Shown: positions 1 to 64,000, counted from the stretch's first letter. The stretch is DNA of 64,000 nucleotides from an uncultured archaeon (GCA_963810275.1 CAWENF010000021.1:128001-192000), one strand, 5' to 3'. Translations and numbers: made by a program. Notes: generated from the sequence alone by a model not told the origin.

Positions 1-530
1 TGCTCAGAAGTCAAAGGTAGAAGGTAGCTAATTTCCCATTGACCTGAAGGCAGGGCTAAAGAAACTTGGCTGTTTACGGTTTCTATAGAGGACGGTGCAT
101 CACTCAGGTAGATTACCGTTGCGTTGGCAGGGAAGGCAACCGTGAGTTCGTATGGGTTCTCAACCTGAAGGGTCCAGACTTCGTTTGCTTTGCTGGTTAA
201 GGTGTTGGTGTCATATTGTATTTGAGCTTTAGATGCTCCGAAAGTGTATATCGTCAAGGTTCTGTCGTCTATTTCATAGTCCATCACTAGCATGTTTTGG
301 TCAAGCACCATCAAGTTTTCGATGTTTGGGCAAAGCAAGAGTGATTGGGTTTGAGGTGAATTGCTGTCTAAGGTTAGGGTTTGTATTACATGGACTAAGC
401 CGTCTCGGTAGACTTGAACATCAGTCGAATCTATACTGGGTCCTGACTTCACGCTAGCAGCAAGCACTATAATTACTGCTATCGAAATAACGAACAGTGC
501 CAACCACCATCTTGCGCGGTGAATTTTCAT
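1..530 (-). CDS. Partial (runs off window) exported/membrane-anchored protein, resembling the N-terminal extracellular domain of archaeal COG2512-type membrane-associated HTH proteins
   Basis: Not in the ORF track. Manual translation from ATG at 530 is open to the edge: MKIHRARWWLALFVISIAVIIVLAAS (signal-like)...VYRDGLVHV...LTSKANEVWTL...PANATVIYLS...PSGQWEISY. Family call is from motif recall. Confidence 0.7.
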   Translation of the reverse strand, partial: MKIHRARWWLALFVISIAVIIVLAASVKSGPSIDSTDVQVYRDGLVHVIQTLTLDSNSPQTQSLLLCPNIENLMVLDQNMLVMDYEIDDRTLTIYTFGASKAQIQYDTNTLTSKANEVWTLQVENPYELTVAFPANATVIYLSDAPSSIETVNSQVSLALPSGQWEISYLLPLTSE

Positions 531-947
531 TGGGGATTTCACTATAAGTTCAGTGTATGGTGAGATAAGTTTTGTGCAGCCCAAAAGACAGAGGAGGCCG
601 TTTCAGCTTAGAACATTTACTTCATATTACCCCTCAAGTCATGCTCCACCTAACAATGTGTAGCCGTGAAGAGTGTAATAACCCAACGCAACACAATTCC
701 GGCACCAATTCAGATTCTAAATTAACTAAACAGAAATTAAGCAAAACATGAACCGCTAAGTTAAAGCACCCAGACTAAATTGGATGTACTGGAAACAGAA
801 CAGAGGCGCAGTGGCTAAAAGTTGAAAGCCTAATGGATCAAACAGAAGAACTCTGGTTCTAGGTGCAGTTGTATCGTGGTTTTTGCCTGCCGAAAATACA
901 AATATTCAAACCTGTTTTCCTTAACATTAAATAAAAAATTGGAAGAT

Positions 948-1241
948 TTAGTTTACGGTCATTTGACCGAATTTTCCGACATTAAGCTGGACTTCGCCTT
1001 TAAAGCTGGTTACGTAGCCATTGTCGATTTTCACGTTATCGCCCACATTAACCTGCTCAATTTGCTCGTTCCATAACGTCAATTTAATGCTGCCTGATTC
1101 GTCTGCGATGACAGCATCGGCTATTCTGTAAGTTTCATCCTTATATCGTGACTTAACTTCACGGGTATCGCCTTTTTCGACAACTTTGCCTTCGACGCTG
1201 ACCCGTTTCATTCCATCAGCTAAATCTTTTATATCTGTCAA
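948..1241 (-). CDS. ssb: Single-stranded DNA-binding protein (single OB-fold, crenarchaeal SSB/RPA type)
   Basis: IADESGSIKLTLW, NGYVTSFKGEVQLNVGKFG OB-fold motifs. Confidence 0.9.
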   Translation of the reverse strand: MTDIKDLADGMKRVSVEGKVVEKGDTREVKSRYKDETYRIADAVIADESGSIKLTLWNEQIEQVNVGDNVKIDNGYVTSFKGEVQLNVGKFGQMTVN

Positions 1242-1360
1242 GCTACTTCACTTCTTCTAACTGATAGTAACGCTTTTCGTTTTCCAATCTTATAAGTGTT
1301 GCTAACTAGCTCAAAAAAGCCTAAAAAGAAGAAAAAGTTTGGGGTTTCCCCGTTTTCTGT

Positions 1361-2629
1361 TTATGCGTAGCCCAGCAGTAGAAAAATCAGCACAAACAAG
1401 GTGACAATTACACCGAGTGCTGAAGCCAAGATCTTCTTAGTCAACGAAAGCTCTGGTTTTATTGCGTCCACAACGAACACACAAAGTACGCCTAGCCAGA
1501 CGTAGGTGGCAACGAAAAGGAATGATGTTATGGCATTGAATATAGCTGTTGAGGCTTCTATGCTGCTGAACGCTGTCATGGCTGTGGCTGAGAGGCCCTC
1601 TGCCGCCATTGGTGGATACGTTATTGCACCATACCATGTGAAGGCCAAGCCTGTGGAAAGATCAAATGGATAGTATACGGCAGGCAACGCGGCGGTTGCA
1701 ACTAGGTTTAGTACTGCTCGGATGACTAAGACGACTAATGCTACGCCTACCGCGATGAACAAGGGTTTCCAGACCAAGTCAACCTTTAAGCCTTTCAGAA
1801 CAAGGTAGATGACGGCGGCTGTGAGTAGCCAAAGCACCAAGAACTGAAGCGCAACTGACTGCAGACTGGAGAAAACAATTACCATAGGATCGTTTTCCGC
1901 CAGAGACATGTACTGTCCACGGAAGAATAATGCGCTTATGCGCACGGTTATGTCATAGTTTTCTGGGTAAGTTAAATCCAAGCTGAGTTTAGTTATGTTG
2001 CTCCATGTAGGGTTGCCGTTCTCTGTCCAAGCGGGAGCATCGGGTCCGATGGGCACGGTTATATTGTTCCACTGCCCAATCAAAGAAGTATTAGACAACT
2101 CGTATGTCAAATCGTAAGTATAATAGTCAGCGTCGTTTAAGCTGTAAAGCGTTAACTGAGCGTTTTCTGGTGTAACACTGCTTGGATAAACCAGCTTCAA
2201 TATCATGGAGAGGTTTTGGAAGCCGTTTACGCTGCAGTCCACGTTAAATGCGTTGCTGATTGTCGCCGAAATATTCTGAGCATCTGCTGCTCTAAACTGA
2301 AGACTGCTTGTGCCGTATAAGTCCGGGTAATCCCCGAAGCCTGACACGAACACCGTGTAGTTTAGGTGGTCTGCTACGTCGGTTATGTTAACGCCTGAAC
2401 TTGCACTCCAGTTACCTGAAGTTGCTGAAGTGTATTCTTGGAATAGCCCCGGCTGCGGCGAAGTGACTTCCAAATTAGTTTTTGACAACTGGGCATATTC
2501 GTAGCCCATCTGTAAACCAATGAATAGGATAAGAACGATGATTGCGGCAAGGTATTTGGGGTTAGCTACTATTTTCTTAAAAGCCTTATGAGGTGCGTAA
2601 ATGATTTCTGCTATGTCGGCGAGAATCAA
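1361..2629 (-). CDS. Yip1-like membrane protein with a large extracellular insertion
   Basis: IIYAPHKAFKKI Yip1-like start, one TM, ~200 aa S/T/N-rich domain with many NxS/T sequons, then several C-terminal TMs. Confidence 0.6.
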   Translation of the reverse strand: MILADIAEIIYAPHKAFKKIVANPKYLAAIIVLILFIGLQMGYEYAQLSKTNLEVTSPQPGLFQEYTSATSGNWSASSGVNITDVADHLNYTVFVSGFGDYPDLYGTSSLQFRAADAQNISATISNAFNVDCSVNGFQNLSMILKLVYPSSVTPENAQLTLYSLNDADYYTYDLTYELSNTSLIGQWNNITVPIGPDAPAWTENGNPTWSNITKLSLDLTYPENYDITVRISALFFRGQYMSLAENDPMVIVFSSLQSVALQFLVLWLLTAAVIYLVLKGLKVDLVWKPLFIAVGVALVVLVIRAVLNLVATAALPAVYYPFDLSTGLAFTWYGAITYPPMAAEGLSATAMTAFSSIEASTAIFNAITSFLFVATYVWLGVLCVFVVDAIKPELSLTKKILASALGVIVTLFVLIFLLLGYA

Positions 2630-2780
2630 CTCTATTTAGCTCCTGTGCTATTTCAGAATTACACGAACATTTAAGTGTTGTTCAAGTCTCCAAGCATAAA
2701 GTGTAAAACAGCATTTCTCGCCCCTTGACCCCAAACTATAGAGCCACCAAAAGAAGCAACAAAAATCGGAAAAAGGCATT

Positions 2781-4289
2781 TTACATGCCTTGTTTTAGGC
2801 GGCGATAAGTCGAGTAGTCAACGTATTCCAAAAACTTGCTTTCAGCTTGGGATTTAACGTTGATTTTCTGCCGCCCCCTCTTATCCAAAAGCTGGCTGGT
2901 TGTACGCAAAACGTAGGCGTCACTGCCCGCGCCAGAGCCGTAACTTGCCACCAAGATGCTCTCTTCAGGTTTGGCAATGTCAAGAATGGCTGCTAAGCCA
3001 ATGAGGGAAGCGCCGCTGTAGGTGTTACCGAACTTTGTCATCTGTATGGCAGGCATGAACTGGTCTTCTTTGAAGCCTAGGTCTTTGGCGACACGCATAG
3101 GGAAGGTCGGGTTTGGCTGATGGGGCACAAAGTAATTTAGATCCTCTGGCTTTAGGTTGCATCGTTCCATGAGTTTGGAGGCGGCTTTTTTAACGTGTTT
3201 GTGGTAAGCTGGGTCGCCTGTGAATCTACCGCCGTGACTTGGGTAGGGTTCACCGTCTCTGCGCCAAAAATCAGGCGTATCAGAGGTGCAGCTGTACCAA
3301 CCTTCCACCTCGGCGATAACATCTTGTTTGCCAAAAATGTAGGCTGCACCACCGTAACCTACGAACATATCTAATTCGCCTCCGGGGCAACCGCGTGGGG
3401 CTGCCTGAGAGTTATCTGCTCCGATAACCATAGCGTAACGGATGTTAGATTTGGGGTAACTCACCAAAGCGCAAGCGTCTTTGAACATGCTGCTGCCTGC
3501 CTTGCAAGCGAATTCTGTGTCAACTGCATCTACACTCTGCATATCGCCGTCTTCCTCGCCCAGCTTGAGTACTTGGGCTACTTTGGCGGCTATTGGCTTT
3601 ACAGCATAGGGGTTTGATTCACTGCCAACATAGACTTTGCCCACCCAGCTACTGTCTATGCCTGAATGGATAAGCGCCAATTTGCCAGCTTCCACAGCTG
3701 CAGTCACAGAGTCCTCGTCGATAAATGGCACCGCACGCTCCAGATTTGTTTCTTTTATGCGAAATCTAGATGAGTAAACGCCGTAGCCTACAACGCCGGG
3801 CAACTCATAGTCATTGGTAGGCTGCACAATCTTGTATTCTTGATGAGGATAGTACTCGTCTGCCAGTGTGAACGCCAGCGAAATTGTGGGAATCATCTCA
3901 CGTTTACCAACAGAGTACCGTCTGCGAAAACGCGGCACAACTTCTCTACCCTCCAGCTTCGCTGGGTCGAAGTCTATGCTTCCACACATAGGCTGATCGG
4001 TTAAACGTGCGGGAACACGGATTTTGCCCCCGTGGAAAGATACGATGCCGTAGATATAGCTGCCCAACTTGGAGAACTTGTTTGTCGGTTCATTAATTAA
4101 TGTACATAGTTCAAGGGTGCCCTTATCATAAAATAGGTCCATGCTCTCCATTTTGCCATAGCTTTTACGTCCACATTTGCTGCAGTAATCACGCACTTCA
4201 AAGTATTCTTTACCGCAACAGCTGCATCTGCAAGCTTTAAGGCGGTCACCCAAATAGCTAACTCTACGCTCGATTGGTTCGCTGCTCAT
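2781..4289 (-). CDS. Hydroxymethylglutaryl-CoA synthase with N-terminal DUF35 (Zn-ribbon/OB-fold) fusion
   Basis: N-term CSCCG...CSKCG and PRFRR (DUF35); C-term DEDSVT, GSESNPYAVKP, FACKAG, PHQPN, GNTYSG, SYGSGAGSDA of archaeal HMGCS. Confidence 0.9.
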   Translation of the reverse strand: MSSEPIERRVSYLGDRLKACRCSCCGKEYFEVRDYCSKCGRKSYGKMESMDLFYDKGTLELCTLINEPTNKFSKLGSYIYGIVSFHGGKIRVPARLTDQPMCGSIDFDPAKLEGREVVPRFRRRYSVGKREMIPTISLAFTLADEYYPHQEYKIVQPTNDYELPGVVGYGVYSSRFRIKETNLERAVPFIDEDSVTAAVEAGKLALIHSGIDSSWVGKVYVGSESNPYAVKPIAAKVAQVLKLGEEDGDMQSVDAVDTEFACKAGSSMFKDACALVSYPKSNIRYAMVIGADNSQAAPRGCPGGELDMFVGYGGAAYIFGKQDVIAEVEGWYSCTSDTPDFWRRDGEPYPSHGGRFTGDPAYHKHVKKAASKLMERCNLKPEDLNYFVPHQPNPTFPMRVAKDLGFKEDQFMPAIQMTKFGNTYSGASLIGLAAILDIAKPEESILVASYGSGAGSDAYVLRTTSQLLDKRGRQKINVKSQAESKFLEYVDYSTYRRLKQGM

Positions 4290-5488
4290 TGTTTTTTATC
4301 TCCTAAAATGGTGGCAAAAGCCTTAGTTCCAAAACCTTCAAACTCCAAAACGCCACCGTACTTGAGCCCACCTTCCACGGCTACTTGGCGATCTGCCGCT
4401 TCCCCGCGGAGTTGACGGAAAACCTCGTAAATCATGGCTCCGCCTGTAGCGCCAAGCGGGTTACCATCTGCTTTTAATCCGCCATCGGTGTTAACGTAAA
4501 GTGGTTTGCCGCCGAACTCGTAGTGAAGCCTGCTTTTCTTGTAGCTTTCAAATATGCTTCTCCAAGCGACGCCAGGCTGGCAGAAGCCTAGGTCTTCGAG
4601 AATCGCCATCTCCATCATGGTTGACTGGTCGTTGACCTCCATAAGAGGGATTTCAGAAGCTGAGACGCCAGAACGATTAGATGCCTTGTTCATTGCTAGC
4701 TCTGCAGCTAAGAACCGGGTAAGGTCCGCTCTTGCGGGGTAGTTAAGGTAGTCAGTAGCGGAGCCTGTGGCTAGAACGTAGACTGGGTTGTCAGTCATTT
4801 TCTTCGCCACTTCCTCGCTGGCTAAAATAATTGCTGAGGCCCCGTCAGATATGGGTGCGAAGTCAAAAAGCCCCAAAGGTTTGTTAGCTGATTTGCGGGC
4901 GTCCACAACATGATTAATTGAGATACCACGCTGGAACTGGGCATACTTGTTTTTAGCGCCGTAAGCGTGATTTTTAACTGCAACCTGCGCAAGCGAAGTT
5001 TTGAAATCCTCTAAATCCTGCCCTGTTATGCCATATTTCTTGATGTAGGCACGCATCATTAGTTCATGGTTAGATTCAGGAGTGCCGCCAGCGAAGTAGC
5101 TCCATGGGTCCTCTAAGAGCATGAGGTCATCTCGGATTTTATCCCAGCGATCCGTCATTTTCTCGATGCCACCCACCAGCACAGTGTCGTAGATGCCGGC
5201 TTGTATTGCGCGGGAAGCCATCATCAACGCTGAGCTGAAGCTGCGGGTAACCTCCATAGGAACATGCAACTCTGTGAGTTCAGAGAGGAACCCCTCTTCT
5301 AGCCCCAACTTGTTGGTTATGGGTAAAAAGCAATCGGACATGTAGCAGGCTTCTAGATTTTTGCGTTCCATGCTACATTCGTTTGATGCGGCAAGCCAAG
5401 CTTCCTCGATGAGTTTCTCGGGCTCTTTGCCGTAGTGCTCACCGAACTTGGTTCTGCCGACAGCAACTATGGCTGGGCGATTCTGCAT
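4286..5488 (-). CDS. Thiolase-family protein (archaeal acetyl-CoA acetyltransferase-like) lacking catalytic residues
   Basis: GRTKFG, GGIEKM, PISDGASA, GGLKADGNPLGATG; the nucleophile Cys loop and both His residues are absent. Confidence 0.85.
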   Translation of the reverse strand: MQNRPAIVAVGRTKFGEHYGKEPEKLIEEAWLAASNECSMERKNLEACYMSDCFLPITNKLGLEEGFLSELTELHVPMEVTRSFSSALMMASRAIQAGIYDTVLVGGIEKMTDRWDKIRDDLMLLEDPWSYFAGGTPESNHELMMRAYIKKYGITGQDLEDFKTSLAQVAVKNHAYGAKNKYAQFQRGISINHVVDARKSANKPLGLFDFAPISDGASAIILASEEVAKKMTDNPVYVLATGSATDYLNYPARADLTRFLAAELAMNKASNRSGVSASEIPLMEVNDQSTMMEMAILEDLGFCQPGVAWRSIFESYKKSRLHYEFGGKPLYVNTDGGLKADGNPLGATGGAMIYEVFRQLRGEAADRQVAVEGGLKYGGVLEFEGFGTKAFATILGDKKQ

Positions 5489-5502
5489 AACGTATGTGCT
5501 CC

Positions 5503-5537
5503 GCTAAGTAATTTTTTTAGCTAAGTAATTTTTTAGC
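5503..5537. promoter_or_regulatory. Tandem imperfect palindromes (candidate operator) upstream of the thiolase-HMGCS operon
   Basis: gctaagtaatttttttagc (5503-5521) and gctaagtaattttttagc (5520-5537), 15-50 nt upstream of the start at 5488. Confidence 0.45.
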
Positions 5538-5799
5538 AATAAAGATTTTTCTAAATTATTATTAAGTGTTTGCCATAAACAGAGCTAAACAGCGGACGAA
5601 CATATATAACCAAAATGAAGATACGCATGGAAGAGAAAATAGGAAGAAAGGAATGTTAAGTAATTACAGAAAAAATTTGACTGATTCTTCTATAAATGTG
5701 AATACGTAAAAAATTGTGGAAAAATTACCCGGCAGTGCAGTGAAGGCGGAAACAGCTACTGCGACGAGTATAAAAAACGCTGCCGCGATAATTATTAGA

Positions 5800-7194
5800 T
5801 TATATAGTGCGGTTAACTTCGTTTTCTAGGATTTGTTGCTTTATTTCTTCGGTTAAAGCCGCAAGTTTTTCGCTCAACTCCACTGGGTAAAATGGCGCGT
5901 TAACGAGAGCATGATATTTAAGCGGCAGTTTGGATAGGTTCTCAGCTGCAACATGGCGGATCTTCTCAAGCGCAGGCAAATCATAAACTAACTCGCCGCG
6001 CTCAATCACTTTAACTAGAAGCGGGGTGCCCAAGACGGGTTCATCAGCCAATGCAATCACATCTTTTAAGAAGCTGCCATCAGCATCAAAGATACGGTAA
6101 ACCTGTTTTCTGCCCGGCAAAGTAATCTTGTCTTTGCTAAGCTTCATAATCGGCGTAAAGCTGCCATCGGAGTTCTGAGTTTCGCACAGCTTATAGACAC
6201 CGTCGAGGTAGGGACGGTCGCTACTGGTGCCCATCTTTGTACCCACGCCGAAAGAGTCAATCGGCGCCTCCGAGAAAAGCAGTTCTTGGATTTTATATTC
6301 GTCGAGGTCACCGCTGGCAAAAATTTTGGTGAAGTTCAAACCATGTGAATCAAGTATTATCCTAACTTTCTTGCTTATCTCAGCTAAGTCGCCGCTATCC
6401 AGCCGGACCCCACCAAGCTTGATGCCCTGCGCCATCAACTCTTTACCGACCACCGAGGCTTTCTCGGCTCCGGCAATGTCGTCGTAAGTATCTATCAGAA
6501 GAATACATTTATTGGGGAAAGTTTTGGCAAATGCCCGGAAGGCTTCTATTTCTTTTTGATAAGACATGATGAAGCTATGTGCCATTGTGCCAAAAACGGG
6601 GATTCCGTAAGCCAACCCTGCTAATACATTGCTTGTGCCTTGGCATCCTGCGATATAGCTACTGCGCGCCACTTTAAGCCCTGCGTCAATGCCGGGTTCA
6701 CGGCGCAAGCCGAATTCGATGACGGCTTTACCTTTAGCTGCTTGGATGACGCGGCTGGCCTTGGTGGCAATCATGGTTTGGAGGTTGATGCTGTTTAAGA
6801 GGAAAGTTTCGGCGAGTTGCGCTTCGATGATGGGGGCGGTTATGCGTAGCAGGGGCTCGTTTGGAAAGACTACTGTTCCTTCTGGGAGTGCCCAGACTTC
6901 GCCTGAGAAGCGGAAGTTTTTGAGGTAGTTAAGGAAGTCATTTTTGAAGCCCTGCTTTTTGAGGAATGTGAGATGTTCTTCGGTAAATTTGATGTATTGG
7001 AGGTATCCAAGGGCTTCTTGCAGGCCTGCAAAAAGGAAGTAGCTTCGGTTTTCTGGGAGGCGGCGGATGAAGAGGTCAAAGGTGGCGGTCTCGAAATTTT
7101 TGTTGTCAAAGTAGGCTGCACACATGGCTAGTTCGTAGAAGTCTGTGAAGAGGCTCATGTTCTCCTCTTTTAGGGCATTCAGAAACGGTTTCAT
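5800..7194 (-). CDS. pncB: Nicotinate phosphoribosyltransferase
   Basis: LFTDFYELAM, EFGLRR, GTMAHS, LIDTYD, VRLDSGD, GVYKL motifs. Confidence 0.95.
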   Translation of the reverse strand: MKPFLNALKEENMSLFTDFYELAMCAAYFDNKNFETATFDLFIRRLPENRSYFLFAGLQEALGYLQYIKFTEEHLTFLKKQGFKNDFLNYLKNFRFSGEVWALPEGTVVFPNEPLLRITAPIIEAQLAETFLLNSINLQTMIATKASRVIQAAKGKAVIEFGLRREPGIDAGLKVARSSYIAGCQGTSNVLAGLAYGIPVFGTMAHSFIMSYQKEIEAFRAFAKTFPNKCILLIDTYDDIAGAEKASVVGKELMAQGIKLGGVRLDSGDLAEISKKVRIILDSHGLNFTKIFASGDLDEYKIQELLFSEAPIDSFGVGTKMGTSSDRPYLDGVYKLCETQNSDGSFTPIMKLSKDKITLPGRKQVYRIFDADGSFLKDVIALADEPVLGTPLLVKVIERGELVYDLPALEKIRHVAAENLSKLPLKYHALVNAPFYPVELSEKLAALTEEIKQQILENEVNRTI

Positions 7195-7541
7195 GGTTAT
7201 GTAGAGTTAGTGTTTGTGATTTAATTCTTTTCGGAGATTCAAAAATTGAATAATACGGAAAACGCGAGCTTTTTTGGTGTTCTAAGAGTTATTTATAAAA
7301 CCGTACAAAGCGCGACTTTGGTTAAAGGACGGCTATGCAGCTACTGTAACTATTGAACATGTGTTTTGCAATTGGGAAATCTTCATTGCGCTCTTAATAG
7401 TGTGACTTTAGCTTTCGAATTCCGAAACGGAAAAATCGAAGGAGACAACTAAGTCCAAAAAGCCTCATGCTTTAAGGCGTCAAGGACAACTTAAAAGAGG
7501 ATGCAGCTACATGGGCTTCATACCATAATAAACCATGTTTT

Positions 7542-9635
7542 TTAACGTTCTATTGAGATTTTGCTTATTCCAGCTTCTTTTTCCAAAACAACGACGTGGT
7601 CGCCCTTTGCCGCAAAAGCTTCGCTATGAGTGACAGCAATAATCTGCTCGATAGCTTTGAATCGGCTGATTGCCTCTGCCAACCTCTCGATGCTTCCGTC
7701 TTCGCTGCCTAAGTTCTCAGTAGGCTCATCCAACATAAGCATACTCAACCCATGCCCCGTGCGGCTTTGCATAATAAGCTGTCCCAAACCGAGACGGTAC
7801 GCAAACGCCAGCAAAGTACGCTCGCCCCCAGAGAGGTTGCTAACTTCACGGTTTACGCCTGCCTCGCTTTTTACATAAGGAGTGTAGCTTTCGTCAATAA
7901 CCACGTTAAGCATTTGGGTTTCGCCTCCTACGAGGCTGTCAAGCACTTGTTGTACAAAGTTTTGCAGTACCTTGACGAATTCCATGCGTAGTTTAGGCTG
8001 GATACTTCGGTAGGCGTCTCTGATAGCGCTTAGCAACTCGACGGTGAGGCGGATTTTGTCCATGCGCTCCAGCTTCTGCTGCGCTTGGTCTATGCGGTCT
8101 TTGGTGTCGTCTAAGCGGCGGGCTAAGTCGGCTTTTCGGTTCTGCTTAGTCTTCAAATCGGACTGCACGGCATAGTATACCTGCATTGCTTGGTCTTTCC
8201 GGATTTTAGATGCCTGCAACTCGTCAAAGTTAAACCCTACGATTTCCGCTTGGAGTTTTTCAAGTTTGATACGTTGGTCAGCTTCAACCCGACGTTGAAC
8301 CTCAAGACGGTCGTTTAGCTTCTTGAGGTTGCTTTCCTCTTCGGCGATACGTGCTTTGAAGTCCCCGCTTCGGGCGAGGCATTGCTGGAGGCTGCTGATG
8401 GCTTCCGAAGCGTCACGTTTGTTTTTTTGCAATTCAGCTGCATCTATTCGGAGGCGGTTTACGAGTTTTTCCCGCTCGTCATTATCGTGTTGGATGCTAT
8501 GTAACAGGTCAGTGCGATAATCGCCACTTAGTGCCTGGCTGCATAGTGGGCATTCCCCGCCTCCGGTACCCAGCTGCAACATGCGTTTTTGGTCCTGCTG
8601 GAGGCTGCGACTAGTGGCTTCCTGCTCAGCGCGAAGGGAAGTGATTTTTTCATCAAACCCAGCAAGAAGCGTGTTCAGCTGGTCAAGCTGTTGACATGAT
8701 GGCAACCCAGCTTGCTCCAGTTTGGTGGTGCATAGCTTGATTTGGCTATCCAGCGAGGTTTGCCGCTGCAGAAAGTTGCTGATAATAATTTTTTTGCCCT
8801 CAACCTGCTCAGCCAAATCCGCTACAGAGCGGGCAGTGTTGGTAAGATTGGCGCTTAAGCGTGCTTCTTGACGTTTAAGCTCCTCCATAGCTTGCTTTTT
8901 GTCCTCCAGCCGCTTCAGCTCAGTCTCCGCTTCGTCCCAGCCGTTTTTGGCTCTGGAAACTCGCTGCTCAGCCGTTTCAAGGTCCATCTCGAGCCCCATA
9001 AATTCCTCGCTGGCTCGGTTGTAGTCAGCGTTAAGTTTTTCAATGCTGTTGACGTCAGGGTCTTTTTGAAAGAAGCTCAGCTCATTTTCATAATCTCGCC
9101 TATACTGTGCAAGATGGGTCCATGCGACTTCGTAGTCAGCTAGCCCGAACAGTTGGTCAAGGCGTGTTTGCCGGTCTCTTGGTTTGGCGTCGAGGAGCTC
9201 CTTAAGGTGTTCCTGCCTGAACCAAACGATTTCTCGGTACAATTCCCTGTCTAAGCCAGTTATAGCTCGGAGTTGCTCGGCGATGGCGTCGGTTTTCATG
9301 CTTGCCACAAGCTGCTCGTCCTCGTAGAGTTTGAGTTGCTCGATATCTTGCAGTATGCTCTTACCTCTCCGGCGCAGTCCGCGAGTGAGTTTGTAGATGT
9401 TTCCGTTCTGAGTGAACTGCAAAGTAACCTTGCAGCAATCACAACCTTCTCGCAGTAGGTAATCAAACGTTCTGCCGCTCACAATATCGCCAAACAGCGC
9501 AAAGTCTATTGCATATAGCAGGCTAGATTTGCCGCATCCAACGCCGCCCACGACGCAGTTGAAGCCATGCGAGAAGAGCACGGTTGATTTGGTGTGACTT
9601 CGGATGCTTTCTAAGACTAGGGCGTCGATTTTCAC
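7542..9635 (-). CDS. rad50: DNA double-strand break repair ATPase Rad50
   Basis: Walker A GGVGCGKS, coiled coils, CPLC zinc hook, LSGGE signature, LDEPT Walker B. Confidence 0.92.
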   Translation of the reverse strand: MKIDALVLESIRSHTKSTVLFSHGFNCVVGGVGCGKSSLLYAIDFALFGDIVSGRTFDYLLREGCDCCKVTLQFTQNGNIYKLTRGLRRRGKSILQDIEQLKLYEDEQLVASMKTDAIAEQLRAITGLDRELYREIVWFRQEHLKELLDAKPRDRQTRLDQLFGLADYEVAWTHLAQYRRDYENELSFFQKDPDVNSIEKLNADYNRASEEFMGLEMDLETAEQRVSRAKNGWDEAETELKRLEDKKQAMEELKRQEARLSANLTNTARSVADLAEQVEGKKIIISNFLQRQTSLDSQIKLCTTKLEQAGLPSCQQLDQLNTLLAGFDEKITSLRAEQEATSRSLQQDQKRMLQLGTGGGECPLCSQALSGDYRTDLLHSIQHDNDEREKLVNRLRIDAAELQKNKRDASEAISSLQQCLARSGDFKARIAEEESNLKKLNDRLEVQRRVEADQRIKLEKLQAEIVGFNFDELQASKIRKDQAMQVYYAVQSDLKTKQNRKADLARRLDDTKDRIDQAQQKLERMDKIRLTVELLSAIRDAYRSIQPKLRMEFVKVLQNFVQQVLDSLVGGETQMLNVVIDESYTPYVKSEAGVNREVSNLSGGERTLLAFAYRLGLGQLIMQSRTGHGLSMLMLDEPTENLGSEDGSIERLAEAISRFKAIEQIIAVTHSEAFAAKGDHVVVLEKEAGISKISIER

Positions 9636-10855
9636 TTTAACAGCTCCTCGATTTGCCGCTTGATTTTTTCTTCCTGCTTGCGCTTTAGTGGTTCGATTAA
9701 TTCTATTGCGTCTTTGGCGATTTGCTCGGCTTGATCTTTTCCGTACCGGTCAGCGAAAATCTCGACGAAGTAGTCGTGGGCTTTGGTTTTAAGGTCTTTA
9801 AAATCGCCTTCGAAAATGGAGCGCACAACCTCGTCGGAAACAGCAGTCTCTTTCAGCTGCATATTTGGGTTTACAAGCAGAGCTTTTTGGGCAGCTAACC
9901 GAATTCTTGGCACTTCGATTTCGGTGCGGCTGGCTTCCGCAGGTAAAGTGCCTTTCAAAACTGGAATGATGACTGCGTCAGCTTCATCGGCTTCCTTAAC
10001 CATTTGCACCGCAAGCTCGGTGATTTTAGCCGTCGACATCCCGGTGAAGTCGTATTCTAAGACGATAAATCTGCGTGGAGAGGTCAACTCGACGAGTTCG
10101 GGGGTTGCTTTGCCTTCTTCGTTAACTTGGACATAGTAGAAGCCTTTGATGATGGCGGCCTCATCTGCGCTTACAGTTTCGGTGCAACCACTATACACGA
10201 GCAAACCGCCTTTGAAGTAGCCCATGAAGCGGTCATGGATGTGTCCTGCTGCATAATAGCAAAAGCCATCTGGTAATTCACTGGGTAAAAGTTCTGATTC
10301 TATGTAGGGCGGCTTAACATCTGGCAGGTCAATGGTTCCATGGAACACAAAGATGTTCGCAATGCCTGTTTGAGGTTGCGGGGGGTTTTCCTCCATGAAT
10401 TTAGGCAGCGCCTCGGCGGTTTTGTTACGGTTGTGATAATTTGGGATTCCGTACACGTAGCACTTGTCGGGGATACCCCAACATGCCCCCCGATGCCGGG
10501 GCAAATGATAGATTAAGCCTGCGCTGTCTAGAGGGTAAAGAATTGTGCTGGTTATAGTGTTTGGAGCGGAGTCATGGCTACCGTCCACAGTTAACACAGG
10601 GATGCCTGCGTCTTTGAGCCGCTTAAAGCTGCGGATGGTATTTTCTAGCGTGTGGTTTGTGGGGCGGGCTTGATGGAACAAGTCACCTGCGATAATCATA
10701 AAATCAGGCTTAAGTGCAATGGTTCTGTCCACAAGTTCGCTAAAGGCGTTGTCAAAGTCTTGCCTACGCTGCTCAAGGCCATACTGTGAGTAGCCTAAGT
10801 GTAAATCGGATGCGTGGACAAAACTAAACGGCTTCAGCTGACATACTCCCCTCAA
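9632..10855 (-). CDS. mre11: DNA repair nuclease Mre11
   Basis: SDLHLG, AGDLFH, GSHD, GHIH, YSGCTE; overlaps the rad50 start by 4 nt. Confidence 0.92.
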   Translation of the reverse strand: MRGVCQLKPFSFVHASDLHLGYSQYGLEQRRQDFDNAFSELVDRTIALKPDFMIIAGDLFHQARPTNHTLENTIRSFKRLKDAGIPVLTVDGSHDSAPNTITSTILYPLDSAGLIYHLPRHRGACWGIPDKCYVYGIPNYHNRNKTAEALPKFMEENPPQPQTGIANIFVFHGTIDLPDVKPPYIESELLPSELPDGFCYYAAGHIHDRFMGYFKGGLLVYSGCTETVSADEAAIIKGFYYVQVNEEGKATPELVELTSPRRFIVLEYDFTGMSTAKITELAVQMVKEADEADAVIIPVLKGTLPAEASRTEIEVPRIRLAAQKALLVNPNMQLKETAVSDEVVRSIFEGDFKDLKTKAHDYFVEIFADRYGKDQAEQIAKDAIELIEPLKRKQEEKIKRQIEELLK

Positions 10856-11501
10856 TCTCTTGCTTTTTGATTGGTTATTTACCTATTAAGTGTTCTCAAA
10901 AAACCTCTGTGTCAGCTTTTTTTAATAACTAAGAAAAAGAGGGTTGCCGCCCTATTCATCTGTATTAAGTTCATCGAATTCCTGAAGTGTGTAGAACTCT
11001 GTCTTCTTTACGTCAAAAAAATTCACGTAACAATAAAAGAAGCAAAGAGCTCCCTGCAAAAATTGCAGTTTATTCTTTGTTTAAAGCATAAACTATATGA
11101 GAGAACAACAAGTGATTTAGGTGCTGTTGTTGTTCTATCAGATGCTTAAGCCTGAATGCCTTTTAATATATTAGAGGACCCAAATCGTTTCAATTAAGAA
11201 AAATAAAAAATCAATTTTTATTTGTTTAATTTTAATTCCAACTAAACAAACCGTTTAAGCAGTGAAAGAAGAAGCACCAAATTTCCAAAATTCTTAATTT
11301 AAACAGTCTGAAGTTAAAAAAACCTATGTGAATTAGATAGTCACCTCTTTTTTAACTCTTTTTCGGTGCTTTCTTGCTAATAGGTTAATTTTTTTGGGTT
11401 GAGTTGAGTAGAAAACGGGAAGAAAACATAAAAAGTGAGTATCATTTTGGCGTAAAAATATAAGATACCACCCGCATTAATTCGGAAAAGGTGCCAAACT
11501 T

Positions 11502-12338
11502 ATGAAATGCCAAGTCTGCGGTACAGAAACCATGATGCCGTTCCGTTGCCCATTCTGCGGTGGACAATTCTGCAGCCAACACCGCCTACCCGAAAACCAC
11601 AAGTGCATAGGAATCAGCCAAGCCCGCAGCCAAACCCAAGCCAGAGTCATTACTCAAGATAGCTACAATAACTACAACTACAGCTACGTTTTTGGGCAAC
11701 CCACTCAACGTAAGTACCACATTCGGTGGAGCCAAAAAGAAGTCAAACACCTTGGCATCGCAGCGGCTCTAGTCATCGGTGTAGGCTACTCAATGGCATT
11801 CGTTTTAGGCGGTTTCGGGCCGCTGAACTTCCCAAACCCTCTTATAATGTCGCTATTCGCATTGATTTTAACAGCGTCTTTTCTGACTCACGAAATCGCC
11901 CACAAATTTTTTGCGCAAAAAGCAGGAATGTGGGCGGAGTTCCGCTTAACCACATTGGGCGCTGTTTTAACGTTAGCAGCGGTGTTTTTGCCGTTCAAAA
12001 TAATTGCGCCCGGCGCCATGATGATAGGAGGCAATGCACCAACAGCCAAGGATATGATAAAAATCTCAATCGCAGGAGTCATAACTAACATAGTATTCGC
12101 AGTGGTGTTTATTGGCTTAGCGTTGCTAGTTCCACCTGTAAATGCTACCTCTTTCTTCTGGTGGCTAATGCTGATGCTAGCGGCCTACATCAACGCGTTC
12201 ATCGCAGTCTTCAACATGATTCCCTTCGGAGTCTTTGACGGGTACAAAATCTTTATGTTAAACAAGAAGCTTTGGGTGGCAACGGTTATCCCAGCCGCAG
12301 CCTTAACAGCCATAACCGGTTGGATACTCTTTGCTTAA
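11502..12338 (+). CDS. AN1-type zinc finger fused to site-2 protease (M50)
   Basis: CQVCG...FRCPFCGGQFCSQHRLPENHKC; HEIAH and NMIPFGVFDG. Confidence 0.88.
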   Translation: MKCQVCGTETMMPFRCPFCGGQFCSQHRLPENHKCIGISQARSQTQARVITQDSYNNYNYSYVFGQPTQRKYHIRWSQKEVKHLGIAAALVIGVGYSMAFVLGGFGPLNFPNPLIMSLFALILTASFLTHEIAHKFFAQKAGMWAEFRLTTLGAVLTLAAVFLPFKIIAPGAMMIGGNAPTAKDMIKISIAGVITNIVFAVVFIGLALLVPPVNATSFFWWLMLMLAAYINAFIAVFNMIPFGVFDGYKIFMLNKKLWVATVIPAAALTAITGWILFA

Positions 12339-12509
12339 AAGCGTCTATTCCCTCTTACGAAGGGCAAGTAATGGTTAACGGTGTAGTTGTAGGTGTAGCC
12401 ATGCCCGCCGTGTTGTAGGTGTAGTCGCCAACCTTGTTTTTCCCACTCTATTATTGTCGGAGCCATATTATCGTGATCAGTTAATAAAAATCAAATGCCA
12501 TTCCTTCAA
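12335..12509 (-). pseudogene. Possible frameshifted small protein (IIEWEKQGWRLH/TYNTAG/YTVNHYLPFVR)
   Basis: Manual reading across frames gives a DUF4177-like pattern (xxxGW...HYLxF); needs 2-3 frameshifts. Confidence 0.3.
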
Positions 12510-12599
12510 AACAAGTACACTCCTAAACGTAAAGGTTTACAAGTGAAAATTTAAGCTAAACGCTAAAAAGGAAAAATAAAATTAAAACAAAAGAGTGGT

Positions 12600-12908
12600 T
12601 TAGATGAGTTCGATTGTAACGTGCACTTCTTCTGGGACACGGATACGCATGATGCGACGCATGACACGCTCTTCAGAGTCTATGTCGATTAAGCGCTTGT
12701 GAATGCGCATTTCCCATCTGTCCCAAGTGGCAGTTCCTTCTCCGCATGGGGTTTTAAGAGTTGGAACACGTAGGCGTTTAGTCGGTAACGGCACTGGACC
12801 GTTCATTTTTACACCTGTTTTTTGGGCGATGCTTCTGAGTTCTCCGCAAACCTCTTCCAGTTTCTCGTAATCAGTGCTTGTGAGGCGTATTCTTGCTTTT
12901 CTAACCAT
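12600..12908 (-). CDS. rpsJ: 30S ribosomal protein uS10
   Basis: [40 protein letters not shown]. Confidence 0.97.
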
Positions 12909-13043
12909 ATCGGTCCATCAATCCATTGTTTTGCCGTTTAATATACGTTGGTGCACCTATGAGACTTAATTGGGTAATAAAAACCTATCTCTCGGATTTT
13001 TTTTCTTTGCCGTCCACCTTTTTCCCTAACTAATCCATATAGA

Positions 13044-13523
13044 ATGGACGCCAAAAGTACATCAACACCAACGCAGATATATCAAGCGGGAAAAAACATG
13101 GCTGAATCACCAACAACCACCATCAAACTACTTGAAGGCTTCAAATTCAAAGCCGAATTCGACAACAACCTCCCAAGTATAGTCATAGACGAACTGGCGC
13201 CTTTAGGCACAAACGAAGGCCCAACTCCTACCCGGTTGCTCTCAGTCGCCATAGGGCACTGCCTCAGCTCCAGCATGTTGTTTTGCCTGCACAAAGCCCA
13301 CATCAAAGTCCAAGACTTACAAACCACCATAAAAGCAAACGTACAGAGAAATCAAGATGGCTACCTCCGAGTTGAAAACATAGATGTATCAGTAAAACTG
13401 GAGGTTGCAGAGGAAGATAAGCCACGGCTTCCCCGTTGTCTCTCCCTTTTTGAAAACTACTGCACGGTCACGCAGAGCGTGCGGCAAGGCATCAGAGTCA
13501 ATGTAGACGTCGCCGATCCCTAG
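13044..13523 (+). CDS. OsmC/YhfA family protein (true start probably ATG 13098)
   Basis: DELAPLGTNEGPTPTRLL..AIGHC and YCTVTQS. Confidence 0.85.
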   Translation: MDAKSTSTPTQIYQAGKNMAESPTTTIKLLEGFKFKAEFDNNLPSIVIDELAPLGTNEGPTPTRLLSVAIGHCLSSSMLFCLHKAHIKVQDLQTTIKANVQRNQDGYLRVENIDVSVKLEVAEEDKPRLPRCLSLFENYCTVTQSVRQGIRVNVDVADP

Positions 13524-14938
13524 AAACTGTCGGCAAAGCCTTTAGTTACTTCTTTAGCGGATTGCGCTAGGGGGTGCTCAATCTTCACAGGTTCCTGCAT
13601 TTTTCGCAGGCGGGCTATTCGGAAGTAGATGGGCGGGTGAGCGTCCATGCTAAGCCACTCTTGGATGCGGAAAGTCGCTATGCGCTCGTAGAGGAGGCGT
13701 TGGAAGCCTATTTTCTCAAGCGCCGATGCCAACACTTGCGGTTGTCCAATAATCATCGCCGAATACAAATCAGCACGGGCTTCAAAGAACTTGGCCACGA
13801 AATAAGTCAAAGTAAGCAAGCCCCATAGGTAAATGAACAATAATAGAAAAGAGGTAGGCGGGAATAACCCGAAAATCACATAAAACCAAAATAAATACTG
13901 AATCGCCGATAAACCGTACAGCCAAAGCGGGTCGCGGCCCTTTAAGTGTCCAAACTCGTGCCCCAACACTGAAATGATTTCCTCATTGCTCAGTTGCAGA
14001 AAAGTTCCTGTGGTAATGAGCACTACGCCTCGGCGGGGGCTGGGTCCTGAAGCTGCGGCATTGGGTAGCAAAGTGTTAGAAATCACGATTTCGGGCACAT
14101 CGTAACCGAATTTATCCGCCGTAGTTTTAACAATGTCGTAGACGTTGACTTTTTTTGCAATCAAGTTTTCGTTTTGACAGTTTATGCCGTACTGGGCAAA
14201 TATATCATGTGCTATTGAGCAGTTTAGTTCGCCATTCTCTGCAATGGTACGCTGGTAAATATCGTGTTTAAGGTTCCTTATGGATTCTTTGGACATTTTT
14301 TCAACAGGGTTCTCTTCGTTGGGCGAAAGCGGATACTGCAACACATGGATATAGGGGTTTTTTTTGTTAATGTGCCAGTCAGCGGTTCGAGCTATGATTT
14401 TGTTGGAGTAAAAAACGAATACAAATTGTACCGCAAGCAAAATGATAGGAACCAGCGGACCGATGAAGAAGAACAAGACTACTCCCAAGGCCATGAAAGA
14501 TCCTATGAGGATAATTTGGGTTTCAAGAAAAATCCTGCGTAGCGACTTATTTTCTTTGCCTGAGACCTCTTCAGGTACGACTTTTTCGCCTTCTCTCCAT
14601 GCAAAGTATAGGCTGTTTTTTCGGATGCGGTCCTCGAACATATTCACAGCTATGGTTACGTCTTCTTGTGCCTTAGTTATTTCGCCTTCTGAGACTTCTA
14701 CGGCAAGGGGTAAAACATTTATGGTTATGGGGTCGTCGCCTGAGATGGTGACGTGCAAATGACGATTTTTAGTTGGGCCCAGAACTGTGTAGCTGAGAGC
14801 ATATGGAGCTCTGGTTATTTCGGTGAATCGTTCTTTTTGGGTGGTGAGGAACATTTGTTCTATGAAAACGTATAGTTTACCCATGTAACTTTGAGGAATT
14901 TCAGGAATAACTGTCTGTGAGGATGAATTGCTTATCAT
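13520..14938 (-). CDS. M48 (HtpX-like) membrane zinc metalloprotease with N-terminal extension
   Basis: PNAAASG, HEFGH, EARAD, ALEKI, HPPIYFRI. Confidence 0.88.
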   Translation of the reverse strand: MISNSSSQTVIPEIPQSYMGKLYVFIEQMFLTTQKERFTEITRAPYALSYTVLGPTKNRHLHVTISGDDPITINVLPLAVEVSEGEITKAQEDVTIAVNMFEDRIRKNSLYFAWREGEKVVPEEVSGKENKSLRRIFLETQIILIGSFMALGVVLFFFIGPLVPIILLAVQFVFVFYSNKIIARTADWHINKKNPYIHVLQYPLSPNEENPVEKMSKESIRNLKHDIYQRTIAENGELNCSIAHDIFAQYGINCQNENLIAKKVNVYDIVKTTADKFGYDVPEIVISNTLLPNAAASGPSPRRGVVLITTGTFLQLSNEEIISVLGHEFGHLKGRDPLWLYGLSAIQYLFWFYVIFGLFPPTSFLLLFIYLWGLLTLTYFVAKFFEARADLYSAMIIGQPQVLASALEKIGFQRLLYERIATFRIQEWLSMDAHPPIYFRIARLRKMQEPVKIEHPLAQSAKEVTKGFADSF

Positions 14939-15146
14939 AATAAAGACAGTATATAATTAAAGTAGGAGGTTCTTTATAAGTCAACTACTTGAGTAAATTG
15001 AAGGCTTCTAAACCACTTGCACGGTTAAACGCGCACCAACAGGTGAAAAAATAACAAACAAATCATAAAAAGAGTTCTAATCGCCGCACTCTCGACCACC
15101 AACCTAAACTGCTGAATTCATCTGCAGAAGAATGCGGCATGCATCT

Positions 15147-16725
15147 TCATGCATTTCCATTTTTAATTTTCAGAATTTTAGATTTCGCCAGCGCTACTTT
15201 GACGTCTTTGCCTTCACTGACTTTAATTCCGTAAGCCTTGGCGTATTTGCGTGCGTTGGGGGTTAAACCGGGGATTGCAAAAAGCAAGAAGTGATTTTCT
15301 ATATCGCTTATTTTGCAATATATGAGCGTTATCTCTGGGAGACTTACGAGTTTGCTGGAGGCAAGCACTTCGACAACGGTGTTGCCATTGTCGCATCTAC
15401 TTGTAGAGGCGCTGGTGTTTTGAAGTTCGTTTTCAACCCAGCCGACCTTACCAAAAACGAGCATATCAAAGACGTGTTGAGTGCCTGATTTACCGCTAAC
15501 GTATGCTGGTGCAACAGTGACGTAGCCCATTGACTTGAAAAACTCAGAAATTTGTTCTATACGTTTGATATTTTGGAGTTCCTCGAGGAATATCTGTGGG
15601 TTGGCAGTGTATTTGTAGAGTAGAATTTCGGGTTCATCATCAAAATCTTCGGAGGCTAAGCATTCACTGCACTTAACAATCAACCTCGGCTGGTTGTTGA
15701 GGGCGTTGCAGGCTAAGCATTTGTAGGCGGAAGGTAAAACAGAGTAAGCTGAACCTATAAGGTTTAATTTAGTTTTGCATTTGGGGCAAACCAAGTGGCC
15801 GTTTGGAGTTTCAAAAGCGTTTTGGCGGTCTACAGAACCACAGGATAAATGCTCAATTAAAGCCTCTTTGCACTCCGCAGAGAACGACACTCTGGGCAAG
15901 ATTTAATCACTCGAACCTTGGCTGAATAACAATCTCTACACATAATTATTTTATCAATTAAATCTGCCTTTAGGAACTTTTTTTGTAACAATGCATCGAG
16001 AATTTGACCAGTGTGTTTTGTGGTCCAATCAAGTTGGGGAATATCAAAGAAGTATCCTTCTGGTTTGTCGGTATCGACTTTGGGGACAATTTGGCTGACT
16101 TTCTCGTAGAGAAACAGCTCAATTATACTGCGCTTGTCTCTTCGTAAATTGTGGTCGTCTTTGGCGACTGGTGATTCCGCACTATCGTCTTTTTAGAGAA
16201 TTTTGTTGTTTGCATAGCTTTGTATATGGTAATTTTAGCATCGGAATCTGCTGTTTTGGACTTTAGTGGTTTTCGTTTAAGCTGGATGGTAGTTACTCCA
16301 TATGCAGTACTAAAGCCTAAACATAACCCAACCTCAAGCATACCCAACGGAACCAGCGTTGCCGCGATTTGTGAGTTGTATTTTATGAGGTCTACTTCCA
16401 CATCTTGGAATATTAAAGCGAAATTTCCCATGAAATCAAAATTGAAAAGGTAATCAGTTAGAATGTAAGTTAAAAAGAATGTAACGATTAAGCCGGCAAC
16501 ACCCACTGCACCGGCGAAAACAATTAGTGGAATTGGTTTGTAGCTCCGCTGCTTAACAGGCGCAAAATTGAAAGCCAATCCCACAACGAAGACTATCGCC
16601 AGGATTACAATTGGAGCAATTAAAGAGACAACGGTCAGAATATAGCGACCTCCAAATATGGTTTTCTCGGTTTTGACTTTGTGGTAGCTTCTGGAATTTA
16701 ACTCTAAGGTTGAGTTTGCAATCAT
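15147..16725 (-). pseudogene. Membrane-anchored TackOD1-like multi-zinc-ribbon protein with restriction-endonuclease-like C-terminus, split by two frameshifts
   Basis: ORF 16123-16725 (3 TMs) continues in another frame (SIIELFLYEK...DKIIMCRDC..SCPECRS) and then into ORF 15147-15899 (KEALIEHLSCG..CPKC..CLAC..CSEC..GKSGTQHVFD). Confidence 0.6.
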
Positions 16726-17034
16726 CGTTTGTTTCTCCGGATGCGTGCGTTTGCCTTAACAATCAACTTGACTTAGACAGGGAGCTTTCGAACCTTAGGT
16801 ATATTGTTGAGCTTGCGCAAAGCTTCAATAGACACCAAAGTAAGCGTCCATAGCATTGTAGCAGTGTAATCGCTGAAGGCAACCGTTACCTCTCCGCATT
16901 GAGGTCATATCTCGAAAGTTAAGGGTTTTTGAAAAGAATAATTGGCATGTTTTGCAAGGCTAAATTGTTCACTTTGCAAAGGCAAAGTCGCTAATTCAAA
17001 CACGGCTTCGCTAAGTGAAAATTAACTTCATTGA

Positions 17035-17472
17035 CTACAAAGAGTTAATGAGGTTTTGCCTCACTTTTTCTGCGACAGCTTCTAAAGCTTCAAAGAGACG
17101 CCCTTGAGAGGGATCCCTATATGCTACTCCATGCAAAAAGCCTTCATGAGGTTTCATAGGAATAACATGAACATGAAAGTGGAAAATCACTTGTCCAGCG
17201 GCGCTGCCGTTGTTCTGCACTATTCGGATGCCTTCAGCTGCCATCGCATCCCGCACCGCCATTGAGACCTTCTTAACTACACTGAAAATAGAAGCTAAGA
17301 CGTCGTCAGGCACATCATAGATGTTCTCGTAATGCTGTTTGGGCACCACTAAAGTGTGTCCTTCGTTGACTGGGCGGTTCGTTAGAAAGGCGATTACGTT
17401 GTCGTCTTCGTAAACAATGTTTGCGGGGGAACGTTTAGCTATGATTTCGCAAAATACACAGTCGCTACTCAA
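17035..17472 (-). CDS. HIT family nucleotide hydrolase
   Basis: CVFCEI, GHTLVVPK, AGQVIFHFHVHVIP. Confidence 0.93.
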   Translation of the reverse strand: MSSDCVFCEIIAKRSPANIVYEDDNVIAFLTNRPVNEGHTLVVPKQHYENIYDVPDDVLASIFSVVKKVSMAVRDAMAAEGIRIVQNNGSAAGQVIFHFHVHVIPMKPHEGFLHGVAYRDPSQGRLFEALEAVAEKVRQNLINSL

Positions 17473-17545
17473 GTTTTGTCATACCTTTCAACGGTTTGGT
17501 TTTAGGGATATGGTTTAATACAATATTCGGGGTGAATAATACTTT

Positions 17546-18568
17546 ATGGACACTTTAGTTGACGACATCGGCAGTTTCCCCTTGCCGGCGAATACCAACC
17601 GAGGCGACTACGCCAAAGCCTACGAACTTGCACGCGATGCCATAGCCAATGGAGCAGACCCCTACGATGACTTGTTCGTGAAAAAAGTTTTCATAGACGC
17701 AGTCGTGGAATCCTTCAAACACAAACTCGACACGGGACTTGACGTAGTGAATTTCCCGCAAGCGTTCAGCGGGCTGCGCCAAGTGGGCGACGCAGTACAT
17801 GACGCCATGCAAAACGGCTCCTTTGTCGTTGACGAAAAATACGCTTTTTTGCCCGAAGTCTACGTTTTAAACAGGGAAGCAAAACAACTCGCCGAGCAGT
17901 ACGGCAAAAAAATCATGCTTAGAGTCTCAATCTTTGGGCCTCTGGAGCAATACCTGCATGAAGTTGGAGCAACCGCCTACCCCGACGTGTTGGAAGGCTT
18001 CGCAACAACCATTAACCGCTTCGCTAAAAGTTCCGTGCTAAACACCAAATACATCCAAACACAGGTGGTCTCCATCGACGAACCCAGTTTGGGACACAGC
18101 CCATTCACAGGCACCCCTGAGCAACTCAGAGATACACTAGAGAAAGCCTACGATTTTGTGTGCCCAGTTAAGCAGATTCATCTGCACTTCGCGTCTGGCA
18201 TCTACGACCTGCTACCTGTTAAGGGGCTGGATGTGCTCTCCTTTGAGTACGCGGCTTCACCCAAAAACATCGATTCCGTCTCCAAAGAGATGCTAGAGGG
18301 AGCCGACAAACAAATCCGAGTTGGCATCGCAAGAACAGACATCGACACCATATGGTCGGAACTCAACGAGAAAGGCGTAACTGAACCTAAACCTGAGCAG
18401 CTAGTCGAACCCGCAGAAGCTATGCAAAAACGCTTCAAAGCCGCCAAACAGAAGTACGGCGACCACATGACCTTTACTGGCCCCGACTGCGGACTGGGAA
18501 GTTGGCCAAGCCAAGAAGCCGCAGCTTTGGTGCTTAAACGCAGCGTGGAAGCAGCTAAAACCGCTTAA
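17546..18568 (+). CDS. Cobalamin-independent methionine synthase-like protein (single-barrel archaeal type)
   Basis: DDIGSFP, SIDEP, IHLH, GPDCGL. Confidence 0.75.
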   Translation: MDTLVDDIGSFPLPANTNRGDYAKAYELARDAIANGADPYDDLFVKKVFIDAVVESFKHKLDTGLDVVNFPQAFSGLRQVGDAVHDAMQNGSFVVDEKYAFLPEVYVLNREAKQLAEQYGKKIMLRVSIFGPLEQYLHEVGATAYPDVLEGFATTINRFAKSSVLNTKYIQTQVVSIDEPSLGHSPFTGTPEQLRDTLEKAYDFVCPVKQIHLHFASGIYDLLPVKGLDVLSFEYAASPKNIDSVSKEMLEGADKQIRVGIARTDIDTIWSELNEKGVTEPKPEQLVEPAEAMQKRFKAAKQKYGDHMTFTGPDCGLGSWPSQEAAALVLKRSVEAAKTA

Positions 18569-20203
18569 CTCTTTTCCTCGCCTTTCTGCTCAGATATCCA
18601 CGCCATTAACTCAGGCGGCAACTCGTCCCGCTCAGTAACCACCTCAATAACCGTAAAGCACTTCTGGGCATAAGCGTCTTTTATCGCTGTGTAGAACTGG
18701 CTGCAGTTTGTGCATCGGTAGCCTTTGCCGCCCCACAAATTCGCCAGCGCCGAATAGTTCCAGTCTACCAACTCGTTGAAACCTGCTGATGGGTCAAACA
18801 GTTGCTCCATGCCCCAGCGGCGGTTGTTGACGACTATGAAAATGGGATTTATACTGAATCGTGGGCAGTGGCAGATTTCGGTTCCGGTCATTTGGAAGCC
18901 TCCGTCGCCCACTAGCACCAGCGGGCGTTTGCCGGTGGCTAGGCTGACTCCGATTGCGGCGGGAACTGCGAAGCCCATTGTGCCGTAGAAGAATGGCGCC
19001 AGAACCTCCGTCGCCTCAATGCTTAAGGTTGAAAAGAGGCTGCCGCCTGTGTCCGCGATAAGCGGCATCTCGCCGAACTCGCCGAATAGCCAGTTTACGG
19101 CGTCGATGACTTCTGGCATGGTTAGGGTTTGGGCTGTTAATTTGCAGGCGCGGTTAACCGCAAGAGGCGCCTTTTCGGGGAGCACGGTGGTTTTCTTTTC
19201 AATGGGGGTTTTGCAGAGTTCGCCCACGAGCGCTGTCAAAGGGACATCTTGGAAGGTCTGGTCGCCGAAAGTCACGTGCGCCGTCAAAGCACCACGCAAT
19301 CTGCTCCCGCTTGGTCACCGAAAGCTTTGCACCCAAATTCACGTCAGAAAGCATCTCGCCCAAAACCAACACAAAATCTGATTTGGATACAAGTTGGTTG
19401 GCGGCGGGGTTGCCTGCGACGCCTAAGTAGATTCCAAAGTATTGGGGGTGAGCGTTGGGCATGTGGTCTCGGGCTAGCACTGTGGATGCGACGGGCAGGT
19501 TTGCCTGTTCGGCTAATTGTAGGATTTGGGGTTTTAGGTTGTAGCGGTCTGCTTCTACGCCCACCAGCAGCACGGGGTTTTGGGCTTTTGTTATCTGCTG
19601 TGCGATGGCTTCCGCTGCTTCCATGACGTGTGCGACTTCGGGAGATCCAGGTGAGGAGGACTCCGGGAACCTGATGGGTTGAGTAACTACGTCTACGGGA
19701 ACCTCAATGTAAACGGGAAGCATCCGCTTCTGGCAAGCCTCCAACGCCCTAGCGATTTTCTCTGCGGCATCCTCCGAATTATCAAGCATCACAGACTCAG
19801 CCGTAACCTCTGCGGCGGCGTTAAGCATGGACGTGCAGGACTTCACAGTATGGTGCAAAAAGAAGTCTCCTTCTCGGGCGCTAAGCGGCGGACCCCCAAC
19901 CACCATGACAAGCGGCGTCTTCTCTGCATACGCGCAGGCCACGGCGTTTAAGGCGTTTAATATTCCTGGTCCATAGGTCACTACTGCACAAGCGGGTTTG
20001 CGGTTAGCCCTCGCGTCAGCCACCGCAGCGAAGCCGGCGCCTTGCTCGTGGGAGAATGTGTACAATGAAACTTCAGGGTCGTCTTCTAGTTGTTTGAAGA
20101 ATTTGATGACCATGTCGCCGGGGATACCGTAAACTCGGTTTATTCCAAGCTTTTTTAGCTCTAAAAGCAGATATTCGCCGACGCTGAGCACTTTTTTGGA
20201 CAT
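18565..20203 (-). CDS. ipdC: TPP-dependent indolepyruvate/phenylpyruvate decarboxylase, frameshifted near 19279
   Basis: YGIPGD, HEQGAGF, LHHT in ORF 19199-20203; GTMGF and GDGGFQM..NNRRW in ORF 18565-19299; removing one base (GAC GGC g CAC GTG) gives a ~545 aa protein. Confidence 0.8.
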
Positions 20204-20291
20204 AACTGTTCATAGCAATTTGCATAGCTATCAATTTTAAGTTTGACTAAACAGAAAAAAAAGAAAAATGACCCGACAGAATAAAGGGAGC

Positions 20292-21170
20292 TTATTGAGT
20301 TTCGTCTTCTGCGGGTGGAGGCGTGTAGGCGGGCGCTGCCGGAGGCGTCGGTCTCCTCTTAGGTAGCTTGCCACTGTTTTCGCCTGTGGGCAACTCTTTA
20401 AAGCCATATGTGCCGATCGGCGGCCAACCTGCCTCAGGCATAGATGAAGGTATGAGCATTATCGTGTTTGTACCCGATTGTTGACCCAACTCGTAAATAA
20501 TGTTCATCCATCTTAAACGTAAACCTTCTTCGCTTGACTCATACATTTTTGCTGCTTCAATCATTTTCGCGGACGCTTCAAACTCCGCTGTAGCCAAAGT
20601 TACTCGTGCGATGCGTTCCCGCTCTGCCTGTGCTTGGCGGCTCATGGCGTCTTGGAGGCTGCCAGGGATGATGACGTCACGGACTTCGACTGCGGTGGCT
20701 TTGATGCCCCATGCCTCAGTTTTTTCATCAATGATTTCGCGGAGGTGTGCACCGACTTTTTCGCGTTCCGCAAGCAGGTCGTTTAAGCTGACTTTACCGA
20801 TGACTTCCCGCAGCGTTGTCTGCGCAGCTAGTTGGGTGGCTTGGTAGTAATTTTCAACTTGCAGCACTGCCTTTTCTAGGTCTACAGGTTTCATGTACAT
20901 GACTGAGTCAACGTTGACGGGAACATTGTCTTTGGTCAGAGTGGATTCGGTGCGGAACTCTATCGTGTCAAGCCTTGTGGATATGCGAATGGGGGCGCGG
21001 TCAATAAGTGGAACCAAATAAGCCAGTCCGGGCCCGCGGAGCCCAACGTATCGACCCAACCTTAAGACTGGCATGCGCTCCCATTCTTTTAAAACTCGAA
21101 TTCCACTTAAGAAAAATATTGCAATTAAAACAGCTACAAAAGCTAGAGTTATAGTTACAAAATCAACCAT
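20292..21170 (-). CDS. SPFH/stomatin (band 7) protein
   Basis: TM, then LTKDNVPV, AQTTLR, AMSRQAQAERERIA; start moved to ATG 21170 behind a GAGGG RBS. Confidence 0.92.
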   Translation of the reverse strand: MVDFVTITLAFVAVLIAIFFLSGIRVLKEWERMPVLRLGRYVGLRGPGLAYLVPLIDRAPIRISTRLDTIEFRTESTLTKDNVPVNVDSVMYMKPVDLEKAVLQVENYYQATQLAAQTTLREVIGKVSLNDLLAEREKVGAHLREIIDEKTEAWGIKATAVEVRDVIIPGSLQDAMSRQAQAERERIARVTLATAEFEASAKMIEAAKMYESSEEGLRLRWMNIIYELGQQSGTNTIMLIPSSMPEAGWPPIGTYGFKELPTGENSGKLPKRRPTPPAAPAYTPPPAEDETQ

Positions 21171-21189
21171 AAATTTTCCCTCAAGTAGG

Positions 21190-21603
21190 CTATTGGCATT
21201 TTGGGGAGTTAAGCTTTTCCTCGGAGGGCTTGACAACTAGGAACATACCGTCTAAATCTACGACCACAACTTCTTTGCATCTGGAGATTTCTTGGTCTTT
21301 AGCGATTGCCTGCCAGAACTCGCCTAAAACCCGCACTTCACCCAGTGGGGAAAGGTCGGTGGTTGCTACTCCGGTTGCTCCGATTAGGGCTTCTTTGCCT
21401 GTTTGTATACGGTTATTCTGTGCTTTTACCCCGAGGTAAAAAATGGCGGCAACTATAGCGGCAGATACGAAAAACACGGCTGCTAAGAGCACCTCAAACT
21501 GAAGAGTCAAACCATAATAAGCGACGCCGACTCCAGCGGCTACTGCGAGCAGAACCGCAGCGACAACAAGTGCTCCCGCAATGAAAGCCAACAATGCATG
21601 CAT
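21190..21603 (-). CDS. Short NfeD-family protein (TMs + OB fold)
   Basis: TGKEALIG, TDLSPLGEVRVLGEFWQA; directly upstream of stomatin. Confidence 0.88.
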   Translation of the reverse strand: MHALLAFIAGALVVAAVLLAVAAGVGVAYYGLTLQFEVLLAAVFFVSAAIVAAIFYLGVKAQNNRIQTGKEALIGATGVATTDLSPLGEVRVLGEFWQAIAKDQEISRCKEVVVVDLDGMFLVVKPSEEKLNSPKCQ

Positions 21604-21676
21604 AGCAATACTCCCAAGAAAGGATAGAAGGTGTTTGCTTATAAGTTATTTTAAAAAAAAGAAAAAAGAAAGCAGA

Positions 21677-21814
21677 TTAATTCCAGTTTGCATTAACAAA
21701 CAATCGGGAAGCCGAAGGTTCTAATGCAATATTAGCAAACTGTGGCACTATAGATGGTCTTTTGCGTAGCGGCGGCGCAGGCATAGGGGATGGTGGATCA
21801 ATTTCAAGGGGCAT
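21677..21814 (-). CDS. Putative 45-aa proline-rich peptide
   Basis: MPLEIDPPSPMPAPPLRKRPSIVPQFANIALEPSASRLFVNANWN; starts 8 nt after the HtrA stop and is followed by a T-tract. Confidence 0.4.
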   Translation of the reverse strand: MPLEIDPPSPMPAPPLRKRPSIVPQFANIALEPSASRLFVNANWN

Positions 21815-21822
21815 TTTGTTTA

Positions 21823-22754
21823 TCAGTCTTGTTCGCCTCCTTGCACCATGGGTATGATTGTTGCTTCGATTAGGTTTTCTCGCCGTAGGATGGCAATTTT
21901 GACTTCTTTGCCGATTACATCGTCTGAGAGCAGGCGGGGAAGTTCATAAAAATCGTGAACGGGTTTGTCGTTAAACTTCACGAGAACGTCGCCCATAGCT
22001 AGCCCTGTTTTGCGAGCTGGGGAACCGGATTCGACGCTGAAGATCATAACTCCGGTTTGCTGTTCAAGACCTGCTTGCTCTGCGATTTCTTCAGGGATAG
22101 CAACGGTGTTGGCTATTATGCCTAAATATCCACGCTGCGATGCTTTGCCACTCATAAGGCGGTCTGTAATGGCTTTGACTTTGTTTGAGGGGATGGCGAT
22201 GCCGCGTTGCCAGACGTAGGCGGTATTTATGCCTACGAGTTTGCCTTCGACGTCGATTAGGGGTCCACCGCTAAAGCCAGGGTTAAGCTGGGCGTCAGTA
22301 GCGATGACTCCTTCCATTGCTGTTGCTCCTCGCCAACCCCGGATGGCGCTGTTTAAGCTGGTGACCATGCCGGAGGTGGCGGTAGGCTGGTTTTTGCTGA
22401 AGGGGTTAGCTAAGGCTAAAACGTACTGTCCTACGCAGAGGTGTTCTGAGTCACCAAACTTAGTGGGGTGAAGTTTCCTTGTTCAGCCTTTAGCAGGGCA
22501 AGATCGTTGTAGGAGTCAGTACCTACGATTTTAGCATGCAAAGTTTTCTCACCTTGCCCGATTTTTACTGAGCCACATCCTGCTAAGATATGGTTGCAGG
22601 TGACTATGCAGCCGTCACTTGTTATAACAACACCTGTACCTCGTGACATCTGTGCTTTAACGCTTACTACCGATTGAGAAGTTTTTTTAATTAGTTCGCT
22701 GGTTGCGTCGGATAATGATTTTAGGATTTCAAGCGTGCTGGTTTGTTGAGTCAT
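21823..22754 (-). CDS. HtrA/DegP-type trypsin-like serine protease with PDZ domain, no signal peptide; frameshift near 22461
   Basis: TCNHIL (His), NDLAL (Asp), PGFSGGP (Ser), GYLGI PDZ loop; one extra A joins the two ORFs. Confidence 0.85.
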
Positions 22755-23050
22755 TTTCTTTCTCCTTGTATGGATAGAGTGAAAAGGTATATGTTGACTA
22801 AGGGAAGGATAAACTCGGTCACAGATTGTTTTGGTTACATTCTCAATAAAAAAATGTCAGCACATTATTCACAGTCCACTAAAAGAAAAAATGCAGGTCA
22901 AATCAATGGCGCCAGTAAATAGCAGATGGAGATTCCCAAATAGGTTAATAATTGCCCGTATGGTTAAGTTAATCAGATAGAGGGAGAATTAAATGTCATT
23001 AATGGGCTGGTATTACAATTAACTTCCATTTCCTAAAGGAGACTTGAATC

Positions 23051-23809
23051 ATGGACTTTTTTGACCTTATGAGCATCTCACACCGCTATATGGAAATACT
23101 CAACCCTTCTACGCCTGAAAAAATCATCCAACTTGGCAATCTGCTCAAGTTGAAAAAGGGTAGTCGAGTTATCGACTTCGGTTGTGGTTGCGCCGAACCT
23201 CTCGCTCTCTGGGCTGAGAAATTCGGTATCACGGGTATTGGTATTGATATATCCGGAGATTTTTGCGACCGGGCCAGGGATAAGCTTGTCAAAAGAGGGT
23301 TGTCGGGTCAAATCGAAATCGTTTGCTCCCCAGCGGCTGAGTACGTGTTCGAAGATGAAGCTTTCGATGCGGCAACATGTATTGGGGCAACTTTTGTTTT
23401 TGGCGGCTTCCAGCAGACGATCCGGAAGATGAAACAGGCTGTGAATCAGAATGGACGCCTCGGCATAGGTGAAACCCACTGGCTTAGCAGCCATGTACAT
23501 CCGGAATATGCCCAAAAACAGACAAATACTCGCACGGAATCAGAACTGGCCCAATTTATCCGAAACGAAGGCTTTGAACTCGAATATATAATCCGTTCCA
23601 GCCGTGATGAGTGGGACATGTATATTTCGGATAGTTGGTATGGACTGGTACGTTGGCTTGAAGAAAATCCCAACCATCCTGACCGTGAACAGGTATTCAA
23701 ACACTTTCGTACTGACCAGGATGATTATTTACAGTTCCAAAGCCAATATATGGGCTGGGCTATGTACTGCGTCGCCCCCCTGAATTCTCATCTACAAAGC
23801 AGTCAATAA
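23051..23809 (+). CDS. Class I SAM-dependent methyltransferase (YjhP-like)
   Basis: VIDFGCGCAE, GIDIS, FDAATCIGATF, YMGWAM. Confidence 0.85.
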   Translation: MDFFDLMSISHRYMEILNPSTPEKIIQLGNLLKLKKGSRVIDFGCGCAEPLALWAEKFGITGIGIDISGDFCDRARDKLVKRGLSGQIEIVCSPAAEYVFEDEAFDAATCIGATFVFGGFQQTIRKMKQAVNQNGRLGIGETHWLSSHVHPEYAQKQTNTRTESELAQFIRNEGFELEYIIRSSRDEWDMYISDSWYGLVRWLEENPNHPDREQVFKHFRTDQDDYLQFQSQYMGWAMYCVAPLNSHLQSSQ

Positions 23810-24023
23810 ATATGAAATTATAATTCTTCATGAGCCATGTGCCAACTAAATTCTTGGATTTTGAACTGAGCGAACTTGAACGTCTTGCATCCTTCAAGCC
23901 ACAAGTGAACCAATTTAGCGGCCACTGCAAAGTAGCGTCAAAGGGCTATTTTTTCCCTTTTATAAGAGATTCTACGCATGGAGTACACAAACAGCAACCA
24001 CTGTTTTACAAGCTGTTAACTCA

Positions 24024-24698
24024 TCAGGCAGGCATAGAAGATTCTCCAAAGTAGCCAACGTTTCTTGCGATTACAGGTCTAGTTGCCTGTGAACTTATGC
24101 ATATTTTGCCTATGTGCGACATCAACTGGTAGGATGCTTTTAGGGCAGCGTTAAGGTTATTGCTGGTTAAGAATTTAGCTTCAATGTTTAAAGCTGCACC
24201 CTGAATGTTAGCAGCAATTTGTATGCCGCCATCTTCAGTTACCCATTTAAGAGTTACACCTTGATTGTTTTTAGAGATACCAAGCCAACGCAGAGAACCA
24301 AACCATTTACCCCTCAAAGAAAGAACAAGCTGATTGGTAAGTAAATCAGAGGGCAGAAAAGTCTGGACAAGAGGAGTAACAACAGTTTCAGCGGGAGACT
24401 GCTGGAGTTTTAGTGCAGTTATTTTTGAAGTAACTCGGTAGCCACCGTGTTCTTTTATGACTATACCTTCCTCTTCGAGCCTGCAAAGGATGCGGGAAAG
24501 CGTTTCAGAATGCAGTCCTGTTCTGCGTTTCAGCCCATCAAAAGTGAACATGGCTAATCCTTCATTTTCTATGAGGGCGAGCAAATCGGCATCGCGTTCG
24601 CTAAGTGAACAATCGGGTGATGGGCTTTGCCAATTTACATTAAGAACAGAAGGCATTAAACAAGAAAAGTCCGCATCACCCATTTGAATGTTACCCAC
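24024..24698 (-). CDS. Winged-helix DNA-binding domain protein
   Basis: FTFDGLKRRTGLHSETLSRILCRLEEEG...GYR; GKWFGSLRWLG. Confidence 0.7.
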   Translation of the reverse strand: MGNIQMGDADFSCLMPSVLNVNWQSPSPDCSLSERDADLLALIENEGLAMFTFDGLKRRTGLHSETLSRILCRLEEEGIVIKEHGGYRVTSKITALKLQQSPAETVVTPLVQTFLPSDLLTNQLVLSLRGKWFGSLRWLGISKNNQGVTLKWVTEDGGIQIAANIQGAALNIEAKFLTSNNLNAALKASYQLMSHIGKICISSQATRPVIARNVGYFGESSMPA

Positions 24699-25464
24699 AT
24701 TTCCTGTAAAAATACATGAGAAAAAACAACAGCAGAATTATTAAAAAACGGATACTCAGCAAATCGAACGCTCAACCGTTATGGGGCAAGCAAGGATGGA
24801 GCGATTCGGGATACTCTGGAAGTTGAACGCTGGTTCGCCGTGTCTATAGGGGGTTTGGAAGTCTCTTACGAGTTTCACAAATAGTCTATATAAAATATGT
24901 AAACGATAGAAGTAAAAACAGGAAATAGGAACTAATAAAGAATATTGTGACTTTCTATGATTGGAGAAGCCCAGTTTTTATTCATTAACTACATTCTATT
25001 AAAGATCTTCTTAACTTGGTGCAAGCCTATGAATAACGTAGGAGAATTAGAGCATGCAAATAGCTTCAATGATAGTATTCACCTGCCCCTGAATGTAAGG
25101 AAAAAATTCAAGTTTGACAACATAAGAAAAGAAGCTTTTGCCGCCCACTATCCAAGAACTACTGCTTAACCATCCAAAAGGGAAATTCACTACTTAGCAT
25201 GCATCAACTTCTCGACCGTAAATATATAAAACGAGTAAGTGATGGAAAATGAAGTTCAGGTTTTTGCTAAGACGACAAATTCAATTTAGACCTCTGTGAC
25301 TTTTCGAATAATGAAATAATTTTCTGCCAGTATGCAGCTTAGGTTATGAAAGTCGTCAATACAAGTCTTCCGCAGTAGAGTCTATCGCATTCGCATAACC
25401 TAACAGAGGTGCAAGTGCTTCATTTTTACAAACCTTTATGCCGTTAGATAACCATTTTTGTTTT

Positions 25465-26007
25465 ATGAGAGAAATCGAAGTTAAAGTTTTGGAGATAAAC
25501 AAAAAAAGCGTCACAGAAAAAATCATTGTCCAGGGTGGGGTCCAAATTTCCGACGGCGACGTCTCAACTTCATTTTTGGATTATCCAGATAATCGCATTC
25601 ACCTGCGCAAAGACGTGTTGCGGCTAAGAAGAGAAAAAGAAGTTTCCGAGTTGACTTACAAGAAGGTGCATTTTGACAAAACAGTTAAAGTAGCAGAGGA
25701 AACTTCAGTGCAAATCTCCAGTTTAGAGGATGCTTTGCTGATTTTGCAGAATTTGGGGTTAACGATTAAAGAGAAGATGGATAAGCATAGAACCAGCTTC
25801 AAGCTGTGCGAAGTAAGAATAGACATTGACCAGTACTATGGGGATTACGCTTATATTCCCGAGTTTTTGGAATTAGAAGGCCCAGAGTCAGCCATTGGTA
25901 AAGTTGCAATGATGTTAGGTTTTCAAGAAAAAGACTGCTTGCCATGGTCAACTGACGAGTTGATTAAGTATTATGGGGGTAAAGGAAAAAAGAAAGAGTT
26001 TAGCTGA
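25465..26007 (+). CDS. CYTH / triphosphate tunnel metalloenzyme (class IV adenylate cyclase-like)
   Basis: MREIEVK (ExExK), LRLR, LTYK, KHR, FLELEG; start at ATG 25465. Confidence 0.88.
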   Translation: MREIEVKVLEINKKSVTEKIIVQGGVQISDGDVSTSFLDYPDNRIHLRKDVLRLRREKEVSELTYKKVHFDKTVKVAEETSVQISSLEDALLILQNLGLTIKEKMDKHRTSFKLCEVRIDIDQYYGDYAYIPEFLELEGPESAIGKVAMMLGFQEKDCLPWSTDELIKYYGGKGKKKEFS

Positions 26008-26500
26008 TTTTTTTTGTTTTTGGCTTAATTGATTTTGCTTTTTTGATAGCCGGAACTACTTTTTTAACCATTTTTTTGACGTTTGCTTTTGGTTTAATTT
26101 TAGCTTTAGTTTGAGGTTGAGGTTTTTTTGTGGAATTCCATGCTGGGTACTGGCCGTGTTCTTTTTTAAAGTTTTCAAGTAGTTCTTTTTTAGCAGTTCT
26201 TGAGTTGTTGGCAGTCATCCAGGTGACGGCTACTTTTTCGATGAAGCCGTCGTCGAAAAGCAGAGAGTGGATTTTACGGGTCGTTTTTCCGCCGTATCCT
26301 GCTATGTAGCCACCGAAGATTCTTTTTGTAGGATTTTTTGTTTTGCCAATATAAAGTATGTCTGATGTGGGCTGTCCTGTGAGTGTGAAGTCTGTTAAAA
26401 TTAGAACACCGCTTTTATTGTTAGGTAGGCTGGTAAATTGAAGCCCTTTGAGCGGAATGGCGTCAACGAAGCCATTTTCCTTGAGACTAATTGAGTTCAT
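26000..26500 (-). CDS. GIY-YIG-like domain protein with lysine-rich C-terminal tail
   Basis: DILYIGKT..KRI...ELLENFKKEHGQYPAWN, then 17 Lys in the last 44 aa. Confidence 0.65.
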   Translation of the reverse strand: MNSISLKENGFVDAIPLKGLQFTSLPNNKSGVLILTDFTLTGQPTSDILYIGKTKNPTKRIFGGYIAGYGGKTTRKIHSLLFDDGFIEKVAVTWMTANNSRTAKKELLENFKKEHGQYPAWNSTKKPQPQTKAKIKPKANVKKMVKKVVPAIKKAKSIKPKTKKIS

Positions 26501-26839
26501 ATACTGAAAGGGGTAGGGAGTCCGATTTAACCGTTGCTATATATATTATTTCGGCAATTATAGTCTATTTTCACTGGACTTAACCGTAACTTCACATAAA
26601 TTCAGAACCGTCGGCTTAAATCCATAAGGAAAATCACTATTTTTCGAGTTTGAATCCTTTGCCGTCACCAAACCCAAACAAGTAATGTCAAATATTTGTC
26701 AAGGAAGCGCAGAATATGAAGAATACGCTTATAAGAACCGAAAAGACGTTTTACATAACTTCTCTCTCTGTATTATGAGCATAATTGCTCAAATTTAAAT
26801 TGAAAACAACACAAAATAAAATCGCTAGGTAGAAACCGC

Positions 26840-28975
26840 TTGTCAACCGCCATTAACTCTAAACCAGAAAACAACCTCTCAAACACAGATAAAATACTTG
26901 ATAACCCAAACTATTATATTAACCGTGAACTCAGCTGGGTTAGATTCAACGCTCGTATCTTAGAAGAAGCCCACGACGAGTGGCATCCTCTTCTTGAACG
27001 TGTTAAATTCATAGCTATCTGCGGCAGCAACCTCGACGAGTTTTTTATGACAAGAATCGCTCGGCTGATAAAAAAAATCAAGAAGAAATCAAATGAATGC
27101 TCCATGGACGGAATGACCACTATTGAGCAGGTTGAGGCTACCCGAGAAGAGATTTTGCCTCTGCTTCTCAAGCACTCTGAATGTTGGAAAAACGAAATTG
27201 TCCCTGCGCTTTCTAAAGAGGAAATTTACATCAGAAAATTTGTAGAGCTACCAGAAAAAGATAAAGAAAAAATCTTGGATCACTTTAAGTCCAAAATTCT
27301 ACCCTCAGTAACTGTTTGCAAATCTAACTGGGACAGCAACACCATAGAAAACCTCCGCGTTTCTCTATGTGTAACGGGTTTCTCAGATGGTTCGTACTGC
27401 CTAGTAAATTTGCCCTCAGATGAGTTCGGCAGATTGATAAAAATCACACGTAGCACCTACCGAGAAATGCTCAATTTTGACTTTGAATTCATCTTCCTAG
27501 AAGATCTTGTAGCTAACAACTTGGATTTAGTTTTTCCAAATGAAAAGAACTTGATAGCGTATCCGTTCAGGCTTACTCGAAATGGCGAAATAGACATCCT
27601 AATGGATGAATCCTCGGATTTCCTCACTTCAATCAAGAAGGGGCTATCAAAAAGAAAAACGGGTTTCCCAAGCCGACTTGAATTTGACAAAAAAACTCCA
27701 CCTGAACTGCGCAAAAACATAGCTGAACGGCTTTATTTAGATGAAAAATTCATTTACGAATTTGATGGTCCCTTGGGTTTTGTTGACCTCTGGCAACTCT
27801 ATAAACTGAATAGACCAAGCCTTAAGGACAGAACCTTCCTACCATCAATTCTGCCGCTACTAACGCCTGAGATGAACTTGTTTACCACCATTGCCAAAGG
27901 TGACATCGTCCTATACCATCCTTACGATGGTTTCGAAGTCATAATTGACTTCCTAAAAGAGGCAGCGCAAGACAAGTACGTAGAGAAAATCTGCATAACC
28001 ATGTATCGCATGGACCATAAATCGCCCATTGTGGAAGCTTTGATGTTAGCGGCAAAGAACGGAAAAAATGTTACTGCCGTAGTGGAGTTAAAAGCGAAAT
28101 TCGACGAGGAGAACAACATACTGCTTGTTTCTAAACTCAAAGAGGCGGGAGTTAAGTGCGTTTACAACTTCCCCAATTTTAAAGTACACGCTAAACTGTG
28201 TCTTATTGTACGTAAAGAAAAGACGGGACTGGGCAGGTACTGCCATATCGGTTCAGGCAACTATAACGCTGTGACGGCTAAAATCTATGGCGACATCGGC
28301 TACCTGACCGCTAACCGTGATGTGGGCAAAGAACTGGAGGAACTTTTTGACATTATCATTAATGGGTTGCAGGAAAAAGACTTCAAACACCTGCTTGTGG
28401 CACCTAAAACGTTGAAGAATGAAATTCTAAATCGTATTGAACGGGAAATTGAGGTTCATAAGAAAACTGGTCAAGGATATCTTGCGTTTAAATTAAATAA
28501 CTTGGAAGAAAAAGACGTGATTAAAGCGCTTTATCGGGCGTCTATGAAGGGAATAAAAATTGAACTCAACGTCCGAGCATTATGTTGCCTTAGACCGGGC
28601 ATTCCGGGCGTTAGCGACAACATATCAGTTATATCCATTGTGGGCCGCTTCCTTGAACATGCCCGCATTTACTACTTCGAAAACGGCGGCGACAGCGACC
28701 TTTTGATCGGCAGTTCTGATTTGATGTTTCGTAATCTCAATGAAAGGGTCGAAGTGCTCTTCAGTGTGCCGGACCCTAAGATTCGGCAGTCAATTCTTGA
28801 GAACATGCTTAAAATTCATTTAAAGGACAATGTTAAAGCCAGAAGGCTGTTGACAAATGGAACATACCATAAAGTCACTCCTAAACCGGGCGAGGCGGGC
28901 TTGAACTCGCAGTTCTGGCTCATCCAAAACCGAGGCATATGGCATGAATACGCAGCTTACATCCCAAAAACCTAA
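26840..28975 (+). CDS. ppk1: Polyphosphate kinase 1
   Basis: YINRELSW, NLDEFFM, HPYD, VELKAKFDEENN, KVHAK, GRFLEHAR, RNLNERVE. Confidence 0.96.
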   Translation: MSTAINSKPENNLSNTDKILDNPNYYINRELSWVRFNARILEEAHDEWHPLLERVKFIAICGSNLDEFFMTRIARLIKKIKKKSNECSMDGMTTIEQVEATREEILPLLLKHSECWKNEIVPALSKEEIYIRKFVELPEKDKEKILDHFKSKILPSVTVCKSNWDSNTIENLRVSLCVTGFSDGSYCLVNLPSDEFGRLIKITRSTYREMLNFDFEFIFLEDLVANNLDLVFPNEKNLIAYPFRLTRNGEIDILMDESSDFLTSIKKGLSKRKTGFPSRLEFDKKTPPELRKNIAERLYLDEKFIYEFDGPLGFVDLWQLYKLNRPSLKDRTFLPSILPLLTPEMNLFTTIAKGDIVLYHPYDGFEVIIDFLKEAAQDKYVEKICITMYRMDHKSPIVEALMLAAKNGKNVTAVVELKAKFDEENNILLVSKLKEAGVKCVYNFPNFKVHAKLCLIVRKEKTGLGRYCHIGSGNYNAVTAKIYGDIGYLTANRDVGKELEELFDIIINGLQEKDFKHLLVAPKTLKNEILNRIEREIEVHKKTGQGYLAFKLNNLEEKDVIKALYRASMKGIKIELNVRALCCLRPGIPGVSDNISVISIVGRFLEHARIYYFENGGDSDLLIGSSDLMFRNLNERVEVLFSVPDPKIRQSILENMLKIHLKDNVKARRLLTNGTYHKVTPKPGEAGLNSQFWLIQNRGIWHEYAAYIPKT

Positions 28976-31284
28976 ACCTCTTGGAAGCTACTGCGAATTC
29001 GGTGCAGAAACACTCATTAAACTTTTAATGGGCACAGACGACTTAATCGAAGGCGTTTTAGAAAACCAAGACAAAGAGTTTGTGCACAAGACTCGTGTGG
29101 CTTCTCGCAGGTTGAGAGCTGCGTTGCCGCTTTTTCGCGACTGCTACTCAAAAAAAGACTACCGCAACTGGCTAAAGGAAATCCGAAAAGTCACACGGTT
29201 GCTATCCGTTGCAAGAGACCTTGACGTGCAAATCGCTTTTATTGAACAGTATATTAAAAAGTTAACCTCAGAAACAGAAAAACCAGCTTTTAACGCCATT
29301 TTGCGCAGTCACAAAGCCCGCCGGAGACATGCTCAAACCGAGGTGGTAGCAGGCTTAGAAGAGTTAAGAAACGTGGGAACCATCAACCAAATTCGAAGAA
29401 TTAGCAGGCAAATTATAGCTAAAGAATCAGTGCAAACCTTAAAGCCCAGCGAAGTTTTGGAGCGTTCCCACTGGCATATTTCATTTAGACTTGATGATTT
29501 CTTATCGATGGAAAGATATGTTTATCAAGAAAGAAGAAAAATCGAACACCATCAAATGCGCATTTACGCTAAGAAACTGCGCTATACAATGGAATGCTTT
29601 GCTCCACTCTACGACGATAGACTAGAGAAAGAAATCGGGACGATTAAAGCGTTTCAGGATGTTTTGGGAGAAATGCATGACTGTGACGTTTGGTTAGAAT
29701 TTATTCCGCAGTACAGACAGAAAATAAGAAAAAGAGCTGCACCAAATAAGTACATCGGCGAACCTCTGAAGAACTTCATGGTTTACATGTTGCAGCGGAG
29801 AAGAAAGTTCTATAGCCAATTCACCGAGCTCTGGAAAGAGAAAAATGGAAGCGACTTTTTTAGTCAACTTAGAAAGAAAACGGGGTCAGCATTCATGACT
29901 CAAAATTTAAATTACGCTAAAGCCGCACTTAGGAAGCCAACAGTTAAAATTGCTTTGCTCTCAGATGTGCACGCTAACGCTGAGGCTTTGGTGAGAGTCA
30001 TCGCTGACGCTGAGAACAGGGGAGCCAACGTTTTCCTAAACGCAGGTGACTCTGTGGGGTTCGGTGCATCCCCAAACGAAGCCGTGCACTTACTAGCCGA
30101 GAAAAATGTATTGAGCGTCATTGGCAACTTTGACTTGGAAGTGCTAAATGGAACTGGTGATGCAAAAGGCGAGAAAAAACTTGGCGTACACATTTACACG
30201 TAAAAAGCTATCTAAAGCTACTCAAAGTTACCTCTCAAGCTTACCATATGAATTGCGGCTAAGGGTTGTGGGTAAAACATTGCTTTTGACACATGGGTCG
30301 CCGAAAGATATCAACGAGCATATTCTTCCCAACTCGCCAGATGACAAATTCCGAGAGTGGACAAAAAAGGCGAAAGCCGATTTGGTGGTTGTGGGTCATA
30401 GCCATGAACAGTTCAGGCACCAAACAGGCAACTCAGACTTCATCAACCCAGGCAGCGTGGGACGCCCCGGCGACGGCAACCCCCAAACGGCTTATGCAAT
30501 GCTTACGTTCACCCCGCTAAAAGTAGAGTTAATCAGACTTAACTACGACGTCCAAAGCGCAGCTGACCGCATAAGAAAGGCTGGCTTACCTGAAAGTTAC
30601 GCGCAGATGTTGCTTACTGGCTTATCACTGGATTTCACACTAAAGGAGGACCGCGACCGATGGGGAGGGGGACTTAAAAACCGTAAGACGACGCTTAAGT
30701 CATGCAGGGAATTTGCGACTAACCGCTGGCCCGATGTTGAGCACTTCATGCAAGTGGAAGATTTAACGTTAAACTTGTTTGACGCCCTTAAAGAAGAGCA
30801 CAAACTGGATGGGCGAGAACGTTTCTGGCTCCAATGCGCCGCTATCCTTCACGATACAGGTCTTTCAAAAGAAGGCAGCAAACACCACAAGAAATCAGCT
30901 CAAATTATTTTGAACTCGACGGAGCTACCTTTTTCGTCTATGGAGAGAAGAATAATAGCCTGCATAGCCAGGTATCACCGTAAAGCTTTACCCAAATTTA
31001 GTGACGACATTCTTCAAGGTCTTAACCGTAAGACGGTGGAGAAAATCTGCATATTAGCAGCCATTTTACGTATAGCTGATGCTTTAGACTACACTCATCA
31101 GGCGACTGTCAAAATCTCGTTAGTGAAGCTGGGAGCCAAAAAAATAAGTGTCTATTGCATTTCACCCTCACCATTACCTCAGGAAGAAGAAGCATTCAAC
31201 AAAAAGAAGGATCTATTTGAGAAAGTATTCAACAAGAAAACGGTGTTGATATGGAGCCAACAGACAAAAAAGGTGAACGCATAG
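28944..31284 (+). CDS. CHAD + YfcE-type metallophosphoesterase + HD-domain fusion protein; frameshift near 30180
   Basis: CHAD (VHKTRVASRRLR, HQMRIYAKKLRY, GEMHDCD); SDVHAN, GDSVG, GNFD, HGSP, GHSH, NPGSVG; ILHDTG, IARYHRK, LRIADALD; frames join at GEKK/LAYTF. Confidence 0.85.
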
Positions 31285-32837
31285 TCGGATTCATTGATAT
31301 CGGCACAAACGCCGTACGTCTCTTAGTGGTGCGTATCAACCCTAACTTCAGTTATACGATAATCAGTCAAGAAAAAGAAGTTGTCCGACTGGGTGAAGGG
31401 GAATTCAAAGACAATATCCTAAAAGAGGGCGCAATAGAACGCACTATTTTTGTCTGCCAAAAATTCGCAGAGTTAGCCCACACCTACGGAGCATCGGAAA
31501 TAGTTTCAGTAGGCACCTCAGCCATCAGAGAAGCTGAAAATCAAAAAGAATTTCTAAAACAGGTTAAAGAAAAAACGGGCATAGAAATCAGAGTTATTTC
31601 TGGCCCAGAGGAAGCGCGCCTTATCTGGTTGGGAGTCGCAAGTGGGATAGACATCGGCGACCAAAAAGCTATTTTTATAGATTTAGGCGGCGGCAGCATT
31701 GAAATCGTCATCGCTAATCAGCGACAAAGCTTCTACATGAACAGTCTCAGACTCGGAGCAATCCGATTAACATCGAAGTTCATCGGGGAAGGCTGGACAG
31801 GACCAGTAAAGGCTGAGACTTATAAGAAAATCAAGCAGTACGCTTACAGCAAAATCAATGTGGTTAAACCTCGCATTCTAGAATACGGCATCAGGTTGGC
31901 ATATGGCTCTTCAGGTACGCTGGTAAACTTGGCTGAAGTTTCAAACAAACTTTTCAAAAAAGCAAGTGGCAATGGAGAGCTGGTGCTGTCCAGGAAAAAC
32001 CTCAAAAAACTGGGGACACTGCTATGTTGGATGCCACTTGAGGAAAGACGGAAAATTCCGGCTATTAACTCTGAAAGGGCAGATATAATCATTGCAGGTG
32101 CAGCAGTTATAGAAGCAATTATGGAGCAGTTCGGCTTGGAAGAAATCCATGTGAGTCACCGTGAACTCCGAGACGGCTTGCTGGTGGAGTACCTTTCCAA
32201 CTTTGAAGGATTCAGGGAACTGCAGAAAGCGCCTATGCGAAACCGAAGCGTCCTGCAGCTAGGAAGAACATGCAACTTTGATGAAAAACACGCTGAGATA
32301 GTTTCGGATTTGGCGTTGCAGCTTTTTGATAGTGCAAAACTTGTCGGGCTGCATAATTTAGGTAATAAAGAGCGGGAACTTCTTAAACACTCATCAGCAT
32401 TGCATGATATAGGCGATTTCCTCTCCTTTAGTAATCACCATATGCATTCGCATTACATAATTCGCAACGCTGGACTTCCAGGTTTTGACCGATCAGAAAT
32501 CAAAATAATGGCAAATATTGCACGTTTTCACCGTAAAAAGCTGCCTTCTAAAAAAGCCCTCAAAGCAGAAGGTTTAGAAGATAAAAACAAAGATACCGTT
32601 GCGATTCTAAGTACTTTTCTGCGGTTTGCTGAGAAACTTGATCGTAGTCACACTGGTTTGGTAAAGCAGGTGGAGTTTGTTAAAGTCGCCAAAGAGCAGA
32701 TTCTGCTTAGGTTCTACTCGGATTCGGATTGCAGTCTGGAGCAGTGGAGTATTTTGCAGAACCGCCAAGCCTTCTACGATGCCTTCGGAAAACAGCTTGA
32801 CGCCCAATGCGTCGTAACTGCAGCCCCCCAACAATAA
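31251..32837 (+). CDS. ppx: Exopolyphosphatase Ppx/GppA with C-terminal HD domain
   Basis: IDIGTNAVR, TSAIREA, EEARL, DLGGGSIE, RADII, LRDG, LHDIG. Confidence 0.93.
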   Translation: MEPTDKKGERIVGFIDIGTNAVRLLVVRINPNFSYTIISQEKEVVRLGEGEFKDNILKEGAIERTIFVCQKFAELAHTYGASEIVSVGTSAIREAENQKEFLKQVKEKTGIEIRVISGPEEARLIWLGVASGIDIGDQKAIFIDLGGGSIEIVIANQRQSFYMNSLRLGAIRLTSKFIGEGWTGPVKAETYKKIKQYAYSKINVVKPRILEYGIRLAYGSSGTLVNLAEVSNKLFKKASGNGELVLSRKNLKKLGTLLCWMPLEERRKIPAINSERADIIIAGAAVIEAIMEQFGLEEIHVSHRELRDGLLVEYLSNFEGFRELQKAPMRNRSVLQLGRTCNFDEKHAEIVSDLALQLFDSAKLVGLHNLGNKERELLKHSSALHDIGDFLSFSNHHMHSHYIIRNAGLPGFDRSEIKIMANIARFHRKKLPSKKALKAEGLEDKNKDTVAILSTFLRFAEKLDRSHTGLVKQVEFVKVAKEQILLRFYSDSDCSLEQWSILQNRQAFYDAFGKQLDAQCVVTAAPQQ

Positions 32838-32838
32838 G

Positions 32839-33741
32839 TTACTCTTTTTCCAGTTGCTCCTTAGCTTTAGATAACGCCGCTTTCTGCTCTTGACTCAAAA
32901 CGGGGTACTTGAGTTTGAGCGCTTGAATCTCTGATGCGATAATTTCCGAAACCGAAGCTTGCAAAACCCATTTGCGATCCGCTGGAATAACATACCATGG
33001 GGCCCACTCCGTGCTGGTGTTGTTAAGCATCTCCTCGTAAGCTTCAAGATAGTTCCCCCATTTTTCTCGTTCTGACAAATCGGTGAGGGAAAACTTCCAG
33101 TTTTTTTGTGGGTCGTCAAGGCGCTTCAGGAATCGTTTTTTCTGTTCATTTTTGGAGAGGTGTAAAAAGAATTTTAGTACAACTGTTCCGTTTCGGACGA
33201 GGTGACGTTCAAAGAGGTTAATATCTTCATATCGTTGTGGCCAAAAAGAGGTGCCTTCATCTTTTTGGGGAATTTTTTGTTTGGCAAGAACGTTGGGTCG
33301 AACCTTTACGATTAAGACGTCTTCGTAGTAGGAGCGATTAAAGATGCCTATGCTTCCCCTCTCTGGCAGGGCTTTGTAATATCGCCATAGGAAGTCATGG
33401 TCAAGTTCCTCCTCAGAAGGTGTTTTGAAGCCTTTGACTTGGCAGCCCTGCGGATTTACACCAGACATTACGTGGCGGATGGTGCTATCTTTGCCTGCTG
33501 CATCCATACCCTGCAAAATAATGAGCATCGCATATGAGTCGCTTGCCCACAGTAGGGCCTGTTGTTCAATCAGGGTTTTGCGGTTCTTCTCAAGAATTGC
33601 TAATGCTTCTTGCTTTACAGATTTTTTGCTACTTTTAGTCCATTGGGGGAGCCAATCGGATTTAAATTCTTTTAAGGAAACCGTTTTTCCAGCGGGAACT
33701 TTAAAATCTTCTGCATCCATTGACAAATAAAAACCTCGCAC
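32839..33741 (-). CDS. ppk2: Polyphosphate kinase 2 (class III-like)
   Basis: QGMDAAGKD, FNRSYYEDVL, KFFLHLS, WKFS, APWYVIPAD. Confidence 0.94.
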   Translation of the reverse strand: MRGFYLSMDAEDFKVPAGKTVSLKEFKSDWLPQWTKSSKKSVKQEALAILEKNRKTLIEQQALLWASDSYAMLIILQGMDAAGKDSTIRHVMSGVNPQGCQVKGFKTPSEEELDHDFLWRYYKALPERGSIGIFNRSYYEDVLIVKVRPNVLAKQKIPQKDEGTSFWPQRYEDINLFERHLVRNGTVVLKFFLHLSKNEQKKRFLKRLDDPQKNWKFSLTDLSEREKWGNYLEAYEEMLNNTSTEWAPWYVIPADRKWVLQASVSEIIASEIQALKLKYPVLSQEQKAALSKAKEQLEKE

Positions 33742-33958
33742 AAGCCTGAATAGGAATTGTATCTAATAACGGCTTGGGTAAATCCATTGCTCTGCTTATT
33801 AAAAAATAGCCTCTGTTCACGACAAAATCGAAGGGTCAAAGCTTCGACTTAGATGTTGTTAAGAAGCTGTTGAGGTACTGGAGGGACGTTAATTTTGAAA
33901 CAAAACGGGGTAAGGGCACCACTTCTATTGTGGAGTTGCCTCTGGAACCGTATTTGGT

Positions 33959-34603
33959 TTAGCCTAAAACGATTTTTTCGCCTGTTACTATGTAGACGAT
34001 GGATTCGCATATGTAGACGCCGTGGTCGGCTATGCGTTCGAAGTAGCGTGTTACAAGCATGCTTGATGCGATGCATTTGCTGTCGCCAGTTTCTTGGCTG
34101 ATCAAGCGATTGAGGAATTCAAGGTACATTTTATCAACTTCGCGCTCGGTGGGCGTGATGGTTTTGGCGATAGCAACATCATGTTTACGTAGTGAATCTA
34201 TGCTCGTTTTAACTATAGATAGAACCTTCACGCTCATTTCTTCAAGGTACGATTTAGCCCAAGGATCGCATGCAGTTAACCCATGCAGTTGCTCGTTAAT
34301 TGAAGAGATGTCCAAGGCATATCTGCCGTAACGTGCGAAGTCGTTGGCGATTTTTATGTAGGATTTGATGGCGCGCAAGTCAGACGCGACAGGTTGGAAA
34401 CGGGCTATCAATTCGAAGGTTTTGTCTTCTACTTTATCAGCCATTGCAACAAGCACATCGGACATTTCCCGAACCTGCCCCAGGACGCTTTTGCTCTCCA
34501 AGTATCCGTGTATTGAAAGCGCTAAAACTTCGTAGGTTAAGTCGCCCATTCTTGTAAGTAGCACTGACTGTTCTTCTAATCCGCGATCAATAATTCGACT
34601 CAT
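33959..34603 (-). CDS. phoU: Phosphate transport system regulatory protein PhoU
   Basis: ARFQPVASDLR, ERIADH. Confidence 0.9.
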   Translation of the reverse strand: MSRIIDRGLEEQSVLLTRMGDLTYEVLALSIHGYLESKSVLGQVREMSDVLVAMADKVEDKTFELIARFQPVASDLRAIKSYIKIANDFARYGRYALDISSINEQLHGLTACDPWAKSYLEEMSVKVLSIVKTSIDSLRKHDVAIAKTITPTEREVDKMYLEFLNRLISQETGDSKCIASSMLVTRYFERIADHGVYICESIVYIVTGEKIVLG

Positions 34604-34619
34604 AGCAATCTATTCCACC

Positions 34620-35381
34620 TTAACCGAATTCCCCTGTTATATATTTCTCTGTCATGGGGTTCTTAGGTGACTCAAAAATTTCCTTTGTCGCGCCATATTC
34701 AATAAGAGAGCCCAAATACAGAAAAGCTGTGTAGTCGGAAACTCTTGAAGCTTGCTGCATGTTGTGTGTTACAATGACAACTGTGTAGTTGCGTTTAAGT
34801 TCAACTACAAGTTTCTCAATTTTTGCTGAAGCAATAGGATCAAGTGCAGAGGTAGGTTCATCCATCAAAATGACTTCTGGCTGCAAAGCAATAGCACGTG
34901 CAATACATAAACGCTGTTGCTGCCCACCTGAAATACCGGTTCCAGGCTTTTTTAGGTCATCTTTAACTTCCTCCCAAAGTGAAGCTTGCTCAAGGCTACG
35001 TTTTACAACTTCGTCAAGGTTTTTGCCTTTCTTGGCGCCAGTTAAGCGTAAACCTGCGGCGACGTTATCATAAATAGACATAGTTGGGAAAGGGTTGGGT
35101 TTTTGGAAAACCATGCCGACTCTGCGTCGCACCATAACGGGGTCAATTTCTTTGCCGTAGATATCTTCGCCATCTAGCAGAATTTGTCCATTCATTTTAG
35201 CGTTGGGAACAAGCTCGTGCATACGGTTTAGGGCTCGGATAAAAGTAGATTTTCCGCAGCCAGAGGGACCAATGATAGCTGTAACAGCATTTGCCTGCAT
35301 TGAAAGATTAATATCCTTTAATACCTGCTTTGTGCCAAACCATGCATTCAGGTTTATGCTTTGAATTTTTACGTTTTCCAA
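34620..35381 (-). CDS. pstB: Phosphate ABC transporter ATPase
   Basis: [39 protein letters not shown]. Confidence 0.96.
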
Positions 35382-35387
35382 TTTCTG

Positions 35388-36269
35388 TCACCTTGATAAG
35401 CTACTGAAGCTACTTCTGTTGGCTACCAACCTAACAAATATGTTAAGAGCCAAAACCATTAATATTAACACTAATGCGGCGCCCCAAGCCATTGCTTGAT
35501 CCTCAGCGGAGGGCAATTGCGAATTGAGGAAAATCCTAAGTGGCAAGGCATCCATCGGTGCATCTAGACCATGGAAGAAGTAGCTGCTGCCCAGAATCGT
35601 GAGCAGTATGGGGGCGGTTTCCCCGGCGATTCTTGCGACAGCTAAAAGGGCGCCTGTGATTAAACCGTTTTTTGCGGAGGGGATTGTTATGCTAAGTATC
35701 GTGCGCCACCTGTGAGCACCCAAAGCCATCGAGGCCTCACGTAGGCTGTTGGGCACAAGTTTCATAGATTCCTCAGTTGTTCGTGCAACAATAGGGATTA
35801 GCATAAAAGCTAGAGCGACTGCCCCAGCTAAAGGGGAATAGCCCACCTTTAGAAAGCCTACAACGATTATCAAGTAAGCAGTAATGCCCACTATGATTGA
35901 TGGAAATTGTGTTAGAATGTTATTCGTAGTTCTTAGCCAAGCTGCATAATGGTTATTGCCATACTCGGAGAGGTATACGCCTGTCAATATACCGATTGGA
36001 ATGCCGATAAGACTGGTTAAACCGATAAGAATTATTGAGCCTTGAATAGCAGGTCCGATGCCGCCGTGTAAATAGTCTGCAAATAGAAAGTTTAGGTTAA
36101 TTACAGGTGCTCCTCGAATTATAACTTCGACAAGTATGCTAATCAAGGGCACTACGGCTACAACAACACAGATCAGGCATAGCAAATAGAATAGCCTGTT
36201 TTTGAACTTACGTAAATGGTAGTTATCGAGCTTAAGTCGCTGGAGTAGCTCTGAAAGCTTGTTTGGCAT
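35388..36269 (-). CDS. pstA: Phosphate ABC transporter permease
   Basis: YLSEY, PSIIVG, REASMALGA, ARIAGETAP. Confidence 0.95.
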   Translation of the reverse strand: MPNKLSELLQRLKLDNYHLRKFKNRLFYLLCLICVVVAVVPLISILVEVIIRGAPVINLNFLFADYLHGGIGPAIQGSIILIGLTSLIGIPIGILTGVYLSEYGNNHYAAWLRTTNNILTQFPSIIVGITAYLIIVVGFLKVGYSPLAGAVALAFMLIPIVARTTEESMKLVPNSLREASMALGAHRWRTILSITIPSAKNGLITGALLAVARIAGETAPILLTILGSSYFFHGLDAPMDALPLRIFLNSQLPSAEDQAMAWGAALVLILMVLALNIFVRLVANRSSFSSLSR

Positions 36270-37192
36270 TACTCAACGGCTCCTCCTTTCACTTTTAATA
36301 CCCTCGTCACTGTGAAGTGAGCTATGATGTTTATAATTAGACTGATGACAAGCAAAACTAAGCCTGCAGCGATGTAGGGCGACTTGTCGGCAGATTCTTT
36401 GAAACCATTGGCAATTAATGAAGGCAAGGTTTGACCTGCCTGAAAAAGTGAGGACGGCATAGCGTTGGGTCCAATAGCGTTGCCTATAACCATGGTAACA
36501 GCCATGGTTTCTCCCACTGCCCGGCCTAATCCAAGAATTATGGCTCCGAAAATGCCTGAGCGTCCATAACTGAGAACCCAGTGCCGGATAACTTCCCATT
36601 TTGTGGCGCCAATGCTATAAGCACCTTCCCGAATTGAGTTTGGAACTGCGCTAATTATTTCCCGGGAAACGGAAGCTATTGTGGGTATAATCATTATTGC
36701 TAAGATTACTCCAGCGGTTAGAAAGTCCAAACCGAAGGGTGTATCGCTGAAAAGCGGGATCCACCCCAAATAGGTGTGGAGAGGATTTTCTATATTATCT
36801 AGTATCCAAAAACGCAGTACAAATAAGCCCCAGAGCCCAAAGATAACGCTGGGTACCGCCGCTAACAACTCTACAAGGTAGGAACAAGGAACTCTAACAA
36901 CTTTTGGAGCCATCTCTACTAGGAAAATTGCTATACCCAAGCTTAAGGGCACTCCTATTAGAAGAGCAATACCTGATGTAATGAGGGTTCCAAGGATATA
37001 AGGGAGCACACCGTACAGGTCGAGGTTGGCACTCCAATTTATGCCAGTTATGAAATTAAACCCATACTTAGCTAAGGCGGGTTCTGCACCCGAGAATAAA
37101 ATAAAAGCGTTAAGTAATAATATTAGAAGTGCTGACGCAGCGGTAACAGCTACTATGGCCTTAAATACGTTATCGCCTTTCAGCTTCGCCAT
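36269..37192 (-). CDS. pstC: Phosphate ABC transporter permease
   Basis: ELLAAVPSVIFGLWG, GRAVGETMAV. Confidence 0.95.
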   Translation of the reverse strand: MAKLKGDNVFKAIVAVTAASALLILLLNAFILFSGAEPALAKYGFNFITGINWSANLDLYGVLPYILGTLITSGIALLIGVPLSLGIAIFLVEMAPKVVRVPCSYLVELLAAVPSVIFGLWGLFVLRFWILDNIENPLHTYLGWIPLFSDTPFGLDFLTAGVILAIMIIPTIASVSREIISAVPNSIREGAYSIGATKWEVIRHWVLSYGRSGIFGAIILGLGRAVGETMAVTMVIGNAIGPNAMPSSLFQAGQTLPSLIANGFKESADKSPYIAAGLVLLVISLIINIIAHFTVTRVLKVKGGAVE

Positions 37193-37266
37193 ACGAATCT
37201 TCTCAAATTTGTATATTCAAAAGAAAAAAAGGTTTTGGATGAGATTATGTTTACACCACGGCAATT

Positions 37267-38367
37267 TTAGCTTGTCGGTATGCTTTCGCCGTTGAAAGTT
37301 ATTGAGTTCAGCGTTACTTCGTTGAGTGTCACTAGGTTTGATGGTAAAGCGGCATATTCTAATGGACCTGCAAGGGCTTGACCGTCATGCACAATGTACC
37401 ATAGATATTGGACTAATACTGTTGCTTTGGCCATTGTCATGCCTGGAACATCACCGAGATCTTGGTAGACTAAGATGTATGTTGGAGTCACTATGGGATA
37501 TGCTTGTGCACCATCGGTATTGAGTATGTATACGTCTGCCCAACTTTCACTTCCTGTTGGAAGGTCAGTTGGTAGAGACTGAGCTGCCGCAGTGGTAGAT
37601 TCCAGTGAGGGTAACACAAAGTTACCTGCAGGATTTTGAAGCGCTGCAACTTTCACATTATTTTCAAGTGCATAAGCTAATTCGATGTATCCAATTGAGT
37701 ATTCGGTTTGGTCAATTAATGCTGCAACACCAGAGTTTCCGCTTCCACCAACACCTGTTGGCCATTCAACGGTAGTGCCGGCGCCGACCATTGTGCCCCA
37801 TGGTTCACTTACTATTGAGAGATATTTTGTAAACCAGTCGGTGGTTCCTGAACCTTCAGAGCGGTGTACGACAGCTATTTCATGGTTAGGCATAGTTAAG
37901 TCGGGGTTTAGCGCATTTATTGATGGGTCATTCCAGTTAGTTACGGTTCCTAAGAAAATGTTAGCGACTACTGCGCCGGTGAGTTTTAAGCCTGTATCAA
38001 TGTTTGGAAGGTTGTAAGCTACGGTGATTGCGCCGATTGTTTCAGGGATATGAAGTGAACCGGTTGCTTGGGCTCTTTGTTCGTCAGTTAATGCTGCGTC
38101 GGAACCTGCGAAGTCAACAACTTTGTTTATGAAGTCAGTTCTACCTTGTCCGCTACCGCCGCCTGCATAGTTGATTTCAACATTACTATGCATCGAATTA
38201 TATTCGACAATTGTAGCATCGAGGAATGGTTTTGGGAATGTTGCTCCTGAAGCATTAAGTGTGACTAATTCAGCTGCAGGACTCGAAAGATAAGTATACG
38301 CTAAGACTCCGCCAGCTATTATGGCAATCGCAATTATTGCAACAACAATAGTATATTTAGCATTCAT
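37267..38367 (-). CDS. pstS: Phosphate ABC transporter substrate-binding protein
   Basis: SGATFP, GGGSGQG, DFAGSD, HRSEGSGTT, AYPI; N-terminal TM anchor. Confidence 0.95.
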   Translation of the reverse strand: MNAKYTIVVAIIAIAIIAGGVLAYTYLSSPAAELVTLNASGATFPKPFLDATIVEYNSMHSNVEINYAGGGSGQGRTDFINKVVDFAGSDAALTDEQRAQATGSLHIPETIGAITVAYNLPNIDTGLKLTGAVVANIFLGTVTNWNDPSINALNPDLTMPNHEIAVVHRSEGSGTTDWFTKYLSIVSEPWGTMVGAGTTVEWPTGVGGSGNSGVAALIDQTEYSIGYIELAYALENNVKVAALQNPAGNFVLPSLESTTAAAQSLPTDLPTGSESWADVYILNTDGAQAYPIVTPTYILVYQDLGDVPGMTMAKATVLVQYLWYIVHDGQALAGPLEYAALPSNLVTLNEVTLNSITFNGESIPTS

Positions 38368-38410
38368 ATTTTTAATTCTCCTATTTGTTATCTATGCTCC
38401 TAGGTTGGTT

Positions 38411-38450
38411 ATATAGGAAATCTCCATAAAATATATAGTATTTATAGAAA
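38411..38450. promoter_or_regulatory. Candidate phosphate-regulon operator, copy 1 (pstS/regulator divergent region)
   Basis: aatctccataaaatatatagtatttatagaaa, near-identical to 39917-39950; repeated ATAG units. Confidence 0.5.
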
Positions 38451-38485
38451 CAACTAATATAATAAATATTCATAGAAATATTCAC

Positions 38486-39547
38486 TTGGAGTCAACCGTG
38501 ACAAAAAAACCAGAAAAACAAAACGAAGAACAACGAAAACTACAAGTCACCGGCGGATCAACATTCATACTTTCACTACCCAAGGACTGGGCAACCAAAA
38601 ACGAGCTCAAACGCGGCAGCAGCATGATGGTTAGAGAAGAAGAAGACGGTTCACTCTCCGTCTCACCCACCAGCCTGCCTAAAAAAGAAAAACAAGACGA
38701 AGCATACATCCGTGTTTCACATTCAGACAACCCAGACGCAATTATGCGTACTGCCATCTCGGCCTACCTAAACGGCTACAACATTCTTCACATTCTAGCA
38801 CAAGGACAAAAACCGCTTTCATCTAAACTACGCAATCACCTCAAACATTTCGCCCGTAACTACCTGGTAGGCACGGAAATCGTCATCGACACCCCTACTG
38901 AACTCACGTTGCAAGTGCTCCTGAATTATCCTGAATTAACCGTACAGAATGCACTTAGTCGAATGGCCATTATTGCGTCGTCTATGCATAAGGAAGCCAT
39001 GAGTGCACTTAGCAACCTTGACTACGCCAGCGCCAAAGCAGTCATCGAAACCGATAGGGAAGTCAACCGCTTTGGACTCTACATTGTGCGGCTCCTAAAA
39101 TTGGCAGTTACTAATCAACGCATTGTTAAAGAAATTGGGCTAGGCAACCAAAAAGAGTGCCTAGGACACCGGTTAATTGCTAAATCAGTTGAGAGAACCG
39201 CTGATCACGCAACTAAAATCGCTGAGAATACATTGTTGCTTAAAGAAACGGTTGATGAAGAATTGATGCAGAAAATCGGCGAGTTAAGTGAAATGGCAAA
39301 CTCTATGTTTGAACGAGCAATGGAAGCTCTATTCAAACATGATTTTAGAATCGCCGAAGTGGTTATCGAGAAGCTGAGCCAAACCCATAAACTTGAAAAA
39401 GAAGCAGTTCTTAGGTTGCCAACAGCTAATGTGGAGGAAAGCATCAACTTGAGGTTAATTTTAGAGAGTGTCCGCAGAACCGCAGAATATGCAAGCGACA
39501 TTTCCGAGGTTGTTTTGAACTTAAATGTTGAATCAGTCCTAAGTTAA
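38486..39547 (+). CDS. Archaeal phosphate uptake regulator (AbrB N-terminus + PhoU repeats)
   Basis: RKLQVTGGSTFILSLPKDWA, AYLNGY, ERTADHA, RRTAEY. Confidence 0.92.
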   Translation: MESTVTKKPEKQNEEQRKLQVTGGSTFILSLPKDWATKNELKRGSSMMVREEEDGSLSVSPTSLPKKEKQDEAYIRVSHSDNPDAIMRTAISAYLNGYNILHILAQGQKPLSSKLRNHLKHFARNYLVGTEIVIDTPTELTLQVLLNYPELTVQNALSRMAIIASSMHKEAMSALSNLDYASAKAVIETDREVNRFGLYIVRLLKLAVTNQRIVKEIGLGNQKECLGHRLIAKSVERTADHATKIAENTLLLKETVDEELMQKIGELSEMANSMFERAMEALFKHDFRIAEVVIEKLSQTHKLEKEAVLRLPTANVEESINLRLILESVRRTAEYASDISEVVLNLNVESVLS

Positions 39548-39682
39548 AACAATTTTTTACCTTTTATCTTTAGTTAGAACTTATAATGTAGACTGCGTTG
39601 CAGAGTGTTCAAAAAATCAAAAAATATAAAAAGAGAATTTAAGGCGCCACCTCTTGCAGTACAACCAAAACTTGTTTGCAGC

Positions 39683-39857
39683 TTACTGGAAAGTCTCTAT
39701 GAAGCAAACTACTTCTTGGTTGTTGTAAATACTTGAACTGTCAATTAGGTGTGCTGTGCCATCTGGACAATACACTTTGTCACCTTTTTGTGGCTCTATG
39801 GAAGCGTTTTCCGCATTCTCTTAGTTTAGAGCAACCATCACAATCTCTTGATAGCAT
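39683..39857 (-). CDS. Putative ~57-aa Cys-rich small protein (one frameshift near 39790)
   Basis: MLSRDCDGCSKLRECGKRFHRA/QKGDKVYCPDGTAHLIDSSSIYNNQEVVCFIETFQ; 175 nt = 58 codons + 1; GGAGA RBS-like sequence upstream. Confidence 0.5.
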
Positions 39858-39906
39858 GTTTTCTATCATCTCCACTTTTTTCTAATATGCCTTACGTAAA
39901 ACGCAT

Positions 39907-39950
39907 CTATAGAGATAATCTCAATAAAATACATAGAATATAGATAGAAA
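39907..39950. promoter_or_regulatory. Candidate phosphate-regulon operator, copy 2
   Basis: aatctcaataaaatacatagaatatagatagaaa; 20 of the first 23 nt identical to 38419-38441. Confidence 0.5.
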
Positions 39951-40117
39951 AAAAGCAGATACTCATAAAAATTAACGTAAAATGCACTTTCAACCCCAAT
40001 TCTTTACGCATACGAGAATAAAATAGCAGGCCAACAGGTCAATAAGTAGAAGAGTGAAAAAGCGTCTAACATACCTCAACCTTTAAGAAACTAAATCGCC
40101 ACAACAACCAGACATCA

Positions 40118-40771
40118 ATGCAGCAAAAGTTCAAAGTAAAAGGTATATTTCTGGACTTAGACGGCACTCTTGTTGACTCCAACCCCGCATATATAGAAGC
40201 TGCCAAAATAGCTTTTCGGGCGGTTGGAAAAACGCCTCCTCCAACGGAGGTTCTGCTTGAACTACCCAAACGCGTGGAGCAAAGCCGGTCCATCGAGGAT
40301 ATCACACAGGGAACAACTGACGAGTTTTTGCCCGTTTACTTGGACGCCTACCATGCTATAACTGGCAAAAAAACCAAGCTATTACCTAAAGTAGTAGCTA
40401 CATTGGAGGTTTTGTCTAAGAAGGCAAAGCTGGCATTAATTACAATGCGGCATGTGCCAAATGAAGTGCTGCAAAAAGAGCTGGATAGCTATGGTATATC
40501 CAAATACTTTACTCACATCGTGACCGCGTTGGACACGGAAAAACCAAAGCCTGACCCGGAAGCGCTGATTATATGTATTGAAGCTTTGGCTGTGGAAATG
40601 TGTGAATGCGTGATAGTTGGCGACTCCATTAATGATTTGCGGGCAGGTAAAGCTGCTGGAGTAAAGACAGTGGCTTTGCTTTCTGGTTTGTACAGTAAAG
40701 AAGAGCTGGAGCAGGAAAACCCAGATTTGGTTTTGGCAGATGTTAGCTCTCTGCTGGATGTCATAGCGTAA
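40118..40771 (+). CDS. HAD-superfamily hydrolase (phosphoglycolate phosphatase/PpaX-like)
   Basis: DLDGTLVDS, KPKPDP, VGDSIND. Confidence 0.88.
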   Translation: MQQKFKVKGIFLDLDGTLVDSNPAYIEAAKIAFRAVGKTPPPTEVLLELPKRVEQSRSIEDITQGTTDEFLPVYLDAYHAITGKKTKLLPKVVATLEVLSKKAKLALITMRHVPNEVLQKELDSYGISKYFTHIVTALDTEKPKPDPEALIICIEALAVEMCECVIVGDSINDLRAGKAAGVKTVALLSGLYSKEELEQENPDLVLADVSSLLDVIA

Positions 40772-40889
40772 TGGTTATATCCGTTTTTGAAATATTGCGC
40801 GTTTTTGCCTAATTCAGTTATATTGCTGTGTGAAAATAATGTTTATTAGCCCTTAATCTTAAAGGGTTTATGGAGAAGGCTTCAGCGGA

Positions 40890-41501
40890 ATGAATTACAT
40901 AGAGATGATAATAGGGGAGAAACTGAAGGAAGCGGACCCCGCTTTGGATGTGTCGGCGTCAGATCGCAAAGTCTTGCAGGTCGCCTGCCAGGACTTCACT
41001 AACTATCTAAAATGGCATTGGAACCTAATCGGCAAAGAAACAAACCAATGTGAAGTGGTAGAGAGACTCGACAAATTGTTCAAAGAGGACATAGAAGAGC
41101 TAGAAGAGTTCCTCACGGTTTGGTGCAGCATCTGGTTCAATAAATGGAAACAGCGAGTAAAACTGCTTATCGGCAACCAAAATGCTAACAAATGGAGCAA
41201 AATAGCGAAACCCATCGCCGACGCGGAGCCGATTTGGCGAAAAATCGAGCACAAACAGGAACTTCAAGAAGTTGTGGTTGCCACCTTGATCAAGAATGGG
41301 GAAATATGCGGTACCGAAATCCTCGCTGAGAATCTGCTTAAAATGGAGTTGGGCGAACGGTGCATGCAGTGTCTTGAAGAGAAAGAGCGTGACTTAACGA
41401 TGCTTAATGGTGCTTTGCGTAAAGCCCGCGAGATGGCGAGAAGCCGGGGGCCACTAATTTTTGTTAAAGTGGATAAGGGCTACTACAACGCAGCCGAATA
41501 A
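40890..41501 (+). CDS. Hypothetical protein
   Basis: 203-aa ORF with normal composition, TATA-like and GGAG elements upstream; no recognised motif. Confidence 0.65.
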   Translation: MNYIEMIIGEKLKEADPALDVSASDRKVLQVACQDFTNYLKWHWNLIGKETNQCEVVERLDKLFKEDIEELEEFLTVWCSIWFNKWKQRVKLLIGNQNANKWSKIAKPIADAEPIWRKIEHKQELQEVVVATLIKNGEICGTEILAENLLKMELGERCMQCLEEKERDLTMLNGALRKAREMARSRGPLIFVKVDKGYYNAAE

Positions 41502-41900
41502 CTCCATCGTTAACCCAATTTTCTTTCTTGGCGTCGTATTTTTTTATTAATTAACGCTGTAAAGATTAACAAATGAGTTTTTTTGTTTTGAATGGCATCT
41601 TGGAAATATATCATTAATAGATGTCGATTCATCATCGCCGTAGTCACCACCTTCGGGTTACTTGAACTCGAAAGTAGTTCTCATATCCCTTTTGAGAGTA
41701 TCTATAGTGCTTGATTGCTCTGCGTGTACCAAACAGAGTTGCGATCATGAAGAAAATACGTTCTCAAGGAGTTGAGTAAACATGAGCGGTTTTTTGCTAT
41801 GGGTGAATACAAATTTAGGCAAAGCTAAAGCTAACAGACAGCTGAAAGAAAAATTAAAACGGAAAACATAGATTCCTGTTTTTAAAGGGATAGTCGACGG

Positions 41901-42089
41901 TTATACGACTCTTTGCCTCTGAAGAGTCTTAGTTCTCCAGGTATAGCGCCGCATGGTTTTCTGTTCACCGAAGCCACAAGCGCCACAACGGTGGTTACGC
42001 ACGTGGTAAGCGCGTCTACCGCATCTGCGGCACATAATATGGACTGTTTTTCCTTGACGCTTACCCATAGAAGGAGTACCCTTACCCAT
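41901..42089 (-). CDS. rpl37e: 50S ribosomal protein eL37
   Basis: GKGTPSMGK, HIMCRRCG, CGACGF. Confidence 0.95.
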   Translation of the reverse strand: MGKGTPSMGKRQGKTVHIMCRRCGRRAYHVRNHRCGACGFGEQKTMRRYTWRTKTLQRQRVV

Positions 42090-42094
42090 TCAAC

Positions 42095-42322
42095 TCACCT
42101 GGGTGGGGGCGAAATAAGGACTACGTTGTCTCCGCGGACGATTATTAGCCCTAACTTCCTTTGGTTTTCAACGACTGTAGTGTCTTCTGTTTCTTCCAAG
42201 ACCAAGTTTAGGTGTTGATCGAATCCCTTGAGGCGACCTCTGAGGCTTTTGCCACCTTTTAAGCGGACGAGCACAATTTTGCTGAGGTTCTGTTCAAGGA
42301 TTTCGGTTGTCATTTCGCTCAT
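42095..42322 (-). CDS. Sm-like archaeal protein (SmAP1/LSm)
   Basis: GRLKGFDQHLNLVL, IVRGDNVV; conserved linkage to rpl37e. Confidence 0.95.
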   Translation of the reverse strand: MSEMTTEILEQNLSKIVLVRLKGGKSLRGRLKGFDQHLNLVLEETEDTTVVENQRKLGLIIVRGDNVVLISPPPR

Positions 42323-42512
42323 ATTGGAATCCTCAATTTTCTTGTTGCTTCTATACTTGAATTCTCTCCATTTAAACCTATCTAACCTTGGATAAGGATT
42401 AGGCAGATAAGCTGAGGAACTGCAAGGGGTGCTTTGTTTGTGGGTTTTGTGGCTTTCACTTATAAGTAGGTGTAGGCTAGTTTCGGAGTAAAACAGGCTT
42501 GAGGCTGAATAA

Positions 42513-43196
42513 GTGAAGATAAAAATCAGCAGAAACTATGCGGTTTTAGCAGTGGTACTTGCTGTTCTGCTGGTTTTATCCGTGTATTTCTACGTGAACT
42601 TTAATGACCCCTACATTCTGCTTTTCTTCACCGCGTTGGGCTTTAACCTCATCCCGTTTGCTGGTCCCAGCAATCTACTGATTGCCTCAACCGCAGCCAT
42701 CGCCTTCGTGGAGTCAGACCCCCTCACGCTAGTCACCATCGGGTTTATAATCGCTATAGCTGCCGCCCTCGCCAAAGGCGTGCATTACATGATAACGTTT
42801 TTTGTTAGTGGGCAATTAAGCGAGAAGAGGCGCCAACGCTTAGACCAAGACGCATCAAAAGTGCGCAAATGGGCGTTTCTGCTTCTTTTCGCCGCAGCCG
42901 CCACCCCAATCCCTGACGAGCCCATAGTTATCCCGCTTGGGTTAATGAAGTACAGCCCCGCAAAGTTCTTCACCGCCTACTTCTTAGGCAAACTATCCAT
43001 CACGGTTGCGGGAGCTTTTCTGGGTCAGGAAACAAGCACGCTGTTTTCGGGTTGGCTAAGTCCAGAAGCCATGGTAGCCATATCGGTTGTGTTAACGGTG
43101 GTTATCACTGTTATTCTGCTAAAGGTGGACGTGGGTAAGCTGGCGAATAAGTACCTGCACCACAAACCCAAAGAAACACAGCGAAAAGCATTATAA
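42513..43196 (+). CDS. DedA/VTT-domain membrane protein
   Basis: NLIPFAGP, AATPIPDE, PLGLMKY, GK motif; multiple TMs. Confidence 0.8.
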   Translation: MKIKISRNYAVLAVVLAVLLVLSVYFYVNFNDPYILLFFTALGFNLIPFAGPSNLLIASTAAIAFVESDPLTLVTIGFIIAIAAALAKGVHYMITFFVSGQLSEKRRQRLDQDASKVRKWAFLLLFAAAATPIPDEPIVIPLGLMKYSPAKFFTAYFLGKLSITVAGAFLGQETSTLFSGWLSPEAMVAISVVLTVVITVILLKVDVGKLANKYLHHKPKETQRKAL

Positions 43197-43226
43197 ACCA
43201 AGCATCCACCCATTTGGCGTGTTAGT

Positions 43227-43730
43227 ATGCCTCAAAAACAGCGCAGATACCCCCTAAAAACCAAAGAAGCAAAACAAATCATAGACCAAGCCAGCCAGAA
43301 ACTCAAACTGGATTTTGAAGCGCTTTTCGGAGCTAAAGCCACCGTGGAGGTCGCCGAGTCCGATGTCGCCGAGGTCTACCTCATCGCAGGAAAGCCGATG
43401 CTTTTCAAATCCGCCGACAAAGTCCTGCCGACGTTACTCTTTTCAGAGTTTGCAGGTGTAGCGCCCAAGATTGTTGTAGATATGGGTGCAGTGCCCTATG
43501 TGTGTAAGGGTGCGACGGTTATGGCGCCAGGTATTGTGCGAGTTGAGGGGGAATTTTCAGTGGGAGACTATGTGCTTGTTTGTGATGTTAAATTTTGCAA
43601 GTCTTTAGCGGTTGCTGAAGCGTTGATGGATTCTGCGACTGCGAGTGCAACCAAGAAGGGTCCAGTTGTTAAGACGGTTCATTGGGTGGGCGATAAGGTT
43701 TGGGATTACGTTAAATCTCTAGCTGAATGA
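43227..43730 (+). CDS. Pre-PUA/PUA RNA-binding protein (Tma20/MCT-1-like)
   Basis: VVDMGAVPYVCKGATVMAPGI, HWVGDKVW. Confidence 0.9.
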   Translation: MPQKQRRYPLKTKEAKQIIDQASQKLKLDFEALFGAKATVEVAESDVAEVYLIAGKPMLFKSADKVLPTLLFSEFAGVAPKIVVDMGAVPYVCKGATVMAPGIVRVEGEFSVGDYVLVCDVKFCKSLAVAEALMDSATASATKKGPVVKTVHWVGDKVWDYVKSLAE

Positions 43731-43827
43731 GCAAACAAAATTTCAAGCATATTTAAGCTATCGCTTCTTTTACAGGTTATTTAGCTGTTTGGGGCTTGAA
43801 AGGTTTTTATTAGCTAACGCATAGGGT

Positions 43828-44703
43828 ATGTTGGTGCTTTTTATGATCTTTCTGTTAGCGGCAATGTTGACGCTAGAGGAGGTTTTCAGCAACTTCTTAA
43901 ACACAATCGCACAAGCTCTACCCGGAATCATCGGAGCAATCATCATAATCATCATCGGAGTCATCGTAGGCTGGTTCGTAGGCAAAGTAGTAAACCGAAT
44001 AGTCGACCGCACCGTAGAGAGAAACTTTGACCAAAGTGAAATCGGAAAGGTCTTCCGTAACTCGGGCTTTGACTTATCCAACTTTGTCGGCGGACTACTA
44101 TATGCGTTTGTTGTAATCGTCTCCATAACCGTCGCCATAGGCTTACTCAACGTACCAGGCACTGAAGGCCAATTCATGGCGCAGATAGCAGCTTACTTAC
44201 CAAGGCTCTTAGGCGGCATACTAGTAATTGTCTTAGGCATCGTACTGGTTGATTTCTTAGCCCAGCTCGTTGGAAAAGTAATTAAACCCATGTTTGGACC
44301 CAACAAAACCGAAATCGCCGACATGCTAAAGAACCTGCTATTCATCGGATTGGTCGCTATCGTCTTAAACATCGCTTTTGATCTGCTGCTGTTCAGCGCT
44401 GGAGGATTAGTATACTCGCTTATCATAGGCTTTGTCATCATCGGAGCAGGCATAATCTTAGCAGACGGCTTAATCAAATCTATAACCGACGACCACCCAG
44501 AATTCATACCCATAGCAGGCTACACCAAATTCATACTCTACAGCATCTTCCTGCTCATCGGCACCGGTGCAATCTTTTCCACGTTCACAGGAGTAACGAC
44601 CATCATCAGCACCATCGCATGGGCATTTGCTATCGCACTGGCAATCGCATTGATACCATTAATCTACAGTTTAGCCAAACGCATACAAATAGAAACTAAA
44701 TAG
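43828..44703 (+). CDS. Membrane protein with MscS-associated TM-helix repeats (CmpX-like)
   Basis: ALPGIIGAIII and YLPRLLGGIL repeats; multiple TMs. Confidence 0.7.
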   Translation: MLVLFMIFLLAAMLTLEEVFSNFLNTIAQALPGIIGAIIIIIIGVIVGWFVGKVVNRIVDRTVERNFDQSEIGKVFRNSGFDLSNFVGGLLYAFVVIVSITVAIGLLNVPGTEGQFMAQIAAYLPRLLGGILVIVLGIVLVDFLAQLVGKVIKPMFGPNKTEIADMLKNLLFIGLVAIVLNIAFDLLLFSAGGLVYSLIIGFVIIGAGIILADGLIKSITDDHPEFIPIAGYTKFILYSIFLLIGTGAIFSTFTGVTTIISTIAWAFAIALAIALIPLIYSLAKRIQIETK

Positions 44704-44787
44704 CCAAAACCTCCGCCCTTTTTTTAAAACTCCATAAGTCGCTCTGTTTCCTAAAGCATTAAAAGCTCAACCGCGAATGTTTTTCTA

Positions 44788-45690
44788 ATGTCCACTCTGA
44801 GTTTACCCTGTTACCTTAAAGCAGCCATTCTAATCGTTGCAACAACCTTCCTTGCATACGGAATTTACTGGGCAGTTAACGGAGTCATATGGGCAAACAG
44901 CCTAACCCAAATCTTTAGAGCCCTCTCCAGTGGGCAAATAGACTTCTTAGGTCCAATTACAGTTACACATGCAATTTTGTTAGTAATTCAAGAGTCATGC
45001 TCGGTTGTAAACTGCTGCTTTGTTCTGCCTGCCAGCGCCATTTTGGGCTTTTACACAGCTGTGCAGTACCTGAAGGGAAACCCAAGTTACCTTGTTAAAC
45101 TGCGTTGGGTGCTTGTTTTGACGGCTGTTTTCTATTTGCTGCTTGTACCCTCCAGCATTCATCATCTCATCGGCATAACATCTGGATGGCCTATGGTTGA
45201 CATCGGCGTCGGCTTATCCTACCTGCTACAGGCGCTACTAATTGCCCCGCCGCTTTTGGTTCTTGCAAAAAAACTGGGAAAACCAAAGCAAACCAGCCAA
45301 ATCCTGCGTTGGGCAGCTGTTGCAGCCCCGCTTTTTGCATTTGCCACGTGGTTTAAGTACCTGTTTTTGTGGTGGGATACGCTGCTGCCACGAGCACCAC
45401 TTGACGGTGGAGTATGGAGTGTGGTGGGCGCCGCAAACGCGGTGGTAACTTTGCTGGCTGCAGGGGCAGTTACAGCGTTTGCAGTCTACAAACTCAAAAA
45501 ACTGAGCTTCGATGCAAAACTTGCGGGAGCAGCGCTGGTTTTGTTCGGCGGCTTCTTCTGGGTTTTCACGTTAACAGCGCTTTTTGTGCCAGCCTACACG
45601 TCGTTTTGGTACTTAACGGATTTCTGGATGCTAACCCTACCCATACTGGGGGCTGCATTGCTATTGCAGCAAAAAACCAACCAGTTTTAG
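44788..45690 (+). CDS. Hypothetical polytopic membrane protein
   Basis: 300-aa ORF with about 8 hydrophobic segments. Confidence 0.7.
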   Translation: MSTLSLPCYLKAAILIVATTFLAYGIYWAVNGVIWANSLTQIFRALSSGQIDFLGPITVTHAILLVIQESCSVVNCCFVLPASAILGFYTAVQYLKGNPSYLVKLRWVLVLTAVFYLLLVPSSIHHLIGITSGWPMVDIGVGLSYLLQALLIAPPLLVLAKKLGKPKQTSQILRWAAVAAPLFAFATWFKYLFLWWDTLLPRAPLDGGVWSVVGAANAVVTLLAAGAVTAFAVYKLKKLSFDAKLAGAALVLFGGFFWVFTLTALFVPAYTSFWYLTDFWMLTLPILGAALLLQQKTNQF

Positions 45691-45753
45691 AGCTGCCCTT
45701 GCCTGTCATTTGCCTTAAATCTTTGCGCGCACCTAAACTGTGTACCGAGTTTT

Positions 45754-46754
45754 GTGTGTAACCACATGCGCAAAAAATGGTTTATTGCCAAAACTTTGCT
45801 ATTGAGGGCGGTTCTTTTAGCATCACTGAATCTGGTTTACGCGGAATCACCGAAAATTATCCATGTAGATAACACTTACAAACCAGCGTACCCTCTTCCT
45901 ACACCGACGCCAACCAACACTCCATCAACCACAACAAGTCCTACAGAGAACGCGGCGCCGACAGCTAACCCCACCACTGTAGCAACAACAGACACTTCTA
46001 CAGAAAACCCAGCAATCTCGCAAAGTTCCACGCCAACAGACACCCAGACTCCAACGGCAGACCCAACCGGCAACCCCACAACCACCGACAACCCAGAAGT
46101 ACCCGAATTAACCCCTATAGCGTTAATCGCAACGTTAATTCTATTTGGCAGCCGTGGCAGTGTTTAGCAGAAAAAACCGCCCAAACCTAAAACGCACAGG
46201 AAGCATAGCCGTTTTGATTGCAGTGATGGCGTTTTCGTTGATGACTAACATGGCGTACGGGCAAACCACTACACCCACAACCACACCCACGCCAGTTGTT
46301 GGCTACTCGCTATGGTTCACCAATGGTACAGAGTTGCTCATAGACGGAGCCAACTGTTACGGCGTACTGTACGGCGGCCCATACTTAAACATAGGCGGCA
46401 TCAAACCTATCGCCAGCGGATTCGGCAGCTCCGCAGACAAAACCAGCAGCATAGTGATTCTAAGAAACGACCGTAACGTATCCATAGACGTTACCTTAAC
46501 GCTCCAAAATGTTCAAGTACCCTCAGACATTGAAATCAGCATGCATTACTTCTTTATGAGTAATCACACTTATGCCCTACACAGCGCAGTGGATGGGAAA
46601 CAGCAAGGTAGCCCAAAACCCGCTGGGACCTGGACAGTACATTTGGCTAGCAATAACGGTCACGCTTGCCCAACCAGATGTGCCCCTAACTGGAACACCC
46701 AATTACGGTTTCAGCTACAGCTTCGACATAGAAGTCACAGCAACACAAGCATAA
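45754..46754 (+). CDS. Secreted Thr/Pro-rich surface protein with internal PEF-CTERM-like motif; two frameshifts (~46145, ~46575)
   Basis: Signal peptide, TP-rich linker, VPEL-TM-RK, second signal-like segment and a beta-rich domain, spread over ORFs 45754-46167, 46145- and 46572-46754. Confidence 0.6.
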
Positions 46755-47108
46755 TCACAAACAACTAAAAGAATCAGTCAACAATACAGCGAAATCCTCG
46801 TTTCCCCAATTTCATTCCAAAATCACGTAAAATTCAACAGTGAAGAAAGTGATTGGAGTAACACCCAAACAATAATTATACCTTCCAACACAGGGTCGAT
46901 TTCAACAACGCCTAAACCTACAACTTCTTATATCCCAAGTACGCCACCATCAACTAACAGCAATGGATCAACTGAGATAACTATACAAATATCGTCTATT
47001 AACTTGCTTTTATTGACGGGTATCCTATTAGTAGTTGTTTTGGGTGTGGCTATAAGCATAGTCATTTCTGTTCAACATCGAAAAACGCCAAAACCATCTA
47101 TCTCTTGA
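46755..47108 (+). pseudogene. Start-less 3' fragment of a membrane-anchored surface protein
   Basis: Open frame FNSEESDWSNTQTIIIP + S/T/P linker + TM + HRK tail, with no ATG/GTG/TTG start before the motif. Confidence 0.5.
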
Positions 47109-47391
47109 TTTTAGTTTGTCTCCGCGGGATTGCGGGTTTGGTGTTTTCACTGTGAGTAAATGAGATGTCAGAGTTTAGGCTAGGGAGGCAAACTGATTCA
47201 TGTAGGGCAATTTATGTTTTTAAGTAGTCGTTCAACTTTACAAGATAAAATCAAAAAAAACGAACCCACTAAAAAGTAAGTGTCACAGAAAGATTTGCAA
47301 CAACAAACATAAATAAAGAAAACTAAAATTTTAAGAAAGGAAGTTTTGAAACTCATTTTCCTTCTTACACTCTTCTATAGCTGCTAAAGTA

Positions 47392-47440
47392 GGGCTTTGA
47401 CGTATAGCCATGTTATGCTCTCCTTGCTCCTCCAGTTAAG
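47392..47440 (-). other. 3' strand of the 16S pre-rRNA processing stem (bulge-helix-bulge)
   Basis: Pairs with 49030-49078; includes a perfect 16-bp inverted repeat (47392-47407 vs 49063-49078). Confidence 0.85.
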
Positions 47441-47456
47441 CACGAATGCTTTACTT

Positions 47457-48942
<1,486 letters not shown>

Positions 48943-49029
48943 TATGCACTCCATGCTGACTTGTCGGATCATTATGTTTTTTGTGTGGTACGAATATTGT
49001 ATAGCACAATTCTCCTCGCATTCAAATTT

Positions 49030-49078
49030 CTTAACTGGATTTGGAGGGAGAAACATTCCACTCTATACGTCAAAGCCC
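49030..49078 (-). other. 5' strand of the 16S pre-rRNA processing stem (bulge-helix-bulge)
   Basis: Transcript UUCUCC-CUCC-AAA-UCCAGUUAAG pairs with CUUAACUGGA-GGAG-CAA-GGAGAG: 3-nt bulge, 4-bp helix, 3-nt bulge. Confidence 0.85.
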
Positions 49079-49249
49079 AATTCAGACCTAATAGAGCAAT
49101 TTATCAGGTCCACATATGTGTCCCCGCAATTGGAGGCCAACACCATCATTCCTGTAAGGCGAATCGCCGTTTCGGTACGGGTTGAGCCGCCGCCATGTGA
49201 TAATTGCGGGGCTTGATAGTAGCTGAGTTCTCTTAGAAGTAACATTAGG

Positions 49250-49270
49250 TGATATAAAGATTTCTTTTCA
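49250..49270 (-). promoter_or_regulatory. Probable rRNA promoter (BRE + TATA)
   Basis: Minus strand reads GAAAAGAAATCTTTATATC, about 310 nt upstream of the mature 16S 5' end. Confidence 0.55.
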
Positions 49271-50340
49271 ACTTGTTTAAACCACGCTTCAGAAGCTGAC
49301 ACGCTTTAAATGAACCCAGTTCTACCACTTCAACATGGCAATGATTAGTTTTTAACATTTCTCCCCATAATCTGCAAAATAAGCTTAACTAAAAAACGAT
49401 TGTTTTCCATGGTTTTTCTATGAAAAAATAGCTGCCACCCCTAAAATCCTCGAAAAACCCGAGCGCCCCCGCAGAAATCATCGTAAATGCGGGGGAGAAA
49501 ACTCTGCGGAAAATACATTGCAGCCGATTTTTCATTTTAGTGTTTTATGATAGCATTGATCTTTTAATCTTCTTTTTGGGCTGTGTTTCTGTTGCTGTTG
49601 ATCGCGGGGCTGATTATGGCATAATCATCAACTAACATAAGAGCAAAAACATAGTTTTTACAATAATTGATATACTATAGAAAATGAGTAAAATAAATTC
49701 AAAATCTCAATTCTCCATTTTAGTCAAGATTTATATAATTTACGAACTGCACCACTACAGACAAGTTCTGCATGCACGCCATTAAATGCGGATGCAGAAG
49801 CCTAATGTGAACAGCAAGTCCCTCCGCTGTATAGTAGCGTTCGAGGCAAAGCATGCAACAAAACCTAGTCAAGATATGGTTCTCCTAAAAAATTGAGCGA
49901 CGAATAACCATAAGGTATGGCAAACTGGAAGCTATAGATTCCTGTTGGGGTTAGTAACGAGGTGCGCGTTACTTATGTGACGGTTGTGCTCGTCTACGTT
50001 GTCGAAGATTTTGTTATTGACTTTGCAGAGGAATTTGGCATTAGAAGTTATCTTTGGCTCTATAAGTACAAGGTTTGGATTTGAACGCTTAGGCAAACAG
50101 TCACCCCCAACAATAGCTGATAGTTACCGGCAGAATTTACGTTTTTGTGACTACTCATGGGCAACAACGCAGAAAAAAGAGCTGGCGAGGATCATATTAT
50201 CTGTGCTCGACTTTCCTGCCAACTCAAAATCAGGAGAAACCGAATTTGATGAGGAGTTGTTGCTTCAGGCAGAAGCCAACATTTTCTTTTATGTCTATTT
50301 GGAGTAAGAAGTATCGTGTGGAAAGGAGTGATTGGTGCCC

Positions 50341-50588
50341 GACAGGTTAGGCGGGTTTGGCTGCCGAGGCTGGGTAAACCGTAAACCACACATTTTTGGT
50401 TTGCCCAATTTCGGCGTAGGGCTTAGCCCGCCCAACGTCTCTTTTTAGGTTGTGACAGCAAGTGCACAATCACATCAGCATTTATGGCGCCAACGCCAAT
50501 AAATACTTGTAAGACGGGTTAACTTAGAAGCAGGCAAATGTTTCCCCTCTCTCTTCCTGATTGTTCCCACTTGTTTCTAAGTTAACCC
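50341..50588 (+). other. Cluster of long G-U-containing hairpins (structured RNA or non-autonomous mobile-element remnant)
   Basis: ~35-bp stem 50346-50436, short stem ~50480-50504, and 19-bp stem 50516-50534/50570-50588. Confidence 0.5.
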
Positions 50589-50710
50589 CACTCGCATCCT
50601 GTCACTTTAAATTTACCAGAATACAATAAAAATATGTTTACGCTTAACCGCCAACACGACAGTTTCTTTTTTAAGATACTTTTATGTATTTTCAGAATAG
50701 GTTTTTGGAT

Positions 50711-50851
50711 ATGCCAACATTCGAATGTACTGTCTGCGGCAAGAAAATACGTGGTGAATACGAAGTGTCATGTACTGGGGATATTAACCGCAACGTGGAA
50801 AAAGCGCCTTGGTGTTGCGGTAAGGAAATGATTGAATCAATCGACGACTAA
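50711..50851 (+). CDS. 46-aa desulforedoxin/rubredoxin-like metal-binding protein
   Basis: Not in the ORF track: MPTFECTVCGKKIRGEYEVSCTGDINRNVEKAPWCCGKEMIESIDD (CxxCG...CCGxxM). Confidence 0.75.
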   Translation: MPTFECTVCGKKIRGEYEVSCTGDINRNVEKAPWCCGKEMIESIDD

Positions 50852-50980
50852 CTTAACGCTCAACTCTATTAGGTTGTGACTACAGACTGGAACCAACAAA
50901 AAAATATTAAAACAGAGCAATCCTGTGGGTATAACAATAGCTTGCCAGTAAGCTGGTAAACTTCAAAAAAGTAGTTTACA

Positions 50981-51442
50981 GTGGTGAAAGTGATTTTGAG
51001 CTTAACACAAGGGGACCTCGCCACCAGCCTACGAGACCACCTAGAAAACAAAGGATACAAGGTCAGCACCTCAAAAGACAGCTATAGTCAAAGCTTAGAG
51101 GTAACTGCGATTAAAAACAGGGAAATCCTAATAATTGAAGGCGTCTGGGAAACGCTTCTGCCAGCTGAGGAGGTCATTACATATGCAATTGGGAAATTAG
51201 TTAAGAGAATGAAAAAGCCAGACCCATGGATTGACTACGGTTTAGCTATTCCAAAGGGTTACTTTAAAGTTCTCAAAGACTATGAGGTCGGCGGCTTGGA
51301 GAACCTAAAACTTCACTTGTTTTTAGTGGAAAATATCTATACACTAACACACTTGAACCCCAAAGTAACGCTTGAACTGGTGAGGCACCTAAAAGCGGGT
51401 AACCTTTCAACTTTGCACATCTGGGGCATAAACTACGAATAA
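50981..51442 (+). CDS. Hypothetical protein, degenerate PD-(D/E)xK-like fold
   Basis: HLENKGYKV...EVTAIKNREILIIEGVW...AIGKL...YGLAIP pattern. Confidence 0.6.
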   Translation: MVKVILSLTQGDLATSLRDHLENKGYKVSTSKDSYSQSLEVTAIKNREILIIEGVWETLLPAEEVITYAIGKLVKRMKKPDPWIDYGLAIPKGYFKVLKDYEVGGLENLKLHLFLVENIYTLTHLNPKVTLELVRHLKAGNLSTLHIWGINYE

Positions 51443-51491
51443 TGCCTAAAATTTAAACAATCTTATAATAAAGTCTGAAGGCAAAACATGC

Positions 51492-53960
51492 TTGAGCGAA
51501 AAAAACCCAACTACTGAGCAAGCTAAAAAAATTGAAGTCAAAGATTTAATGGATAAACTGTCAACTTCCCAGAAAGGAATCTCAAGCGACGAAGCAGAAA
51601 AACGTCTTCAACAGTACGGGGCCAATGAACTCCAAGAGAAAAAAGAAAACCCCATCAGGAAATTTCTCAGTTACTTTTGGGGTCCGATTCCTTTTATGAT
51701 TGAAGCCGCTGTTGTCATGTCAGCGGTAATTTCGCACTGGTCGGATTTCGCAATCATCCTGATGCTGCTTATGATCAATGCGGTGGTGGGATTCTGGCAG
51801 GAACACAAAGCAGACAACGCTATAGAGCTGCTTAAACAAAAACTTGCATTAACAGCCAGAGTATTGCGTGACGGCGCATGGAAAGAGATGCCCGCAAAAA
51901 ACCTGGTGCCAGGCGATATCGTACGGCTCCGTTTAGGCGAAATCGTTCCCGCAGACGTCAAACTAATCCAAGGAGACTACATCTTAACCGACGAATCCGC
52001 CTTAACAGGCGAATCCCTACCAGTAGAGAAACATGCTTCCGAAGTGGGCTACGCCAGTTCAATTGTGCGGCAAGGAGAAATGGACGCCTTAGTCGTCAAC
52101 ACAGGCGCGCACACTTTTTTTGGAAAAACTACCAAACTTGTTGAAGAAGCCCAAAGAAGAAGCCACTTCCAAAAAGCCATCGTGAAAATCGGCGACTACC
52201 TCATCGTGCTGGCCGTGATGCTTGTCATTTTGATTTTCATTGTTTCTATATTTAGAGGAGAAAACATCCTTGAATTGGTGCAGTTTGCCTTGGTGTTAAC
52301 TGTCGCTGCGATCCCAGCTGCACTACCCGCAGTCCTCTCAGTCACCATGGCCATCGGCGCCATCGCCCTCGCAAAAAAAGAAGCTATCGTAAGCAAACTG
52401 GTCGCCATCGAAGAAATGGCGGGCATGGACATCCTCTGTTCGGACAAAACAGGAACCATAACCGAAAACCAGCTTACTGTAGGAAAAGTCAATACCTTTA
52501 GTGGCTTTAGCGAAAACCACACGCTACTTTTCGGTATGCTTGCCTCCAGAGAGGAAGACCCTGACCCAATCGACAAAGCTATAGTGCGAAAAGCCAAAAG
52601 CATTCAAACCATAGTGGAAAATGCAGCCAAATACCAGATTAGCAATTTTAAACCCTTCGACTCCGTGGCAAAAAGAACAGAGGCAAAAATCAGCGAAGTC
52701 GAGGGCGACAACTTTAGAGTATCCAAAGGCGCACCCCAAGTGATTCTTGCACTTTCTCAAACTAAAGCTGATTTGACAAAGCAAGTACAAGCCGCAGTTG
52801 ACCAACTCGCCAAAACAGGAAACCGAGCTCTTGCAGTAGCAGCAACTGATAAAGACGACAAATGGCGCTTCGTAGGTTTAATCGGTCTGTATGACCCGCC
52901 CAGACCGGATTCTGCGCAGACCATCAAAACTGCCCAGCAGATGGGTGTTGAAGTGAAGATGGTAACAGGTGACCACATTGCCATCGCCAAAGAAATCGCG
53001 GGGCAAGTTGGTTTGGGCACAGATATTGCATTACCCTCGGAATTTATCGACAAGCATGAAAGGGAATCAAGCAAAGTCGTGGAGAACGCAGACGGATTTG
53101 CGGAGGTGTTTCCCGATCACAAATACCACATAGTAGAGCTTTTGCAAAATAAAGATCACATTGTAGGTATGACGGGGGACGGCGTTAACGATGCACCTGC
53201 TCTTAAAGAGGCAGATGTAGGCATAGCGGTGGCGGGGGCGACTGACGCAGCTAAATCGGCAGCCGACATCGTACTAACCAAGCCAGGGTTGTCGGTGATT
53301 ATCGATGCTATTAAGGAAAGCCGAAAAATCTTTCAGCGAATGAATAACTACGGTATATATCGTATAGCAGAAACCATCAGAGTACTTCTGTTCATCACTT
53401 TCTCGATTATTGCGTTCCAGTTCTACCCCGTAACTGCACTCATGATTGTCCTCTTGGCAATTCTAAACGACTTACCGATTATGACGATTGCCTATGACAA
53501 TGTAAAGTACTCAGACGCTCCCGAAAAATGGGATATGCGGAGGTTGCTAGCAGTTTCGACTTTTATAGGAATTATAGGGGTGTTCTCGTCTTTTGGAATT
53601 CTCTACATCGGCACTGAAGTGTTTAAGCTTGACCCGCTGGTCTTGCAGTCGTTTATTTACCTTAAACTGTCCGTAGCAGGACACTTGACCGTGTTTGTCT
53701 CCCGAACCAAAGGGCACTTCTGGTCCGTTAAACCAGCCAGACCCCTCCTGTTTGCGGTTATTGTAACTCAGCTAATCGCAACACTCATAACGGTTTACGG
53801 GATTCTGCTTCCGGCTATGGGCTGGATACTGGCGTTGTTTGTGTGGGGATACGCTTTGGTGTTGTTTGTGGTGACGGACTTCGCTAAGATAGGTTTCTAC
53901 CGATTGCTTCGCTTTGAGAAAAACAGCAAAAAGTATCGATGGAAAAACTTCAGCGAATAG
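51492..53960 (+). CDS. Plasma-membrane-type proton P-type ATPase (type IIIA)
   Basis: TGES, CSDKTGT, KGAPQ, DPPR, TGDGVNDAPALK, AILND, YLKLS. Confidence 0.93.
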   Translation: MSEKNPTTEQAKKIEVKDLMDKLSTSQKGISSDEAEKRLQQYGANELQEKKENPIRKFLSYFWGPIPFMIEAAVVMSAVISHWSDFAIILMLLMINAVVGFWQEHKADNAIELLKQKLALTARVLRDGAWKEMPAKNLVPGDIVRLRLGEIVPADVKLIQGDYILTDESALTGESLPVEKHASEVGYASSIVRQGEMDALVVNTGAHTFFGKTTKLVEEAQRRSHFQKAIVKIGDYLIVLAVMLVILIFIVSIFRGENILELVQFALVLTVAAIPAALPAVLSVTMAIGAIALAKKEAIVSKLVAIEEMAGMDILCSDKTGTITENQLTVGKVNTFSGFSENHTLLFGMLASREEDPDPIDKAIVRKAKSIQTIVENAAKYQISNFKPFDSVAKRTEAKISEVEGDNFRVSKGAPQVILALSQTKADLTKQVQAAVDQLAKTGNRALAVAATDKDDKWRFVGLIGLYDPPRPDSAQTIKTAQQMGVEVKMVTGDHIAIAKEIAGQVGLGTDIALPSEFIDKHERESSKVVENADGFAEVFPDHKYHIVELLQNKDHIVGMTGDGVNDAPALKEADVGIAVAGATDAAKSAADIVLTKPGLSVIIDAIKESRKIFQRMNNYGIYRIAETIRVLLFITFSIIAFQFYPVTALMIVLLAILNDLPIMTIAYDNVKYSDAPEKWDMRRLLAVSTFIGIIGVFSSFGILYIGTEVFKLDPLVLQSFIYLKLSVAGHLTVFVSRTKGHFWSVKPARPLLFAVIVTQLIATLITVYGILLPAMGWILALFVWGYALVLFVVTDFAKIGFYRLLRFEKNSKKYRWKNFSE

Positions 53961-54041
53961 CAGTATAGAGCTGGCAAATTATTTCAGTAAAGCCCTCAAT
54001 TATAAAAATTTGGACTGGCTAAAAAAGGGTAGAATGTTGGC

Positions 54042-54374
54042 TTAGAGTGTAAGCCACAAAAGGATACCCATAATTAATCCGTAAATCGCTAATGCTTCAG
54101 CTAAAGCGACAATCAAGAAGCTTCTGAAGAAGGTTTCAGGCTTCTCCGCTAGAGCGCTGATTGCAGCTGTGCCTGCGGAGGAGATGGCTAATCCAGCAGC
54201 TATAGAGGGCAAGCCGATAGCTAAGGCAGCAGCAAATGCTATGGCGACCCTGTCATTGTTTACTACTGTAGTGGTCGTATCTTGCACCGTTTGAACGGTA
54301 AAAGCGGCTGCCACACCCATAAGAGGCAAAAGCACAAGCGGAAGCAACACGAACAGTAATAGTTTACGATTCAA
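54042..54374 (-). CDS. atpK: A-type ATP synthase proteolipid subunit K/c
   Basis: AGTAAISALAEKPE, VALAEALAIYGL; N-terminal signal-like extension. Confidence 0.93.
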   Translation of the reverse strand: MNRKLLLFVLLPLVLLPLMGVAAAFTVQTVQDTTTTVVNNDRVAIAFAAALAIGLPSIAAGLAISSAGTAAISALAEKPETFFRSFLIVALAEALAIYGLIMGILLWLTL

Positions 54375-54466
54375 GTTACGTCATACTCCATTACTAGTCA
54401 ATAGCAGACTGTTTTGTGCATTTAAGTTTTTTCTTGTTTGATAATTTTTCCCAACAAATATAATGG

Positions 54467-54607
54467 CTAAGCTGAATCCACAGAGCCTTCAGCCTTGGCT
54501 TTAAGAGCAAGGAGATCGGATTTGACTTTTTCGCGTTCCGCCTTTGCTTGCATTTCGACTTTTCGGATTAATGCAATGTAATCGTTTTCCAACTTTTCAC
54601 CAGACAA
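54467..54607 (-). CDS. Putative 46-aa coiled-coil peptide resembling the C-terminal half of A-ATPase subunit H
   Basis: TTG start after GGAGTGA RBS: MSGEKLENDYIALIRKVEMQAKAEREKVKSDLLALKAKAEGSVDSA. Confidence 0.4.
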   Translation of the reverse strand: MSGEKLENDYIALIRKVEMQAKAEREKVKSDLLALKAKAEGSVDSA

Positions 54608-54628
54608 ATTTCTCACTCCACAGACAAA

Positions 54629-55084
54629 CTATTTTATTATAAGCACAGGGCAAGGGCTGTACTCGATGACGCGTTCGGTCACGCTGCCGATCAAGATTCG
54701 TTCAGCGCCTCTGTGCCCGTAGGTTCCCATAACAACAAGATCCACATTGAAGCTTTTAGCTAAATTCACGATTTGCTCAAACGGTCTACCCCGTACTATC
54801 ATCGGAGTTGCCTTGACATTTTCCTTTTCAGCCAACCCTAAAGCGTAGTTTGTGTAACGTTCCCCATCCTTTTTCAACTCAGCTTCAATTGCTTTGCGGC
54901 TAGTCACCTTTGCAAACTGATCCATAACCACCTCGTCCACCACAAACACAAACAAAACTTCAGTGTTACGCGACTTTGCAATGCTTAATGCATATTCAGC
55001 AGCTCGTATGCTGTACTCGGAGCCGTCTGTTGGAACAAGGATTTTCTGGATGGTTTCGGAGCTAAACTTTCTCATTTGGTTCAT
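54629..55084 (-). CDS. Universal stress protein (UspA family)
   Basis: KILVPTDGS, DLVVMGTYG, IGSVTERV..SPCPVL. Confidence 0.93.
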   Translation of the reverse strand: MNQMRKFSSETIQKILVPTDGSEYSIRAAEYALSIAKSRNTEVLFVFVVDEVVMDQFAKVTSRKAIEAELKKDGERYTNYALGLAEKENVKATPMIVRGRPFEQIVNLAKSFNVDLVVMGTYGHRGAERILIGSVTERVIEYSPCPVLIIK

Positions 55085-55718
55085 TCTCCATTTGCCTATT
55101 TTTAATCAAAGACTTAATTTTTTTTGTTCGAACAAACTCTTCACGATCCTTCTCCTCAAGCACGAGTTCTATCCACTTAGCAGTTTTGCGGTAACGGGGA
55201 ATAAGCACGTGATTAAGTGCGTTGACTCTACGTTGGGTTCGTCGGACATCGTTGGCGATTTGAAATGTAGTGCCTTCGGCTTTGGCGAGGTGACCAAGGA
55301 TTTCTATGACTTTGACAAAGTGTTTAAAGGAGTGGTCAAGTTCGGCGCTGGTGTTGGCAAACCCATAGTCCGGTTTTAGGTCTTTGTGCGCCTGAAAAGT
55401 GACTACGGGTACAGCCACGCCCATAATGCTGCGGTAGTCTATTAGATACTCGGCTTGGCGGTTGCTGGTCAAGGCGGTGTTGGCAATGGCTTCAGAGCCT
55501 TTAGCCAGGTTAGCCGTCTTTAAGCTGGCGTAGGCTTTGGCAAGTTCTTCAAGCAATTCTTGGCGAGTCCGTTCTGAATCAAACACGGCACTACGCAGTT
55601 CACGAAGCAGGATGTCGCGTTTGCGTTCCAGCACTTCCCGTCCCGACTCAGCCAAATTCAGCGTTTTTTTGGTCTGAATCAAATTGATTCGTGTCGGGCT
55701 TATGCTCTCCAAGGACAT
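55062..55718 (-). CDS. atpD: A-type ATP synthase subunit D
   Basis: PTRINL, LERKRD, TQRRVNAL, LEEKDREEF. Confidence 0.95.
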   Translation of the reverse strand: MSLESISPTRINLIQTKKTLNLAESGREVLERKRDILLRELRSAVFDSERTRQELLEELAKAYASLKTANLAKGSEAIANTALTSNRQAEYLIDYRSIMGVAVPVVTFQAHKDLKPDYGFANTSAELDHSFKHFVKVIEILGHLAKAEGTTFQIANDVRRTQRRVNALNHVLIPRYRKTAKWIELVLEEKDREEFVRTKKIKSLIKNRQMENEPNEKV

Positions 55719-55726
55719 AGTTTGCC

Positions 55727-57121
55727 TTAAACCTCAGTGTCTGTTTTTGGCAGATACTTCTGGATATACTCGGGTTTGATTGCGGTTAATTCTTCTTCAG
55801 GCAGGTCACTCAAGGCGTCCCATGCGATGTCTAGGGTTTGCTCGATGCTTCGATTCTCGTTTTTACCCTGATTGATAAGCGTCTTCTCAAAGCATTCGCC
55901 AAATCTGAGGTATTCTTTGTCGCGTACGCCTAAACCTTCCTCGCCGATAATTGTAACAAGAGATTTTACTGCGTTGTACTGCGCGTAAGCGCTATAAAGT
56001 TGGCTATAGACGTTTGCATGGTCTTCTCTTGTGCTTCCTTTGCCAATGCCATCCTTCATTAGTCTGGACAGGCTGGTGGTGATATAGATTGGTGGATAGA
56101 TGCCCTGTTTCTCCAGGCTGCGGCTCAAAACGATTTGCCCTTCGGTGATGTAGCCTGTCAAGTCGGGGATGGGGTGAGTTATGTCGTCGTTTGGCATTGT
56201 TAGAATCGGCATCTGAGTGATGCTGCCTTTTTTGCCGATGACTCTACCAGCGCGTTCATAGATATTTGCGAGGTCACTGTACATGTAGCCTGGGTAGCCT
56301 TTGCGACTGGGCACTTCCTCCATGGCTGAACTGACTTCCCTGAGTGCCTCGCAGTAGTTAGTCATATCCGTCATGAGAACCAGAACGTGGCTTTCTTGCT
56401 CAAACGCCAAATACTCAGCAAGCGTTAAACCTGCTCGAGGCGTGATTATACGCTCCACTGGAGGGTCATCAGCGAGGTTCAGGAACATGGCGACGTTTTT
56501 TATGGCACCTGTTTCTTCAAAGCTTTTCTTGAAAAACGCCGCGTCATCATGTTCTAAGCCCATGGCAATGAAGACAATATTGAAGTGTTCATCAGCATTG
56601 CGGATTTGGGCTTGCCGAACAATTTGCGCGGCTAACTCATTGTGGCTCAAACCGGGACCTGAAAAGACGGGGAGTTTTTGTCCTCTTACGAGGCTGGTTA
56701 AGCCGTCAATGGCTGAAATGCCTGTCTGAATGAAGTCTTTGGGGTACTCTCTGGCAGTCGGATTAATGGGGTAGCCGTTTACATCGCGTTTTTCTTCAGT
56801 GAAGAAGCGGGGATGTCCGTCGATGGGTTCGCCAAAGCTGTTCATAACGCGTCCGAGCATTTCGGTTGACACAGGTACTTCTAGGCCGTGGTTGAGGAAG
56901 CGGGTGCGGGTCTGCGACGGAGAAAGACCGGTTGTGCCTTCAAAAACTTGTATGGTGACTGCTTTCTGAGTGACCTGAATGACTTTACCCAGTCGAGTTT
57001 CACCCGTTTGTGTTTTGATAGAAACTAACTCATCATAGCCTACGTCTTTAACGTTCTCTACCACGATTATGGGACCGCTGATGGATGATAATCCCTTGTA
57101 TTCTAGGCTTGAACCTACCAT
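55727..57121 (-). CDS. atpB: A-type ATP synthase subunit B
   Basis: [40 protein letters not shown]. Confidence 0.97.
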
Positions 57122-57126
57122 AAGGT

Positions 57127-58896
57127 CTACCTCAGGGTTGCCTCCAACCGTTCAATTTCATTCTGCATCTTCACTTCGATATTGTCTAAGCGTTTTAGCT
57201 GGTCGTTTGGAATACTGCTTTTCATGCGCATGATGTCTTCGGTGACCGGTAACTCTGTTACTTTAAAGATTGGGGCGCCATTGCTGACAACTTCGTAGGC
57301 TAAGCGGTGAAAGTCCACGATGATTTTAAGCATCTTAAACTGCTTCTCCGGCGAACAATAAGTATCAACTGTGTCCAAAGCATTTTGTTGTAAAAATGCA
57401 ATGCGAATAATGCGGGCGGTCTCCAAGACGAGGCGCTGCTTGTCAGGTAACGCTTCGGGACCGACCAATTTAACGATGTTTTTTAGTTCGTCTTCTGCTT
57501 GAAGGATGCGCATTGCTTCTTCACGATAATGGTTCCAGCTTTCGTCCACGTTATGATGCCACCATCCTGAGAGTTCAGAGATGTAACCACTGTAGCTTGC
57601 CATCCAGTTGATACTGGGGTAATGGCGTGCGTCCGCAAGCTCCGCATCCAACGCCCAAAACACGCGTGTGAAGCGTTTAGTGTGTTGGGTGACGGGTTCT
57701 GAGAAATCACCACCGGGAGGGGAGACGGCACCTATGGCGCAGATTGAGCCGACTTGGGGGTTACTTCCTAAGGTTTCGACGACGCCTGTTCGCTCATAGA
57801 ATTCAGCTAACCTTGAGGGAAGATAACTCGGAAAGCCTTCTTCGGCAGGCATCTCTTCCAACCGACCAGAAACTTCGCGAAGGGCTTCTGCCCATCTGCT
57901 TGTGGAGTCAGCCATCAACGCCACTGCATAGCCCATGTCGCGGTAATACTCGGCAAGCGTTATGCCGGTGTAGATGCTTGCTTCACGGGCAGACACGGGC
58001 ATATTGCTTGTGTTAGCGACTAGAATTGTGCGCTCCATTAGGGGGTGCCCCGTGGTTGGGTCAAGCAGTTTAGGAAAACTATCCAGCACATCGACCATTT
58101 CGTTGCCGCGTTCGCCGCATCCCACATAAATGACTATGTTGGCGTTTGACCACTTAGCCAACTGCTGCTGCGTGACTGTTTTACCTGCCCCAAATGGTCC
58201 GGGGATGGCTGCAGATCCACCTTTGGCTATGGGAAAGAAGGTGTCGATGACGCGTTGCCCAGTGATTAAGGGGTCTGATGCGAAGAGGCGGCGTGTGTAG
58301 GGTCTGGGTTGCCGTACAGGCCAACGTTGAAGCATCCGTACATCAACTTTTTTACCGTCTACCTCCAAGGTGGCTATCGCGTCTGTTACAGTGTATTCAC
58401 CTTTGTTTACGATCTTAACGAGCTTTCCCTGAAGATTTATGGGAACCATAACTCGATGCTCGACTAAGTCAGTTTCTTTAACGGTGCCTAAAACGTCGCC
58501 GCCGATCAGTTTTGCTCCGACTTTGCAGACGGGGTTAAACGTCCATTTCTTGGTTCTAGATAAAGCAGTTACGTTGCGGGCTTGCTTGATGAATGCTCCT
58601 GTGAGTTCTTTTAGAGTTTCAAGCGGGCGCTGGATGCCGTCAAAAACGTTGCCCACCAAGCCTGGACCCAACTCGACGGAGAGCGGGCTGCCAGTGCCCA
58701 CAACAGGCTCGTTAAGTTTTAAACCCGAGGTGTTCTGGTAGACTTCGATGGTTGCGTGGTCGCCCTCTAAGCGGATAATTTCGCCGATCAAGCCGTCGTG
58801 ACCGACTTCAACCATCTCATGCATTACAACATCAGTTAGCCCCGTGGCTTCGACAACTGGACCTGCAACTCGGATAACTCTACCCTGAACCACCAT
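57127..58896 (-). CDS. atpA: A-type ATP synthase subunit A
   Basis: [39 protein letters not shown]. Confidence 0.97.
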
Positions 58897-59516
58897 CAGT
58901 TCTTGTCTCCAAAAAACAGCTTGGCGATCTCAACACGCAATTCAGGTTTAAGTTCTGCGAGGCGATTATCCAGTGTTCCATCAAATACGATTTTGCCGTC
59001 TGCACTATGCACCTTGCATCCTCCGATGAACTCTTGGGTTTGAGACGAAATCTCAAAGTCCGCACCAAGTTTTTTAGACGTAGCTTCAAGTTTATCCATG
59101 GTTAACCAGCCCTTATCTTTTGAGTTAACTTCCACAATGAGGGATTTCTGCTCCATCTTTTGAGCGATTGCCTCTATCGATTTAACAAGGTATGAGCGAT
59201 ACTTCGAGGTTTCTGTGAATTCTTTGAGTTTTTGGAGGGCTCCTTGAAAGGCTTCGGCGACGAGTTCTTCTTTGGTCTGCAACAGAAGGTTTCGAACATC
59301 CACTTCGGTGACGGAGGCAATTTTTCGCTTCTCCGCTTCCGCTTTAGCTTTAGCTTCCGAGATAAGGGTACGATAAATTTGGTCGGCTCCTTCTTTTGCA
59401 TTGCGCAGAGCTTCCTTTGCTTGGTTTTCTGCATCTAAAATGTCAGAGTCTGCTTCTTTCTGGACGTCGCCGATTACTTCGTCAGCTATAGCTGCGACAC
59501 CGGTTTTAGTGCTCAA
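58896..59516 (-). CDS. atpE: A-type ATP synthase subunit E
   Basis: N-terminal coiled coil, IGG...DGKIVFDGTLDNRL; position before atpA. Confidence 0.9.
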   Translation of the reverse strand: MSTKTGVAAIADEVIGDVQKEADSDILDAENQAKEALRNAKEGADQIYRTLISEAKAKAEAEKRKIASVTEVDVRNLLLQTKEELVAEAFQGALQKLKEFTETSKYRSYLVKSIEAIAQKMEQKSLIVEVNSKDKGWLTMDKLEATSKKLGADFEISSQTQEFIGGCKVHSADGKIVFDGTLDNRLAELKPELRVEIAKLFFGDKN

Positions 59517-59527
59517 TTTGGTTACCT

Positions 59528-59837
59528 CTAAAGTTTGATACCTAAGATTTTGCTTATTGTATCTGATATGGGGGTGCGATTTGAGGTTCCCCTACTGCCG
59601 GGAAGCTCCACGATTAGTGGGGTAACCCGTTCTTGGCGGATTCTGGTGATTTGTTCCTGCAGCGCTGGAGACGCCGCATATGTGTGCACTTATGACGATG
59701 ATGGCGATGTCTGTTTGGGTCAATGCTTTGTTTAGGGCTTGCTTTGCTTCTTCAGAGGAGGTTACTTCAGCTCCTTCGACCCCGACTAGCCTAAAGCCGG
59801 TGACCATATCGCTGTCGCCTATCACGTAACCAATCAT
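59528..59837 (-). CDS. atpF: A-type ATP synthase subunit F (frameshift near 59690)
   Basis: MIGYVIGDSDMVTGFRLVG...DIAIIVIS, then in another frame HTYAASP...PLIVELPGS...ISKILGIKL. Confidence 0.85.
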
Positions 59838-59892
59838 GCCAGCACCTAATATAACTTTAAATGCTTGGTAGGAGGAAAAATAACTGTTAAAA

Positions 59893-61908
59893 ATGTTGCG
59901 ACCCGAGAGAATGACGTCGACATCTATTGTATGTTTAAAAAAAGATGTCGAAGGCATGCTCGAAACGTTAAACACGTTTGGCGAGTTCCACATTGAGACG
60001 TCGCCTGAGGAAGAGGTAAGCCTTGCGGAGTATAACCTGATTATCCGTCAGCTAAAGGAACGCCTGCTTGACGTGGATGGGTTGATTAAGCAGCTTGTTG
60101 TGGAAAAAGGAAGTTTACTTAGCATTTTTAAGGCATCAGAGCCCAAAAAGCTGGCGGTTACAGCTGATAACTGGCAGATGCTGCTTGAAGAAACCAGCAT
60201 GAACATTTTAACATTTAAAAAACAAATCGAAAACCTCAACTCCGAACAAATAATCCTGAAAGAGAAAGCCGTAGAGCTAGAGCATCTTGAGAGGATGCTT
60301 GTCAACATGCAGAGCCTTAATGCTGACTTCGCCGACGCCGAAAACCTCAAGCTAATCTACGTTGGATTCGCAAGTTTGCCCACTAAAAGCTGCTCGCCCT
60401 TCGAAACTTCTATGGCAGGTCTGCCAATTTATTTTGATAGGTGCCACATCTGTGAGGAAGAATGCTTCATAGCCGTAGCCGCCCCCGCCAAATATCGTGA
60501 AGAGATCGAGCGGACACTGCGCACTTACCACGCAGACATCTTTCTCAGACCAGATGATTTGCCCCAAAACGTGGTTGTGGCCCTAAAAGAAGTGAAAAGC
60601 CGCTCAAAAGAGAATCAACGGCAACAAAAAGCCCTTGCTGAAGAAATTAAAAAGCTGGGCGAAGAAAACCGCGACAAATTGGTTTCTTTGAAGGAAACCG
60701 CCGAAAATGTTTTGGCGTTGCTTGAGGCGGAGAAGAAGATTTTGCAGTCAGGTAGGTTGGCAACTATTACGGGGTTTGTGCCTCAGAACCGGTTTGATGA
60801 GCTTAACCAAACGGTTATAGAGAAGATGGAGGGGAAGGCTTTGGTGCTCAAAAACGAACCAGACGATCACAAAATTGATGATCCTCCGACGAGGATTCTG
60901 CATAGCCGTTGGATAAAGCCTTTTGAGGAAATCACAAAGCTCTACGGACTGCCCAAATACTCCGAAATTGACCCTACTCCCTTCTTAGCGATTAGTTTCC
61001 CTATTTTGTTTGGGCTGATGTTTGGCGACTTGGGCCACGGTTTAGTGCTGTTGACAGGCGGCGGCATCCTTGGGATACTTATCAAGGGTAATCAAAGTGT
61101 GAAAAATGTGTGCTGGATTATGGCTGCCTGTGGCGCCGCAGCGTGCTTGGCAGGGTTGCTTTTCGGCGAATTCTTTGGGCTGGCAGTTTTCCCTCCGCTA
61201 TGGTTTAGTCCCTTTGAAGGTGAAAACGTATTCAACTTCCTGATTTTTAGCCTAGCCGTTGGAATAGTGCAAATCATGAGCGGCATCGCTATTGAACTGG
61301 CAAATTATGTTGTGAAACACGACTACGCCGATGCCCTCTTAACCGCTGTACCCCAGATGGCGTTCTACCTCGGAGGTATCTACCTAATCGCTATCTACCA
61401 GTTAGATTTTGGCGCATGGCTTGCTGGACCCATACTTTTCCCAGTTATCCCATTCGTCATCATGGTTACGGGTAAACCGCTTTACCTTATGGTGGCTAAG
61501 CCCAAAAACTACCATGTGGACCCTGAACACGCTGAAACGGAAACATTTGTAGGTAGACTTTTTGAAGGCGGAGACTTCTTCACGCGACTGCTCAGCAACA
61601 CTATAAGCTACAGCCGCATTTTGGCGCTTTTGATGGCGCACTGGGCGCTGCTTTTAGTGGTTTACCAAGTAGCCGAGCAAGTTACACCTTTGGGTACGCT
61701 GGGACTTGTTTTAGGAGGCATAATCATAGTCTTTGGCAACCTAGCCGTCATAGCGTTGGAGGGCTTAATCGTGTTTATCCACACACTGAGATTGCATTTT
61801 TATGAGTGGTTTAGCAAATTCTACGGCGGCACAGGAGCCGAGTTTAAACCGTTTAAGCAGAAATTCATTCACACCACACTGACCCTGAAAAAGAAAAAGC
61901 AGGATTAG
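59893..61908 (+). CDS. atpI: A-type ATP synthase subunit I/a (opposite strand to the rest of the cluster)
   Basis: YGLPKYSEIDPT, FGLMFGDLGHG, SYSRILAL (essential Arg), HTLRLHFYEWFSKFY. Confidence 0.96.
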   Translation: MLRPERMTSTSIVCLKKDVEGMLETLNTFGEFHIETSPEEEVSLAEYNLIIRQLKERLLDVDGLIKQLVVEKGSLLSIFKASEPKKLAVTADNWQMLLEETSMNILTFKKQIENLNSEQIILKEKAVELEHLERMLVNMQSLNADFADAENLKLIYVGFASLPTKSCSPFETSMAGLPIYFDRCHICEEECFIAVAAPAKYREEIERTLRTYHADIFLRPDDLPQNVVVALKEVKSRSKENQRQQKALAEEIKKLGEENRDKLVSLKETAENVLALLEAEKKILQSGRLATITGFVPQNRFDELNQTVIEKMEGKALVLKNEPDDHKIDDPPTRILHSRWIKPFEEITKLYGLPKYSEIDPTPFLAISFPILFGLMFGDLGHGLVLLTGGGILGILIKGNQSVKNVCWIMAACGAAACLAGLLFGEFFGLAVFPPLWFSPFEGENVFNFLIFSLAVGIVQIMSGIAIELANYVVKHDYADALLTAVPQMAFYLGGIYLIAIYQLDFGAWLAGPILFPVIPFVIMVTGKPLYLMVAKPKNYHVDPEHAETETFVGRLFEGGDFFTRLLSNTISYSRILALLMAHWALLLVVYQVAEQVTPLGTLGLVLGGIIIVFGNLAVIALEGLIVFIHTLRLHFYEWFSKFYGGTGAEFKPFKQKFIHTTLTLKKKKQD

Positions 61909-62954
61909 AGCCAAAGCTGGTTCTGGATATCTTCAGATGTCATGCCTGCCTCAACGCCTAAGGTTGCGGCGACCAAGTTGTGGACTTCCGCCTCTTTTTG
62001 CGTGATAAAGCCCAAAGTGGAGGAAATATTGAAGACTTCTCGAATCTGCGTCTTATGTGCGTGCATCAGCAGTGCACGTTGGAATGCCTGTTCAGCGTTT
62101 GCCACTGTCTCCTCAGCGGTTTCGGCTAGCTCAAAGAACGCAGTATAGTGACTTCCCTTCACGATTTTAAAGGCAGTTGCGAAGTTGAGCGCCGTAATTA
62201 TGGCTTCCACTTCCTTAGTCAACTTAAAAGTCTCCTTAGGGACCGATAGACGCAACATGTTTGAGTCATAACCCAGATTTTTACCCCGCAGTAATGTAAG
62301 CAAAACAAAACTATCATTCCACATGCCAGCGTAGAAGGCAGCATGCGATTTCTCGGCTCTGGGAAGATGACTGTAAACTTTGTATAGCTGCTCGTAGAAG
62401 AAGGCGTCAGTGAATATGTCGATGGCTGTTGCGAAGCCTGTGCGCTCAAAACTTTTTAACCCCAAGCTAAGAGCCTCACCGTACTCGGTATCCTTAAAAA
62501 CTTGCACCGCATCTGCTAAGCTGGGGGCTTTGGAGGCTTCCTCCATCAAAGCATTGTGCTCGAAATACTTCGCTACGGGGGTGTAGATTCGGCCGAGACG
62601 CTGCTCAACGGGTAGTTTGGCGTTGGCGGCTCGAATTAGGGTTTTTATGTTTTCCAGTTCCAGCCGCTTAAGGTACAAGTCGAGGTACCGTACTGCTCTA
62701 GGCGGGGAATACTTTATAATTTTAAGATAGGTCTCGATAAGGTTCTCATTGAAGGAGCGCTCCATTTTTCGGCCCGTAATAGGCGACACGATACGGCTGA
62801 TTTGCTCTTGGTAAGGAGAATCCCGAAGTTGCCCCATCACCTCAGCGAGATTTTTAGCTTCACATAACGCTTTGATTTTTGCTTCAGACAAGAATTTGCT
62901 GCGTTCAGCACCGATTTTAGGAAGAACGGCAGCGTATTTAGTTGTCTGCATCAA
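61905..62954 (-). CDS. atpC: A-type ATP synthase subunit C
   Basis: ENIKTLIRA, KEAEVHNL; size and position. Confidence 0.88.
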   Translation of the reverse strand: MMQTTKYAAVLPKIGAERSKFLSEAKIKALCEAKNLAEVMGQLRDSPYQEQISRIVSPITGRKMERSFNENLIETYLKIIKYSPPRAVRYLDLYLKRLELENIKTLIRAANAKLPVEQRLGRIYTPVAKYFEHNALMEEASKAPSLADAVQVFKDTEYGEALSLGLKSFERTGFATAIDIFTDAFFYEQLYKVYSHLPRAEKSHAAFYAGMWNDSFVLLTLLRGKNLGYDSNMLRLSVPKETFKLTKEVEAIITALNFATAFKIVKGSHYTAFFELAETAEETVANAEQAFQRALLMHAHKTQIREVFNISSTLGFITQKEAEVHNLVAATLGVEAGMTSEDIQNQLWL

Positions 62955-63268
62955 AGGTTTTCCTCAAGCACGGCATCAACTATGACGTCCACGGCTTTAT
63001 CCATACGAGTCTTAGCTTGCGCTTTGAGTTTCTCAGCTTCACTGTCAGTTTCATCGAGCCGTTTTTGGCGAAGTTGGTTGGCTTCGGCTACGGCGGCGTC
63101 ATAGCGTTTTTTGGATTCTTCGGCGGCATAGGCTTTGCTGTTTTTAAGCAGGCTTTGGGCATCTTTTTGGGCTTGAACGATGATTTGGCGAGATTTTTCT
63201 TTGGCGTCGGATTGGATTTTTTCGGCTTGGGCTTCGATGCGTTTTAGTTCCTCCCACACCTTATGCAT
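62951..63268 (-). CDS. atpH: A-type ATP synthase subunit H/G (peripheral stalk)
   Basis: LKRIEAQAEKI...AK coiled coil ending MDKAVDVIVDAV; first gene of the cluster. Confidence 0.82.
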   Translation of the reverse strand: MHKVWEELKRIEAQAEKIQSDAKEKSRQIIVQAQKDAQSLLKNSKAYAAEESKKRYDAAVAEANQLRQKRLDETDSEAEKLKAQAKTRMDKAVDVIVDAVLEENL

Positions 63269-63362
63269 AGCTACTTACCTTGCACTATTTGGTTATGAAA
63301 GTATCATAAGACACTTACGGTAGCCACAGCCCACACGGGAGCCAAAACCTGAAAAGGAACTT

Positions 63363-64000
63363 TTAGACTAAGCTTTTTTGCTTGTATCCCATAACAGCGG
63401 CATACACCTTTTCAGGCGTGTACCCAGCGAAACTCAGCAGGTTAGCCGCCGCCGAATAAAGCAGCAGCAAGTACTTTTGGGCATCAGCGTTGACGCCTCG
63501 CTCGATTAACTGTCCCGCCTTCACCCTACGCATAAACCGCTTGTTATTTGCGTCGGTAAAAAGGAACCTCACGCTGGTACCCGCATGCACTTCCAGTCCC
63601 TGATTGGCAAGTTGCTGGGCGGCTATGACTTGACTGACCTGCTGGCGGTAACGTTTGGGTGGCTTAGACATGTGTTTGCTTATTATCAAATCAGATAAGG
63701 CAACTTCACCATAAAGTAGCTGTTGCCGGTAGTTGCGCACCACACCAATTGCCTCTGGAATAAGCTTGTGAACTTCTTTGGCGTCATTGGCTTCGGCTAA
63801 AATCTTAATCATATCTGTTTGAGCGTTGAAAATGAAGCGAGGTGTGTCACCTTTACTCACTTCTAGCCCGAGAACTTTGATTTTGCCGTTGTCCATTGCC
63901 CCCACATAGCGATTGAGAACACTAACCCGTGGATGAATGCGGGAAGACAAAAAAACTATCCACTTGTAGTGACCCTCAAAGTTGATGGGAATCCCCGTTT
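63363..64000 (-). CDS. Family B DNA polymerase (PolB2-like), C-terminal part; runs off window
   Basis: Frame open to the edge: TGIPINFEGHYKWIVFL...LNRYVG...KVLGLE...DTP...QKYLLLL. Confidence 0.8.
   Translation of the reverse strand, partial: TGIPINFEGHYKWIVFLSSRIHPRVSVLNRYVGAMDNGKIKVLGLEVSKGDTPRFIFNAQTDMIKILAEANDAKEVHKLIPEAIGVVRNYRQQLLYGEVALSDLIISKHMSKPPKRYRQQVSQVIAAQQLANQGLEVHAGTSVRFLFTDANNKRFMRRVKAGQLIERGVNADAQKYLLLLYSAAANLLSFAGYTPEKVYAAVMGYKQKSLV

Follow-up and report, generated by a model that had tools for sequence, protein, structure and literature searches.

A thiolase homologue without catalytic residues is conserved beside a DUF35–HMG-CoA synthase fusion in an order of Bathyarchaeia

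The membrane lipids of every archaeon depend on the mevalonate pathway, and the thiolase/HMG-CoA synthase (HMGCS)/DUF35 complex is thought to exist because channelling of acetoacetyl-CoA to HMGCS draws the unfavourable thiolase reaction forward. The structure of this complex from M. thermolithotrophicus (6ESQ) was reportedly solved in 2018. For related assemblies we draw on PMC12960953 and PMC12329534. The HMGS of the archaeal complex is described as inactive if expressed alone (PMC12960953 citing Vogeli 2018), and substitution of the His of the HDxF motif alone abolishes activity, as seen for H284A in the archaeal complex and H294Y in PfACAT (PMC12960953). The genome mining of PMC12960953 covered bacteria only. 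In the steroid side-chain aldolases Ltp2 and Sal, the Tyr of YDHF and YDCY, respectively, is the catalytic base, and the Y302F exchange abolishes the activity of Sal (PMC12329534). No earlier report of a dead thiolase partner of HMG-CoA synthase was found in the literature searched.

The locus described here lies in a 64,000-nt stretch of DNA from an uncultured archaeon (hereafter the window), and all of its features are located on the minus strand. The gene at 4286..5488 encodes a 400-aa protein of the SCP2/archaeal-type thiolase fold from which all catalytic residues are gone, referred to below as the pseudo-thiolase (PT). As the initial annotation had stated, the reading frame is full-length; it contains no internal stop. 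The TGA stop codon of PT overlaps the ATG start codon of the downstream DUF35-HMGCS fusion ORF (2781-4289) in an ATGA read from the sequence (4286..4289), which suggests translational coupling of the two genes in one operon; their co-transcription is likewise presumed from this overlap. Of 30 related loci, 29 have the fusion gene directly 3′ of PT, and the remaining one is cut by a contig end. Upstream of PT, a tandem 16/17-nt direct repeat (ctaaaaaattacttag / ctaaaaaaattacttag, 5504..5536) sits 16–48 nt from the start codon in a 311-nt, A+T-rich intergenic region and may be a promoter element.

The initial annotation had also described the neighbouring gene as intact, and this was corroborated. 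Its DUF35 domain (approximately aa 1–145; 3855..4289) consists of a zinc ribbon (C22, C25, C36, C39) and an OB fold; residues 17–89 matched the DUF35 protein 6esq_E (4.8e-7), the match to PF12172 was weak, and the zinc-ribbon Cys residues are conserved among the fusions. The HMG-CoA synthase domain (approximately aa 164–502; 2781..3800) matched 6esq_I (5.2e-75), and the fusion protein passed the cut-off of NF003274 (367 bits vs 244). The catalytic tetrad E224, C262, H390 and N422 is invariant in 29/29 aligned fusions. In a genome-wide search, this fusion was the sole HMGCS found.

PT is a thiolase homologue of the archaeal SCP2 type. It matched the profiles PF22691 (9e-24) and PF00108 (1e-10), and its best solved relative is 6esq_A (1.2e-44), which is the thiolase subunit in the complex from M. 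thermolithotrophicus. PT scored below the curated NCBIfam cut-offs, reaching 275 for NF004720, whose cut-off of 420 was passed by two of three intact relatives (498 and 574) and missed by G115 (381), and 219 for NF053570, whose cut-off of 600 was also missed by the intact relatives (352–579). A PhlC/MucB-type Friedel–Crafts acyltransferase subunit was considered as well and ruled out: subunits of that type keep the CxS Cys and GHx and have lost HDxF (PMC12960953), whereas the CxS Cys and the GHx His are absent from PT.

Alignments with the 6ESQ_A thiolase and with the genome's own intact thiolase showed that all four catalytic motifs of PT are altered, as first claimed. In the nucleophile loop, TRIEAACGSGG is replaced by TR----SFSS. 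The four missing residues (‘AACA’ of TEAACASGG) include the nucleophile Cys and were lost at codons R82–S83 (5240..5245); the deletion shows best in comparison with LTEAACASGGSAF, the intact sister sequence. The initial annotation was thus right about the absence of the Cys but not about its substitution, since the cause is a deletion rather than a C-to-F exchange. EVHDCF has become EVNDQS, in which N286-D287-Q288-S289 (4622..4633) stand for H-D-C-F and neither the catalytic His nor the acid/base Cys remains, while in GNPLGATG (G342 to G349, with N343; 4442..4465), corresponding to GHPVGATG, the His of GHP is missing. The last motif, HNIGGSG, reads LEFEGFG (L381 to G387; 4328..4348), and its E382 and E384 are fixed in PT where intact relatives have N and G. 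No Cys is invariant in the PT family, and the best-conserved one (position 92) is Ser in the PT of the window. With these residues lost, PT should be unable to produce acetoacetyl-CoA in the way known for thiolases, and no channelling between the thiolase subunit and HMGCS would be possible.

The same changes recurred in the best 120 homologues of PT, which share 72–100% identity. The deletion and the GN were found in 120/120, the exchange of the acid/base Cys for Q and that of the HNxGG Asn for E in 119/120 each, and His occupied the HD position in none (N 74, Y 41, S 2, C 2, P 1). Such recurrence is far beyond chance or sequencing error, in line with the earlier statement that the changes are not indel noise. 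A sample of 36 full orthologues from 12 GTDB families of the order carried the same motif changes in a full-length frame without exception (the last motif was unreadable in one, cut by a contig end), and had Tyr (22), Asn (13) or Cys (1) at the first position of the HDCF motif. Across these orthologues 113 of the 400 columns are invariant, 55 invariant positions being common to intact thiolases, and the replacement residues Q288, N343, E382, E384, R82, E138 and E142 are nearly invariant in the family. Of 12 genome pairs, 10 had a finite dS, and in these the dN/dS of PT ranged from 0.046 to 0.102; the two pairs with the least saturation gave 0.055 and 0.076, compared with 0.030 and 0.075 for the intact thiolase and 0.034 and 0.055 for HMGCS. 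The catalytic loss in PT is old, fixed and under strong purifying selection. A strain-specific decay, for which the initial annotation had left room, would have left orthologues with the Cys and His; instead, the loss is fixed in 36/36 with a dN/dS of approximately 0.06. Two of the features that define a pseudoenzyme, loss of the ancestral residues and purifying selection on a full-length frame, were found in PT, although its fixed polar replacement residues would also be compatible with a new activity.

In the IQ-TREE phylogeny the PT sequences form one group (100/100), carried by the longest of the inner branches (0.70), and fall within a 100/99 clade together with intact fusion-linked thiolases, apart from the thiolases of the type found on contig C4 (see below); FastTree concurs. 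The intact thiolases of that clade precede the same DUF35-HMGCS fusion in other Bathyarchaeia, and the sister lineages of PT keep the ancestral intact motifs. Intact copies, half-degenerate ones (G172, P0124) and completely degenerate ones all occur among the relatives of PT, which offers a ready series for studying how a pseudoenzyme emerges inside an obligate complex.

The AF2 model of PT was of high confidence (pLDDT 93.9, pTM 0.94), and its best Foldseek match was 6esq_A (TM 0.92/0.94, rmsd 1.9 Å); as modelled, the five-layer thiolase fold is complete. Modelling of PT with the DUF35-HMGCS fusion, a check already proposed with the initial annotation, docked PT onto the DUF35 domain with an ipSAE of 0.78 against 0.00 for the best control, the mark used in this test being reached by 116/157 solved complexes and 2/215 mismatched pairs; the likeness to the solved 6ESQ may by itself explain this pass, which is not proof that the PT copy binds. 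Contacts agreed by at least 96% between runs, and the pLDDT of the partners was at least 92. The predicted interface lies beside the former substrate cleft and joins the DUF35 domain to PT residues 116–150, 201–204 and 249–256. According to the interface list, the loop region predicted to touch DUF35 comprises residues 116–146 (5051..5143), within which L125, P137, E138 and E142 are PT-specific fixed residues. At the 30 listed interface positions (residues 116–256), the mean frequency of the commonest residue was 0.84 compared with 0.78 overall. The complex model brought no part of the HMGCS domain into confident contact with PT, so a CoA site shared by the two is unsupported.

A search for a Cys-containing thiolase elsewhere in the genome had been proposed, and contig C4 of the window's genome indeed carries one, intact and followed by a stand-alone DUF35 gene in the same operon. 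Such C4-type thiolase and DUF35 genes were adjacent in 21/21 genomes inspected. A further thiolase-family gene was present in 130 of 136 PT-bearing genomes, that is, 126 with a further thiolase-family match and four with a classical thiolase of 433–445 aa. In G115, G174 and G275, where the fusion-linked thiolase is intact, no other thiolase was found, and in G172 and G194, where the fusion-linked copy is degenerate, other thiolases are present. An intact fusion-linked thiolase tends to go with the lack of a second one, as would be expected if each genome required just one functional thiolase. Both the other thiolase and the stand-alone DUF35 were absent from six of the 136 bearers (G056, G122, G033, G168, G125 and G139). 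For four of these, relatives in the same genus or family have the pair, and the missing thiolase is likely due to an assembly gap; as the two genes are adjacent, one gap would take both. The six drafts are 91–97% complete. G056 (95% complete) and G122 (93%) are both genomes examined of genus g20, and G033 is 97% complete. In these three genomes no clear 3-hydroxyacyl-CoA dehydrogenase and no KAS III match over the family cut-off was detected, and a carboxyltransferase was not found in any of five genomes searched. The lack of another thiolase and of a clear 3-hydroxyacyl-CoA dehydrogenase in G056, G122 and G033 speaks against a supply of acetoacetyl-CoA from elsewhere, and in G056 and G122 no alternative route to it was detected.

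Considering these results, we regard it as reasonably probable that PT is a non-catalytic, structural subunit of a thiolase/HMGCS/DUF35 complex and that acetoacetyl-CoA is made elsewhere. This was one of the two readings put forward initially, and it is favoured by the ancient and fixed loss, the intact fold, the model of docking onto DUF35 and the other thiolase in 130/136 genomes. The ancestor of PT would have been a genuine thiolase of the kind that, in other Bathyarchaeia, is encoded ahead of the fusion. It would have lost the nucleophile loop, the His and Cys of HDCF and the His of GHP on the stem lineage of a single clade and stayed nearly unchanged since. PT presumably still assembles with DUF35-HMGCS, which would depend on it for solubility, for assembly or for the substrate site; the reported inactivity of lone HMGS provides a reason for keeping a dead partner. 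Catalysis in this complex would then be left to HMGCS alone, with acetoacetyl-CoA drawn from the free pool rather than channelled from the neighbouring subunit. The maker of this pool would be the intact thiolase and DUF35 pair or, in some genomes, the classical thiolase. The near-invariance of the replacement residues counts against a purely space-filling PT and could mean that a new ligand site has arisen.

The same residues can be read differently. PT might be a neofunctionalised enzyme with a pocket formed by Y/N286, Q288, N343, E382, E384 and H141, performing a non-thiolytic CoA-ester reaction, for example a retro-aldol/aldol reaction like that of Ltp2/Sal, which feeds or modifies the HMGCS reaction. 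This would agree with replacement residues that show no drift, with the commonness of Cys-less SCP2-type relatives (119 full-length representatives examined) and with the YDQS found outside genus g1 (22/36 orthologues), where the Tyr matches that of Ltp2 (YDHF), Sal (YDCY) and TbSLP (YDCF); moreover, new chemistries arose repeatedly in the thiolase-like partners of DUF35 (PMC12960953, PMC12329534). Nevertheless, we consider it unlikely, because the Tyr is not kept (Asn in the PT of the window and in 13/36 orthologues overall, Cys in one) and selection is strongly purifying despite this variation, and because the third position of the motif is Gln where the aldolases need Cys/His (PMC12329534). 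The lack of a carboxyltransferase in 5/5 genomes speaks against a malonyl-CoA decarboxylase role like that reported for TbSLP. The Ser preceding xxSDGA, which we take to be the pantetheine-H-bonding Ser of the Zoogloea thiolase, is Ala211 in PT, and its loss would also argue against neofunctionalisation. The Ltp2-like aldolase named in the initial annotation is consequently disfavoured, its essential Tyr being Asn here and varying between Y, N and C within the clade. PT could, on the other hand, be a regulatory or ligand-sensing subunit that binds CoA or acyl-CoA without turnover and tunes the activity or assembly of HMGCS. The strong conservation of the remodelled site would fit such a role, as would the GxxGATG and SDGA segments, retained as in active thiolases, and the predicted DUF35 interface adjoining the old substrate cleft, which in Sal is shaped by the zinc finger of its DUF35 (PMC12329534). 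We judge it decidedly improbable, however, as the loss of Ser at position 211, if the mapping onto the Zoogloea thiolase holds, speaks against pantetheine binding, and sequence data cannot tell a regulatory from a purely structural role.

A further alternative dispenses with the Cys-thiolase altogether: PT/DUF35-HMGCS would make HMG-CoA from acetyl-CoA, for example with Cys262 doing both condensations and PT providing a second acetyl-CoA site. It draws on G056, G122 and G033, which have PT and the fusion without another thiolase, a stand-alone DUF35, KAS III, a carboxyltransferase or a clear 3-hydroxyacyl-CoA dehydrogenase. Another thiolase-family gene in 130/136 bearers, the missing second thiolase in genomes with an intact fusion-linked one, and the draft state (91–97%) of the thiolase-less assemblies, in which a single gap could remove thiolase and DUF35 together, make it very improbable. 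We know of no precedent for an HMGCS performing both condensations. In G056 and G122, PT and DUF35-HMGCS are the only thiolase-superfamily machinery found, and the boldest reading would be that in their genus the remodelled complex builds HMG-CoA from acetyl-CoA without a Cys-dependent thiolase, through either the Q288/N343/E382/E384 pocket or the Cys of HMGCS; we give this a slim chance, but if true it would be a new start to the mevalonate pathway. Finally, in two related genomes (G020 and G129) the PT frame is interrupted by an in-frame TGA or by a shift of frame, as might be seen if PT were a pseudogene in decay, a defect of single strains or an artefact of assembly. The conservation data refute this explanation, whose probability we put close to nil: the frame is full-length here and in 36/36 orthologues, the changes are shared by 120/120 homologues from many independent assemblies, dN/dS is about 0.06 and the fold model is of high confidence.

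If PT is the structural subunit that we favour, an order of Bathyarchaeia seems to have rewired the first step of lipid synthesis around an inactive scaffold, and this large, abundant archaeal order has kept the complex with its thiolase half switched off over long evolutionary time. Retention of the complex with a dead thiolase, while another thiolase is usually encoded elsewhere, implies that channelling would be dispensable and that the structural role of the thiolase subunit can outlive its chemistry. The automatic label ‘acetyl-CoA C-acetyltransferase’ is probably wrong for PT, and the same holds for reconstructions of bathyarchaeial pathways built on this label.

The proposed complex with the dead thiolase would be a variant of the known thiolase/HMGCS/DUF35 complex. 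It shares with 6ESQ the three components, each with its best solved match there, the adjacency of the genes, the fold of PT (TM 0.92), the intact E-C-H-N tetrad of HMGCS and, according to the model, the docking of DUF35 on the thiolase-like subunit. Unlike the thiolase of 6ESQ, PT lacks the Cys nucleophile, the His and Cys of HDCF and the His of GHP; in addition, DUF35 is fused to the N-terminus of HMGCS, and a second, intact thiolase and DUF35 pair occurs elsewhere in the window's genome. Relative to the classic operon HMGCS, the N-terminal segment of the synthase that follows ‘RIK’ is 19 residues shorter and a four-residue ‘PGGE’ insertion is present.

PT also resembles the steroid side-chain aldolases Ltp2-ChsH2(DUF35) and Sal-Shy(DUF35) (6OK1; PMC12329534), which have an SCP2-thiolase fold without nucleophile Cys and a DUF35 partner domain fused to another enzyme (PMC12329534). 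6ok1_C was among the Foldseek matches of PT, and most PT orthologues outside genus g1 have the Tyr at the first HDCF-equivalent position. In TcLtp2 a second catalytic residue is located at Tyr344. However, the PT of the window has Asn286 for this essential Tyr and Gln288 instead of His/Cys, its similarity to Ltp2 is far lower than that to the archaeal thiolase (6ok1_A 1e-11 vs 6esq_A 1e-44), its DUF35 belongs to HMGCS and not to a hydratase, and a steroid-catabolic context is absent. TbSLP of Trypanosoma brucei (PDB 5AB4-5AB7) is likewise thiolase-like with a non-canonical active site, and its fold matches that of PT (TM 0.84), but it keeps YDCF including the Cys (PMC12329534), where PT has N/Y-D-Q-S. 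It is weakly active on malonyl-CoA, whereas the genomes searched here lack a carboxyltransferase, and it has no HMGCS/DUF35 partner.

The tripartite architecture is shared with PhlACB, MucABC (SmaATase) and the PfACAT/HMGS-DUF35 of P. fluorescens, in the last of which HMGS and DUF35 are also fused (PMC12960953). The bacterial complexes, too, retain one thiolase-superfamily subunit without catalytic residues, which they need for assembly or activity, and they have left the mevalonate pathway (PMC12960953). In contrast, the HMGCS described here, the sole one found in an archaeal genome, probably still serves lipid synthesis. The bacterial Phl/Muc complexes and the PT complex can be regarded as natural mirror images of each other: in the former HMGS is dead and ACAT alive (PMC12960953), in the latter ACAT is dead and HMGS alive.

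The pseudo-thiolase (PT) gene (4286–5488, minus strand) encodes 400 residues without internal stops, and Pfam recognized both thiolase domains in its product (PF22691, 9e-24; PF00108, 1e-10). The archaeal thiolase subfamily was the nearest in NCBIfam, yet PT scored far under the curated cut-offs (275 vs. 420 for NF004720, and 219 vs. 600 for NF053570, the M. thermolithotrophicus equivalog). Its best solved relative was the thiolase chain A (1.2e-44) of 6ESQ, the thiolase/HMGCS/DUF35 complex of M. thermolithotrophicus. Alignments with this chain and with the intact thiolase of the same genome both confirmed the initial annotation in that a full-length, in-frame thiolase has all of its catalytic motifs changed: EVNDQS replaces EVHDCF, GNPLGATG replaces GHPVGATG, LEFEGFG replaces HNIGGSG, and the nucleophile loop is four residues shorter. 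The loss of the nucleophilic Cys is real, but the substitution originally supposed did not stand, since the closest intact relatives read LTEAACASGGSAF where PT has VTR----SFSSAL, that is, the Cys-bearing stretch has been deleted. Judged by conservation, a replacement active-site Cys appears to be lacking as well, as no Cys is invariant anywhere in the PT family. The Ser that precedes the xxSDGA stretch in active thiolases is presumably involved in pantetheine binding.

These changes proved to be fixed features of a family. The best 120 of the many homologues (72–100% identical) were taken from a collection of 5.8 billion proteins; the source annotation of several reads “acetyl-CoA C-acetyltransferase” or “thiolase family protein” from Bathyarchaeia or Bathyarchaeota. 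All 120 shared the loop deletion and GN for GH, while Gln replaced the acid/base Cys and Glu the Asn of HNxGG in 119 each; the His of the HD motif was retained in none, its position being occupied by N (74), Y (41), S (2), C (2), or P (1). After clustering at 50%, the entire PT family was covered by one full-length representative, and loss of all four residues was found in no other among the 119 full-length representatives inspected, where Cys-less members keeping both His residues were common. The same losses occurred in 36/36 orthologues collected from genome loci of the order (12 GTDB families, 55–100% identity; the last motif was unreadable in one cut at a contig end), thus the orthologues do not retain the Cys and His residues whose presence would have indicated strain-specific decay.

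The proposed dN/dS check (Nei–Gojobori, 12 genome pairs) likewise pointed to strong constraint. PT gave 0.046–0.102 in the 10 pairs with finite dS, but its dS was saturated in the other two and exceeded 1 in several more, which leaves the low-dS pairs as the only reliable ones. For the two pairs with the least saturation (dS 0.23 and 0.52), the ratios were 0.055 and 0.076 for PT, 0.030 and 0.075 for the intact thiolase, and 0.034 and 0.055 for the HMGCS fusion, respectively, indicating that PT is constrained as much as its catalytically active neighbours. Two related genomes carry PT as two pieces, broken by a TGA in frame or by a change of frame (G020:C7:28024–29204 and G129:C20:23733–24919), which could be assembly error or genuine recent inactivation.

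The stop codon of PT shares an ATGA overlap with the start codon of the DUF35-HMGCS fusion gene (2781–4289, minus strand, 502 residues). Residues 17–89 of the fusion match the DUF35 chain (E) of 6ESQ (4.8e-7) and residues 184–496 its HMGCS chain (I, 5.2e-75). The expectation of an intact partner was borne out: the fusion scores above the cut-off of the archaeal HMGCS equivalog (367 bits vs. 244), and the E-C-H-N tetrad, described as the defining feature of HMGS in PMC12960953, is present as E224, C262, H390, and N422 and is invariant in 29/29 aligned fusions, among which the zinc-ribbon cysteines are likewise conserved. It is the sole HMGCS found in this genome (2.26 Mb, 92.6% complete), and the fusion gene directly follows PT in 29 of 30 fetched loci, the exception ending at a contig edge. 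A tandem 16/17-nt direct repeat (5504–5536, minus strand; ctaaaaaattacttag then ctaaaaaaattacttag) lies 16–48 nt upstream of the PT ATG, inside an A+T-rich 311-nt spacer, and could represent a duplicated promoter element of archaeal type. No obvious connection with the mevalonate pathway was seen for the neighbouring genes, all on the minus strand: a nicotinate phosphoribosyltransferase with three NAPRTase domains (5800–7194), a coiled-coil ATPase of 697 aa resembling Rad50/SMC by eye (7542–9635), and a 422-aa membrane protein without a Pfam match (1361–2629). In a salt-marsh metatranscriptome (run X1), three 151-nt contigs of depth 2 were identical to the window, two within the HMGCS gene (2852–3002 and 3068–3218) and one within PT (4604–4754), showing that a very close relative was present in that sample; as evidence of transcription or co-transcription they were given no weight, being too few and possibly derived from DNA carry-over.

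PT orthologues (E below 1e-100) were found in 136 of the 151 surveyed genomes of the order with at least 90% completeness. Two of the 15 genomes without PT look like assembly gaps. In two others, G026 (98% complete) and G118 (90%), the archaeal HMGCS family model detected no HMGCS, and in G026 the fusion protein query had no match either. Nine, all from one family (f11: G034, G049, G053, G076, G083, G101, G104, G112, and G123), lack both PT and an archaeal-type HMGCS and carry instead a 457–468-aa protein whose similarity to the archaeal HMGCS model is confined to the model’s N-terminal half (E about 1e-24 to 1e-28), presumably an HMGCS of a different, stand-alone type; the opening mevalonate steps have undergone more than one replacement inside a single order. 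Of the remaining PT-less genomes, G038 has the classic operon of separate thiolase, DUF35, and HMGCS genes, and G115 an intact thiolase followed by a DUF35-HMGCS fusion. Of 201 genomes sampled across the class, 66 matched at E 1e-60 or better, all except nine of them in the same order. The nine outside loci, from other families, were fetched: six have an intact thiolase preceding the fusion, G175 has a classic operon, and G194 carries the only true PT found outside the order in this sample. The G194 protein (L069, G194:C3, ORF 2308–3507, plus strand) is further diverged (CFSSAL, EVCDPST, GSPLGAKG, LEHEGFG), with Cys at two of its changed positions. In G172, a degenerate thiolase precedes the fusion (L074, G172:C2, 2700–3884, minus strand); a four-residue deletion at the same site removes its nucleophile loop and Ala replaces the acid/base Cys, while both His residues are kept (EVHDATS, GHPVGATG). 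Since the fused HMGCS of G172 retains the long classic N-terminal segment, this loss is probably a separate event from that of PT. It makes G172 a second type of degenerate partner and looks either independent or intermediate. Another partial case is the representative P0124 (GGGSASG, EIHDSY, GNPLGATG).

Trees were built with IQ-TREE (35 rows) and FastTree (70 rows) from sequences picked to span the groups, leaving out fragments and proteins outside 360–440 aa. In the IQ-TREE phylogeny the fusion-linked thiolases (PT, the intact forms, G172, and P0124) formed one clade (100/99), without a settled order among these four. Within it PT was monophyletic (100/100), and the branch leading to it, at 0.70, was the longest of the inner branches. 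The second, intact thiolase of the window’s genome, encoded on contig C4, and its counterparts grouped apart with the classic-operon thiolases. The FastTree phylogeny agreed. A recent origin of PT by duplication of the C4 thiolase was rejected, as the two belong to different well-supported clades. In the simplest history, a working thiolase would have stood ahead of the DUF35-HMGCS fusion, a single episode of rapid change on the PT stem would have abolished catalysis, and PT would then have frozen. The PT-partnered HMGCS shows a further deletion, located after “RIK,” as well as an inserted PGGE, suggesting that the partner changed alongside PT.

The Cys-containing thiolase sought elsewhere in the genome was indeed found: at C4:92087–93666 (L005 6088–7667) an intact thiolase (393 aa; EAACGSG, EVHDCF, GHPVGATG, HNIGG) is directly followed by a stand-alone DUF35 gene (133 aa). 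SufC/SufBD-like genes adjoin this pair. Such an adjacent, intact-motif pair occurred in 21/21 genomes fetched, which had been picked for having a second thiolase match listed. On the M. thermolithotrophicus thiolase model, the C4 thiolase outscores the intact fusion-linked thiolase of G115 (436 vs. 352 bits), so that the identity of the “original” mevalonate thiolase among the paralogues is not obvious. A further thiolase-family match was present in 126 of the 136 PT-bearing genomes, and four of the other 10 have a classical thiolase of 433–445 aa. No other thiolase was found in the remaining six (G056, G122, G033, G168, G125, and G139), nor was a stand-alone DUF35; as PF01796 (DUF35 OB-fold) proved too insensitive, failing to detect the fused domain in 5 of 6 genomes, the DUF35 search was redone with a stand-alone DUF35 protein as query and with positive controls. 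Four of the six have genus or family relatives carrying the pair, which makes assembly gaps likely. Genus g20 is sampled by two genomes only, G056 and G122; neither yielded a KAS III match or a carboxyltransferase, and no clear 3-hydroxyacyl-CoA dehydrogenase was found in them, although G125 has one. Malonyl-CoA-dependent routes (NphT7-like, TbSLP-like) were set aside, as a carboxyltransferase was found in none of five genomes; the sole KAS III (PF08545) matches in the five were weak, sub-threshold ones to PT itself in three. Where the fusion-linked thiolase is intact, a second one is often missing (none in G115, G174, and G275, one in G213), whereas several others are present in G172 and G194, where it is degenerate, a pattern rather than a test given the small counts and related genomes.

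The AF2 model of PT (133-row alignment; mean pLDDT 93.9, pTM 0.94) was closest to 6esq_A (TM 0.92/0.94, rmsd 1.9 Å), followed by SCP2-thiolases, PhlC/MucB, BbsB, TbSLP, and Ltp2. The suggested multimer modelling predicted docking of PT on the DUF35 domain: the complex with the fusion scored 0.78 against 0.00 for the best of three controls, a mark attained by 116/157 solved complexes and 2/215 mismatched pairs, with at least 96% contact agreement between runs and a partner pLDDT of at least 92. As 6ESQ is a solved complex of this kind, the result shows a known-looking interface rather than binding by PT itself. The confident predicted contacts join fusion residues 10–139 (the DUF35 domain) with PT 116–150, 201–204, and 249–256. 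The interface stretch of PT is highly conserved and holds four (L125, P137, E138, and E142) of the 14 residues that are fixed in PT and differ from the residue conserved across all intact relatives.

General thermodynamic considerations argue for channelling between thiolase and HMGCS. The best-supported reading is that PT is probably a pseudoenzyme retained as a structural subunit: it would still present the DUF35 docking surface and support assembly and activity of the synthase, while acetoacetyl-CoA would come from a separate thiolase. According to PMC12960953, which cites Vogeli 2018, expressing the HMGS of the archaeal complex by itself gives an inactive protein. Some observations cast doubt on this reading, namely that the replacement residues are almost invariant, that one genus (G056/G122) has no other thiolase found, and that the complex prediction gave no confident contact of PT with the HMGCS domain and no support for a shared CoA site. 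The YDQS motif of most PT lineages would fit a new catalytic role of PT, as it places a Tyr where Ltp2/Sal aldolases carry the catalytic base (PMC12329534), but this residue is Asn in the PT of the window and varies within a strongly constrained clade, and the third motif position is Gln in PT while the aldolases need His or Cys; we therefore regard such a role as unlikely.

No published description of the PT system was found in the full-text literature, where subscription journals are thinly covered and the supplements of Vogeli 2018 might mention the fusion. Compared with known systems, it represents a variant form of the thiolase/HMGCS/DUF35 complex of archaea and inverts the arrangement of the bacterial Phl, Muc, and PfACAT complexes, where HMGS is the dead half.
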